Shown here: piece after piece, positions 1 through 8,482 of the stretch
How the letters are laid out: each line of letters starts with the position of its first letter
Numbering within the stretch: the stretch's first letter is position 1
DNA from: a virus
Lineage: Duplodnaviria > Heunggongvirae > Uroviricota > Caudoviricetes
Virus record (IMG/VR): IMGVR_UViG_2693429728_000003
Coordinates: 1 to 8,482 of that record
Length of the DNA: 8,482 nucleotides
Strand: one strand, 5' to 3'
Made by a program: the position numbers and the translations under genes
The notes under the pieces: model-generated
Database searches by the model: none
Told to the model about the DNA's origin: nothing
What the model saw: the letters and a program-made list of their open reading frames with translations, nothing else

Positions 1-1
1 G

Positions 2-610
2 CTGGCAGGCAAGATGGCGCTGTATGCCGACGTTGAGCCAACGGAGTCCCTGGTGGAACTGGTGAAAAAAGGCCAGAAATTATTCACCTCTATGGAAGTC
101 AGCCCGAAGTTTGCTGATACGGGCAAAGCCTACCTGGTCGGCCTGGCTGCCACTGATGATCCCGCCAGTCTGGGTACGGAAATGCTGACATTCAGCGCCA
201 GTGCAGCCCATAACCCGCTGGCAAACCGCAAGCAGAATCCTGCCAATCTTTTTACCGCTGCAGAGGAAACGGTGATCGAACTGGAAGAAATCCAGGGGGA
301 CAAGCCGTCCCTGTTTGCCCGTGTCACGGCGCTGTTTACCAAAAAAGAGCAGTCAGACGATGCCCGGTTCTCTGATGTGCATAAGGCCGTGGAGCTGGTC
401 GCCACTGAGCAGCAAAACCTGAGTGCGCGCACCGAAAAATCCCTGTCTGAACAGGAAGAACGCCTGTCTGAGCTGGAGACTGCTCTGCAGGAGCAGCAAA
501 CCGCCTTTAACGAACTGGTGAATAAGCTGAGTCATGAAGACAGCCGCCAGGACTACCGCCAGCGTGCAACAGGCGGTAACGCCCCCGCTGACACTCTGAC
601 CAATTGCTGA
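2..610 (+). CDS. O: Capsid scaffolding protein gpO, C-terminal part (5' end lies outside the window)
   Basis: Open frame runs from the window edge with no upstream stop; TGA at 608-610. The translated C-terminus (acidic, coiled-coil-like EQEERLSELETALQEQQ) resembles the P2 gpO scaffold as I recall it, and the gene sits immediately upstream of the major capsid gene as in P2. Confidence 0.8.
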   Translation: MAGKMALYADVEPTESLVELVKKGQKLFTSMEVSPKFADTGKAYLVGLAATDDPASLGTEMLTFSASAAHNPLANRKQNPANLFTAAEETVIELEEIQGDKPSLFARVTALFTKKEQSDDARFSDVHKAVELVATEQQNLSARTEKSLSEQEERLSELETALQEQQTAFNELVNKLSHEDSRQDYRQRATGGNAPADTLTNC

Positions 611-626
611 TGGAGCACAAAACCTG

Positions 627-1685
627 ATGAAGAAGAATACCCGCTTTGCTTTTAACGCTTACCTGCAGCAGCTGGCGCGTCTGAACGGTGTGGCAGTTGA
701 AGAACTGTCCAGCAAGTTCACCGTGGAGCCGTCTGTACAGCAGACGCTGGAAGACCAGATCCAGCAGTCCGCCGCTTTCCTGACGCTGATTAACGTCACG
801 CCTGTGACTGAGCAATCCGGTCAACTGCTGGGGCTGGGTGTTGGCAGCACCATTGCCGGAACCACTGATACCACCGCGAAAGAGCGTGAGCCTGTCGATC
901 CGACGCTGATGGTCGATGTGGAATATAAATGCGAGCAGACCAACTTTGACACGGTGCTGACCTACGCGAAGCTGGACCTGTGGGCGAAGTTTCAGGATTT
1001 CCAGGTGCGTATCCGTAACGCCATCGTGAAACGTCAGGCACTGGACCGCATCATGATCGGCTTTAACGGCGTGAAGCGTGCGAAAACCTCCAACCGCAGC
1101 GAAAACCCGCTGCTGCAGGATGTGAACAAAGGCTGGCTGCAGAAAATCCGTGAGGATGCACCGGATCACGTCATGGGCAGCTCCACCACGGGCGGTGAAA
1201 CCACACCGGGTGCGGTGAAAGTCGGGAAAGGTGGCGAATATGCCAACCTGGACGCAGTGGTGATGGATGCCGTCAATGAGCTTATCGACGTGGTCTACCA
1301 GGACGATGACGATCTGGTGGTGATTTGCGGGCGTGAACTGCTGTCTGACAAGTATTTCCCGCTGGTTAACAAAGAGCAGGAAAACAGTGAAAAACTGGCT
1401 GCCGATATGATCATCAGTCAGAAACGCATGGGTGGCTTGCAGGCCGTGCGTGCACCGTTCTTCCCGCCGAATGCACTGCTGATCACCCGTCTGGATAACC
1501 TGTCCATCTACTGGCAGGAAGACACCCGCCGCCGTTCAGTTATCGACAACCCGAAACGTGACCGGATTGAAAACTTTGAATCCGTTAACGAAGCCTATGT
1601 GGTTGAGGACTACCGCTGTGCCGCACTTGTGGAAAACATCCAGATTGGCGACTTCAGCGCCGCCGCAGCAGAAACCGGAGCGTAA
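627..1685 (+). CDS. N: Major capsid protein gpN
   Basis: 352-aa ORF with ATG at 627 and GGAG at 612-615. Strong recalled similarity to P2 gpN along its length (e.g. RFAFNAYLQQ, LDLWAKFQDFQVRIRNAIVKRQ, LAADMIISQKR, YVVEDY). Position between O and M. Confidence 0.93.
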   Translation: MKKNTRFAFNAYLQQLARLNGVAVEELSSKFTVEPSVQQTLEDQIQQSAAFLTLINVTPVTEQSGQLLGLGVGSTIAGTTDTTAKEREPVDPTLMVDVEYKCEQTNFDTVLTYAKLDLWAKFQDFQVRIRNAIVKRQALDRIMIGFNGVKRAKTSNRSENPLLQDVNKGWLQKIREDAPDHVMGSSTTGGETTPGAVKVGKGGEYANLDAVVMDAVNELIDVVYQDDDDLVVICGRELLSDKYFPLVNKEQENSEKLAADMIISQKRMGGLQAVRAPFFPPNALLITRLDNLSIYWQEDTRRRSVIDNPKRDRIENFESVNEAYVVEDYRCAALVENIQIGDFSAAAAETGA

Positions 1686-1688
1686 TCC

Positions 1689-2339
1689 ATGAGCCTGAGT
1701 CCCGCACGGCAGCATCGCCTGCGCGTTCAGGCTGAACAGGCCGCCCGCGAGGGCGGCAGTGTTCGCCACGCGTCGGGCTATGACCTGATGCTGCTGCAAC
1801 TGGCGGAAGACCGCCGCCGTCTCAAGGGTGTTCAGTCCACGGTCAAAAAAGCGGAAATCAAGGTGGAGCTGCTGCCGAAGTACGCCGCCTGGGCAGAGGG
1901 CGTCCTGGCTGCCGGAGGCACTCAACAGGATGACGTGCTGATGTACGTGATGCTGTGGCGCATTGATGCCGGAGATTATGCCGGGGCGCTGGAGATCGGA
2001 TGTCATGCCCTGCGTCATGGCTGGGTGATGCCACTGGGTAACCGCAATGTGCAGACCGTGCTGGCAGAGGAAATGGCAGACGCGGCGCAGAGCGCAATGC
2101 TTGCCGCCACCGGCTTTGATGCCGATCTGTTGCTGCAGACGCTGGAGCTGACAGACGGTCTGGATATGCCGGACCAGTCACGGGCGCGTCTGCATAAAGC
2201 GATTGGCGCTGTCCTGAGTGAAAGCAATCCGGCTTCCGCCCTTAACCATCTCAACCATGCGTTGCAGCTCGATCCCCGCTGTGGCGTGAAAAAAGACAAA
2301 CAGCAGCTGGAGCGCAGACTGCGCAATGACAGCCGCTGA
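1689..2339 (+). CDS. M: Terminase small (endonuclease) subunit gpM
   Basis: 216-aa ORF starting 4 nt after the N stop. Recalled similarity to P2 gpM (LLPKY, QDDVLMYVMLWRIDAGDYAGALEIG, LELTDGLDMPD, GVKKD). Synteny N-M-L. Confidence 0.87.
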   Translation: MSLSPARQHRLRVQAEQAAREGGSVRHASGYDLMLLQLAEDRRRLKGVQSTVKKAEIKVELLPKYAAWAEGVLAAGGTQQDDVLMYVMLWRIDAGDYAGALEIGCHALRHGWVMPLGNRNVQTVLAEEMADAAQSAMLAATGFDADLLLQTLELTDGLDMPDQSRARLHKAIGAVLSESNPASALNHLNHALQLDPRCGVKKDKQQLERRLRNDSR

Positions 2340-2344
2340 CAGAA

Positions 2345-2369
2345 CGTGCCCCCGCGCACGGGCGGCACG
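2345..2369 (+). other. GC-rich stem-loop in the M-L intergenic region
   Basis: cgtgcc(2345-2350)/ggcacg(2364-2369) outer stem and cccg(2351-2354)/cggg(2359-2362) inner stem around a 4-nt loop, with one bulged C. It is not followed by a U-tract, so not a canonical intrinsic terminator. Confidence 0.3.
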
Positions 2370-2434
2370 GGGTGGCGAAAGGCACAGCCTCATCAAAACC
2401 CCGTCCACCGCCCTCTATTTCAGGAGAAAGCAGC

Positions 2435-2899
2435 ATGAAGTTTGTTGCGCCAGAACAGGCACCGGAACAGGCGGAAATCATCAGAAATACACCGTTCTGG
2501 CCTGATGTGGACCTGTCGGAGTTTCGCAGCGTGATGCGCACTGACGGCACGGTGACGCAGCCGCGTTTAAAGCAGGTTGCGCTGTCGGCAATTTCGGAGG
2601 TCAACGCAGAGCTGTATGAGTTTCGCAGACGCCAGCAGATGCTGGGGTATGCCTCGCTGGCAGAGGTTCCGGCGGAACAGCTGGACGGGAAAAGTGAGCG
2701 CATTCAGCACTATTTCAACGCGGTTTACTGCTGGGCACGCGCCATGCTCAACGAACGATACCAGGACTATGACGCCACGGCATCCGGTGTGAAGCGAGGC
2801 GAGGAACTGGCGGAATCCAGCGGTGATTTGTGGCGTGACGCCCGCTGGGCCATCAGCCGGGTGCAGGATGCGCCGCACTGTACAGTGGAGCTTATCTGA
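2435..2899 (+). CDS. L: Head completion/stabilisation protein gpL
   Basis: ATG at 2435 preceded by AGGAG (2422-2426) at 8-nt spacing; the longer GTG-initiated frame from 2372 has no comparable RBS. Product resembles P2 gpL (NTPFWPD, NAELYEF, DLWRDARWAISRVQ). Stop TGA 2897-2899 overlaps the next start (ATGA). Confidence 0.85.
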   Translation: MKFVAPEQAPEQAEIIRNTPFWPDVDLSEFRSVMRTDGTVTQPRLKQVALSAISEVNAELYEFRRRQQMLGYASLAEVPAEQLDGKSERIQHYFNAVYCWARAMLNERYQDYDATASGVKRGEELAESSGDLWRDARWAISRVQDAPHCTVELI

Positions 2900-3102
2900 T
2901 GAAAGTGCGTGCGCATCAGTATGACACGGTGGACGCGCTTTGCTGGCGTCATTACGGGCGCACGCAGGGTGTCACGGAGCAGGTACTGAAGGCAAATCCG
3001 GGGCTTGCCGAATATGGCCCCTTTTTACCTCACGGGCTGCAGGTGGAGCTGCCGGACATTCCGACCACCACCACCGTGCAGACCGTCCAGCTATGGGACT
3101 GA
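2899..3102 (+). CDS. X: Tail protein gpX (small LysM-like tail component)
   Basis: 67-aa ORF coupled to L by an ATGA overlap. Recalled similarity to P2 gpX (DTVDALCWRHYGRT, ANPGLAE, LPHGLQVELPD). Confidence 0.85.
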   Translation: MKVRAHQYDTVDALCWRHYGRTQGVTEQVLKANPGLAEYGPFLPHGLQVELPDIPTTTTVQTVQLWD

Positions 3103-3105
3103 ATT

Positions 3106-3321
3106 ATGACGCTTGAGCGAATCAGCGCCTTTATCACGTATTGCATCGCCGTCGTGCTGGCCTGGCTGGGCGATTTGTCCATCAAGGATGCCTCAACGCT
3201 GGGCGGCCTGATGATTGGTGTGCTGATGCTGGCTATCAACTGGTACTACAAACACAAAGCCTACCAGCTTCTGCGCGACGGGCAGATCTCGCGGGAGGAC
3301 TATGAATCCATCAATCGTTAA
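3106..3321 (+). CDS. Holin, class II topology (two predicted TMDs), possible pinholin
   Basis: 71-aa product with two hydrophobic segments (ISAFITYCIAVVLAWLG and LGGLMIGVLMLAINWYY, the second containing a GxxxG motif) and a charged C-terminal tail. It lies immediately upstream of, and overlaps by 20 nt, the endolysin gene, at the position of P2 Y. Confidence 0.72.
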   Translation: MTLERISAFITYCIAVVLAWLGDLSIKDASTLGGLMIGVLMLAINWYYKHKAYQLLRDGQISREDYESINR

Positions 3322-3814
3322 ACGCTGCCTTGTCGGGGCCGTGCTGGCTATTGCTGCCACGCTGCCGGGTTTTCAGCAGCTTCACACCTCCGTGGAAGGG
3401 CTGAAACTGATTGCCGATTACGAAGGTTGTCGTCTGCAGCCGTATCAGTGCAGCGCGGGTGTCTGGACCGACGGCATTGGTAATACGTCGGGCGTCATTC
3501 CCGGCAAAACCATTACGGAGCGACAGGCAGCAGAAGGGCTGATCTCCAACGTGCTGCGTGTGGAGCGGGCGCTGGAAAGGTGTGTGAAGCAACAGCCGCC
3601 GCAGAAGGTGTATGACGCGGCGGTGTCGTTTGCCTTCAACGTGGGTACGGGCAATGCCTGCAGTTCCACGCTGGTGAAATTGCTCAATCAGCGGCGCTGG
3701 GCGGATGCGTGCCGACAGTTGCCGCGCTGGGTTTATGTAAAAGGTGTGTTTAATCAGGGGCTGGATAACCGCCGTGCGCGGGAGATGGCCTGGTGTTTAC
3801 AGGGAGCAAACTGA
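3302..3814 (+). CDS. SAR endolysin (T4/P1 lysozyme family, glycoside hydrolase 24-like)
   Basis: 170-aa product. N-terminal weakly hydrophobic Gly/Ala-rich segment (CLVGAVLAIAATLPGF) typical of a signal-anchor-release domain. Catalytic signature E41-x8-C50-x5-T56 (YEGCRLQPYQCSAGVWTDG) plus Cys9 and Cys43, matching the P1 Lyz arrangement. GGAGG at 3294-3298 before ATG 3302. Confidence 0.85.
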   Translation: MNPSIVKRCLVGAVLAIAATLPGFQQLHTSVEGLKLIADYEGCRLQPYQCSAGVWTDGIGNTSGVIPGKTITERQAAEGLISNVLRVERALERCVKQQPPQKVYDAAVSFAFNVGTGNACSSTLVKLLNQRRWADACRQLPRWVYVKGVFNQGLDNRRAREMAWCLQGAN

Positions 3815-3815
3815 A

Positions 3816-4193
3816 ATGAAAAAGAAATTAATCAGCGGACTGTTTCTGATGTTATGGATGGCGCTGTTAATCGCAGCAATTGTGTATCCGCAGGGGATTT
3901 TTCCGGTACTGGAAGCGTCCGGCGTTTGGGTAGCCTGTTTGCTGACATGGGCGGTAATTCCGGTAGCACTGGCTGCGTTAATTAAGAATGGCCCGCTCTG
4001 GCAGGAGTTAAGGGCATCTTTGCTGAAGACAATTACCCGAAAAGAAAACGTATTTACCAGTTGGGTGATGCGATTGCTGATTGTTGTAAGTCTCGCCTGG
4101 ACGGGGTGGGCTATTACCCTGGTCTTTTATCTACTGACCGTTATTGCCTTCTGGATCACCCGTAATCAGATGGCGCAACAGGTAGCCGCATGA
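3816..4193 (+). CDS. lysA: LysA-like polytopic membrane protein (lysis timing/regulation)
   Basis: ATG at 3816 with GGGAG about 9 nt upstream; 125 aa with about 4 predicted TM helices. Located between the endolysin and spanin genes as P2 lysA. The track ORF from 3744 overlaps the endolysin and lacks an RBS. Confidence 0.62.
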   Translation: MKKKLISGLFLMLWMALLIAAIVYPQGIFPVLEASGVWVACLLTWAVIPVALAALIKNGPLWQELRASLLKTITRKENVFTSWVMRLLIVVSLAWTGWAITLVFYLLTVIAFWITRNQMAQQVAA

Positions 4194-4618
4194 ACCGGTT
4201 GCTGCTGGTTGTGCTGGCGTTATTACTGGCGGCGCTGGGCTGGCAGACGTGGCGGATGGCTGATGCCAGCCAGACCATTAGCACGCAGGCAGACGAGCTG
4301 CAGAGCAAAAGCCAGGCACTGGCAAAGAGCAACAGCCAGCTTATCAGCCTGTCCATTCTGACTGAAACCAATAACCGGGAGCAGGCGCGGCTCTATGCCG
4401 AAGCAGAACAGACCAGCGCGCTGCTGAGACAACGACAACACCGGATCGAGGAACTGAAACGTGAGAACGAGGATTTACGCCGCTGGGCTGATACTCCTTT
4501 GCCTGCTGACATTATCCGGCTGCGGGAACGTCCGACGCTCACCGGAGGTGCAGCTTACCGTCAGTGGTTGTCCGCGAGTGACGCCGTGTCGGCTGGATCA
4601 GGCAGCGCCGCGCACTAA
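4190..4618 (+). CDS. lysB: LysB-like inner-membrane spanin (Rz equivalent)
   Basis: ATGA overlap with lysA. 142-aa product with one N-terminal TM helix (LLLVVLALLLAALGW) followed by a long charged, helical periplasmic region (ELQSKSQALAKSNSQL, RIEELKRENEDLRRW), the typical i-spanin architecture. Confidence 0.72.
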   Translation: MNRLLLVVLALLLAALGWQTWRMADASQTISTQADELQSKSQALAKSNSQLISLSILTETNNREQARLYAEAEQTSALLRQRQHRIEELKRENEDLRRWADTPLPADIIRLRERPTLTGGAAYRQWLSASDAVSAGSGSAAH

Positions 4619-4751
4619 CGGTGATCTGAACGCGTTGCTGGATGAAACGGAGGCCGCCTGGGCGGTCTGTGCAGACAAAGTGGACATGATTATTGCGTGT
4701 CAGGAGCGAAACAGTGAACAAACCACAATCCCTGCGCCACGCCCTCAATAA
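4461..4751 (+). CDS. lysC: LysC-like outer-membrane lipoprotein spanin (Rz1 equivalent)
   Basis: +1-frame ORF starting inside lysB. GTG at 4461 preceded by GAGGA (4448-4452) at 8-nt spacing. Signal peptide with lipobox LSGC (Cys21) and a proline-rich C-terminus (TIPAPRPQ). It overlaps the 3' part of lysB and extends past it (overlapped rather than fully embedded). Confidence 0.7.
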   Translation: MRTRIYAAGLILLCLLTLSGCGNVRRSPEVQLTVSGCPRVTPCRLDQAAPRTNGDLNALLDETEAAWAVCADKVDMIIACQERNSEQTTIPAPRPQ

Positions 4752-5145
4752 AGCGGTGCCTTATGTCCGCAATAACCCGGACAAACTGCATCTGTTTGTG
4801 GATAACGGTTCGCTGGTTGCCACGGGGGCCAGCTCCATGTCGTGGGAGTACCGTTACACCCTGAACGCGGTGATTGAGGATTTCAGCGGCGACCAGAATC
4901 TGCTGATGGCCCCGGTTTTGCTGTGGCTGCGGGATAACCAGCCCGATGCCATCAATAACCCGGCGTTACGGGAAAAGTTATTCACCTTTGAGGTGGATAT
5001 TCTGCGCAATGATGTCTGTGATATCAGCCTGAACCTGCAACTGACGGAGCGTGTGCTGGTCAGCACTGACGGCAGTGTGTCGAGCGTTGAAGCGATAACG
5101 GAACCCGATGAACCTGAAGAAATGTGGACGGTGAAACGTGGCTGA
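4714..5145 (+). CDS. R: Tail completion protein gpR
   Basis: Recalled similarity to P2 gpR (LHLFVDNGS, RYTLNAVIEDFSGD, PVLLWLRDNQPD, SLNLQLTERVLVS). Preferred start is GTG 4714, preceded by AGGAG (4702-4706) at 7-nt spacing; the track start at 4693 is a TTG without an RBS. Confidence 0.83.
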   Translation: MNKPQSLRHALNKAVPYVRNNPDKLHLFVDNGSLVATGASSMSWEYRYTLNAVIEDFSGDQNLLMAPVLLWLRDNQPDAINNPALREKLFTFEVDILRNDVCDISLNLQLTERVLVSTDGSVSSVEAITEPDEPEEMWTVKRG

Positions 5146-5581
5146 ATTGCAGAAAGTGGACGACTGGCTGAGTGCCTTACTGGCGAATCTGGAGCCAGCT
5201 GCAAGAAGTCGCATGATGCGCCAACTGGCACAGGAGCTGCGCCGGACACAGCAGCAAAACATCAGGATGCAGCGCAATCCAGATGGCAGCAGCTATGAAC
5301 CTCGACGGGTAACAGCACGCAGTAAAAAGGGGCGCATCAAACGTCAGATGTTTGCAAAGCTGCGCACCACAAAATACCTGAAAACTGCAGCTAGCGCCGA
5401 TTCTGCCAGCGTGCAGTTTGAAGGTAAGGTGCAGCACATTGCCCGTGTTCACCATTACGGCCTGCGTGATCGCGTCAGTCGAAAAGGTATTTATACCATC
5501 TATGCGAAAAGGCAGTTATTAGGTTTTAATGTCCAATCTATTGAGTTAATTGAAAGAATGTTCATTAAAAACCTAACTTGA
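5138..5581 (+). CDS. S: Tail completion protein gpS
   Basis: 147-aa ORF overlapping the R stop by 8 nt, GTG start with GGTG 4 nt upstream. Recalled similarity to P2 gpS (DDWLSALLANLEPAAR, QNIRMQRNPDGSSYEPR, IARVHHYGLRDRVSR). The last ~25 codons lie in AT-rich DNA (see findings). Confidence 0.83.
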   Translation: MAELQKVDDWLSALLANLEPAARSRMMRQLAQELRRTQQQNIRMQRNPDGSSYEPRRVTARSKKGRIKRQMFAKLRTTKYLKTAASADSASVQFEGKVQHIARVHHYGLRDRVSRKGIYTIYAKRQLLGFNVQSIELIERMFIKNLT

Positions 5582-5584
5582 TTT

Positions 5585-6604
5585 TTATTTGTTTTCAATT
5601 GAGTTAGATATAGATAGGAATGTGTCCCCTATTTCTATAGATAGTTGTTTAATTAAATTCATGAAAATTAAATTCTCTTCGTTGCAGTCATTTTTCAGTA
5701 GACAGCACGTTGATTGAGTAAGACTAAGGGCTGTAGCATGTGCAGGGTCAACTAATCCGAAATTACTTGGACCTATGTTGATGACGTTCTTCAGGTGATG
5801 GGGTAGTGACAAGCTATTAGTGATTGTTTTTATATTTACATGGATGTTTTGGCATGCCCATTTAAAATATGGGCGCATGTGATCTAATTTAACTTCTTTT
5901 TCAATTGATTTAAAGCTAGCTTTGTGTTTCTTATCAGTTAAAAATGGTGTGGCCCAACCATATTGCGAATCAAAACTTCTGCCATATGTTTTAATGGCTT
6001 TATCGAACAAGTCTGTTAATTCTCTGGCCTCTTCATTACTGGGCCCTTTCTCTTGAAGCCTGCTTTCATACTTTTTATGAGACATCATTAGATAATAGCT
6101 ATCATAAATTTCATGTGCTAAAAATATTTCTGAGCATTTAGGACCATGCTTGTCGATGAAATGTAGTGTTACATTTGTTTCATGCAGTGCTCTCCATCTT
6201 GCATGGGCTGCGTCAGGAAATCCATTTTTTAATAGACATAAAATCTCGTTAGAAATTGCACATGCCTTTGCGTGTAATCTAATTAGTAATTGCAAATGGT
6301 TGTTTGTGTCGGTGTCTTTATCTTGTTGTAAGCTTGTACTATATTTAGAACCTTGATTAATACATAACTCTAACAACAACTCTAATAATCCAAAACCATC
6401 TCTCCAAATATTAATATGTCTTTTTATGAAATTTTGATGTTCTTGTTCATTTTGGGCCAGTAATTCTGCTTTTTTTTCTTTAAATTCCAATATGTATTCA
6501 TTTGCTTTGAAGTCTATGAACTCCCAGTATAGCTTTTCAAAATTTTCTCTGGTTGCATCGGGAAGACTGTTTTTATTTGAGCTTAACCATTCTTTAAAAT
6601 CCAT
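5585..6604 (-). CDS. Hypothetical protein encoded in the AT-rich S-V island; candidate moron (possible defense or superinfection-exclusion function)
   Basis: Single uninterrupted 339-aa reverse-strand ORF that fills the AT-rich island. Start ATG (reverse complement of 6602-6604) preceded by AGGGGG about 6 nt upstream on the minus strand. No TM segments or Walker motif; predicted largely helical. Contains an R-x4-H motif (RWRALH, aa 136-141). I recognise no family from sequence alone. Confidence 0.78.
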   Translation of the reverse strand: MDFKEWLSSNKNSLPDATRENFEKLYWEFIDFKANEYILEFKEKKAELLAQNEQEHQNFIKRHINIWRDGFGLLELLLELCINQGSKYSTSLQQDKDTDTNNHLQLLIRLHAKACAISNEILCLLKNGFPDAAHARWRALHETNVTLHFIDKHGPKCSEIFLAHEIYDSYYLMMSHKKYESRLQEKGPSNEEARELTDLFDKAIKTYGRSFDSQYGWATPFLTDKKHKASFKSIEKEVKLDHMRPYFKWACQNIHVNIKTITNSLSLPHHLKNVINIGPSNFGLVDPAHATALSLTQSTCCLLKNDCNEENLIFMNLIKQLSIEIGDTFLSISNSIENK

Positions 6605-6618
6605 TGTGTTCCCCTATT

Positions 6619-6636
6619 TGTACCATGTTTTATACA
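6619..6636 (+). promoter_or_regulatory. TGT-N12-ACA dyad, candidate Ogr/Delta-type activator site of the V late promoter
   Basis: Exact TGT(6619-6621)-N12-ACA(6634-6636) in the 78-bp gap upstream of V, where P2 places late promoter PV. P2-family late promoters carry such a dyad centred near -55. Geometry is imperfect: centre 6627.5 would put the TSS at or just inside the annotated V start. Confidence 0.3.
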
Positions 6637-6650
6637 ACGAACTGTAAGCG

Positions 6651-6679
6651 ATTATATGGTTTTTTTCATTCATATTTAA
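6651..6679 (-). promoter_or_regulatory. Candidate sigma70-type promoter for the island ORF
   Basis: On the minus strand, a perfect TATAAT (reverse complement of 6651-6656) with TTAAAT 17 nt upstream (reverse complement of 6674-6679). Predicted TSS near 6644, giving a ~40-nt leader to the ATG at 6604. Confidence 0.35.
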
Positions 6680-6682
6680 TAT

Positions 6683-7261
6683 ATGGACAAAAATCTAACA
6701 GAAATCATGCGCCTTATCACCAACCTGATCCGCACTGGTGTAGTCACCGAAGTGGACCGGGAGAACTGGCTTTGCCGGGTGAAAACGGGCGAGCTTGAAA
6801 CTAACTGGATCAGTTGGCTGACGCTGCGTGCCGGGAATGCCAGGACATGGTGGCGACCATCGGAAGGTGAACAGGTGGTGCTGCTGAGTCTGGGCGGCAA
6901 TCTGGAAACCGCCTTTGCGTTACCCGCCATCTATTCGAATCAGTTCGCGCCACCGTCGACGTCGGCGGACGCCTGCGTGACAGAACATCCTGACGGTGGC
7001 TGGTTTGAATACGAACCCGCCACCGGGCGCTGGTATGTCAGGGGCATCAAATCAATGGTCATTGAGGCCGCTGACAACATCACCATGAAAACCAGTGAGT
7101 TTGTACTGGAGGCTGACCGCACGCGCATTAACAGTGAAGTGGTGATCAATGGTGGCGTTACCCAGGGCGGCGGAGCGATGAGTTCTAACGGGATCGTGGT
7201 TGATGCGCATCAGCATACTGGCGTCCTGAAAGGCGGCGATACAACCGGAGGCCCGGTATGA
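6683..7261 (+). CDS. V: Baseplate spike/assembly protein gpV
   Basis: 192-aa ORF with recalled similarity to P2 gpV (NLIRTGVVTEVD, RAGNARTWWRPSEGEQV, ETAFALPAIYS, glycine-rich C-terminus HQHTGV). No clear SD before ATG 6683; in-frame ATG at 6707 is an alternative start. Confidence 0.85.
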   Translation: MDKNLTEIMRLITNLIRTGVVTEVDRENWLCRVKTGELETNWISWLTLRAGNARTWWRPSEGEQVVLLSLGGNLETAFALPAIYSNQFAPPSTSADACVTEHPDGGWFEYEPATGRWYVRGIKSMVIEAADNITMKTSEFVLEADRTRINSEVVINGGVTQGGGAMSSNGIVVDAHQHTGVLKGGDTTGGPV

Positions 7262-7617
7262 CGCTTTATATCGGGATGAACAATACCAGCGGCAAAGTCA
7301 TTACTGATATTGACCATCTGCGCCAGTCGGTGCGGGACATTCTGCTGACACCGCAGGGTAGCCGTATTGCCCGTCGTGAATATGGTTCCCTGCTGTCGGC
7401 ACTGATAGACCAGCCACAAAATCCGGCATTACGTCTGCAGGTCATGTCGGCAGTGTATGTGGCGCTTAGTCGTTGGGAGCCACGGCTGACGCTGGATTCC
7501 ATCACCATCAACAGCAATTTTGACGGTTCAATGATGGTGGAGCTGACCGGGCGGCGTAATAACGGTGTGCCTGTTTCCCTTTCCGTATCAACAGGAGCAG
7601 AGAATGGCAGTGATTGA
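7258..7617 (+). CDS. W: Baseplate protein gpW (GPW/gp25 family)
   Basis: 119-aa ORF coupled to V by an ATGA overlap. Recalled similarity to P2 gpW (SVRDILLTPQGSRIARREYGS, LSRWEPRL). Confidence 0.87.
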   Translation: MTLYIGMNNTSGKVITDIDHLRQSVRDILLTPQGSRIARREYGSLLSALIDQPQNPALRLQVMSAVYVALSRWEPRLTLDSITINSNFDGSMMVELTGRRNNGVPVSLSVSTGAENGSD

Positions 7618-8482
7618 TCTTTCGCAGTTGCCTGCACCGCAGATTGTGGATGTGCCGGACTTTGAGACGCTGCTTGCCGAACGCAAGGCAGAATTTGTGG
7701 CACTTCATCCGAAAGATGAGCAGGAAGCAGTGATGCGTACGCTGGAACTTGAATCTGAACCCGTCACCAAATTGTTGCAGGAGAACGCTTACCGTGAGTT
7801 GCTTCTGCGCCAGCGCATTAACGAAGCCGCGCAGGCTGTGATGGTGGCTTACGCGATGGGCGGCGATCTTGACCAGCTCGCTGCCAACTACAACGTGAAA
7901 CGCCTGACGGTGACGCCTGCTGATAATGACGCTGTGCCACCCGTTGCGGCTGTGATGGAAAGCGATGAAGCGTTACGCCTGCGTGTGCCTGCAGCCTTTG
8001 AAGGGCTTTCAGTTGCGGGGCCAACTGCAGCTTATGAATTTCATGCCCGAAGCGCCGACGGTCGGGTGGCGGATGCCAGTGCAACCAGCCCGGCACCTGC
8101 AGAGGTGGTGCTGACTGTCCTTAGCCGCGAAGGCAATGGAACTGCAGAAAAAGACCTGCTGGACGTGGTGGAAAAAGCTCTGAACAGTGAGAACGTCCGC
8201 CCAGTGGCTGACCGTCTTACGGTTCGCAGTGCAGAAATCATCCCGTATCGCGTGGAAGCCACCATTTTTCTATATCCGGGACCGGAAGCAGAGCCGGTAA
8301 TGGCAGCGGCAAAAGCCAGCCTGCAGAAGTACATCGCCAGTCAGACGCGTCTTGGTCGGGATATTCGCCGTAGCGCCATCTTTGCCGCCCTGCATGTTGA
8401 GGGGGTGCAGCGTGTGGAGCTGGCTTCTCCTCTGGCGGATGTGGTCCTGAACAAAACACAGGCGGCATCATGTACGCAGTGG
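7604..8482 (+). CDS. J: Baseplate assembly protein gpJ, N-terminal part (3' end lies outside the window)
   Basis: Frame opens at ATG 7604 (AGGAG at 7593-7597) and stays open to the window end; translation MAVIDLSQLPAPQIVDVPDFE ... GRDIRRSAIFAALHVEGVQRVELASPLADVVLN strongly resembles P2 gpJ. It is absent from the ORF track, presumably because no stop falls in the window. Confidence 0.87.
   Translation, partial: MAVIDLSQLPAPQIVDVPDFETLLAERKAEFVALHPKDEQEAVMRTLELESEPVTKLLQENAYRELLLRQRINEAAQAVMVAYAMGGDLDQLAANYNVKRLTVTPADNDAVPPVAAVMESDEALRLRVPAAFEGLSVAGPTAAYEFHARSADGRVADASATSPAPAEVVLTVLSREGNGTAEKDLLDVVEKALNSENVRPVADRLTVRSAEIIPYRVEATIFLYPGPEAEPVMAAAKASLQKYIASQTRLGRDIRRSAIFAALHVEGVQRVELASPLADVVLNKTQAASCTQW

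Follow-up and report, generated by a model that had tools for sequence, protein, structure and literature searches.

A probable P1 Lyz-type SAR endolysin in the lysis cassette of a P2-like prophage

A weakly hydrophobic transmembrane domain holds SAR endolysins at the membrane until depolarisation sets them free (PMC6139136; PMC6116005). In Lyz of phage P1, the catalytic cysteine is locked in a disulfide until activation (PMC3556154), and R21 of phage 21 and RrrD of DLP12 are SAR endolysins whose partner in the holin-endolysin-spanin cassette is a pinholin (PMC6139136). Both R21 (3HDE, 3HDF) and RrrD (4ZPU) are GH24 endolysins that match the endolysin described here in sequence and in fold. 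A further GH24 endolysin, Lyz of phage Era103 (Lyz103), has a cysteine, C12, in its N-terminal hydrophobic segment. The inhibitory disulfide that cages Era103 Lyz is reportedly opened by this segment cysteine, according to work of Kuty et al. from 2010. Activation of R21 is said, after Sun et al. in 2009, to combine a steric with a conformational change. Once out of the membrane, its SAR helix packs anew into the body of the enzyme. In the R21 sequence aligned here, the N-terminal hydrophobic segment contains no cysteine and the triad has an Asp. For P1 Lyz, specific roles of Cys13, Cys44 and Cys51 were reportedly assigned by Xu et al. in 2005 (Science 307:113).

We analysed a window of 8,482 nt (positions 1 to 8,482 of IMG/VR record IMGVR_UViG_2693429728_000003). 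The endolysin gene (3302..3814, plus strand) has an ATG start codon, with a GGAGG 3 nt 5′ of it, and encodes a GH24 (T4-type) lysozyme of 170 amino acids whose N terminus bears a SAR-like segment. This is the reading frame described in the first-pass annotation, whose residue numbers we verified codon by codon. The Pfam Phage_lysozyme profile (PF00959) matches the protein over profile positions 2–125 of 125 (score 137.3 bits, threshold 22.3 bits; E = 4.6e-40), the phrog_7 endolysin profile matches at 3.1e-68, and the closest sequence match in the PDB is P1 Lyz (1XJT, 2e-26; 1XJU, 5e-25); a second PDB sequence search brought nothing further. Two antisense ORFs (3311-3592 and 3445-3687, both minus strand) are unsupported, and both lie within the conserved coding gene. 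The product of 3302..3814 is best explained as the endolysin of a prophage of the P2-like (Peduoviridae) kind, a GH24 (T4-type) muramidase in which Cys50 takes the place of the catalytic Asp.

Profile matches of the neighbouring genes, all on the plus strand, place the endolysin within a complete P2/HP1-type cassette of the P2 late operon, made up of an HP1-family holin, the lysozyme, a LysA-like protein, LysB and LysC. The holin gene (3106..3321), whose end overlaps the endolysin start by 20 nt, encodes 71 amino acids with two predicted transmembrane segments and matches the HP1 holin family (PF16080, 4.3e-09; phrog_20, 1.9e-26). PGAP labels this product 'HP1 family phage holin', and PF04971, the family of the phage 21 S holin, matches it below threshold (23.2 bits; cut-off 26). 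Downstream of the endolysin, a 125-amino-acid LysA-like polytopic membrane protein is encoded at 3816..4193 (NF038378, 3.4e-35; phrog_162; hydrophobic segments); its place in the P2 lysis cassette suggests that it is probably a lysis-timing factor. The Rz-like inner-membrane spanin LysB (4190..4618; TIGR03495 phage_LysB, 1e-51; phrog_89) is followed by the Rz1-like outer-membrane lipoprotein spanin LysC (4461..4751; NF038368 P2_Rz1, 1.5e-36; PF23793, 2.1e-15), whose gene overlaps lysB. The lipobox LTLSGC is seen in the LysC translation; the LysC start codon is uncertain, with related records beginning at the equivalents of 4503 or 4578. An Rfam scan of the window gave no match, promoter-like and terminator-like sites in the window were not more frequent than in shuffled sequence, and the DUF5677 ORF had no match in PADLOC or NCBIfam.

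The first-pass annotation had proposed a triad E41-x8-C50-x5-T56 with the layout of P1 Lyz. In a MAFFT alignment, E41, C50 and T56 share columns with E42, C51 and T57 of P1 Lyz and with E11, D20 and T26 of T4 lysozyme. Given this register and the PF00959 match, the triad is no chance pattern, and C50 is at the catalytic position, on P1 C51 and T4 D20. In the same alignment C43 falls on P1 C44, the site of the P1 caging partner, and a further alignment sets C9 on P1 C13. The motif E41-G-C43-x6-C50-x5-T56 (3422..3469, plus strand; codons E41, 3422-3424; C43, 3428-3430; C50, 3449-3451; T56, 3467-3469) would hold the catalytic and caging residues, and the proposed activating thiol, equivalent to P1 Lyz Cys13, is encoded at 3326..3328 (plus strand). 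The P1 Lyz residues used for the comparison (Cys13, Glu42, Cys44, Cys51 and Thr57) agree with the translated P1 lyz gene. The extra cysteines noted at positions 9 and 43 are both present, but the protein has seven cysteines in total (9, 43, 50, 94, 120, 137 and 165) rather than three. Overall, alignment with P1 Lyz, phage 21 R and Erwinia phage Lyz103 favours the P1 Lyz-type layout, and each sequence-level test proposed in the first-pass annotation gave a favourable result.

The likeness to P1 Lyz thus extends over the GH24 fold, the E-x8-C-x5-T triad, the Cys two residues past Glu and the single N-proximal segment Cys; each protein has seven cysteines, five of them in the same alignment columns. 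The two enzymes nevertheless differ in several respects. Their identity is only 36-39%, P1 Lyz carries an 11-residue insertion following the NxG motif, and the segment of our endolysin is rich in Ala, Leu and Val with a Pro-Gly-Phe-Gln-Gln tail, rather than Gly-rich. C9 comes immediately after K7-R8, whereas P1 Cys13 is nine residues past Lys4. Finally, our endolysin gene adjoins the holin gene in a contiguous P2-type cassette, whereas P1 lyz adjoins lydD/lydE and is separate from the main holin gene of P1, lydA. Another known relative is Lys of the Haemophilus phages HP1 and HP2 (Peduoviridae, Hpunavirus), which are P2-like phages with an HP1-family holin directly upstream. HP2 Lys has C4 in a hydrophobic N-terminal segment, followed by E40-G-C42-x6-C49-x5-T55. 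HP1/HP2 Lys is, however, about 34% identical to our endolysin, has a shorter and more Ala-rich N-terminal segment, and has a P1-like insertion after NVGC.

A nearly identical protein is already in the literature. KP12 peg.319 of a Klebsiella phage (UNI73726.1, OM835953.1) shares 167 of 170 residues (98%) with our endolysin; the cassette around it and its coordinates are also the same. In the KP12 paper it was modelled onto 1XJT with a TM-align score of 0.83 and has a conserved SAR domain (PMC9902359). There the cysteines and disulfide control are undiscussed, and activity was assessed by spot test only, with lytic activity regarded by the authors themselves as unverified (PMC9902359). The purified band of 18.6 kDa cannot decide cleavage, since the tag position is, so far as we could see, not given, and the primers listed look wrong, the forward primer being that of another gene (PMC9902359). 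A protein 98% identical to ours has thus been published as P1-Lyz-like, and the class is known rather than new.

The likeness to P1 Lyz extends to the predicted fold. An AF2 model of the endolysin (pLDDT 76, pTM 0.77) was compared with the PDB using Foldseek, and the best 22 matches were all GH24 lysozymes. The top solved structure both by sequence and by fold was 1XJT, full-length active P1 Lyz, with a TM score of 0.77; the score for 1XJU, the inactive secreted form, was 0.57. Model confidence fell below a pLDDT of 50 at residues 1-9 and at the catalytic loop 41-65, the very regions in question. Since the input alignment was shallow (30 sequences, at least 56% identity), we did not count the low confidence at 41-65 as evidence for a metamorphic region like that of P1 Lyz.

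The N-terminal SAR-like segment, recognised by hydrophobicity and conservation, consists of K7-R8 followed by C9-F24 (CLVGAVLAIAATLPGF; 3320..3373, plus strand). After K7-R8 the chain is uncharged for 23 residues (9-31), of which 13 (C9-L21), or 16 if counted up to F24, form a strongly hydrophobic core; Gly, Ala and Thr make up 8 of the 16 residues C9-F24. The description of this segment as SAR-type is therefore sound insofar as it is uncharged, hydrophobic, half Gly/Ala/Thr and furnished with a single Cys after K7-R8. Over 13 residues, the Hessa sum of the core CLVGAVLAIAATL is -1.3, which falls among the values for the segments of P1 Lyz (-2.5), Era103 Lyz (-0.1) and R21 (+0.1). Over a 19-residue window, however, the sum of +5.5 resembles that of Sec signal peptides (+2.4 to +8.1) more closely than that of the three characterised SAR domains (+0.5 to +1.2). 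This gap is due to P22, Q25 and Q26, the 13-residue cores being comparable. In more distant members of the family the core runs into an Asp (…LMPDF…), so that only about 14 residues in a row are uncharged. We rejected a lipoprotein signal, as a lipobox is lacking and C9, preceded by V-K-R, opens the hydrophobic stretch instead of closing it; a Tat signal was rejected because the twin-arginine motif is absent.

Conservation was assessed in a family set of 67 distinct sequences, taken from 80 viral contigs, with 60-100% identity. E41, C43, C50 and T56 are invariant in all 67, as is C9, while the adjoining residues 10-13 vary; K7 and R8 are likewise invariant in the family. All seven cysteines are invariant across the set, so the invariance of C9 is not special to C9; one natural variant outside the set, P0089, has C43G. 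In an alignment of 14 sequences that are 36-56% identical to the endolysin, 14 columns are invariant, and C9 is the only such column of residues 1-40 besides M1. Every distant relative in this identity range that has an N-terminal hydrophobic segment carries a single Cys near its N-proximal end (13/13). Among the 150 nearest 50%-identity representatives, a small sample for the co-occurrence of segment and Cys in distant lineages, 12 combine C43 and C50 with a hydrophobic N-terminal segment, and all 12 have one N-proximal Cys in it; a segment of this kind is absent from all 34 proteins that have C50 and lack C43. Some 20 of the nearest representatives possess C43 and C50 and no N-terminal segment, indicating that the Cys pair alone is not diagnostic of caging. 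A scan of viral contigs and a profile search with diverged SAR-type relatives yielded little beyond the endolysin's own family (59% identity and above). The single segment Cys proposed by analogy with P1 Lyz is thus constant in the family and recurs in every segment-bearing diverged relative, which argues that the segment is kept and not cleaved. The pattern of C9 conservation fits disulfide isomerisation of the P1 type.

Several of these properties would also be expected of an ordinary signal peptide, cleaved by signal peptidase I to yield a soluble periplasmic lysozyme that is restrained by C43-C50 or by something else. A 13-residue core preceded by K7-R8 makes for typical n- and h-regions, the 19-residue hydrophobicity is within the range of OmpA, PhoA, MalE, DsbA and Bla, an A-I-A motif is present, and the core of distant members ends in Pro-Asp. 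We nevertheless consider cleavage unlikely. The sole A-x-A (A16-I17-A18) is inside the hydrophobic core, 7 residues past R8, and the sequence after the P22-G23 break offers no small -3/-1 pair: by manual inspection, the candidate sites there show an unfavourable L, H or F at -3 or, in relatives, a Pro at +1. Moreover, an A-x-A is also found within the P1 Lyz segment and within that of R21, and neither P1 Lyz nor R21 is known to be cleaved. Cleavage would also discard C9, the one segment residue conserved across the 36-56%-identical relatives, and would leave six cysteines, with no spare thiol for uncaging C50.

If the segment is retained, the endolysin might still be activated mainly by a conformational change, as in phage 21 R, with structural disulfides and a catalytic Cys but no regulatory isomerisation. 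The sequence and fold matches to R21 (3HDE) and DLP12 RrrD (4ZPU) are good as well, the four further invariant cysteines suggest structural disulfides, and the segment-less relatives with C43 and C50, about 20 in number, are soluble. Yet R21, in the sequence aligned here, has a catalytic Asp and no segment Cys, whereas the endolysin reproduces the P1 pattern residue by residue. Every relative with a hydrophobic N-terminal segment together with C43 and C50 has one segment Cys, which is hard to explain if that residue has no role, and the odd cysteine count is consistent with three disulfides and a single free thiol whichever state the protein is in. We regard mainly conformational control as improbable. 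Caging of the Era103 type, with an inhibitory disulfide on either side of the catalytic Glu and an Asp kept in the triad, is far less credible still. Era103 Lyz is homologous, has its segment Cys at C12, and shares the Cys two residues past Glu. However, its C42 and C45 flank the catalytic Glu in C42-E43-G44-C45, with D52 retained, as opposed to Y40-E41-G42-C43 and C50 in our endolysin. With no Cys before Glu and a Cys at the catalytic position, the endolysin refutes this arrangement at the sequence level.

We conclude that the endolysin is likely to be a P1 Lyz-type SAR enzyme under disulfide-isomerisation control, carried by a P2-like prophage. By homology with P1 Lyz, we infer uncleaved export through Sec, release upon depolarisation, and a swap from C43-C50 to C9-C43. 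In such a scheme, K7-R8 and C9-F24 would serve as a type II signal anchor that engages the Sec translocon and stays uncleaved, and the oxidising system of the periplasm would link C43 to the catalytic C50 in the tethered form, caging the active site while C9 lies buried where the bilayer meets the cytoplasm. Triggering of the neighbouring HP1-family holin would collapse the proton-motive force; slow spontaneous release of the segment is a further possibility. The weakly hydrophobic segment would then exit the membrane, and the C9 thiol would attack C43-C50 to form C9-C43 and free C50. The refolded endolysin would degrade the murein, after which the LysB/LysC spanins would disrupt the outer membrane.

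The enterobacterial P2-like family might represent a minimal variant of the P1 mechanism, with a wider disulfide reshuffle, or with a segment intermediate between a SAR domain and a signal peptide that escapes cleavage. This idea stems from the releasable anchor of only about 13 strongly hydrophobic residues, the activating Cys fixed on the cytoplasmic edge right after the invariant Lys-Arg, and the seven invariant cysteines, which leave room for three disulfides and one free thiol. We think it rather doubtful; if true, such a variant would depart from the simple three-cysteine switch of P1 Lyz.

Of 5426 complete E. coli genomes, 1102 (~20%) contain the endolysin region, as do many Klebsiella phages. 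The endolysin is an ordinary addition to a known class of self-caging phage lysis enzymes, in a prophage that is very common in E. coli and Klebsiella. The mechanism of P1 Lyz was worked out two decades ago, and the endolysin raises no new question about it. A P1 Lyz-type assignment would nonetheless be more specific than the label that PGAP gives the protein in E. coli, which is just 'lysozyme'. For antibacterial expression, toxicity and activity would be set by the N-terminal segment and the redox state. If the P1 Lyz-type reading is true, a common prophage bears a self-exporting lysozyme that is disulfide-caged and fired by membrane depolarisation, which would help to explain lysis of such lysogens upon membrane de-energisation.

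The endolysin (lysozyme) gene at 3302-3814 on the plus strand is intact (170 codons and a stop), with a GGAGG three bases 5′ of its ATG and its first 20 bases shared with the end of the upstream gene. The product begins MNPSIVKRCLVGAVLAIAATLPGFQQLHTSVEGLKLIADYEGCRLQPYQCSAGVWTDG and has cysteines at positions 9, 43, 50, 94, 120, 137 and 165. It matches PF00959 (Phage_lysozyme) across the whole profile (137 bits, where the curated cut-off is 22.3; E 4.6e-40) and PHROG 7 ‘endolysin’ (3.1e-68), and the PGAP label for the gene is plain ‘lysozyme’. We conclude with near certainty that the protein is a GH24 endolysin. The protein clusters to which it belongs comprise thousands of sequences, drawn from Escherichia, Klebsiella, Citrobacter, Salmonella, Pantoea, Enterobacter, Serratia and others. 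Near 3779-3793, at the 3′ end of the gene, 1-nt deletions of at least two kinds within short G runs (cGGGag, ctGGtg) have fused the endolysin (residues 1 to ~161) to LysA in dozens of homologues, giving 296-aa proteins; in further homologues, a deletion links endolysin codon ~155 with the tape-measure gene or tail gene D. These fused or joined forms (database homologues P0012, P0024, P0053, P0121 and P0122 are examples) look to be either degenerate prophage alleles or artefacts of assembly, unlike the intact gene in the window.

The first-pass annotation had proposed that this protein is a SAR endolysin with the cysteine arrangement of P1 Lyz, possibly under disulfide-isomerisation control. 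The residue numbers involved (C9, E41, C43, C50 and T56) proved exact when the codons were checked on the DNA. We aligned the protein with P1 Lyz (translated from NC_005856), the Erwinia phage endolysin Era103 Lyz (NC_009014), the phage 21 endolysin R21 and T4 lysozyme. E41, C50 and T56 share columns with E42, C51 and T57 of P1 Lyz and with E11, D20 and T26 of T4 lysozyme; C43 falls on P1 C44 and, in an alignment of 14 sequences, C9 falls on P1 C13. The protein thus has the triad and cysteine layout of P1 Lyz column by column, and both alignment-based attempts at refutation left the proposal standing. We rejected an Era103-type arrangement, since Era103 Lyz has C42-E43-G-C45 and D52, and an R21-type arrangement, since the aligned R21 sequence has an Asp in the triad and no Cys in its N-terminal segment.

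Among solved structures, P1 Lyz gave the best sequence matches (active form 1XJT, 2e-26; inactive secreted form 1XJU, 5e-25), with R21 and the DLP12 endolysin RrrD at 1e-17. The best structural match of an AlphaFold2 model (mean pLDDT 76, pTM 0.77) was the full-length active form, 1XJT (TM 0.77), compared with 0.57 for 1XJU and 0.66 for R21. Model pLDDT was 75-97 except at residues 1-9 and 41-65, where it fell below 50. The latter stretch is the catalytic E-C-C-T loop (3422-3496), which in P1 Lyz is the stretch that changes its fold from the inactive to the active structure; its low pLDDT may be a mere depth effect of a shallow alignment.

Sequence evidence that the N-terminal segment is a SAR domain is mixed. 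In favour of this identity, 23 uncharged residues follow K7-R8, a basic pair that does not vary in the family. On the Hessa scale, the 13-residue core, CLVGAVLAIAATL, sums to -1.3, within the range of P1 Lyz (-2.5), Era103 Lyz (-0.1) and R21 (+0.1), and eight of the 16 residues from C9 to F24 are Gly, Ala or Thr. Over 19 residues, however, the segment scores +5.5, as Sec signal peptides do (+2.4 to +8.1) and the three known SAR domains do not (+0.5 to +1.2), because it ends P-G-F-Q-Q. An A-I-A motif inside the hydrophobic core and an Asp after the core in 60%-identical relatives (…ALMPDF…) likewise argue for a cleavable signal peptide and against SAR, although neither the window protein nor its relatives have a small -3/-1 pair after the helix-breaking Pro-Gly. 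A-x-A motifs are also found inside the P1 and R21 segments. A lipoprotein or Tat signal was rejected, as the segment contains no lipobox and no Tat motif.

Once cleaved, a signal peptide is lost, and a Cys within it would not be expected to be conserved. Across 80 viral contigs, which yielded 67 distinct sequences of 60-100% identity, C9 is invariant and positions 10-13 vary (L/S/A/V/T, V/I/A/Q, G/A and A/V/T, respectively); within-family conservation alone does not single it out, because all seven cysteines are invariant there. Across 14 sequences 36-56% identical to the window protein, P1 Lyz included, the invariant columns are M1, C9, E41, C43, Y48, C50, A52, T56, G58, G60, N113, G115, G153 and E161, leaving C9 as the sole conserved position besides the start in the N-terminal 40 residues. 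From clusters at 50% identity, we surveyed the 150 nearest representatives for a segment above a hydrophobicity threshold directly before the catalytic domain. Twelve C43+C50 proteins, including two chimeras of the query family itself, have such a segment, and in all 12 it contains one Cys and no more, near its N-proximal end. Three more proteins just below the threshold share this pattern, and only three lack the segment Cys, all with N-termini cut short in a way that suggests a miscalled start. None of the 34 representatives with the catalytic Cys but without C43 has a hydrophobic segment; two Asp-type proteins have one, with a Cys in one case and without in the other. The samples are small and the lineages not independent; still, the conservation pattern is as the P1 mechanism would predict and is hard to square with a cleaved signal. 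We consider a cleavable signal peptide improbable, and give purely conformational control of a SAR domain a similarly slim chance.

About 20 close representatives have C43 and C50 without an N-terminal segment and are soluble, presumably holin-dependent enzymes. Hence, the Cys pair alone is not diagnostic, a caution also raised for phiCbK (PMC3556154). Many GH24 relatives, P0163, P0167, P0175, P0190 and P0193 among them, keep E-G-C-x6-C-x5-T with no N-terminal hydrophobic segment and are presumably cytoplasmic; in some of them, the C-terminus bears a long extension (200-340 aa).

The window corresponds to the late region of a P2-like (Peduoviridae) prophage. Escherichia phage 500465-1 (Wadgaonvirus) and many Klebsiella P2-like phages match it at 96-97% identity, and of 5426 complete E. 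coli genomes, 1102 contain the region. The end of scaffold gpO, capsid gpN, terminase gpM, head completion gpL and tail X are followed by an HP1-family holin (71 aa; 3106-3321), the lysozyme, a LysA-like polytopic membrane protein (125 aa; 3816-4193), LysB (4190-4618) overlapping LysC, tail genes R and S, and baseplate genes V, W and J. Two TMDs are predicted in the holin, the second with a GxxxG-like motif, and its C-terminus is highly charged. Beside its HP1-family match, it scores below threshold against the phage 21 S (pinholin) family (23.2 bits; cut-off 26) and, unlike S21, has no dual-start motif. The LysA-like protein (3816-4193 in the window, 4316-4693 in the related record L001) is labelled ‘endolysin’ in RefSeq NC_049342 and PHROG 162; it contains no muralytic domain, and the label looks like a carry-over from its neighbour's annotation. 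Between S and V, the P2 ‘orf30’ position, lies an AT-rich insert (31-37% GC against 55-60% around it; flanks to about 6680) with a 339-aa DUF5677 ORF on the minus strand (5585-6604), opposite to the surrounding genes. For this ORF, searches gave a match to PHROG 27456 (unknown function) and nothing in PADLOC or NCBIfam. The insert is missing from the nearest phage records, and other E. coli prophages have a DUF6216 gene or nothing at this site, indicating a variable cargo spot.

Both the general SAR paradigm (PMC6139136, PMC6116005) and the caging of the catalytic Cys in P1 Lyz (PMC3556154) have been described. In the mechanism we propose, a C43-C50 disulfide would form and cage the catalytic thiol. 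The HP1-family holin would then collapse the proton-motive force, the segment would leave the bilayer, and C9 would attack the caging disulfide, forming C9-C43 and liberating C50. Once refolded, the enzyme would degrade murein, with LysB/LysC completing the outer-membrane step. The specific residue roles in P1 Lyz were reportedly established by Xu et al. in 2005. As far as sequence evidence reaches, the first-pass interpretation is supported, and we consider P1-type SAR and disulfide-isomerisation control of this endolysin likely.

P1 Lyz is the closest characterised relative (36-39% identity), with the same layout. The differences are modest: the window anchor is shorter and Ala/Leu-rich, with the Cys directly after Lys-Arg; the P1-type insertion is absent; and the gene, unlike P1 lyz, sits in a contiguous P2/HP1-type cassette. 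The pattern recurs (C4, E40, C42, C49 and T55) in HP2 Lys, whose phage is a distant member of the Peduoviridae that shares the holin family. KP12.peg.319, the endolysin of Klebsiella phage KP12, is a 98%-identical orthologue at the same cassette position. The publication describing it (PMC9902359) reports a conserved SAR domain and structural similarity to P1 Lyz (TM-align 0.83 to 1XJT), and makes no mention of its cysteines. Given the layout shared with P1 Lyz and the prior publication of KP12.peg.319, the window endolysin would add a very abundant new member to a known regulatory class rather than represent a new kind of system.

Follow-up and report, generated by a model that had tools for sequence, protein, structure and literature searches.

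A horizontally exchanged DUF5677 cassette between genes S and V of a P2-like prophage, with a candidate single-gene anti-phage defense as cargo

Between genes S and V, in the known orf30 locus, a P2-like (Peduoviridae) prophage carries an AT-rich segment of ~1.2 kb, which is a horizontally exchanged cassette. The cassette is a known kind of element and not a new one. Its single gene encodes a protein of the DUF5677 family without a detected sequence or structural relative of known function, and the chances are about even that this cargo is a single-gene anti-phage defense expressed in the lysogen. The window, i.e., the whole stretch of DNA that was analyzed (8,482 nucleotides), encodes the phage genes O, N, M, L, X, Y, K, lysA, lysB/C, R and S to the left of the segment and V, W and J to its right, all on the plus strand. 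The features of the segment and its borders are as follows.

5138..5581, plus strand: gene S (tail completion/virion morphogenesis, Phage_tail_S), with which the PO late operon ends
~5468..6735: recently shared cassette block, almost mismatch-free among five carriers, with a jump in mismatch density on either side
5488..6702: AT-rich island, defined by the composition profile and by lack of nucleotide homology to Cartapus and to 500465-1, a phage whose site is empty
5585..6604, minus strand: cargo gene, DUF5677 (PF18928), encoding a soluble, all-alpha protein of 339 aa and 39.4 kDa (ORF, Pfam, PHROG, RefSeq)
6610..6615, minus strand: Shine-Dalgarno-like AGGGGA, 5 nt upstream of the cargo ATG, read from the sequence
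6619..6636: Ogr/Delta activator box (TGT-N12-ACA dyad) of the PV late promoter, recognized by its consensus, fixed spacing and conservation
6656-6651, minus strand: candidate -10 hexamer TATAAT, found by eye and in our own scan (perfect -10, poor -35 with 3/6 matches) and not called by the promoter tool
6683..7261, plus strand: gene V (baseplate spike), first gene of the PV late operon

In sliding 200-nt windows over the 8.5 kb, the GC content was 0.265–0.39 in those covering positions 5401–6700 and 0.485–0.66 in all others. The switch spans one or two such windows on each side, proceeding from 0.515 through 0.38 to 0.265 on the left and from 0.31 through 0.42 to 0.58 on the right. Across ~5488–6702 the values drop to 0.27–0.39 from 0.52–0.62, and GC3 separates the cargo ORF (0.29) from N, M, K, R, the rest of S, V and W (0.56–0.69). 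The segment is filled by one 339-aa ORF on the minus strand (5585–6604 in the ORF list), whose placement between S and V was established from the ORFs, from tblastn of the window's proteins and from the RefSeq annotation of near-identical prophages. The sequence-only reading had described an abrupt GC switch and a single gene on the reversed strand; both were borne out, the former by the calculations of GC and GC3, which show that composition across the segment is not uniform. The island itself also stood, but the limits proposed for it (5505–6682) were too narrow, as the AT-rich block really extends over ~5488–6702.

The borders of the island fall within coding sequence on both sides. In DNA alignments to the relatives 500465-1 and Cartapus, homology is lost after '...GTCAGTCGAAAAGG', at about position 5487, and returns at '...GAAATCATGCGCC', at about 6703; the junction of 500465-1 is empty, and that of Cartapus holds another gene. 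The AT-rich block takes in the end of S (its last ~31 codons) and the start of V (its first ~7). Gene S was assigned from the ORF list, the RefSeq annotation of a near-identical prophage and a Pfam Phage_tail_S match on the neighbor of the Salmonella homolog; its codons 1–116 belong to the phage backbone, while its tail (5488–5578) belongs to the island, with a GC content of 0.28–0.29 and a GC3 of 0.32, versus 0.55 and 0.56, respectively, in the rest of the gene. In each occupied junction the S tail is AT-rich, recoded, homologous at the protein level and different, while in the empty junction its GC content is 0.57. Gene V, assigned from the ORF, the alignment, the annotation of relatives and a Pfam Phage_base_V match on the neighbor of the Salmonella homolog, begins with the island's own AT-rich version of its first codons (MDKNLTE versus MNAQLTE). 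Because homology breaks inside S and resumes inside V, the cassette carries its own version of the S tail and of the PV promoter.

Neither a tRNA, an Rfam family, an integrase nor a transposase was found at the island, and the cargo ORF has no recombinase match. Flanking inverted repeats were also lacking, and the direct-repeat matches were short, AT-rich and chance-like. The earlier statement that integrase, transposase and long flanking repeats are absent thus survived the repeat, tRNA and Rfam scans. Insertion of a transposon or integrative element was rejected, there being no recombinase, terminal repeats, target-site duplication or tRNA target. The proposal that the segment was gained through recombination between related phages agrees with this lack of mobility genes and repeats and with the homology breaks within S and V. 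The cassette passes between P2-like phages via homologous recombination, with the left crossover in a conserved stretch of S coding for ...HHYGLRDRV and the right one in the first ~15 codons of V. It thereby imports an AT-rich version of the last ~30 codons of S together with a PV promoter in which only TGT-N12-ACA is kept in register. Such crossovers, with the cassette's own S tail and PV variant, explain how one cargo can take the place of another while late-gene expression stays undisturbed.

Comparison of the S-V junction across P2-like prophages revealed the pattern of conserved flanks and variable cargo that had been anticipated. Of 5426 complete E. coli genomes, 1062 contained the flanks and just 4 the island, while 538 of the flank-bearing genomes, i.e., about half of the backbone carriers, exhibited a contiguous empty junction. 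More than 99% of E. coli prophages that share the backbone thus lack the cargo, as do all 52 related phage genome records. Among five carriers compared segment by segment, the island was 99.2–99.9% identical and the flanks 95–98% identical, and none of the carriers displayed a frameshift or truncation in the cargo ORF. Natural lysogens include UPEC-245U/190328, MINF_1D, EcPNK004 and GPEC709. A rare island amid common flanks and empty junctions, more alike among its carriers than the flanks are, supports the earlier designation of the segment as a horizontally acquired moron.

In close relatives the S-V slot is occupied by PARIS AriA/AriB, Septu PtuA/PtuB, a GmrSD/NsnA-like enzyme or a TIR protein, in keeping with the expectation that sites of this type carry defense genes. 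Like the DUF5677 gene, this defense cargo sits mostly on the strand opposite to the phage genes. In other E. coli genomes the junction is filled by DUF6216 and further genes. Since related prophages hold anti-phage defense systems at this very site, the DUF5677 gene represents a testable single-protein defense candidate.

The segment had been placed in the tail operon between S and V, of which the position is correct, but not the location inside one operon: the junction is the boundary between the PO and PV operons. The right-hand 78 bp (6605–6682) constitute the PV late promoter region, in which the Ogr box begins at -64 relative to the V start codon and lies only 15 nt from the start codon of the cargo. 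Of 17 related S-V junctions, 13 have the box at -64 regardless of cargo and a fourteenth has it at -65; in the alignment it is kept while the surrounding bases vary (the Ogr consensus and the structure of the P2 late operons were taken from PMC3931495).

A promoter belonging to the cargo itself, which had been claimed, was not confirmed. In the 78-bp gap the consensus scan called no sigma-70 site on the cargo strand; the perfect -10 hexamer seen by eye is paired with a poor -35, and no -10 element recurs at a conserved position across the other occupied junctions. A cargo promoter is nevertheless plausible. At the other end, the cargo stop codon lies 3 nt from that of S, so the two genes converge. 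The terminator tool found no intrinsic terminator, and in our own folding the convergent junction forms only a weak, AT-rich hairpin with a long loop.

The cargo protein matches Pfam DUF5677 over residues 106–266 with 100.1 bits (gathering score 27.1; E 1.8e-28) and the PHROG family phrog_27456, of unknown function, with E 5.8e-75; RefSeq names it 'DUF5677 domain-containing protein' at the same coordinates in a near-identical prophage. The ORF is intact and full length, its polar residues are strongly conserved, and no transmembrane segment or signal peptide was detected. The AlphaFold2 model (pLDDT 88) consists of helices only. Conserved blocks occur at residues ~96–180 and ~231–300, and the N-terminal ~50–95 residues are poorly conserved. 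In an alignment of 87 sequences R138, E142 and H255 are invariant, and E120, R136, H141, E235 and R244 are nearly so. Searches for relatives of known function were negative: PADLOC-DB v2 yielded 0 families at E <= 1 and NCBIfam no match; 40 family members searched against Pfam at E <= 10 all matched DUF5677 and nothing else, HEPN families included; profiles built from 40 and from 87 sequences matched no PDB sequence at E <= 10; and Foldseek searches of PDB and BFVD gave no match below E 0.1, the only hits being spurious ones to GPCR and BAR proteins. The literature searched describes no function for DUF5677/PF18928.

The family is large, comprising 3794 clusters at 50% identity in a search of 1.84 billion proteins, and is conserved over its whole length. 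Its members are patchily spread over bacteria and archaea at 30–50% identity, including free-living and environmental genomes. At least 10 divergent P2-like elements, originating from Escherichia, Salmonella, Pantoea, Winslowiella and metagenomes, carry a homolog between S and V, and one homolog was found in the classical old/tin hotspot, between the portal and GPA genes. Two lambdoid prophages carry homologs between the replication genes and Q (the nin region), and another homolog is positioned at the cargo end of an island with an integrase and a D5 primase. In Dehalococcoidia, Fibrella and Syntrophomonadaceae, homologs are embedded in type I restriction-modification (R-M) operons. In an uncontrolled listing, the other immediate neighbors include Mrr_cat, SLATT_4, HEPN_LA2681, CAP12 TIR, AAA_15 and transposases, and many neighbors are housekeeping genes. 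The homologs are always low in GC relative to their own flanks. Among cultured phages (50,697 records) the sole homolog occurs in Bacillus phage SPR, at 27% identity and amid hypothetical genes.

Neighbor clustering over 110 loci revealed no conserved partner gene outside phage backbones, and the gene is therefore considered a single-gene module. A toxin-antitoxin pair was rejected, since no adjacent partner is shared and the window leaves no space for a second gene. The long members of the family (840, 671 and 508 aa, and a class of ~420 aa with an N-terminal extension) contain no second Pfam domain.

Recurrence in hotspots and islands beside known systems, the genomic signature of defense genes, is thus displayed by the family, as far as gene context can indicate. 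Were the cargo a defense gene, its protein would be produced in the lysogen and would act alone, by exclusion or abortive infection, protecting the host of the prophage against other phages. The two conserved blocks, with the invariant R138, E142 and H255, would form the site of an enzymatic effector, and the variable N-terminal ~50–95 residues would tune its specificity. A broader proposal is more tentative and falls somewhat short of an even chance, namely that DUF5677 represents an unrecognized, widespread family of single-protein defenses in bacteria and archaea, with an all-alpha fold that has no solved relative and a catalytic mechanism yet to be described, spreading as a cassette via several hotspots of phages and satellites and via type I R-M operons. 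On this view DUF5677 may serve as a back-up to restriction. If defense is correct, the large DUF5677 family of bacteria and archaea would be a new immune effector; should defense prove negative, the gene would be an ordinary moron at a known variable locus.

The alternative that survives best, although we consider it unlikely, is that the cargo is a lysogenic-conversion or selfish gene (for host fitness, virulence, regulation or addiction) that exploits a permissive gap between operons. P2 hotspots also hold a cytolethal distending toxin and tail-fiber modules (10.1101/2024.10.15.618418), a classifier of Salmonella severity includes DUF5677 as a correlative Pfam marker (PMC12440251), and three of the four carriers among complete E. 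coli genomes are human clinical isolates. Moreover, in the only published test of a DUF5677 member, a distant Bacillota homolog, the ORF was expressed in E. faecalis and was not one of the five that gave protection against six phages (PMC12632615). A secreted virulence factor is improbable, however, because the cytoplasmic protein has no signal peptide or transmembrane segment, and the presence of the family in free-living, environmental and archaeal genomes indicates that it is not specific to host association. An addiction-type gene would lack its antitoxin partner, and recurrence in both R-M operons and phage defense hotspots points instead to conflict among mobile elements.

Somewhat less probable still is a specific form of defense, in which the cargo would be a divergent HEPN-like RNase that aborts infection through RNA cleavage, in the manner of R-M-linked HEPN proteins and the anticodon nuclease PrrC. 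The motif R136-WRAL-H141 (R-x4-H), invariant in 40 sequences, occurs in an all-alpha protein near the start of a long helix of the AlphaFold2 model, and the type I R-M operons in which homologs reside are reportedly a typical context of HEPN and anticodon-nuclease genes. The spacing of R-x4-H is nevertheless easily due to chance, and R136 and H141, conserved to at least 90% in the 87 sequences, fall short of the invariance of R138, E142 and H255. None of the 40 members matched a HEPN Pfam family even at the permissive threshold, and no likeness to a HEPN domain was found at the profile or structural level.

Counter-defense, i.e., an anti-restriction or anti-immune gene that aids the phage's own infection or induction, is improbable. 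Such genes share phage accessory loci with defense genes, and an interaction with R-M enzymes might in principle underlie the association with type I R-M operons. Chromosomal R-M operons in several phyla would hardly retain their own inhibitor, though, and the cargo is remote from the early region and transcribed against the late operons, so that its expression is uncoupled from phage entry. In addition, its 339 aa with many catalytic-type residues would be unlike the small mimics that act against restriction. Least credible by far is a conserved structural or morphogenetic gene, or a decaying remnant: the ORF lies among tail and baseplate genes, as its homologs do in several divergent P2-like phages, but viable relatives such as 500465-1 and Cartapus and nearly all same-backbone prophages dispense with it (on which ground a conserved structural gene was rejected), its strand and composition are opposite to those of the structural genes, homologs occur in non-phage settings, and a full-length ORF conserved along its entire length in the 3794 clusters is no remnant.

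Single-gene abortive-infection and exclusion proteins include Old, Tin and Fun of P2, lactococcal AbiV and PrrC. The candidate defense described here resembles them in consisting of one gene, without a conserved partner, borne by prophages or type I R-M operons, low in GC and patchily distributed. In profile and structure searches no sequence or structural likeness of the cargo to any of these five was detected. The existing family entries, PF18928 and PHROG 27456, carry no function, and the Pfam model spans residues 106–266 only, to which the family as delineated here adds the block at 231–300 and the variable N-terminus.

In terms of the locus, orf30 between S and V is one of three sites of foreign genes in P2-like phages, the others being the TO region (tin/old) and the Z region (Z/fun) (PMC3091744, PMC6823313); the earlier placement of orf30 agrees with these sources. 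The cassette shares with P2 orf30 its S-V position, an AT-rich foreign insert, absence or difference in relatives and the lack of mobility genes. In contrast to the 261-bp ORF of P2 (PMC6823313), its cargo is an unrelated DUF5677 gene of 1020 bp on the opposite strand, and exchange of the cassette also replaces the tail of S and, within the PV promoter, the non-essential bases. Conserved flanks and variable cargo are likewise features of the old/tin and Z/fun hotspots of P2 (PMC9122126, PMC9519451), the former of which itself holds one DUF5677 homolog; their cargo includes validated defense systems, whereas the DUF5677 cargo is a candidate only. A further hotspot has been described 'within the tail genes / downstream of GpL' (PMC13586616), and the main hotspot is reported never to be empty in P2 (PMC13586616), unlike the S-V junction, which is empty in about half of the cases. 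Rousset et al. 2022 (PMC9122126) and Vassallo et al. 2022 (PMC9519451) name only other P2 hotspots and nowhere use the terms gpS, gpV, orf30 or baseplate. The S-V (orf30) junction thus goes unnamed in the 2022 hotspot papers, and it nonetheless behaves as a third defense-cargo slot of P2-like prophages, filled in about half of the E. coli prophages that share this backbone, with PARIS, Septu and other systems among its cargo.

The window covers the late-gene region of a prophage of P2-like type (Peduoviridae), as judged from near-identical annotated prophages and related phages, with the gene order O N M L X Y K lysA lysB/lysC R S, cargo, V W J. Between S and V lies one gene:

5585-6604, minus strand: cargo ORF of 339 aa, the single long ORF of the segment

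The neighboring long ORFs are all on the plus strand (ORF list). In a 200-nt sliding window, GC content was 0.265-0.39 across ~5401-6700, versus 0.485-0.66 in the rest of the 8,482 bp, with sharp transitions at either edge of the island. GC3 was 0.29 in the cargo ORF and 0.32 in the last 31 codons of S, compared with 0.56-0.69 for N, M, K, R, the remainder of S, V and W. The abrupt compositional switch and the reversal of coding strand, both noted in the sequence-only reading, are thus borne out, and the AT-rich, reversed-strand segment is real, far beyond chance. A second, milder GC dip at 3700-4200 (0.485-0.505 versus ~0.58) spans the end of the lysozyme gene and lysA (3816-4193). Since tblastn detected no lysA homologue in phage Cartapus (L002) or in comparison loci L005, L006 and L014, lysA also looks like a variable module.

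Both edges of the island were aligned with the empty-site phage 500465-1, in which 68 bp separate S from V, and with Cartapus, which carries another cargo (176 aa). On the left, nucleotide homology ends at ~5487, inside S and ~31 codons ahead of its stop; on the right, it returns at ~6703, ~7 codons into V. The island-encoded tail of S remains protein-homologous to its relatives (...YAKRQLLGFN... versus ...YAERRLLGVN...), but is recoded at a GC of 0.28. The final 90 nt of S had a GC of 0.27-0.48 in all 15 occupied S-V junctions examined, with a sequence that varied from cargo to cargo, as against 0.57 in the empty junction (L003). Each cargo appears to bring along an S tail of its own, which could also hold 3' end signals for the convergent cargo transcript. 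A Y-x-x-R-x-L-L-G peptide pattern is kept in the AT-rich S tails (window 5488-5581; L002, L005-L007, L012-L014, L029, L034-L039). The borders of the island showed no tRNA, Rfam family or inverted repeat and no meaningful direct repeat, and the cargo ORF is not a recombinase by Pfam, in line with the earlier description of a segment lacking integrase, transposase and long repeats.

Late transcription in P2 starts from four Ogr-dependent promoters (consensus TGT-N12-ACA), of which PO serves ONMLKRS and PV serves VWJIHG (PMC3931495). Two elements of the junction are relevant here:

6619-6636: TGT-N12-ACA dyad, the Ogr/Delta box of late promoter PV; begins 64 nt ahead of the V start codon
6656-6651, minus strand: candidate -10 element, a perfect TATAAT recognized by eye, with a -35 matching at 3/6 positions

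Of 17 related S-V junctions, 13 have the dyad at precisely -64, irrespective of what they carry, and a further one (L039) has it at -65; the junctions sharing it are those of the window, L001-L007, L014, L034 and L036-L039, and the surrounding bases are not conserved. This placement puts the cargo in the gap that follows the PO operon and precedes PV, outside any operon, and not within the tail operon as had been proposed. The Ogr box of P2 is centered at -55 from the transcription start; the dyad center lies ~55 nt from the V ATG, so that with the same spacing V would have almost no leader. Only 15 nt separate the cargo start codon (6604) from the dyad, so that any promoter of the cargo has to overlap the PV region. 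A consensus scan called no sigma-70 site on the cargo strand in the S-V gap upstream of the cargo, and the other occupied junctions contained no positionally conserved -10-like element. At the opposite end, 3 nt separate the stop codon of S from that of the cargo, and the search for an intrinsic terminator at this convergent junction was negative.

The flanks (window 4200-7900) matched 1062 of 5426 complete E. coli genomes and the island matched four of the 5426, at 99.3-99.7% identity; a contiguous empty junction was present in 538 E. coli genomes. In a comparison of the window with the four carriers, identity was 99.2-99.9% over the island (5488-6702), versus 95-98% for the left and right flanks, one near-clonal pair excepted. 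Mismatches were dense up to ~5467, almost lacking over 5468-6735, and then dense again. These alignments bear the mark of a cassette that has passed by homologous recombination from one diverged P2-like backbone to another, in keeping with the gain by recombination between related phages suggested earlier. The crossovers fall in the conserved ...HHYGLRDRV part of S (left) and the start of V (right).

The S-V junction had been equated with the orf30 site, and the literature agrees, listing orf30 as one of three loci for horizontally acquired genes in P2-like phages (PMC3091744; PMC6823313). The AT-rich single-gene cassette fills this known slot. When 60 records were sampled at even steps along the ranked E. 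coli matches, ~22 of ~56 junctions with both flanks joined were occupied. In four of these occupied junctions, viewed individually, the cargo lay exactly between S and V in all four and on the minus strand in three.

Cargo found in the S-V slot
AAA ATPase with DUF4435 protein: PARIS AriA/AriB (PADLOC)
AAA ATPase with HNH protein: Septu PtuA/PtuB (PADLOC)
GmrSD-domain enzyme: NsnA-like, PD-T4-2_A-like
TIR-domain protein: adjoins IS1

Conserved flanks with variable cargo, anticipated by the sequence-only reading, were therefore seen across empty, PARIS, Septu, GmrSD and TIR junctions. Further sampled cargo was named DUF6216 (including E. coli B derivatives), DUF2971, FRG, Sll1717-family ATPase, hypothetical protein or IS element. 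IS1 or IS3 family elements occupy the junction in several E. coli prophages (matches H36, H37, H73 and H83), and in L036 an IS element (2086-2783) sits there beside the TIR-domain gene; the gap thus tolerates transposition as well as cassette exchange. According to a 2026 survey (PMC13586616), a defense hotspot lies "within the tail genes / downstream of GpL". The gpA-portal locus and Z/fun are the only ones given in two hotspot papers of 2022 (PMC9122126; PMC9519451), and a 2024 preprint adds a tail-to-CI locus, with the S-V junction not named (10.1101/2024.10.15.618418). In the E. coli UPEC-245U prophage, a sibling of the window, an AAA ATPase and HNH endonuclease pair matching the PADLOC candidate system PDC-M01 A/B (Septu-like) occupies the gpA-portal interval of the old/tin hotspot (L001 8711-11225), such that this phage bears cargo in at least two hotspots.

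The cargo protein (39.4 kDa, pI 6.5, no hydrophobic segment) matched Pfam DUF5677 (PF18928; 100 bits, residues 106-266) and PHROG 27456, an entry without assigned function, and had no match in PADLOC or NCBIfam. A search of 5.8 billion proteins yielded 277 relatives, the nearest beyond its own cluster (54% identity) being from Salmonella, Enterobacter and others, and a profile search of 1.84 billion representatives yielded 3794 clusters at E <= 1e-3. Conservation is concentrated in two blocks (~96-180 and 231-300), residues 1-50 being the most variable. Invariant positions in a 40-sequence alignment include R109, H111, C115, E120, D131, R136, W137, R138, H141 and E142, together with Y215-G-W217, E235, H242, R244, K248, H255 and K259; W67, L124, G128, R138, E142, W217 and H255 are still invariant among 87 broader sequences. 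The AlphaFold2 model is confident (pLDDT 88, pTM 0.80) and wholly helical. Foldseek against PDB and BFVD gave nothing at E < 0.1, sequence profiles found no match in PDB, and longer family members showed no second recognizable domain.

Homologues with 42-54% identity occupy the S-V slot in eight viral contigs of divergent P2-like elements, whose flank proteins are 45-88% identical to those of the window; the cargo lies on the late-gene strand in two, and one contig carries a second AT-rich gene. In the P2-like contig L013, a second AT-rich ORF (3880-4419, 179 aa, no PADLOC match) is located between the DUF5677 gene and S, and the slot can therefore hold stacked cargo. More S-V cases occur in Pantoea and Winslowiella genomes and in 13 Salmonella contigs. 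One homologue resides in the classical old/tin hotspot, where it shares the interval from portal to GPA with other AT-rich genes (L015), and a common enterobacterial variant appears in lambdoid prophages between replication genes and antiterminator Q (L009, L017). An integrase and D5-primase island in Enterobacter has a homologue at its cargo end, followed by a SEC-C-motif protein. In the E. hormaechei islands (L124-L127, 7200-9533) this same-strand downstream protein has 777 aa, with a C-terminal SEC-C motif as its sole Pfam match, and the pair may be a two-gene arrangement specific to the subfamily. The gene is found inside type I R-M operons (HsdM, HsdS, HsdR) in Dehalococcoidia, Fibrella and one Syntrophomonadaceae genome. 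The Fibrella aquatilis operon also has a Schlafen/AlbA_2 and HATPase_c_4 gene between HsdS and HsdM (L111 8304-9809), and thus two accessory genes.

Among 131 immediate neighbors from 78 diverse genomes were type I S and M subunits, Mrr_cat, SLATT_4, HEPN_LA2681, CAP12-type TIR, AAA_15 and several transposases, along with many housekeeping genes; no conserved partner gene was found across 110 loci. The DUF5677 gene is low in GC relative to its flanks almost everywhere, and family members with 30-48% identity turn up here and there in many bacterial phyla and in archaea. The sole cultured-phage homologue among 50,697 records (27% identity, 83% coverage) is from Bacillus phage SPR, an SPbeta-like phage, where it lies among hypothetical genes upstream of a site-specific recombinase (OM236515.1, L118 4800-5921).

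The cassette gene is an intact member of a large, horizontally mobile, uncharacterized family that is repeatedly found in defense hotspots and R-M operons. It would be expressed from the prophage, and its product may act on its own as an effector that shields the lysogen from other phages. We consider a defense function the leading reading, at about even odds; the main argument against it is that there is no positive experiment, and a distant Bacillota member tested against six enterococcal phages was negative (PMC12632615). Non-defense lysogenic conversion or selfish cargo is unlikely but credible. An HEPN-like RNase mechanism, suggested by the R-x4-H motif (R136...H141), is doubtful; HEPN profile and structure searches returned no match. 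A counter-defense gene is highly improbable, and a structural role or decaying remnant is effectively excluded.

Compared with known systems, the element type and locus are familiar, and the exchange of the cassette by homologous recombination is as the field would expect; the island itself will not surprise a specialist. New are the specific DUF5677 cargo in the S-V slot, the demonstration that the cargo takes the S tail and PV promoter along with it, and the breadth of evidence that makes DUF5677 a defense candidate, one that is cheap and worthwhile to test.

Follow-up and report, generated by a model that had tools for sequence, protein, structure and literature searches.

How can a P2-like phage acquire an accessory gene between two operons when essentially no intergenic DNA separates the last gene of the first operon from the promoter of the second? 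The question is raised by the window examined here, the whole stretch of 8,482 nucleotides that forms positions 1 to 8,482 of IMG/VR virus record IMGVR_UViG_2693429728_000003. Its open reading frames and Pfam matches identify the window as late-region DNA of a P2-like prophage of the Elveevirus/Felsduovirus type. The nearest records are Elveevirus and Felsduovirus phages (Peduoviridae) and E. coli prophages, and the gene order is syntenic with the Elveevirus and Felsduovirus records. The upstream part encodes, in order, scaffold, capsid, small terminase, head completion protein, X, holin, lysozyme and lysis accessory genes; the downstream part encodes R, S, an antisense DUF5677 open reading frame, V, W and J, with R, S, V and W assigned by Pfam.

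Gene R (4693-5145) is followed by gene S (5138-5581, plus strand, GTG start and TGA stop at 5579-5581), which encodes gpS, the tail completion or virion morphogenesis protein, and is the last gene of the O operon. Gene V (6683-7261, plus strand; PF04717 and PF18946) encodes the baseplate spike and is the first gene of the V operon. Between them, on the minus strand at 5585-6604, lies a cargo gene for a 339-residue DUF5677 protein (PF18928, E=1.8e-28; GC about 0.33). The initial annotation of this DNA described the S stop codon and the stop codon of the island open reading frame (5585-5587) as convergent and separated by 3 nt, and the coordinates of both frames bear this out. It also proposed that the island begins within S, the event that brought it having replaced the end of the gene. 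Here we locate both ends of the replaced segment and compare them across related phages. We regard it as likely that the segment is a swappable cassette at the S-V site whose ends lie inside the flanking genes, that re-encodes functions of those neighbors and that moves by homologous recombination.

The island begins inside gene S

Base composition changes sharply near the 3′ end of S. Measured in 200-nt windows, GC content falls from 0.515 (5301-5500) to 0.265 (5501-5700), and within S itself the first 350 nt have a GC content of 0.55 versus 0.28 in the remaining 94 nt. This 94-nt tail, at 5488-5581, lies below the minimum of 0.38 found in 7089 backbone windows of the same size (mean 0.57, sd 0.048). 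Homology breaks at the same place. In megablast and blastn comparisons, similarity to the cargo-free CP019275, Klebsiella phage 4LV2017 and Fels-2 stops at nucleotide 350 of S, window position 5487; the first 350 nt are 93% identical to those of a cargo-free locus (L001), after which the nucleotide homology stops. The break at 5487/5488 falls within codon 117, between ..SRKG and IYTIY.., 94 nt inside the gene.

S is hence described here as a body contributed by the phage backbone (codons 1-117, 5138-5487; GC 0.55) and a cassette-borne tail of 30 codons plus the stop (5488-5581; GC 0.28), which encodes ..IYTIYAKRQLLGFNVQSIELIERMFIKNLT up to the terminator codon. The AT-rich 3′ end noted in the initial annotation is real, but it starts at 5488 rather than at 5505, 18 nt further upstream, and covers about 31 codons instead of about 25. 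Cargo-free relatives do not share this C-terminus at either level; their tail differs and is GC-rich (PEVRYAERRLLGVNDDVEAMTRDMILQWLAG, GC 0.55-0.69).

The replaced tail is a gpS C-terminus in AT-rich codons

The tail retains the features of the protein end that it replaces. The Phage_tail_S profile (PF05069) matches residues 3-146 of the 147 in gpS, corresponding to profile positions 2-147 of 148 (E=3.3e-37). Aligned in register with the canonical tail, the window tail has nine identities in 30 positions (Y, A, R, LLG, N, M and L), a number reached by 1 of 100,000 shuffles. Among 50 gpS proteins, R125, L127, L128 and G129 never vary and Y122 hardly does, whereas the last ~17 positions are variable. 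Length is likewise maintained: gpS measures 147-155 residues in all alleles examined and all 37 cargo-bearing alleles keep the canonical length, whereas a random stretch of 30 codons at a GC content of 0.29 would remain open with a chance of about 8%, as calculated from base composition. Pooled dN/dS is 0.23 for the tail versus 0.10 for the S body, values that indicate purifying selection on S tails, somewhat relaxed. At the invariant residues the cargo-bearing alleles use TTA, AGA and GGA codons that are never found in cargo-free alleles, with GC3 at 0.50 versus 0.75.

Taken together, the in-register identities, the profile match, the conserved length, the dN/dS value and the recoded synonymous codons identify the cassette tail, by sequence criteria, as a recoded homolog of the gpS C-terminus and not the product of chance read-through. 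Replacement of the C-terminal segment of S, as first claimed, is thus upheld; its description as island-derived sequence needs amendment, as the incoming DNA is not arbitrary island DNA but a homologous gpS C-terminus written in AT-rich codons. The AlphaFold model of gpS is poor overall (pLDDT 65, pTM 0.29) and only its confident C-terminal helix, residues 132-146 with pLDDT 86-94, was used; accordingly modeled, the cassette tail is predicted to form an amphipathic C-terminal helix after the conserved Y-x-x-R-x-LLG motif. No solved structure matched gpS by sequence, and a query with the 41-residue tail returned a single weak match in a set of 5.8 billion proteins. R18C is described as a viable P2-like phage (PMC6823313), and its S is a mosaic with an AT-rich tail (GC 0.34). 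We infer that the recoded S tail functions in the present prophage.

Tail type tracks cargo type across P2-like phages

A comparison of gpS C-termini from phages with and without cargo had been proposed as a check on an intragenic boundary, and we carried it out on 173 S-to-V loci from GenBank phages, IMG/VR and assemblies. These comprise 51 distinct alleles with both S and V, an allele being a distinct combination of tail sequence and spacer length; the loci were drawn by similarity of S, and the alleles are not phylogenetically independent. A search with gpS gave 3602 clusters at 90% identity.

Across the 51 alleles, C-terminal divergence tracks cargo type. The 14 cargo-free alleles have S-V spacers of 68-72 nt and the canonical tail (..PEVRYAERRLLGVNDDVEAMTRDMILQWLAG and close variants) with a GC content of 0.52-0.70, and their tails are nearly invariant. 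The other 37 carry cargo in spacers of 541-2232 nt and possess a divergent tail particular to each cargo type, with a median GC content of 0.39 (range 0.27-0.62). Tail GC differs between the two groups (Mann-Whitney p=1.7e-7), whereas S-body GC is alike (p=0.48). At least 26 unrelated cargo families occupy the site, and the cargo has a GC content of 0.31-0.38 in every allele. Diversifying selection on gpS independent of cargo was considered as a source of the tail diversity and rejected, given the near invariance of cargo-free tails and a tail dN/dS below 1.

Change-point analysis of each cargo-bearing allele against its nearest cargo-free relative places the left break within S in 36 of 37 cases, mostly at codons 111-137, although these positions are approximate where no close cargo-free relative exists, as in P2, which was mis-mapped to codon 76. 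The left breaks cluster at codons 114-117, after HHYGLRDRVSRKG, and at codons 125-130, at RRLLG. On the other side, 24 of the 37 alleles have their break no more than 1 nt from the V ATG, and the others have it between -14 and +18. With 36 alleles aligned on their own breaks, mean GC drops from one 24-nt bin to the next, from 0.58 through 0.40 and 0.36 to 0.31, so that composition and homology change at the same point. Two alleles depart most clearly from this pattern. Direct comparison puts the break in P2 2 nt past the S stop, outside the gene, and RE-2010 has a divergent tail that is nonetheless GC-rich (0.62). The intragenic boundary is therefore typical of the lineage but not universal.

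The segment from S to V has been exchanged recently as a unit

Among alleles with homologous cargo, tail identity follows the identity of the cargo and not that of the S body. The pair L011 and L060 has S bodies 96% identical and V genes 93% identical, with tails at 56%, cargo at 54% and pV regions at 58%; the pair L004 and L133 has S bodies at 86% and V genes at 82%, with tails at 87%, cargo at 91% and pV regions at 95%. Four DUF5677 alleles show tails 53-61% identical and cargo 61-64% identical on S bodies that are 73-85% identical. The window tail recurs with 100% identity in three further loci (L007, L008 and L010), whose S bodies are 93-94% identical.

One of these, L007, a prophage on an IMG/VR contig, permits the exchanged segment to be delimited. 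Relative to the window it has mismatches at 21 of 350 positions in the S body, 0 of 94 in the S tail, 3 of 1020 in the cargo, 0 of 78 in the pV region and 30 of 579 in V. Counted over larger intervals, there are 48 mismatches in the left 1200 nt, 3 in the block at 5488-6691 and 58 in the right 1200 nt (Fisher p=1.6e-15). A near-identical block on diverged flanks indicates that the DNA from the S tail to the 5′ end of V was exchanged recently, with crossovers in S and in V. The left crossover of this latest exchange maps to 5463-5488, between the last L007 mismatch at 5462 and the onset of heterology to cargo-free loci at 5488, and the right crossover maps to 6692-6738, the first mismatch after the block being at 6739. 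The coincident breaks in homology and GC, the block shared with L007 and the tail types that track cargo types all support the original proposal of an intragenic breakpoint and of an S C-terminal segment inherited with the island.

The right boundary falls at the start of gene V

On the right, homology to cargo-free L001 resumes at 6692, in codon 4 of V, so the whole pV promoter region has also been replaced by the cassette. This region, at 6605-6682, is unlike the 68-nt S-V spacer of cargo-free relatives and is 100% identical in L007. Codons 1-3 of V (6683-6691, plus strand) are likewise of the cassette type, encoding MDK in place of the canonical MNA, and a V start of MDKN or MDRN is common to the DUF5677-bearing L018, L088 and L090. 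From codon 4 onward V belongs to the backbone; the gene is 94.8% identical to that of L007.

The replaced promoter region retains one constant element. A TGT-N12-ACA dyad (TGTACCATGTTTTATACA) lies at 6619-6636 on the plus strand, -64 to -47 from the V ATG. Such a dyad sits at -63 to -65 in 19 of 19 alleles, the rest of the interval from -80 to -1 being allele-specific; in cargo-free relatives 4 nt separate the S stop from the dyad, which is again at -64. The GenBank record of P2 annotates a pV activator binding site and gives the first base of V as the transcription start of the V operon. With that start the dyad is centered near -55, as for late promoters of the Ogr type, and we presume the element at 6619-6636 to be the binding site of the pV late activator, a member of the Ogr family. 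The same P2 start would make the right boundary of the cassette the start of the transcribed region, leaving the untranscribed promoter cassette-specific. We infer that the variant pV region, with its dyad, functions in this phage.

The distance from the antisense cargo ATG to the V ATG is 24-157 nt across alleles and 78 nt here. In a gap this short, the cargo promoter and leader must overlap pV on the opposite strand, and this overlapping geometry is likely the reason that the promoter is cassette-specific. A perfect TATAAT at 6651-6656 on the minus strand, which precedes the cargo ATG by 46 nt, could serve as the -10 element of the cargo gene; it is a consensus match only, accompanied by a weak -35. 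Hexamers resembling a -10 occur on the cargo strand in 27 of 35 alleles, matches that are to be expected by chance in AT-rich DNA and hence weak evidence.

The cargo gene

The DUF5677 cargo belongs to phrog_27456, a PHROG family of unknown function, and its protein has no PADLOC match at E<=0.1. The exact gene is present in 4 of 5426 complete E. coli genomes, and among the viral contigs searched with the cargo protein its own contig was the sole match. Salmonella and Enterobacter prophages carry homologs with 52-54% identity at this S-V position, and remoter DUF5677 relatives are found in a lambdoid prophage, a P4-like satellite, an integrase island and at solitary chromosomal spots. A DUF5677 gene assayed in Enterococcus (E. 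faecalis) was not among the active defences. Other cargo at the S-V site includes a PARIS-like pair, a KAP NTPase, an FRG protein, DUF6216, DUF2971 and a protein of the endonuclease/exonuclease/phosphatase family. Judged by this context, the window cargo is plausibly, and probably, an accessory or defence-type gene.

Alternative origins of the divergent tail

Site-specific integration of the island is excluded: the DUF5677 frame is its sole open reading frame, leaving no recombinase, and there is neither a displaced tail nor a flanking direct repeat. The tail could instead be the ordinary S 3′ end of a wholly AT-rich P2-like donor, for example one from a low-GC host, joined through a single crossover. 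Such a donor would supply what is seen at the conserved residues, a true gpS homolog with AT-rich synonymous codons, and some low-GC genera, Photobacterium and Providencia among them, do have relatives of the DUF5677 gene. We nevertheless consider it unlikely. Those Photobacterium and Providencia genes lie outside P2-like S-V sites, and all 173 S bodies are GC-rich (0.55-0.66), albeit in a search that leaned to enterobacterial S and could have missed AT-rich donors. Where a longer stretch was imported, as in R18C, the exchange runs from about codon 27, yet the imported body has a GC content of 0.52 and the tail 0.34; in L130, the tail remains close to that of L114, a cargo-free member of the same lineage, and AT enrichment is confined to the last ~15 codons. 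An illegitimate insertion that destroyed the 3′ end of S, after which the frame ran by chance into island DNA to yield a new or dispensable C-terminus, would fit the abruptness of the junction, beyond which no megablast-level similarity to canonical tails remains. It is scarcely credible in view of the nine in-register identities in 30, the Pfam match that continues to the end, the length kept in 37 of 37 cargo alleles and the dN/dS of 0.23, and the other boundary shows neither a leftover of the old tail nor a direct repeat.

A second function might alternatively have shaped the tail DNA, which could double as 3′ UTR or terminator for the cargo, as terminator of the O operon or as H-NS nucleation site; or the S tail variant might be functionally matched to the cargo, for instance for self-immunity. 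With the two stops 3 nt apart, any cargo terminator must sit inside S; in five alleles the cargo frame overlaps the S tail by 5-58 nt, and alleles that possess a spacer (e.g., L011, L041 and L015) have clear terminators, a hairpin plus T-run, between S and cargo. An AU-rich imperfect hairpin, formed by an inverted repeat at 5519-5576 and followed by a T-rich run at 5582-5597, is present in the window (z=-2.75 on the minus strand, -0.81 on the plus strand), and could, speculatively, act as a weak bidirectional terminator; a consensus scan found no terminator here, and Rfam gave no match in the window. Mean hairpin z in cargo alleles, at -0.67 (plus) and -0.73 (minus), is however no stronger than in cargo-free alleles, and the hairpin is not conserved across alleles. 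Alleles whose cargo lies on the plus strand (L123, L130 and L174) also have AT-rich tails (0.34, 0.39 and 0.30), and the cargo families are so diverse (PARIS-like, KAP NTPase, FRG and several DUFs) that a common protein-level coupling to gpS is unlikely. We rate second functions and matching, taken as a group, a shade below the AT-rich donor in probability. The more specific proposal that the S C-terminal helix and the cargo are functionally matched, each cassette bringing an immune or compatible tail allele or its tail DNA serving as an obligatory regulatory element of the cargo transcript, we hold to be less probable again. In the version with immune or compatible tails, the agents acting on the gpS tail would be cargo proteins, competing P2-like phages or P4 satellites. 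Were either version true, the terminus of a structural gene would be part of an accessory or defence module.

Discussion

The swappable cassette that we favor spans approximately 5488-6691 and would comprise the S tail, the antisense DUF5677 cargo, the pV region and the first three codons of V. The junction between S and pV offers no neutral DNA into which a gene could insert; a cassette re-encoding both neighbors could be swapped as a unit with tail assembly and late transcription undamaged. Homologous recombination in the conserved S body and V start would carry cassettes from one phage to a related one, with conserved motifs serving as the homology patches where crossovers gather, and the distribution of breaks is consistent with crossovers of this homologous kind. 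Bases adjoining heterologous cargo would almost never be split from it. Through this rare separation the S tail and pV region would share the long independent history of the cargo and diverge with it, and the AT-richness of the tail is probably a mark of the long time for which the cassette pool has evolved apart.

Two kinds of known element resemble this arrangement in part. The mosaic junctions and 'morons' of lambdoid phages, described by Hendrix, Juhala, Clark and colleagues, involve an AT-rich, independently transcribed gene at an operon junction, placed between genes with its own promoter and terminator. The S-V cassette shares with morons an AT-rich gene at such a junction, the sharp transitions between backbone and foreign DNA and, probably, the spread by homologous recombination in the flanks, but differs in re-encoding the C-terminus of an essential neighbor together with the neighboring promoter. 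The elements e14 and phage 21, which integrate in icd, and many integrators into tRNA genes supply a diverged but functional 3′ end, such that the target gene stays intact. As with e14 and phage 21, the incoming DNA at S brings an alternative 3′ end for the interrupted gene; unlike them, it has no integrase or recombinase and leaves no displaced 3′ end or att-like repeat, and its crossovers occur at variable positions.

The closest relation is to P2 itself. P2-like phages have three classical variable regions: the S-V site, which in P2 holds orf30, the TO region and Z/fun (PMC3091744). At the S-V site R18C carries a different open reading frame (PMC6823313). The window shares with P2 orf30 the S-V position, an AT-rich, non-essential, usually antisense and variable cargo, and retention of the pV activator site (PMC3091744; PMC6823313). 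Its composition is foreign (island GC 0.33 versus 0.57 in the backbone), its cargo is variable and some relatives are empty. The window thus presents the known orf30 variable locus of P2 in a variant architecture. The difference lies at the left junction. In P2, the whole of S up to and including its stop codon matches cargo-free W-phi without a difference, and the island, which begins 2 nt further on, has a terminator annotated in a 71-nt spacer; in the window, the last 94 nt of S already belong to the island, 3 nt separate the two stops and the scan gave no terminator. Our search of the accessible literature found no description of a co-inherited S tail, although older work (e.g., that of Nilsson and Haggard-Ljungquist) may hold one.

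The locus also parallels the hotspots catalogued in recent surveys, in which unrelated and often defence-related cargo is swapped rapidly between core genes (PMC9122126; Moura de Sousa et al. 2026, bioRxiv 10.64898/2026.02.27.708500). The parallel extends to near-identical cargo on diverged backbones and to the PARIS-like pair, KAP NTPase and FRG protein at the S-V site. These surveys describe hotspot swapping within the late genes too, count S-V as a minor hotspot and say of the recombination processes that they 'still need to be elucidated' (PMC9122126; bioRxiv 10.64898/2026.02.27.708500). Their hotspots are placed between core genes, whereas of the junctions mapped here one lies inside the coding sequence of a structural core gene and the other at the presumed transcription start of the operon that follows.

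For the single window this result is confirmatory. A cassette that carries copies of what it overwrites explains how cargo can reside at a site with essentially no intergenic DNA, and the junctions can be read directly at this locus, one in an essential tail gene, where breaks cluster at conserved motifs, and the other where transcription of the V operon presumably begins. Hotspot boundaries set at gene borders miss part of the mobile unit. The S body and the V start provide practical homology arms for engineering cargo into P2-like phages. Finally, much of the sequence diversity of gpS may be the result of hitchhiking rather than adaptation.

The pV promoter region

In each of the 19 alleles examined from the lineage of the window, the dyad TGT-N12-ACA, the presumed activator site of the late promoter pV, lies 63-65 nt 5' of the ATG of V (6619-6636 in the window itself). 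Despite this constant dyad, the remainder of the promoter region is unrelated between the 19 alleles. The N12 spacing pattern is not matched in the comparison phages P2, W-phi and R18C. Because the P2 record sets the transcription start of the V operon at the first base of V, this annotation implies that the V mRNA is leaderless.

Rearrangements at the 3' end of S

Several database gpS proteins (clusters P0162, P0239, P0151, P0125 and P0220) are fused or frameshifted shortly after ..SRKGPE.. or ..YAKR.., the fusions including S joined to a Tail_P2_I domain and S joined to a PF05954 domain. These proteins suggest recurrent deletions or rearrangements at one and the same point in S. In two collected loci, L009 and L010, IS1 lies within the AT-rich S tail at a point equivalent to window position ~5534 and cuts gpS to 133 aa; in L010 a deletion follows IS1 and extends into the genes for the tail fibre, the invertase and the sheath. 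In a third locus, L008, IS1 occupies the 3' end of the cargo gene, shortly beyond the S stop (equivalent to window ~5604). Given these three insertions, IS1 seems to be drawn to the AT-rich edge of the cassette.

In five further loci, S shares its last bases with the convergent cargo ORF, the overlap being 58 nt in L026, 22 nt in L085 and 5 nt each in L104, L113 and L120, such that both C-termini are encoded by one stretch of DNA on opposite strands.

Cargo genes at and beyond the S-V site

A contig of Erwiniaceae bacterium BAC15a-03b (L185) carries two stacked cargo genes at the S-V site, with DUF2971 adjoining S and DUF5677 adjoining V. Its S tail ends in ..LINWIAGE, similar to the tails with ..INWL.. 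in L104 and L113, two alleles with DUF2971 as their single cargo gene, and its V start is of the MNAQ type, whereas the other four DUF5677 alleles have the MDKN type. Recognisable defence-type cargo can also occupy the site, namely a PARIS-like pair of DUF4435 and AAA_15/AAA_21 genes in an S-V gap of 2232 nt (L020), a KAP-family NTPase of 630 aa (L112) and an endonuclease/exonuclease/phosphatase-family protein (L147).

Homologs of DUF5677 with 44-49% identity (L093-L098, L181-L184) are found at other sites typical of accessory cargo: in a lambdoid prophage of Klebsiella, 3' of the replication genes; in a P4-like satellite, downstream of the primase and beside a SEC-C protein; in Providencia, beside an integrase and a protein with a deaminase domain; and in Photobacterium, as a lone gene flanked by housekeeping genes.

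A second GC dip

A second, milder GC dip (0.49-0.50 versus about 0.58) spans window positions 3701-4200. Beneath it, in a lysis-accessory (lysA-like) position, lies an ORF of 149 aa (3744-4193) that has no Pfam match and, judged by eye, appears hydrophobic. The segment 3701-4200 may be a further exchangeable segment.

What the first reader, a model, noticed from the sequence alone, without database searches (positions are those of the whole stretch)
5585..6604. 339-aa reverse-strand ORF of unrecognised family: candidate abortive-infection or defense protein
It is the sole cargo of the island. The product is soluble (no TMD, no signal peptide, no P-loop) and predicted mostly alpha-helical. It carries an R-x4-H motif (RWRALH, aa 136-141, nt about 6182-6199) of the kind found in HEPN-type RNase domains of many Abi and toxin proteins. 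That motif is short and could easily be chance. I cannot assign the protein to any characterised family from sequence alone, so it may be an undescribed system or a single-gene Abi.
Basis: inference. Interest (0 to 1): 0.75.

Follow-up and report, generated by a model that had tools for sequence, protein, structure and literature searches.

The report
DUF5677 cargo gene in P2 hotspot
A 339-residue protein of the widespread but uncharacterised DUF5677 family sits alone in a swap-prone slot of a P2-like prophage where sister phages carry recognisable anti-phage genes, which makes it a reasonable but unproven candidate for a new single-protein phage-defence family.

Summary
The ORF (5585-6604, minus strand, 339 aa) is real, intact and soluble. 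It is the only cargo of a low-GC cassette (33% vs 57%) between genes S and V of a P2-like prophage. It is not family-less: it hits Pfam DUF5677 (E=1.8e-28), and RefSeq already names it that. No function is known for the family. It is large (about 3,800 clusters at 50% identity, in bacteria and archaea) and always stand-alone. It has no PADLOC or NCBIfam hit and no relative in PDB or BFVD. A confident all-alpha model (pLDDT 88.8) matches only generic helical bundles. But H141 is Tyr in four relatives, Trp follows the Arg, and nothing links the family to HEPN. The defence reading rests on context. The S-V slot holds SIR2, TIR, AIPR, FRG or DUF2971 genes in other E. coli prophages. Diverged DUF5677 alleles fill the same slot in Salmonella, Pantoea and Winslowiella, and others sit in a satellite-like island, a lambdoid prophage and defence-rich neighbourhoods. 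The only published test, of an unidentified DUF5677 ORF in Enterococcus, was negative. Verdict: a plausible new single-gene defence candidate of unresolved mechanism.

The parts
5585..6604 (-). DUF5677-family ORF, 339 aa, stand-alone cargo gene
   Evidence: ORF list. Pfam PF18928 E=1.8e-28. RefSeq name 'DUF5677 domain-containing protein' in near-identical E. coli prophages. Intact in all four E. coli alleles examined, counting the window's own.
5705..6319 (-). Conserved core (aa 96-300) holding the family-wide invariant residues H111, E120, R136, W137, R138, E142, W217, H255, G278, S280, G283 and P287. The Pfam match covers aa 106-266 (nt 5807-6289).
   Evidence: Alignments A1 and A5. Mean pairwise identity is 65-72% in most of the core, dipping to 45% at aa 181-214, against 26% for aa 1-45 and 38% for aa 301-339.
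6179..6199 (-).
   Evidence: Coordinates. RWRxxHE in 261 of 267 relatives, RWRxxYE in 4. Helix boundaries from the model.
6605..6682 (.). 78-bp divergent control region between the DUF5677 start and the gene V start. It holds a Shine-Dalgarno AGGGGA at 6610-6615 (-), a TGT-N12-ACA dyad at 6619-6636 (the Ogr/Delta-type late-promoter element of P_V, by established knowledge of P2), and a candidate -10 TATAAT at 6651-6656 (-) with a weak -35.
   Evidence: Sequence. The dyad aligns with the one in the empty site and is kept in the Salmonella, Pantoea and Winslowiella cassettes. The consensus promoter scan did not flag a minus-strand promoter here, and the -10 is not conserved in the other genera, so the promoter is inferred only.
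5489..5584 (+). Left end of the swapped cassette: an AT-rich replacement of the last ~31 codons of gene S (stop at 5579-5581), 3 nt from the convergent DUF5677 stop codon
   Evidence: Homology to the empty-site prophage (E. coli IAI39) stops at about 5488. The replacement S C-terminus resembles the one beside the Salmonella DUF5677 cassette.
6683..6696 (+). Right end of the swapped cassette: the first ~5 codons of baseplate gene V, diverged from the empty-site allele
   Evidence: Homology to IAI39 resumes at about 6697.

Best explanation
The gene is a horizontally exchanged accessory gene (a 'moron') of the DUF5677 family. It lies in the variable slot between the end of the P2 head/lysis/tail-completion operon (gene S) and the P_V baseplate operon.

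Its most likely role is a stand-alone anti-phage (superinfection-exclusion or abortive-infection) protein that the lysogen makes to keep out competing phages.

Proposed mechanism (inferred, not shown): a soluble all-alpha protein with a conserved enzyme-like core. The core combines Arg/His/Glu/Ser residues (H111, E120, R136, R138, E142, H255, S280) with three invariant tryptophans, which fits a site that binds and cleaves or modifies a nucleic acid or nucleotide. The poorly conserved N- and C-terminal helices would tune what triggers it. A HEPN-like, metal-independent RNase is the most concrete version of this, but it is only one possibility.

Shown: family membership, hotspot location, cassette swapping, stand-alone architecture and the conservation pattern. 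Inferred: expression in the lysogen, defence function and catalytic activity.
For: - Low-GC cassette in a P2-like prophage. Only 4 of 5,426 complete E. coli genomes carry it, while more than 1,000 have the flanks without it.
- In other E. coli prophages the same slot is empty or carries SIR2, TIR, AIPR, FRG, DUF2971, DUF6216 or hypothetical genes.
- Alleles 48-54% identical occupy the same slot, in the same antiparallel orientation, in Salmonella, Pantoea and Winslowiella P2-like prophages.
- Other members sit at the cargo end of an integrase-AlpA-D5 primase satellite-like island, in a lambdoid prophage, in Bacillus phage SPR and on plasmids, including archaeal ones.
- No conserved neighbour in 46 loci.
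- Genes within +/-2 positions include Mrr-type nucleases (4), DUF2971 / PDC-S31 (3 each), Shosta (2), PD-Lambda-1, type IIG R-M, DrmMI, Old, SoFic, PDC-S35 and PDC-S68.
- Strong conservation of a polar constellation across sequences down to 24% identity, with variable termini.
- Few nonsynonymous differences among the E. coli alleles.
- Literature prior: P2/P4 hotspots are reservoirs of defence systems, and 6 of 8 randomly chosen unknown P4 hotspot cargos protected against phages (PMC13586616).
Against: - There is no direct functional evidence.
- A DUF5677 ORF from a lactic acid bacterium, cloned in E. faecalis and challenged with six phages, was not among the five protective candidates (PMC12632615).
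- No PADLOC model matches.
- Only 15-32% of unknown P2 proteins score as defensive with machine-learning predictors.
- Some copies lie among ordinary chromosomal genes, for example in Shewanella.
- The distance control was uninformative: distal genes also hit R-M models.
- The promoter is weak by consensus and not conserved.
- The fold gives no functional lead.
Confidence: 0.5

Rival explanations
1. It is a canonical HEPN-superfamily RNase toxin or Abi. R136 and H141 would form the R-x4-6-H catalytic pair at the N-terminus of the last helix of a four-helix bundle. The protein would dimerise to build a composite RNase site and cleave host or phage RNA on infection.
For: - The motif is nearly invariant: RWRxxHE in 261 of 267 relatives.
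- It lies about 6 residues into helix 130-178, which follows three long helices (45-66, 68-91, 98-126). That helix order is compatible with a HEPN core.
- Many single-gene Abi proteins are HEPN proteins (established knowledge, Anantharaman et al. 2013, recalled and not checked here).
Against: - No HEPN-type Pfam family is hit, even weakly, by any of 40 members.
- No PADLOC Abi or HEPN model matches.
- No PDB sequence hit.
- hhalign against an RnlA profile gives 0.3% probability. This is a low-power test (Neff 1.4, one HEPN family).
- The residue after the Arg is an invariant Trp, not the usual Asn/Asp/His.
- H141 is Tyr in 4 relatives. The two of these seen in alignment A5 keep H111, E120, R136, R138, E142, H255 and S280.
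- The bare pattern occurs by chance in 76% of shuffles.
Confidence: 0.2
2. It is a prophage accessory gene with a non-defence role. Examples are a counter-defence (anti-restriction or anti-Abi) factor, an anti-satellite factor, or a host-fitness or lysogenic-conversion gene. It would occupy the hotspot only because the slot tolerates any cargo.
For: - Hotspots also carry non-defence cargo, such as DUF6216 and hypothetical genes in this slot. Hotspots are described as mixed-purpose in bioRxiv 10.1101/2024.10.15.618418.
- The only phage-challenge test of a DUF5677 ORF was negative.
- A copy is present inside the SPbeta-like phage SPR, next to its arbitrium regulator.
- A few members are fused to transmembrane N-termini.
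- No known defence model matches.
Against: - Recognisable cargo in this slot is overwhelmingly defence-type (SIR2, TIR, AIPR, FRG).
- Neighbours elsewhere are defence genes, not anti-defence genes.
- Anti-defence systems were rare in 1,511 P2 elements: two types, found in 28 elements.
- The gene points against the late operons, which suits lysogen expression rather than early lytic expression. This point is inference.
Confidence: 0.25
3. It is a functionless passenger, or a mis-called ORF in AT-rich foreign DNA.
For: Low GC. No detected terminator or strong consensus promoter. No functional annotation.
Against: - The reading frame is intact in all four alleles examined.
- About 3,800 clusters of full-length homologues have 16 invariant positions down to 24% identity.
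- A confident structure prediction (pLDDT 88.8).
- A Pfam hit far above threshold.
Confidence: 0.03

Closest known systems
Pfam PF18928 (DUF5677) / PHROG 27456
   Same: The protein is a full member. The HMM hit is 100.1 bits against a cut-off of 27.1. It has the same ~340-aa single-domain architecture as hundreds of relatives. The PHROG hit has E=5.8e-75.
   Different: Nothing differs. Neither the Pfam family nor the PHROG has an assigned function, structure or clan that I could verify here.
Single-gene cargo of the P2 S-V slot and other P2 hotspots (SIR2, TIR, AIPR, FRG and DUF2971 proteins; P2 Old, Tin and Z/Fun)
   Same: Same genomic niche: one low-GC gene swapped in and out of a fixed slot in P2-like prophages. 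Old, Tin and Fun are prophage-encoded exclusion genes of P2 (established knowledge, also cited).
   Different: Unrelated in sequence and fold. The effector chemistry is unknown, and there is no phenotype yet. Old/Tin and Z/Fun occupy other slots, A-Q and the tail-gene slot.
HEPN-superfamily Abi and toxin RNases (AbiD/AbiF Abi_2, RnlA/LsoA, HepT)
   Same: All-alpha, often about 300-350 aa, often stand-alone on mobile elements. A conserved Arg and His one helical turn apart near a helix N-terminus.
   Different: No detectable sequence-profile or structural relationship. The motif is RWRxxHE, with Trp after the Arg. The His is replaceable by Tyr. There are extra invariant residues outside any HEPN signature (H111, E120, H255, S280, three Trp).
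Unknown-function cargo of P4/P2 hotspots recently shown to defend (Bandua, Aernus, Toga, Reve, Crouga, Hailong; PMC13586616)
   Same: Same discovery logic, hotspot guilt by association, and the same host and phage system.
   Different: None of those systems is described with a DUF5677-like protein. They were taken from P4 satellites, not from the P2 S-V slot.

Membership tests
Pfam DUF5677 (PF18928) | Match to the family HMM above the curated gathering score | tested here: met
   100.1 bits against a cut-off of 27.1, E=1.8e-28, aa 106-266. All 40 aligned relatives also match.
Pfam DUF5677 (PF18928) | Shared full-length architecture with family members | tested here: met
   Relatives align over 85-100% of the query and are mostly 340-350 aa. 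A second size class of about 420 aa has a ~90-aa N-terminal extension.
HEPN superfamily | Conserved R-x4-6-H motif | tested here: met
   RWRxxHE in 261 of 267 relatives. H is replaced by Y in 4 and the motif is absent in 2. R136 is invariant in alignments A1 and A5. H141 is invariant in A1 and at least 90% conserved in A5.
HEPN superfamily | Motif at the N-terminus of the last helix of an up-down four-helix core, forming a composite site in a dimer | tested here: inconclusive
   The helix order (45-66, 68-91, 98-126, 130-178, with the motif at 136-141) is compatible.
HEPN superfamily | Polar residue (usually N, D or H) immediately after the motif Arg (feature recalled from Anantharaman et al. 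2013) | tested here: not met
   Position 137 is an invariant Trp.
HEPN superfamily | Detectable sequence-profile or structural similarity to established HEPN families | tested here: not met
HEPN superfamily | Metal-independent RNase activity dependent on the Arg and His | not testable with these tools
   Requires biochemistry.
Known anti-phage defence systems (PADLOC-DB v2.0) | Match to any model of a known or candidate system | tested here: not met
   0 families at E<=10.
P2-like prophage accessory hotspot cargo (S-V slot) | Located between conserved core genes, atypical composition, and presence, absence or replacement polymorphism among related prophages | tested here: met
   GC 0.33 against 0.57. 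4 genomes carry it, against more than 1,000 with the flanks only. A 68-bp empty site in IAI39. Alternative cargos SIR2, TIR, AIPR, FRG, DUF2971 and DUF6216.
Two-gene toxin-antitoxin or multi-gene defence system | Conserved partner gene adjacent in most loci | tested here: not met
   All-against-all clustering of neighbours in 46 loci. Apart from one small miscellaneous cluster, only P2 gpS and a phage lysozyme recur, in 3 loci each. The SEC-C neighbour is confined to one island type.
Abortive infection or superinfection exclusion (functional class) | Reduced phage plating or infected-cell death conferred by the gene | not testable with these tools
   Only indirect literature evidence: one DUF5677 ORF gave no protection against six Enterococcus phages (PMC12632615).

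The most novel reading that the evidence does not exclude
DUF5677 defines a new, very widespread single-protein anti-phage defence family (bacteria and archaea, about 3,800 clusters at 50% identity). It would have an all-alpha architecture with no solved relative and a catalytic constellation (H111, E120, R136-W-R138, E142, H255, S280) that is not HEPN. That would make it a new effector chemistry carried by P2-like prophages, satellite-like islands, lambdoid prophages and SPbeta-like phages.
Probability: 0.3. Interest if true: 0.65.

Novelty: new member of a known kind. Interest (0 to 1): 0.45.

Why it matters
If the gene is protective, a large orphan Pfam family would gain a function. The family spans roughly 3,800 clusters at 50% identity, across Proteobacteria, Bacteroidota, Firmicutes phages, Planctomycetes, Actinobacteria and haloarchaea. 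Defence-annotation tools such as PADLOC and DefenseFinder would gain a new single-gene model. The 16 invariant positions, of which seven are polar, and the lack of any structural relative suggest effector chemistry not yet catalogued.

It would also document the S-V junction of P2-like phages as a defence slot whose cassettes carry their own S 3' end and P_V promoter. That bears on how hotspot cargo is swapped by recombination in flanking core genes.

If it is not protective, it is one more uncharacterised moron.

Tried and rejected
- tRNA scan: none found, so there is no integration-site signature.
- Consensus promoter and terminator scan: no terminator and no convincing minus-strand promoter upstream of the gene. 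The -10 I found by eye is not conserved in other genera.
- NCBIfam and PADLOC: no hits.
- PDB sequence search with two profiles: nothing meaningful.
- Foldseek against PDB and BFVD: no hit with E<=1e-3.
- The afdb50 library was unavailable.
- Apparent 784-aa 'fusion' in Pseudoduganella (L038): rejected as a long-ORF artefact in a high-GC genome.
- Pfam scan of ten long or N-terminally extended family members: no partner domain.
- Crude hydropathy flagged 26 proteins, but only P0153 and P0181 have real N-terminal TM segments. The rest are buried core helices.
- Distance control for the neighbour defence signal (genes 4.5-8 kb away): uninformative, because those genes also hit type I/II R-M models in a few loci. 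I therefore report the enrichment only qualitatively.
- hhalign against RnlA: negative, but the RnlA profile had only four close sequences.
- Supplementary tables of PMC13586616 were not held, so I could not check whether DUF5677 was scored there.
- C115, H242, R244 and K248 look invariant among close relatives but are not conserved family-wide. I dropped them as candidate site residues.

Full report
**1.
The window is the late region of a P2-like prophage on the plus strand. It runs scaffold (partial), capsid N, terminase M, L, X, holin, lysozyme, LysA/B/C, R, S, then V, W, J (annotation of a near-identical prophage). Between S (stop at 5581) and V (start at 6683) lies one minus-strand ORF, 5585-6604, of 339 aa with an ATG start.

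The ORF has GC 0.334 (GC3 0.294), against 0.57 on both sides. That pattern alone means nothing, because 76% of shuffles of the protein contain one.

**2. The cassette is a swap, not a clean insertion.**
I compared the window with an 'empty' prophage (E. coli IAI39, 68-bp S-V spacer). Homology stops at about 5488 and resumes at about 6697. So the last ~31 codons of S and the first ~5 of V belong to the variable segment.

The replacement S C-terminus (...KRQLLGFN...) resembles the one next to a Salmonella DUF5677 cassette more than it resembles the empty-site allele.

The 78-bp region between the divergent starts keeps a TGT-N12-ACA dyad (6619-6636). This aligns with the dyad of the empty site and is kept in three other genera. 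From established knowledge of P2, this is the Ogr/Delta-responsive element of late promoter P_V. The cargo therefore sits exactly between two late transcription units.

A perfect -10 (TATAAT, 6651-6656, minus strand) and a Shine-Dalgarno sequence precede the ORF. But the -35 is poor, the consensus scan did not flag the site, and the -10 is not conserved elsewhere. Expression in the lysogen is inferred, not shown.

**3. The family is recognised but uncharacterised.**
- The protein matches Pfam DUF5677 (PF18928) at E=1.8e-28 and PHROG 27456 (unknown function) at 5.8e-75.
- RefSeq calls the gene 'DUF5677 domain-containing protein'.
- PADLOC and NCBIfam give nothing.
- An exhaustive profile search finds 3,806 clusters (50% identity) at E<=1e-3 and 1,795 at E<=1e-30.
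- Members occur in Enterobacterales, Vibrionaceae, Shewanella, Bacteroidota, Desulfobacterota, Campylobacterota, Planctomycetes, Saccharibacteria, Bacillus phage SPR and haloarchaeal plasmids.
- Full-text search finds only two papers that mention the family, and neither gives it a function.
- In one of them, a DUF5677 ORF from a lactic acid bacterium was expressed in E. faecalis. It was not among the five of nine candidates that protected against six phages (PMC12632615).

**4. Structure.**
An AlphaFold2 model built on 40 homologues is confident (pLDDT 88.8, pTM 0.82) and entirely helical. Confidence is low only for aa 241-280.
- Foldseek against PDB and BFVD gives no hit at E<=1e-3.
- No solved relative exists by sequence.

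**5. Conservation.**
In 22 sequences down to 24% identity, the invariant positions are W67, H111, E120, L124, G128, A133, R136, W137, R138, E142, W217, H255, G278, S280, G283 and P287.

H141 is Tyr in two of these 22, and in 4 of 267 family proteins overall. RWRxxHE is present in 261 of 267.

The core is well conserved: aa 96-180 and 215-300 have 65-72% mean pairwise identity. aa 1-45 (26%) and aa 301-339 (38%) are variable. This suggests a fixed active core with variable peripheral helices.

The four E. coli alleles examined, including the window's own, are intact and differ at no more than 7 nucleotides. pN/pS is 0.06-0.47, based on very few differences.

**6. Is it HEPN?**
In favour: the motif is conserved, and it lies near the N-terminus of the fourth long helix.

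Against:
- No HEPN-type Pfam family is hit, even weakly, by any of 40 members.
- hhalign against an RnlA profile gives 0.3% probability, though that profile was thin.
- The residue after the Arg is an invariant Trp.
- The His can be Tyr in proteins that keep every other invariant residue.

I rate HEPN membership unproven and somewhat unlikely (about 0.2). A HEPN-like way of working remains possible.

**7. Context: the main support for a defence role.**
- Only 4 of 5,426 complete E. coli genomes carry this cassette, while more than 1,000 have the flanks.
- In those others the slot is empty or holds SIR2, TIR, AIPR, FRG, DUF2971, DUF6216 or hypothetical genes.
- Alleles 48-54% identical sit in the same slot and the same antiparallel orientation in Salmonella, Pantoea and Winslowiella prophages. 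Their S and V proteins are themselves 43-85% identical to the window's.
- A 44%-identical copy sits at the cargo end of an integrase-AlpA-D5 primase satellite-like island, next to a 777-aa SEC-C protein.
- A Klebsiella copy lies in a lambdoid prophage after the replication genes.
- The SPR copy lies just upstream of an AimR-like gene.
- Plasmid copies lie among toxin-antitoxin genes, IS elements and reverse-transcriptase genes.
- Across 46 non-redundant loci no partner gene is conserved.
- The four nearest neighbours include Mrr-type nucleases, DUF2971 / PDC-S31, Shosta, PD-Lambda-1, type IIG R-M, DrmMI, Old, SoFic, PDC-S35 and PDC-S68.

My distance control was not clean, because genes 4.5-8 kb away also include R-M systems. 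I therefore treat the enrichment as qualitative.

The literature sets the prior. P2 and P4 hotspots are defence reservoirs. A minor P2 hotspot 'downstream of GpL / within the tail genes' holds 16% of P2 systems. Six of eight random unknown P4 cargos were protective, but only 15-32% of unknown P2 proteins score as defensive (PMC13586616). That text does not name S or V, so equating its hotspot with this slot is my inference.

**8. Verdict.**
The gene is a genuine, conserved, stand-alone DUF5677 gene occupying a defence-type hotspot of a P2-like prophage. The best-supported reading (about 0.5) is a single-protein anti-phage factor with an enzyme-like helical core. The specific HEPN RNase mechanism is a minority possibility.

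A non-defence accessory role (about 0.25) cannot be excluded, given the one negative test and the lack of any functional homologue.

The find is not strange in kind, since unknown cargo in P2 hotspots is a known source of new systems. But the family is large, structurally orphan and cheap to test.

Noticed in passing
window 5489-5581: The last ~31 codons of tail-completion gene S are AT-rich and replaced relative to the empty-site allele. The new C-terminus resembles the S C-terminus next to the Salmonella DUF5677 cassette. The cargo therefore seems to travel with a piece of the flanking core gene.
   Followed up: partly
window 6619-6636: TGTACCATGTTTTATACA is a TGT-N12-ACA dyad of the type found at Ogr/Delta-activated P2 late promoters (P_V). 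It is conserved in position in the empty site and in all four DUF5677-bearing P2-like lineages. It lies inside the putative 5' UTR of the divergent DUF5677 gene, so activation of P_V might interfere with DUF5677 transcription. That last point is speculation.
   Followed up: partly
L001 (E. coli EcPNK004 prophage) 7698-10204, 2656-4511, 33809-34582: The same prophage carries further accessory cargo. There is a hypothetical gene plus a 550-aa P-loop NTPase in the A-Q (old/tin) hotspot. A Dam methylase sits next to a PAPS-reductase-family gene. A reverse-transcriptase-domain protein lies after ogr, next to ssrA.
   Followed up: no
L006-L010 (Enterobacter) 8001-11533: In integrase-AlpA-D5 primase satellite-like islands the DUF5677 gene is always followed by a ~777-aa SEC-C-motif protein, which is split in L007. 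This may be a lineage-specific two-gene arrangement. It is not seen in the other loci.
   Followed up: no
L018 (Bacillus phage SPR) 5800-8286: The 27%-identical homologue spr_109 lies immediately upstream of spr_110, which matches Pfam AimR (the arbitrium regulator).
   Followed up: no
P0153 (840 aa), P0181 (671 aa): Two family members have long N-terminal extensions with strongly hydrophobic, transmembrane-like segments (one or two segments in P0153, five in P0181). They would be membrane-anchored versions of the domain. About a quarter of the relatives fetched are ~400-450 aa; those inspected carry a ~90-aa soluble N-terminal extension with no Pfam match.
   Followed up: partly
L020 (Winslowiella) 8951-9844: In this P2-like prophage a second ~297-aa ORF lies between the DUF5677 gene and gene S, so the slot can hold two cargo genes. 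DUF2971 / PDC-S31 hits recur among DUF5677 neighbours, and DUF2971 is also an alternative cargo of the E. coli slot. I did not check whether this particular ORF is one of them.
   Followed up: no
window 5585-6604 compared with window 4600-7700: The cargo gene is 99.3-99.5% identical among the four E. coli alleles (at most 7 differences in 1,020 nt). The surrounding 3.1 kb is only 96.9-97.8% identical. This fits recent spread of the cassette among diverged prophage backbones.
   Followed up: partly
window 4190-4751: The LysB (4190-4618) and LysC (4461-4751) spanin genes overlap out of frame, as is usual for P2-like lysis cassettes. This is ordinary and noted only for completeness.
   Followed up: no

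What the first reader, a model, noticed from the sequence alone, without database searches (positions are those of the whole stretch)
6605..6682. Compact divergent control region: island promoter back-to-back with the putative V late promoter
The 78-bp gap holds, on the minus strand, a perfect TATAAT (6651-6656) with a weak -35 (TTAAAT, 6674-6679) reading into the island ORF. On the + strand it holds an exact TGT-N12-ACA dyad (6619-6636) of the kind bound by Ogr/Delta-family late activators. The island promoter would fire through the activator site and the V promoter region, so island expression in the lysogen and late-gene activation may interfere. The dyad position relative to the V start is not ideal, so the V start or promoter assignment is uncertain.
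Basis: partly seen in the sequence, partly recalled or inferred. Interest (0 to 1): 0.45.

Follow-up and report, generated by a model that had tools for sequence, protein, structure and literature searches.

The report
P2-type late promoter beside cargo gene
This 78-bp gap is the ordinary late promoter of the baseplate operon of a P2-like prophage: an activator-binding dyad, a weak -10, and transcription starting right on the start codon of gene V. It sits inside a swappable cargo cassette whose own promoter must overlap it but cannot be pinned down from sequence.

Summary

**The dyad is real.** TGT-N12-ACA (6619-6636) is the Ogr/Delta-type activator site of the late promoter PV. In 15 versions of the S-V region, 14 of them essentially unrelated in sequence, an exact dyad lies 54.5-56.5 bp upstream of the V ATG (55.5 bp in 11, including the window). 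A at -11 and T at -7 are invariant, and no version has a Shine-Dalgarno sequence.

**The spacing is canonical, not "not ideal".** The phage P2 record annotates the same arrangement: site centre 55.5 bp from a transcription start placed on the A of the V ATG, which makes V a leaderless mRNA. It also shows a minus-strand cargo gene (orf30) in the same position.

**The proposed cargo promoter is unproven.**
- TTAAAT-17-TATAAT is plausible, but 42% of shuffles score as well.
- Two other candidates in the window score equally.
- It is absent from two diverged cassettes carrying the same cargo family.

Geometry still forces the cargo promoter to overlap PV, so mutual interference is a reasonable but untested idea.

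**Verdict:** a new member of a known kind, of modest interest.

The parts
6619..6636 (+). TGT-N12-ACA dyad (TGTACCATGTTTTATACA), the binding site for the Ogr/Delta-family late activator of promoter PV. Its centre is at 6627.5, 55.5 bp upstream of the V ATG.
   Evidence: Exact and unique in the window. The same element at the same distance is present in 15/15 versions of the region. The P2 record annotates the equivalent 'activator binding site; activation of pV promoter'. In the near-identical prophage, 3 of 5 such dyads lie at the P/O, V and FI promoters.
6671..6676 (+). PV -10 hexamer CATATT (-12..-7 relative to the V ATG). It is a weak -10 of the form [C/A/T]ANNNT. There is no -35 match (GCGATT at 6648-6653).
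   Evidence: A at -11 and T at -7 are invariant in 15/15 versions aligned on the V ATG. PF of the same prophage has CAACAT at the same distance from its dyad.
6683..6683 (+). Predicted PV transcription start: the A of the V start codon, giving a leaderless V mRNA.
   Evidence: Inferred from the dyad and -10 spacing. The P2 record places the V-operon TSS on the first base of the V CDS. P2 is cited as a source of leaderless mRNAs in PMC4633059, citing Christie & Calendar 1985. No version has a Shine-Dalgarno sequence, and all use ATG.
6683..7261 (+). Gene V (baseplate spike, 192 aa), first gene of the V-W-J late operon.
   Evidence: Pfam Phage_base_V plus the GpV Apex motif. PGAP uses the same start in E. 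coli genomes. Codons 2-7 vary mostly synonymously between cassettes.
6651..6656 (-). It lies at PV positions -32..-27. The predicted TSS is about 6643-6645, giving a leader of about 40 nt that contains the dyad.
   Evidence: Present, and the only TATAAT in the window. It is not above chance. It is not conserved in the diverged DUF5677 cassettes L089 and L091.
6674..6679 (-). It overlaps the PV -10.
   Evidence: PWM score 6.3.
6641..6669 (-). Alternative cargo promoter candidate: ATGAAA (6664-6669), 17-bp spacer, TACAGT (6641-6646).
   Evidence: PWM score 6.8. Not conserved.
6692..6720 (-). Alternative cargo promoter candidate inside the V 5' coding sequence: GTGATA (6715-6720), 17-bp spacer, TAGATT (6692-6697). 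The TSS would fall near the V ATG on the opposite strand.
   Evidence: PWM score 6.8. The same position holds TAGATT or TAAATT in L089 and L091. That conservation is confounded by V coding constraint.
6610..6615 (-). Shine-Dalgarno sequence (AGGGGA) of the cargo gene. It lies only 3 bp from the left edge of the dyad.
5585..6604 (-). Cargo gene, 339 aa, DUF5677 family, in an AT-rich stretch (GC about 0.28-0.39).
   Evidence: Pfam PF18928 at 1.8e-28; phrog_27456; no PADLOC or NCBIfam hit; composition.
5485..6700 (.). Approximate extent of the variable cassette. It runs from about codon 117 of S to codon 6 of V, so it includes a recoded S 3' end, the cargo gene, the whole PV promoter and the first V codons.
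   Evidence: Alignments against island-free and other cassettes. The cassette is present in 4 of 5426 E. coli genomes and absent from 63 of 80 close viral loci.

Best explanation
The 78-bp gap is the PV late promoter of a P2-like (Peduoviridae) prophage. It is carried inside a horizontally exchanged cassette at the S-V position, the position that orf30 occupies in phage P2.

How PV works:
- During lytic growth the phage's Ogr/Delta-type zinc-finger activator binds the TGT-N12-ACA dyad (6619-6636), centred at -55.5.
- It recruits sigma-70 RNA polymerase to a promoter with only a weak -10 (CATATT, 6671-6676) and no -35.
- Transcription starts on the A of the V ATG (6683), so V is translated from a leaderless mRNA.

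How the cargo gene fits in:
- The DUF5677 cargo gene is read in the opposite direction.
- Its Shine-Dalgarno sequence abuts the dyad, so its promoter must lie on the V side of the dyad. That places it inside the stretch covered by polymerase at PV.
In that case the activator site lies at +9..+26 of the cargo transcript.
- The two promoters would then be mutually exclusive, and Ogr binding together with PV firing should shut the cargo gene off late in infection.

Status of each step:
- Shown here: the elements, their spacing and their conservation.
- Taken from the P2 record and the literature: activator dependence and TSS = ATG.
- Inferred: the position of the cargo promoter and the interference.
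For: Dyad:
- Exact and unique in the window.
- All 15 versions of the S-V upstream region carry an exact dyad centred 54.5-56.5 bp from the V ATG, 11 of them at 55.5.
- Their spacers are essentially unrelated: mean pairwise identity 0.34 against 0.27 expected, with one related pair.

-10 element and V start:
- A-11 and T-7 are invariant 15/15.
- No version has a Shine-Dalgarno sequence before V, and all use ATG.
- Changes in V codons 2-7 are mostly synonymous.

P2 record:
- PV activator site centre to TSS is 55.5 bp, the TSS is the first base of V, and orf30 lies on the minus strand.
- PO, PP and PF have site-to-TSS distances of 55-59 bp.
- P2 is cited as a leaderless example.

Near-identical prophage:
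- It has an ogr/Delta-like gene.
- Dyads lie at the P/O and FI promoters, with CAACAT at -12..-7 of the predicted PF start.

No RNA element:
- No Rfam hit and no RNA structure in the gap (z 0.11 and 0.44), so a DNA-level protein site is the better reading.

Cargo geometry:
- Cargo starts lie 5-45 nt left of the dyad in 13 cassettes, and all cargo genes examined are on the minus strand.
Against: - No transcription start was measured for this element. TSS = ATG rests on the P2 annotation and on spacing.
- P2 itself has an imperfect site (TGT-N11-ACA, centre 57), and 186 and PSP3 keep only the TGT half, so the exact dyad is not universal in the family.
- The activator gene is not in the window.
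- The cargo promoter assignment is weak. It is not above chance, is not listed by the consensus scan, and has two equal-scoring rivals.
- The TATAAT is replaced by AATGAA and GCAGAG (plus-strand reading) in the two diverged DUF5677 cassettes.
- Whether the cargo gene is expressed in lysogens is unknown.
Confidence: 0.8

Rival explanations
1. The cargo gene is transcribed from a promoter inside the V 5' coding sequence: -35 GTGATA at 6715-6720 and -10 TAGATT at 6692-6697. The start would be near the V ATG on the opposite strand, giving an ~80-nt leader that spans the whole PV promoter.
For:
- It is the only candidate whose position is kept in the two diverged DUF5677 cassettes, as TAGATT and TAAATT.
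- The -10 lies in the cassette-specific V codons (MDKNLTEI against MNAQLTEI elsewhere).
Against: - The conservation is confounded by V coding constraint and shared ancestry.
- It matches only 8/12 consensus positions.
- The score is reached by a third of shuffles.
Confidence: 0.2
2. The cargo gene uses ATGAAA (6664-6669), 17-bp spacer, TACAGT (6641-6646), starting inside the right half of the dyad (about 6634).
For: - PWM score 6.8.
- L089 has a TAAAAT one base away from the equivalent position.
Against: Not above chance, and L091 has no -10-like hexamer there.
Confidence: 0.12
3. The cargo gene has no dedicated active promoter in the lysogen. It would be silent, for example through H-NS-type silencing of AT-rich DNA, or expressed only under special conditions. 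The TATAAT would be a chance feature of AT-rich DNA.
For: - The sigma-70 match is at chance level.
- The region is 28-31% GC.
- No promoter is conserved among homologous cassettes.
Against: - Every one of the 14 cargo-carrying versions has a compact gap of 70-110 bp and almost always a good Shine-Dalgarno sequence. That argues for expressed genes needing a nearby promoter.
- The TATAAT is the only one in 8.5 kb.
Confidence: 0.15
4. V really starts at the second ATG (6707). PV would then make a short leader, and the dyad-to-ATG spacing would be coincidental.
For: An in-frame ATG exists at 6707. Leaderless genes are rare in E. coli.
Against: - There is no Shine-Dalgarno sequence before 6707 either.
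- Codons 2-7 change mostly synonymously across cassettes.
- All versions begin with ATG exactly 55.5 +/- 1 bp from the dyad and 11 bp from the invariant A.
- The P2 annotation agrees.
Confidence: 0.04
5. The dyad is a chance palindrome or an RNA hairpin or terminator for the upstream O operon, not an activator site.
For: One match in 8.5 kb is no more than shuffles give. In island-free relatives the dyad is an 8-bp-arm palindrome right after the S stop.
Against: - Only TGT and ACA and their spacing are conserved across the versions.
- In the window the arms pair for only 4 bp, and the RNA fold is no better than shuffles.
- There is no T-run.
- The positional conservation has a chance probability of about 9e-4 per version.
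Confidence: 0.02

Closest known systems
Phage P2 late promoter PV with the divergent orf30 gene (NC_001895: activator site 10239-10266, TSS 10308 = V start, orf30 on the complement strand at 9439-10224)
   Same: - The gene order S, minus-strand AT-rich cargo, activator site, V is the same.
- The distance from site centre to V ATG is the same (55.5 bp).
- Neither has a Shine-Dalgarno sequence before V.
- Both have a weak CANNNT -10.
- The gap between cargo start and V start is similar (83 bp in P2, 78 bp here).
   Different: - The sequences are unrelated apart from the functional bases.
- P2's site is TGT-N11-ACA, and its -10 sits one base further upstream.
- The cargo is different (orf30 against DUF5677).
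- P2 has an annotated terminator after S, and this window has none.
Ogr/Delta/B-dependent late promoters of P2, P4, 186 and PSP3 (consensus TGT-N12-ACA near -55; Christie & Calendar 1985 and Julien & Calendar 1995, as cited in PMC3931495)
   Same: - A dyad of the consensus form lies at about -55.
- There is no -35 and only a poor -10.
- The element sits in front of a late operon.
- An activator gene is present in the near-identical prophage.
   Different: Activator dependence was not tested here. 186 and PSP3 keep only a TGT half-site at this position.
Leaderless mRNAs of mobile elements in E. coli (lambda cI, P2 gene V, Tn1721 tetR)
   Same: The predicted transcript starts with AUG. There is no Shine-Dalgarno sequence, and ATG is used in all 15 versions.
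   Different: The 5' end was not measured for this phage.
Overlapping divergent (bidirectional) bacterial promoters in horizontally acquired AT-rich DNA (Warman et al., bioRxiv 10.1101/2020.01.31.928960)
   Same: - Two oppositely oriented promoters share one polymerase-sized stretch of AT-rich acquired DNA.
- In 6 of 15 cassettes the PV -10 is symmetrical (CANNNTA), the arrangement that paper describes for starts 18 bp apart.
   Different: - In this window the PV -10 is not symmetrical (CATATTT).
- One partner here is activator-dependent.
P2 Z/fun locus upstream of PF
   Same: A minus-strand lysogenic-conversion gene sits directly upstream of a late promoter with its own activator site.
   Different: The gap there is about 290 bp, so the promoters need not overlap.

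Membership tests
P2-family Ogr/Delta-dependent late promoter | Hyphenated dyad TGT-N12-ACA | tested here: met
   Exact match at 6619-6636.
P2-family Ogr/Delta-dependent late promoter | Dyad centred about 55 bp upstream of the transcription start | tested here: met
   - The centre is 55.5 bp from the V ATG and 44.5 bp from the invariant A of the -10.
- This equals the annotated P2 PV site-to-TSS distance and is close to PO, PP and PF (55-59 bp).
- The start itself is inferred, not measured.
P2-family Ogr/Delta-dependent late promoter | Weak sigma-70 -10 and no recognisable -35 | tested here: met
   CATATT lies at -12..-7, with A-11 and T-7 invariant in 15/15 versions. GCGATT at -35..-30 matches TTGACA at 2/6 positions.
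P2-family Ogr/Delta-dependent late promoter | Sits in front of a late morphogenetic operon of a P2-like phage | tested here: met
   V, W and J follow. The upstream genes are the P2-order head and lysis genes and R and S.
P2-family Ogr/Delta-dependent late promoter | Cognate Ogr/Delta zinc-finger activator encoded by the phage | tested here: met
   The activator gene is not in the window. The prophage in E. coli MINF_1D, 99.7% identical over the cassette (window 5480-6720), encodes an ogr/Delta-like zinc finger family protein after gene D.
P2-family Ogr/Delta-dependent late promoter | Transcription depends on the activator | not testable with these tools
   Needs reporter or in vitro transcription assays.
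Leaderless mRNA | 5' end of the transcript is the A of the AUG | not testable with these tools
   Predicted from spacing and from the P2 annotation. No RNA data are available.
Leaderless mRNA | No Shine-Dalgarno sequence, and an AUG start codon (not GUG or UUG) | tested here: met
   TCATATTTAATAT precedes the ATG. None of the 15 versions has a Shine-Dalgarno sequence at a functional distance, and all start with ATG.
   TATAAT matches 6/6 and TTAAAT 3/6, with a 17-bp spacer.
   42% of shuffles score as high, two rivals score 6.8 against 6.3, and the consensus scan did not list it.
   L089 and L091 (cargo 52-54% identical, same locus) have AATGAA and GCAGAG at the aligned position on the plus strand.
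   No RNA data are available.
Moron / cargo cassette at the P2 S-V (orf30) position | Variable, AT-rich insert between conserved S and V, present or absent among close relatives, and read opposite to the late genes | tested here: met
   - GC is 0.28-0.39 against 0.54-0.60 in the flanks.
- The insert is absent in 63 of 80 close loci and replaced by other cargo in 17.
- All cargo genes are on the minus strand.
- P2 orf30 shows the same arrangement.

The most novel reading that the evidence does not exclude
Every cassette that occupies the S-V site carries its own complete leaderless PV promoter and packs the cargo gene's promoter and 5' leader into the same ~80 bp. The late activator would then do two jobs from one site. 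It would switch on the baseplate operon, and, by roadblock and promoter occlusion, it would switch off a lysogen-expressed cargo gene. That cargo is here a HEPN-like DUF5677 protein and possibly an abortive-infection toxin. The effect would be to protect the phage's own lytic cycle from its cargo.
Probability: 0.2. Interest if true: 0.55.

Novelty: new member of a known kind. Interest (0 to 1): 0.27.

Why it matters
**Annotation.**
- The result settles this locus: the V start is 6683, PV is canonical, and V is predicted to be leaderless.

**Promoter constraint.**
- The 15 versions act as a natural mutagenesis of an Ogr-dependent promoter.
- In ~70 bp only TGT, ACA, their spacing, A-11, T-7 and the ATG are held.
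- That supports leaderless expression of V well beyond P2 itself.

**Cargo control.**
- If the overlap with the cargo promoter has a function, it would be a simple way for prophage cargo genes to be tied to the lysogeny/lysis decision.
- That would matter for how defence genes carried in P2-like hotspots are controlled.
- This part is untested.

Tried and rejected
**Consensus scan.** It found no terminator between S and V.

**RNA element.** There was no Rfam match in the whole window. RNA folds of the gap on both strands were no better than shuffles, so an RNA element was rejected.

**Conserved cargo promoter.**
- PWM scans across 12, then 3, then 15 cassettes gave no common minus-strand element.
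- The one exception coincides with the PV -10 in 6 cassettes, which is explained by the invariant A-11 and T-7 plus an A at -6.

**More copies of this cassette.**
- A distant BLAST against phage records found nothing.
- The viral-contig scan found one identical copy.
- The E. coli genomes gave four copies at 99.4% identity or more.
- These copies are too similar for footprinting.

**A non-P2 context.** A 48% homologue in a lambdoid prophage has an unrelated 229-bp upstream region, so it was no help in locating the promoter.

**Primary literature.** The primary P2 promoter papers (PMC177091, PMC107552) are not in the library. I relied instead on the P2 GenBank annotation and secondary citations.

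**Cargo function.**
- PADLOC and NCBIfam gave no hits, and the PDB sequence search gave no meaningful match.
- The one paper that tested a DUF5677 gene, from a Gram-positive bacterium, did not list it among its active defence genes.

Full report
**What is in the sequence.**
The window is the late region of a P2-like (Peduoviridae) prophage. It holds the head and lysis genes, R, S (5138-5581), a minus-strand ORF of 339 aa (5585-6604), then V (6683-7261) and W.

The stretch 5500-6700 is 27-39% GC, against 54-60% in the flanks.

- TGT(6619-6621)-N12-ACA(6634-6636);
- on the minus strand, TATAAT (6656->6651) and TTAAAT (6679->6674), 17 bp apart.

**Is the dyad more than chance?**
Not on count alone. 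One match is found in the window where shuffles give 2.2. The case is comparative.

Close relatives mostly lack the insert, so S is followed almost directly by V. Others carry different inserts.

I collected 80 viral loci with a V protein at least 96% identical. Of these, 63 are island-free and 17 carry nine other cassettes. I then added:
- two cassettes whose cargo is 52-54% identical to the one here, at the same S-V site in Salmonella and Enterobacter prophages;
- two more from phage records.

That gives 15 versions of the region upstream of V. Their spacers between dyad and -10 are essentially unrelated. Mean pairwise identity is 0.34 against 0.27 expected, and only one pair is related.

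All 15 have an exact TGT-N12-ACA centred 54.5-56.5 bp upstream of the V ATG, and 11 of them, including the window, are at 55.5. The chance of this is about 9e-4 per version.

That test is therefore passed.

**Where PV starts.**
I aligned the 15 versions on the V ATG. A at -11 and T at -7 are invariant in all 15. These are the two key bases of a sigma-70 -10 hexamer. In the window the hexamer is CATATT (6671-6676).

No version has a Shine-Dalgarno sequence before V, and all start with ATG.

Codons 2-7 of V differ between cassettes mostly by synonymous changes: GAC/GAT, AAA/AAG, CTA/TTA/CTC/CTG and ACC/ACA/ACG/ACT. These codons are therefore translated, and 6683 is the real start.

The phage P2 record annotates the same arrangement:
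- an 'activator binding site; activation of pV promoter' centred 55.5 bp before a 'transcription start site for V operon';
- that start lies on the first base of the V CDS;
- the nonessential orf30 lies on the minus strand between S and V.

The other P2 late promoters have site-to-start distances of 55-59 bp. P2 is cited as one of the few sources of leaderless mRNAs in E. coli, with Christie & Calendar 1985 as the reference (PMC4633059).

**Support from the same prophage.**
A prophage in E. coli MINF_1D is 99.7% identical over the cassette region (window 5480-6720). It encodes an ogr/Delta-like zinc-finger protein after gene D.

Of the five TGT-N12-ACA matches in its 26 kb, three lie at the P/O, V and FI promoter positions. 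Applying the same +55.5 rule to the FI site predicts:
- a start with CAACAT at -12..-7;
- a 30-nt leader with a good Shine-Dalgarno sequence.

More distant phages keep near-equivalents:

| Phage | Element at the PV position |
|---|---|
| P2 | TGT-N11-ACA, centre 57 |
| a Yersinia phage | N11 spacer, centre 56 |
| an Aeromonas phage | N13 spacer, centre 56 |
| 186 and PSP3 | only the TGT half-site |

**No RNA element.**
There is no Rfam match, and the gap folds no better than shuffles on either strand. Only TGT, ACA and their spacing are conserved, not hairpin potential. A DNA-level protein-binding site fits best.

**The cargo promoter.**
It is the only TATAAT on either strand of the 8.5-kb window. 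Even so, it is not distinguishable from chance:
- the consensus scan did not list it;
- 42% of shuffles give an equal or better candidate, and 20% contain a perfect TATAAT;
- two other candidates score 6.8 against its 6.3:
  - ATGAAA-17-TACAGT (6664-6669 / 6641-6646);
  - GTGATA-17-TAGATT (6715-6720 / 6692-6697), which lies inside V.

In the alignment of the three DUF5677 cassettes, the dyad, the cargo Shine-Dalgarno sequence, the PV -10 and the V codons are conserved, but the TATAAT is not. The V-internal candidate is positionally conserved, although coding constraint confounds that.

The geometry is firm. The cargo Shine-Dalgarno sequence (6610-6615) is 3 bp from the dyad. In 13 cassettes the cargo start lies 5-45 nt left of the dyad. 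Any cargo promoter must therefore overlap the dyad, the PV core or the first V codons.

- the two starts are about 39 bp apart;
- its -35 overlaps the PV -10;
- its -10 sits at PV -32..-27;
- the activator site lies at +9..+26 of the cargo transcript.

Mutual exclusion and shut-off of the cargo gene by Ogr and PV are therefore plausible, but they are inference only.

**The cassette.**
Comparison with island-free and other cassettes places the breakpoints at about 5485 (S codon ~117) and about 6700 (V codon 6). The cassette therefore carries:
- a recoded AT-rich S 3' end;
- the cargo gene;
- a complete PV promoter;
- the first V codons (MDKNLTEI in DUF5677 cassettes, MNAQLTEI elsewhere).

This exact cassette is rare: it occurs in 4 of 5426 complete E. 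coli genomes.

All cargo genes at this site are on the minus strand and AT-rich, as is P2 orf30.

Recent hotspot surveys of P2-like phages focus on the old/tin and Z/fun loci. They mention tail-region sites only briefly.

**Comparison and verdict.**
The element behaves like the P2 PV late promoter and passes every membership test that sequence can address. Activator dependence and the RNA 5' end cannot be tested here.

The finding is a new member of a known kind. The useful outcomes are a corrected reading (canonical spacing, leaderless V, start at 6683) and a comparative picture of how few bases an Ogr-type promoter needs. The interference idea remains open.

Noticed in passing
L097:5316-5391 (E. 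coli MINF_1D prophage, outside the window): The same +/-55.5 rule applied to the shared P/O activator site predicts the leftward PP start exactly on the annotated ATG of the terminase ATPase gene (5327). There is no Shine-Dalgarno sequence, and -12..-7 reads TAGGTT. This would be a second possibly leaderless late gene in this lineage; P2 has a 23-nt leader there. A second TGT-N12-ACA is centred near that ATG (centre 5324.5).
   Followed up: partly
window 5485-5600: The last ~32 codons of S are cassette-specific and AT-rich, yet still encode an S C-terminus. The S stop (5581) and the cargo stop (5585) are 3 bp apart, and no terminator was detected, unlike P2. Late O-operon transcription probably runs antisense through the cargo gene into PV.
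   Followed up: partly
[not shown]
   Followed up: partly
L094:2501-3532: A 48%-identical DUF5677 homologue sits in a lambdoid Klebsiella prophage, between the replication gene P and dinI, with an unrelated upstream region. The family therefore moves between cargo sites of different phage types.
   Followed up: no
L089, L091, L002, L057, L053, L065 (position -12..-6 before V): In 6 of 15 cassettes the PV -10 reads CANNNTA. The bottom strand then carries a proper TANNNT sharing the same A/T pairs, which is the symmetrical arrangement reported for bidirectional promoters with starts 18 bp apart. In the two diverged DUF5677 cassettes this bottom-strand hexamer reads TAAAAT and TAAAGT. The window itself lacks the symmetry.
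   Followed up: partly
window 6683-6700: The first V codons differ by cassette: MDKNLTEI or MDRNLTEI with DUF5677 cargo, MNAQLTEI (variants MNVQLTEI, MNTQLTEI) with all other cargo or none. Cassette exchange therefore recombines inside the V coding sequence.
   Followed up: yes
L101:1492-1495 (Klebsiella phage ST16-OXA48phi5.4): In this more distant P2-like phage, S and V overlap by 4 bp, with no intergenic region and no dyad. It therefore appears to lack a separate PV promoter.
   Followed up: no
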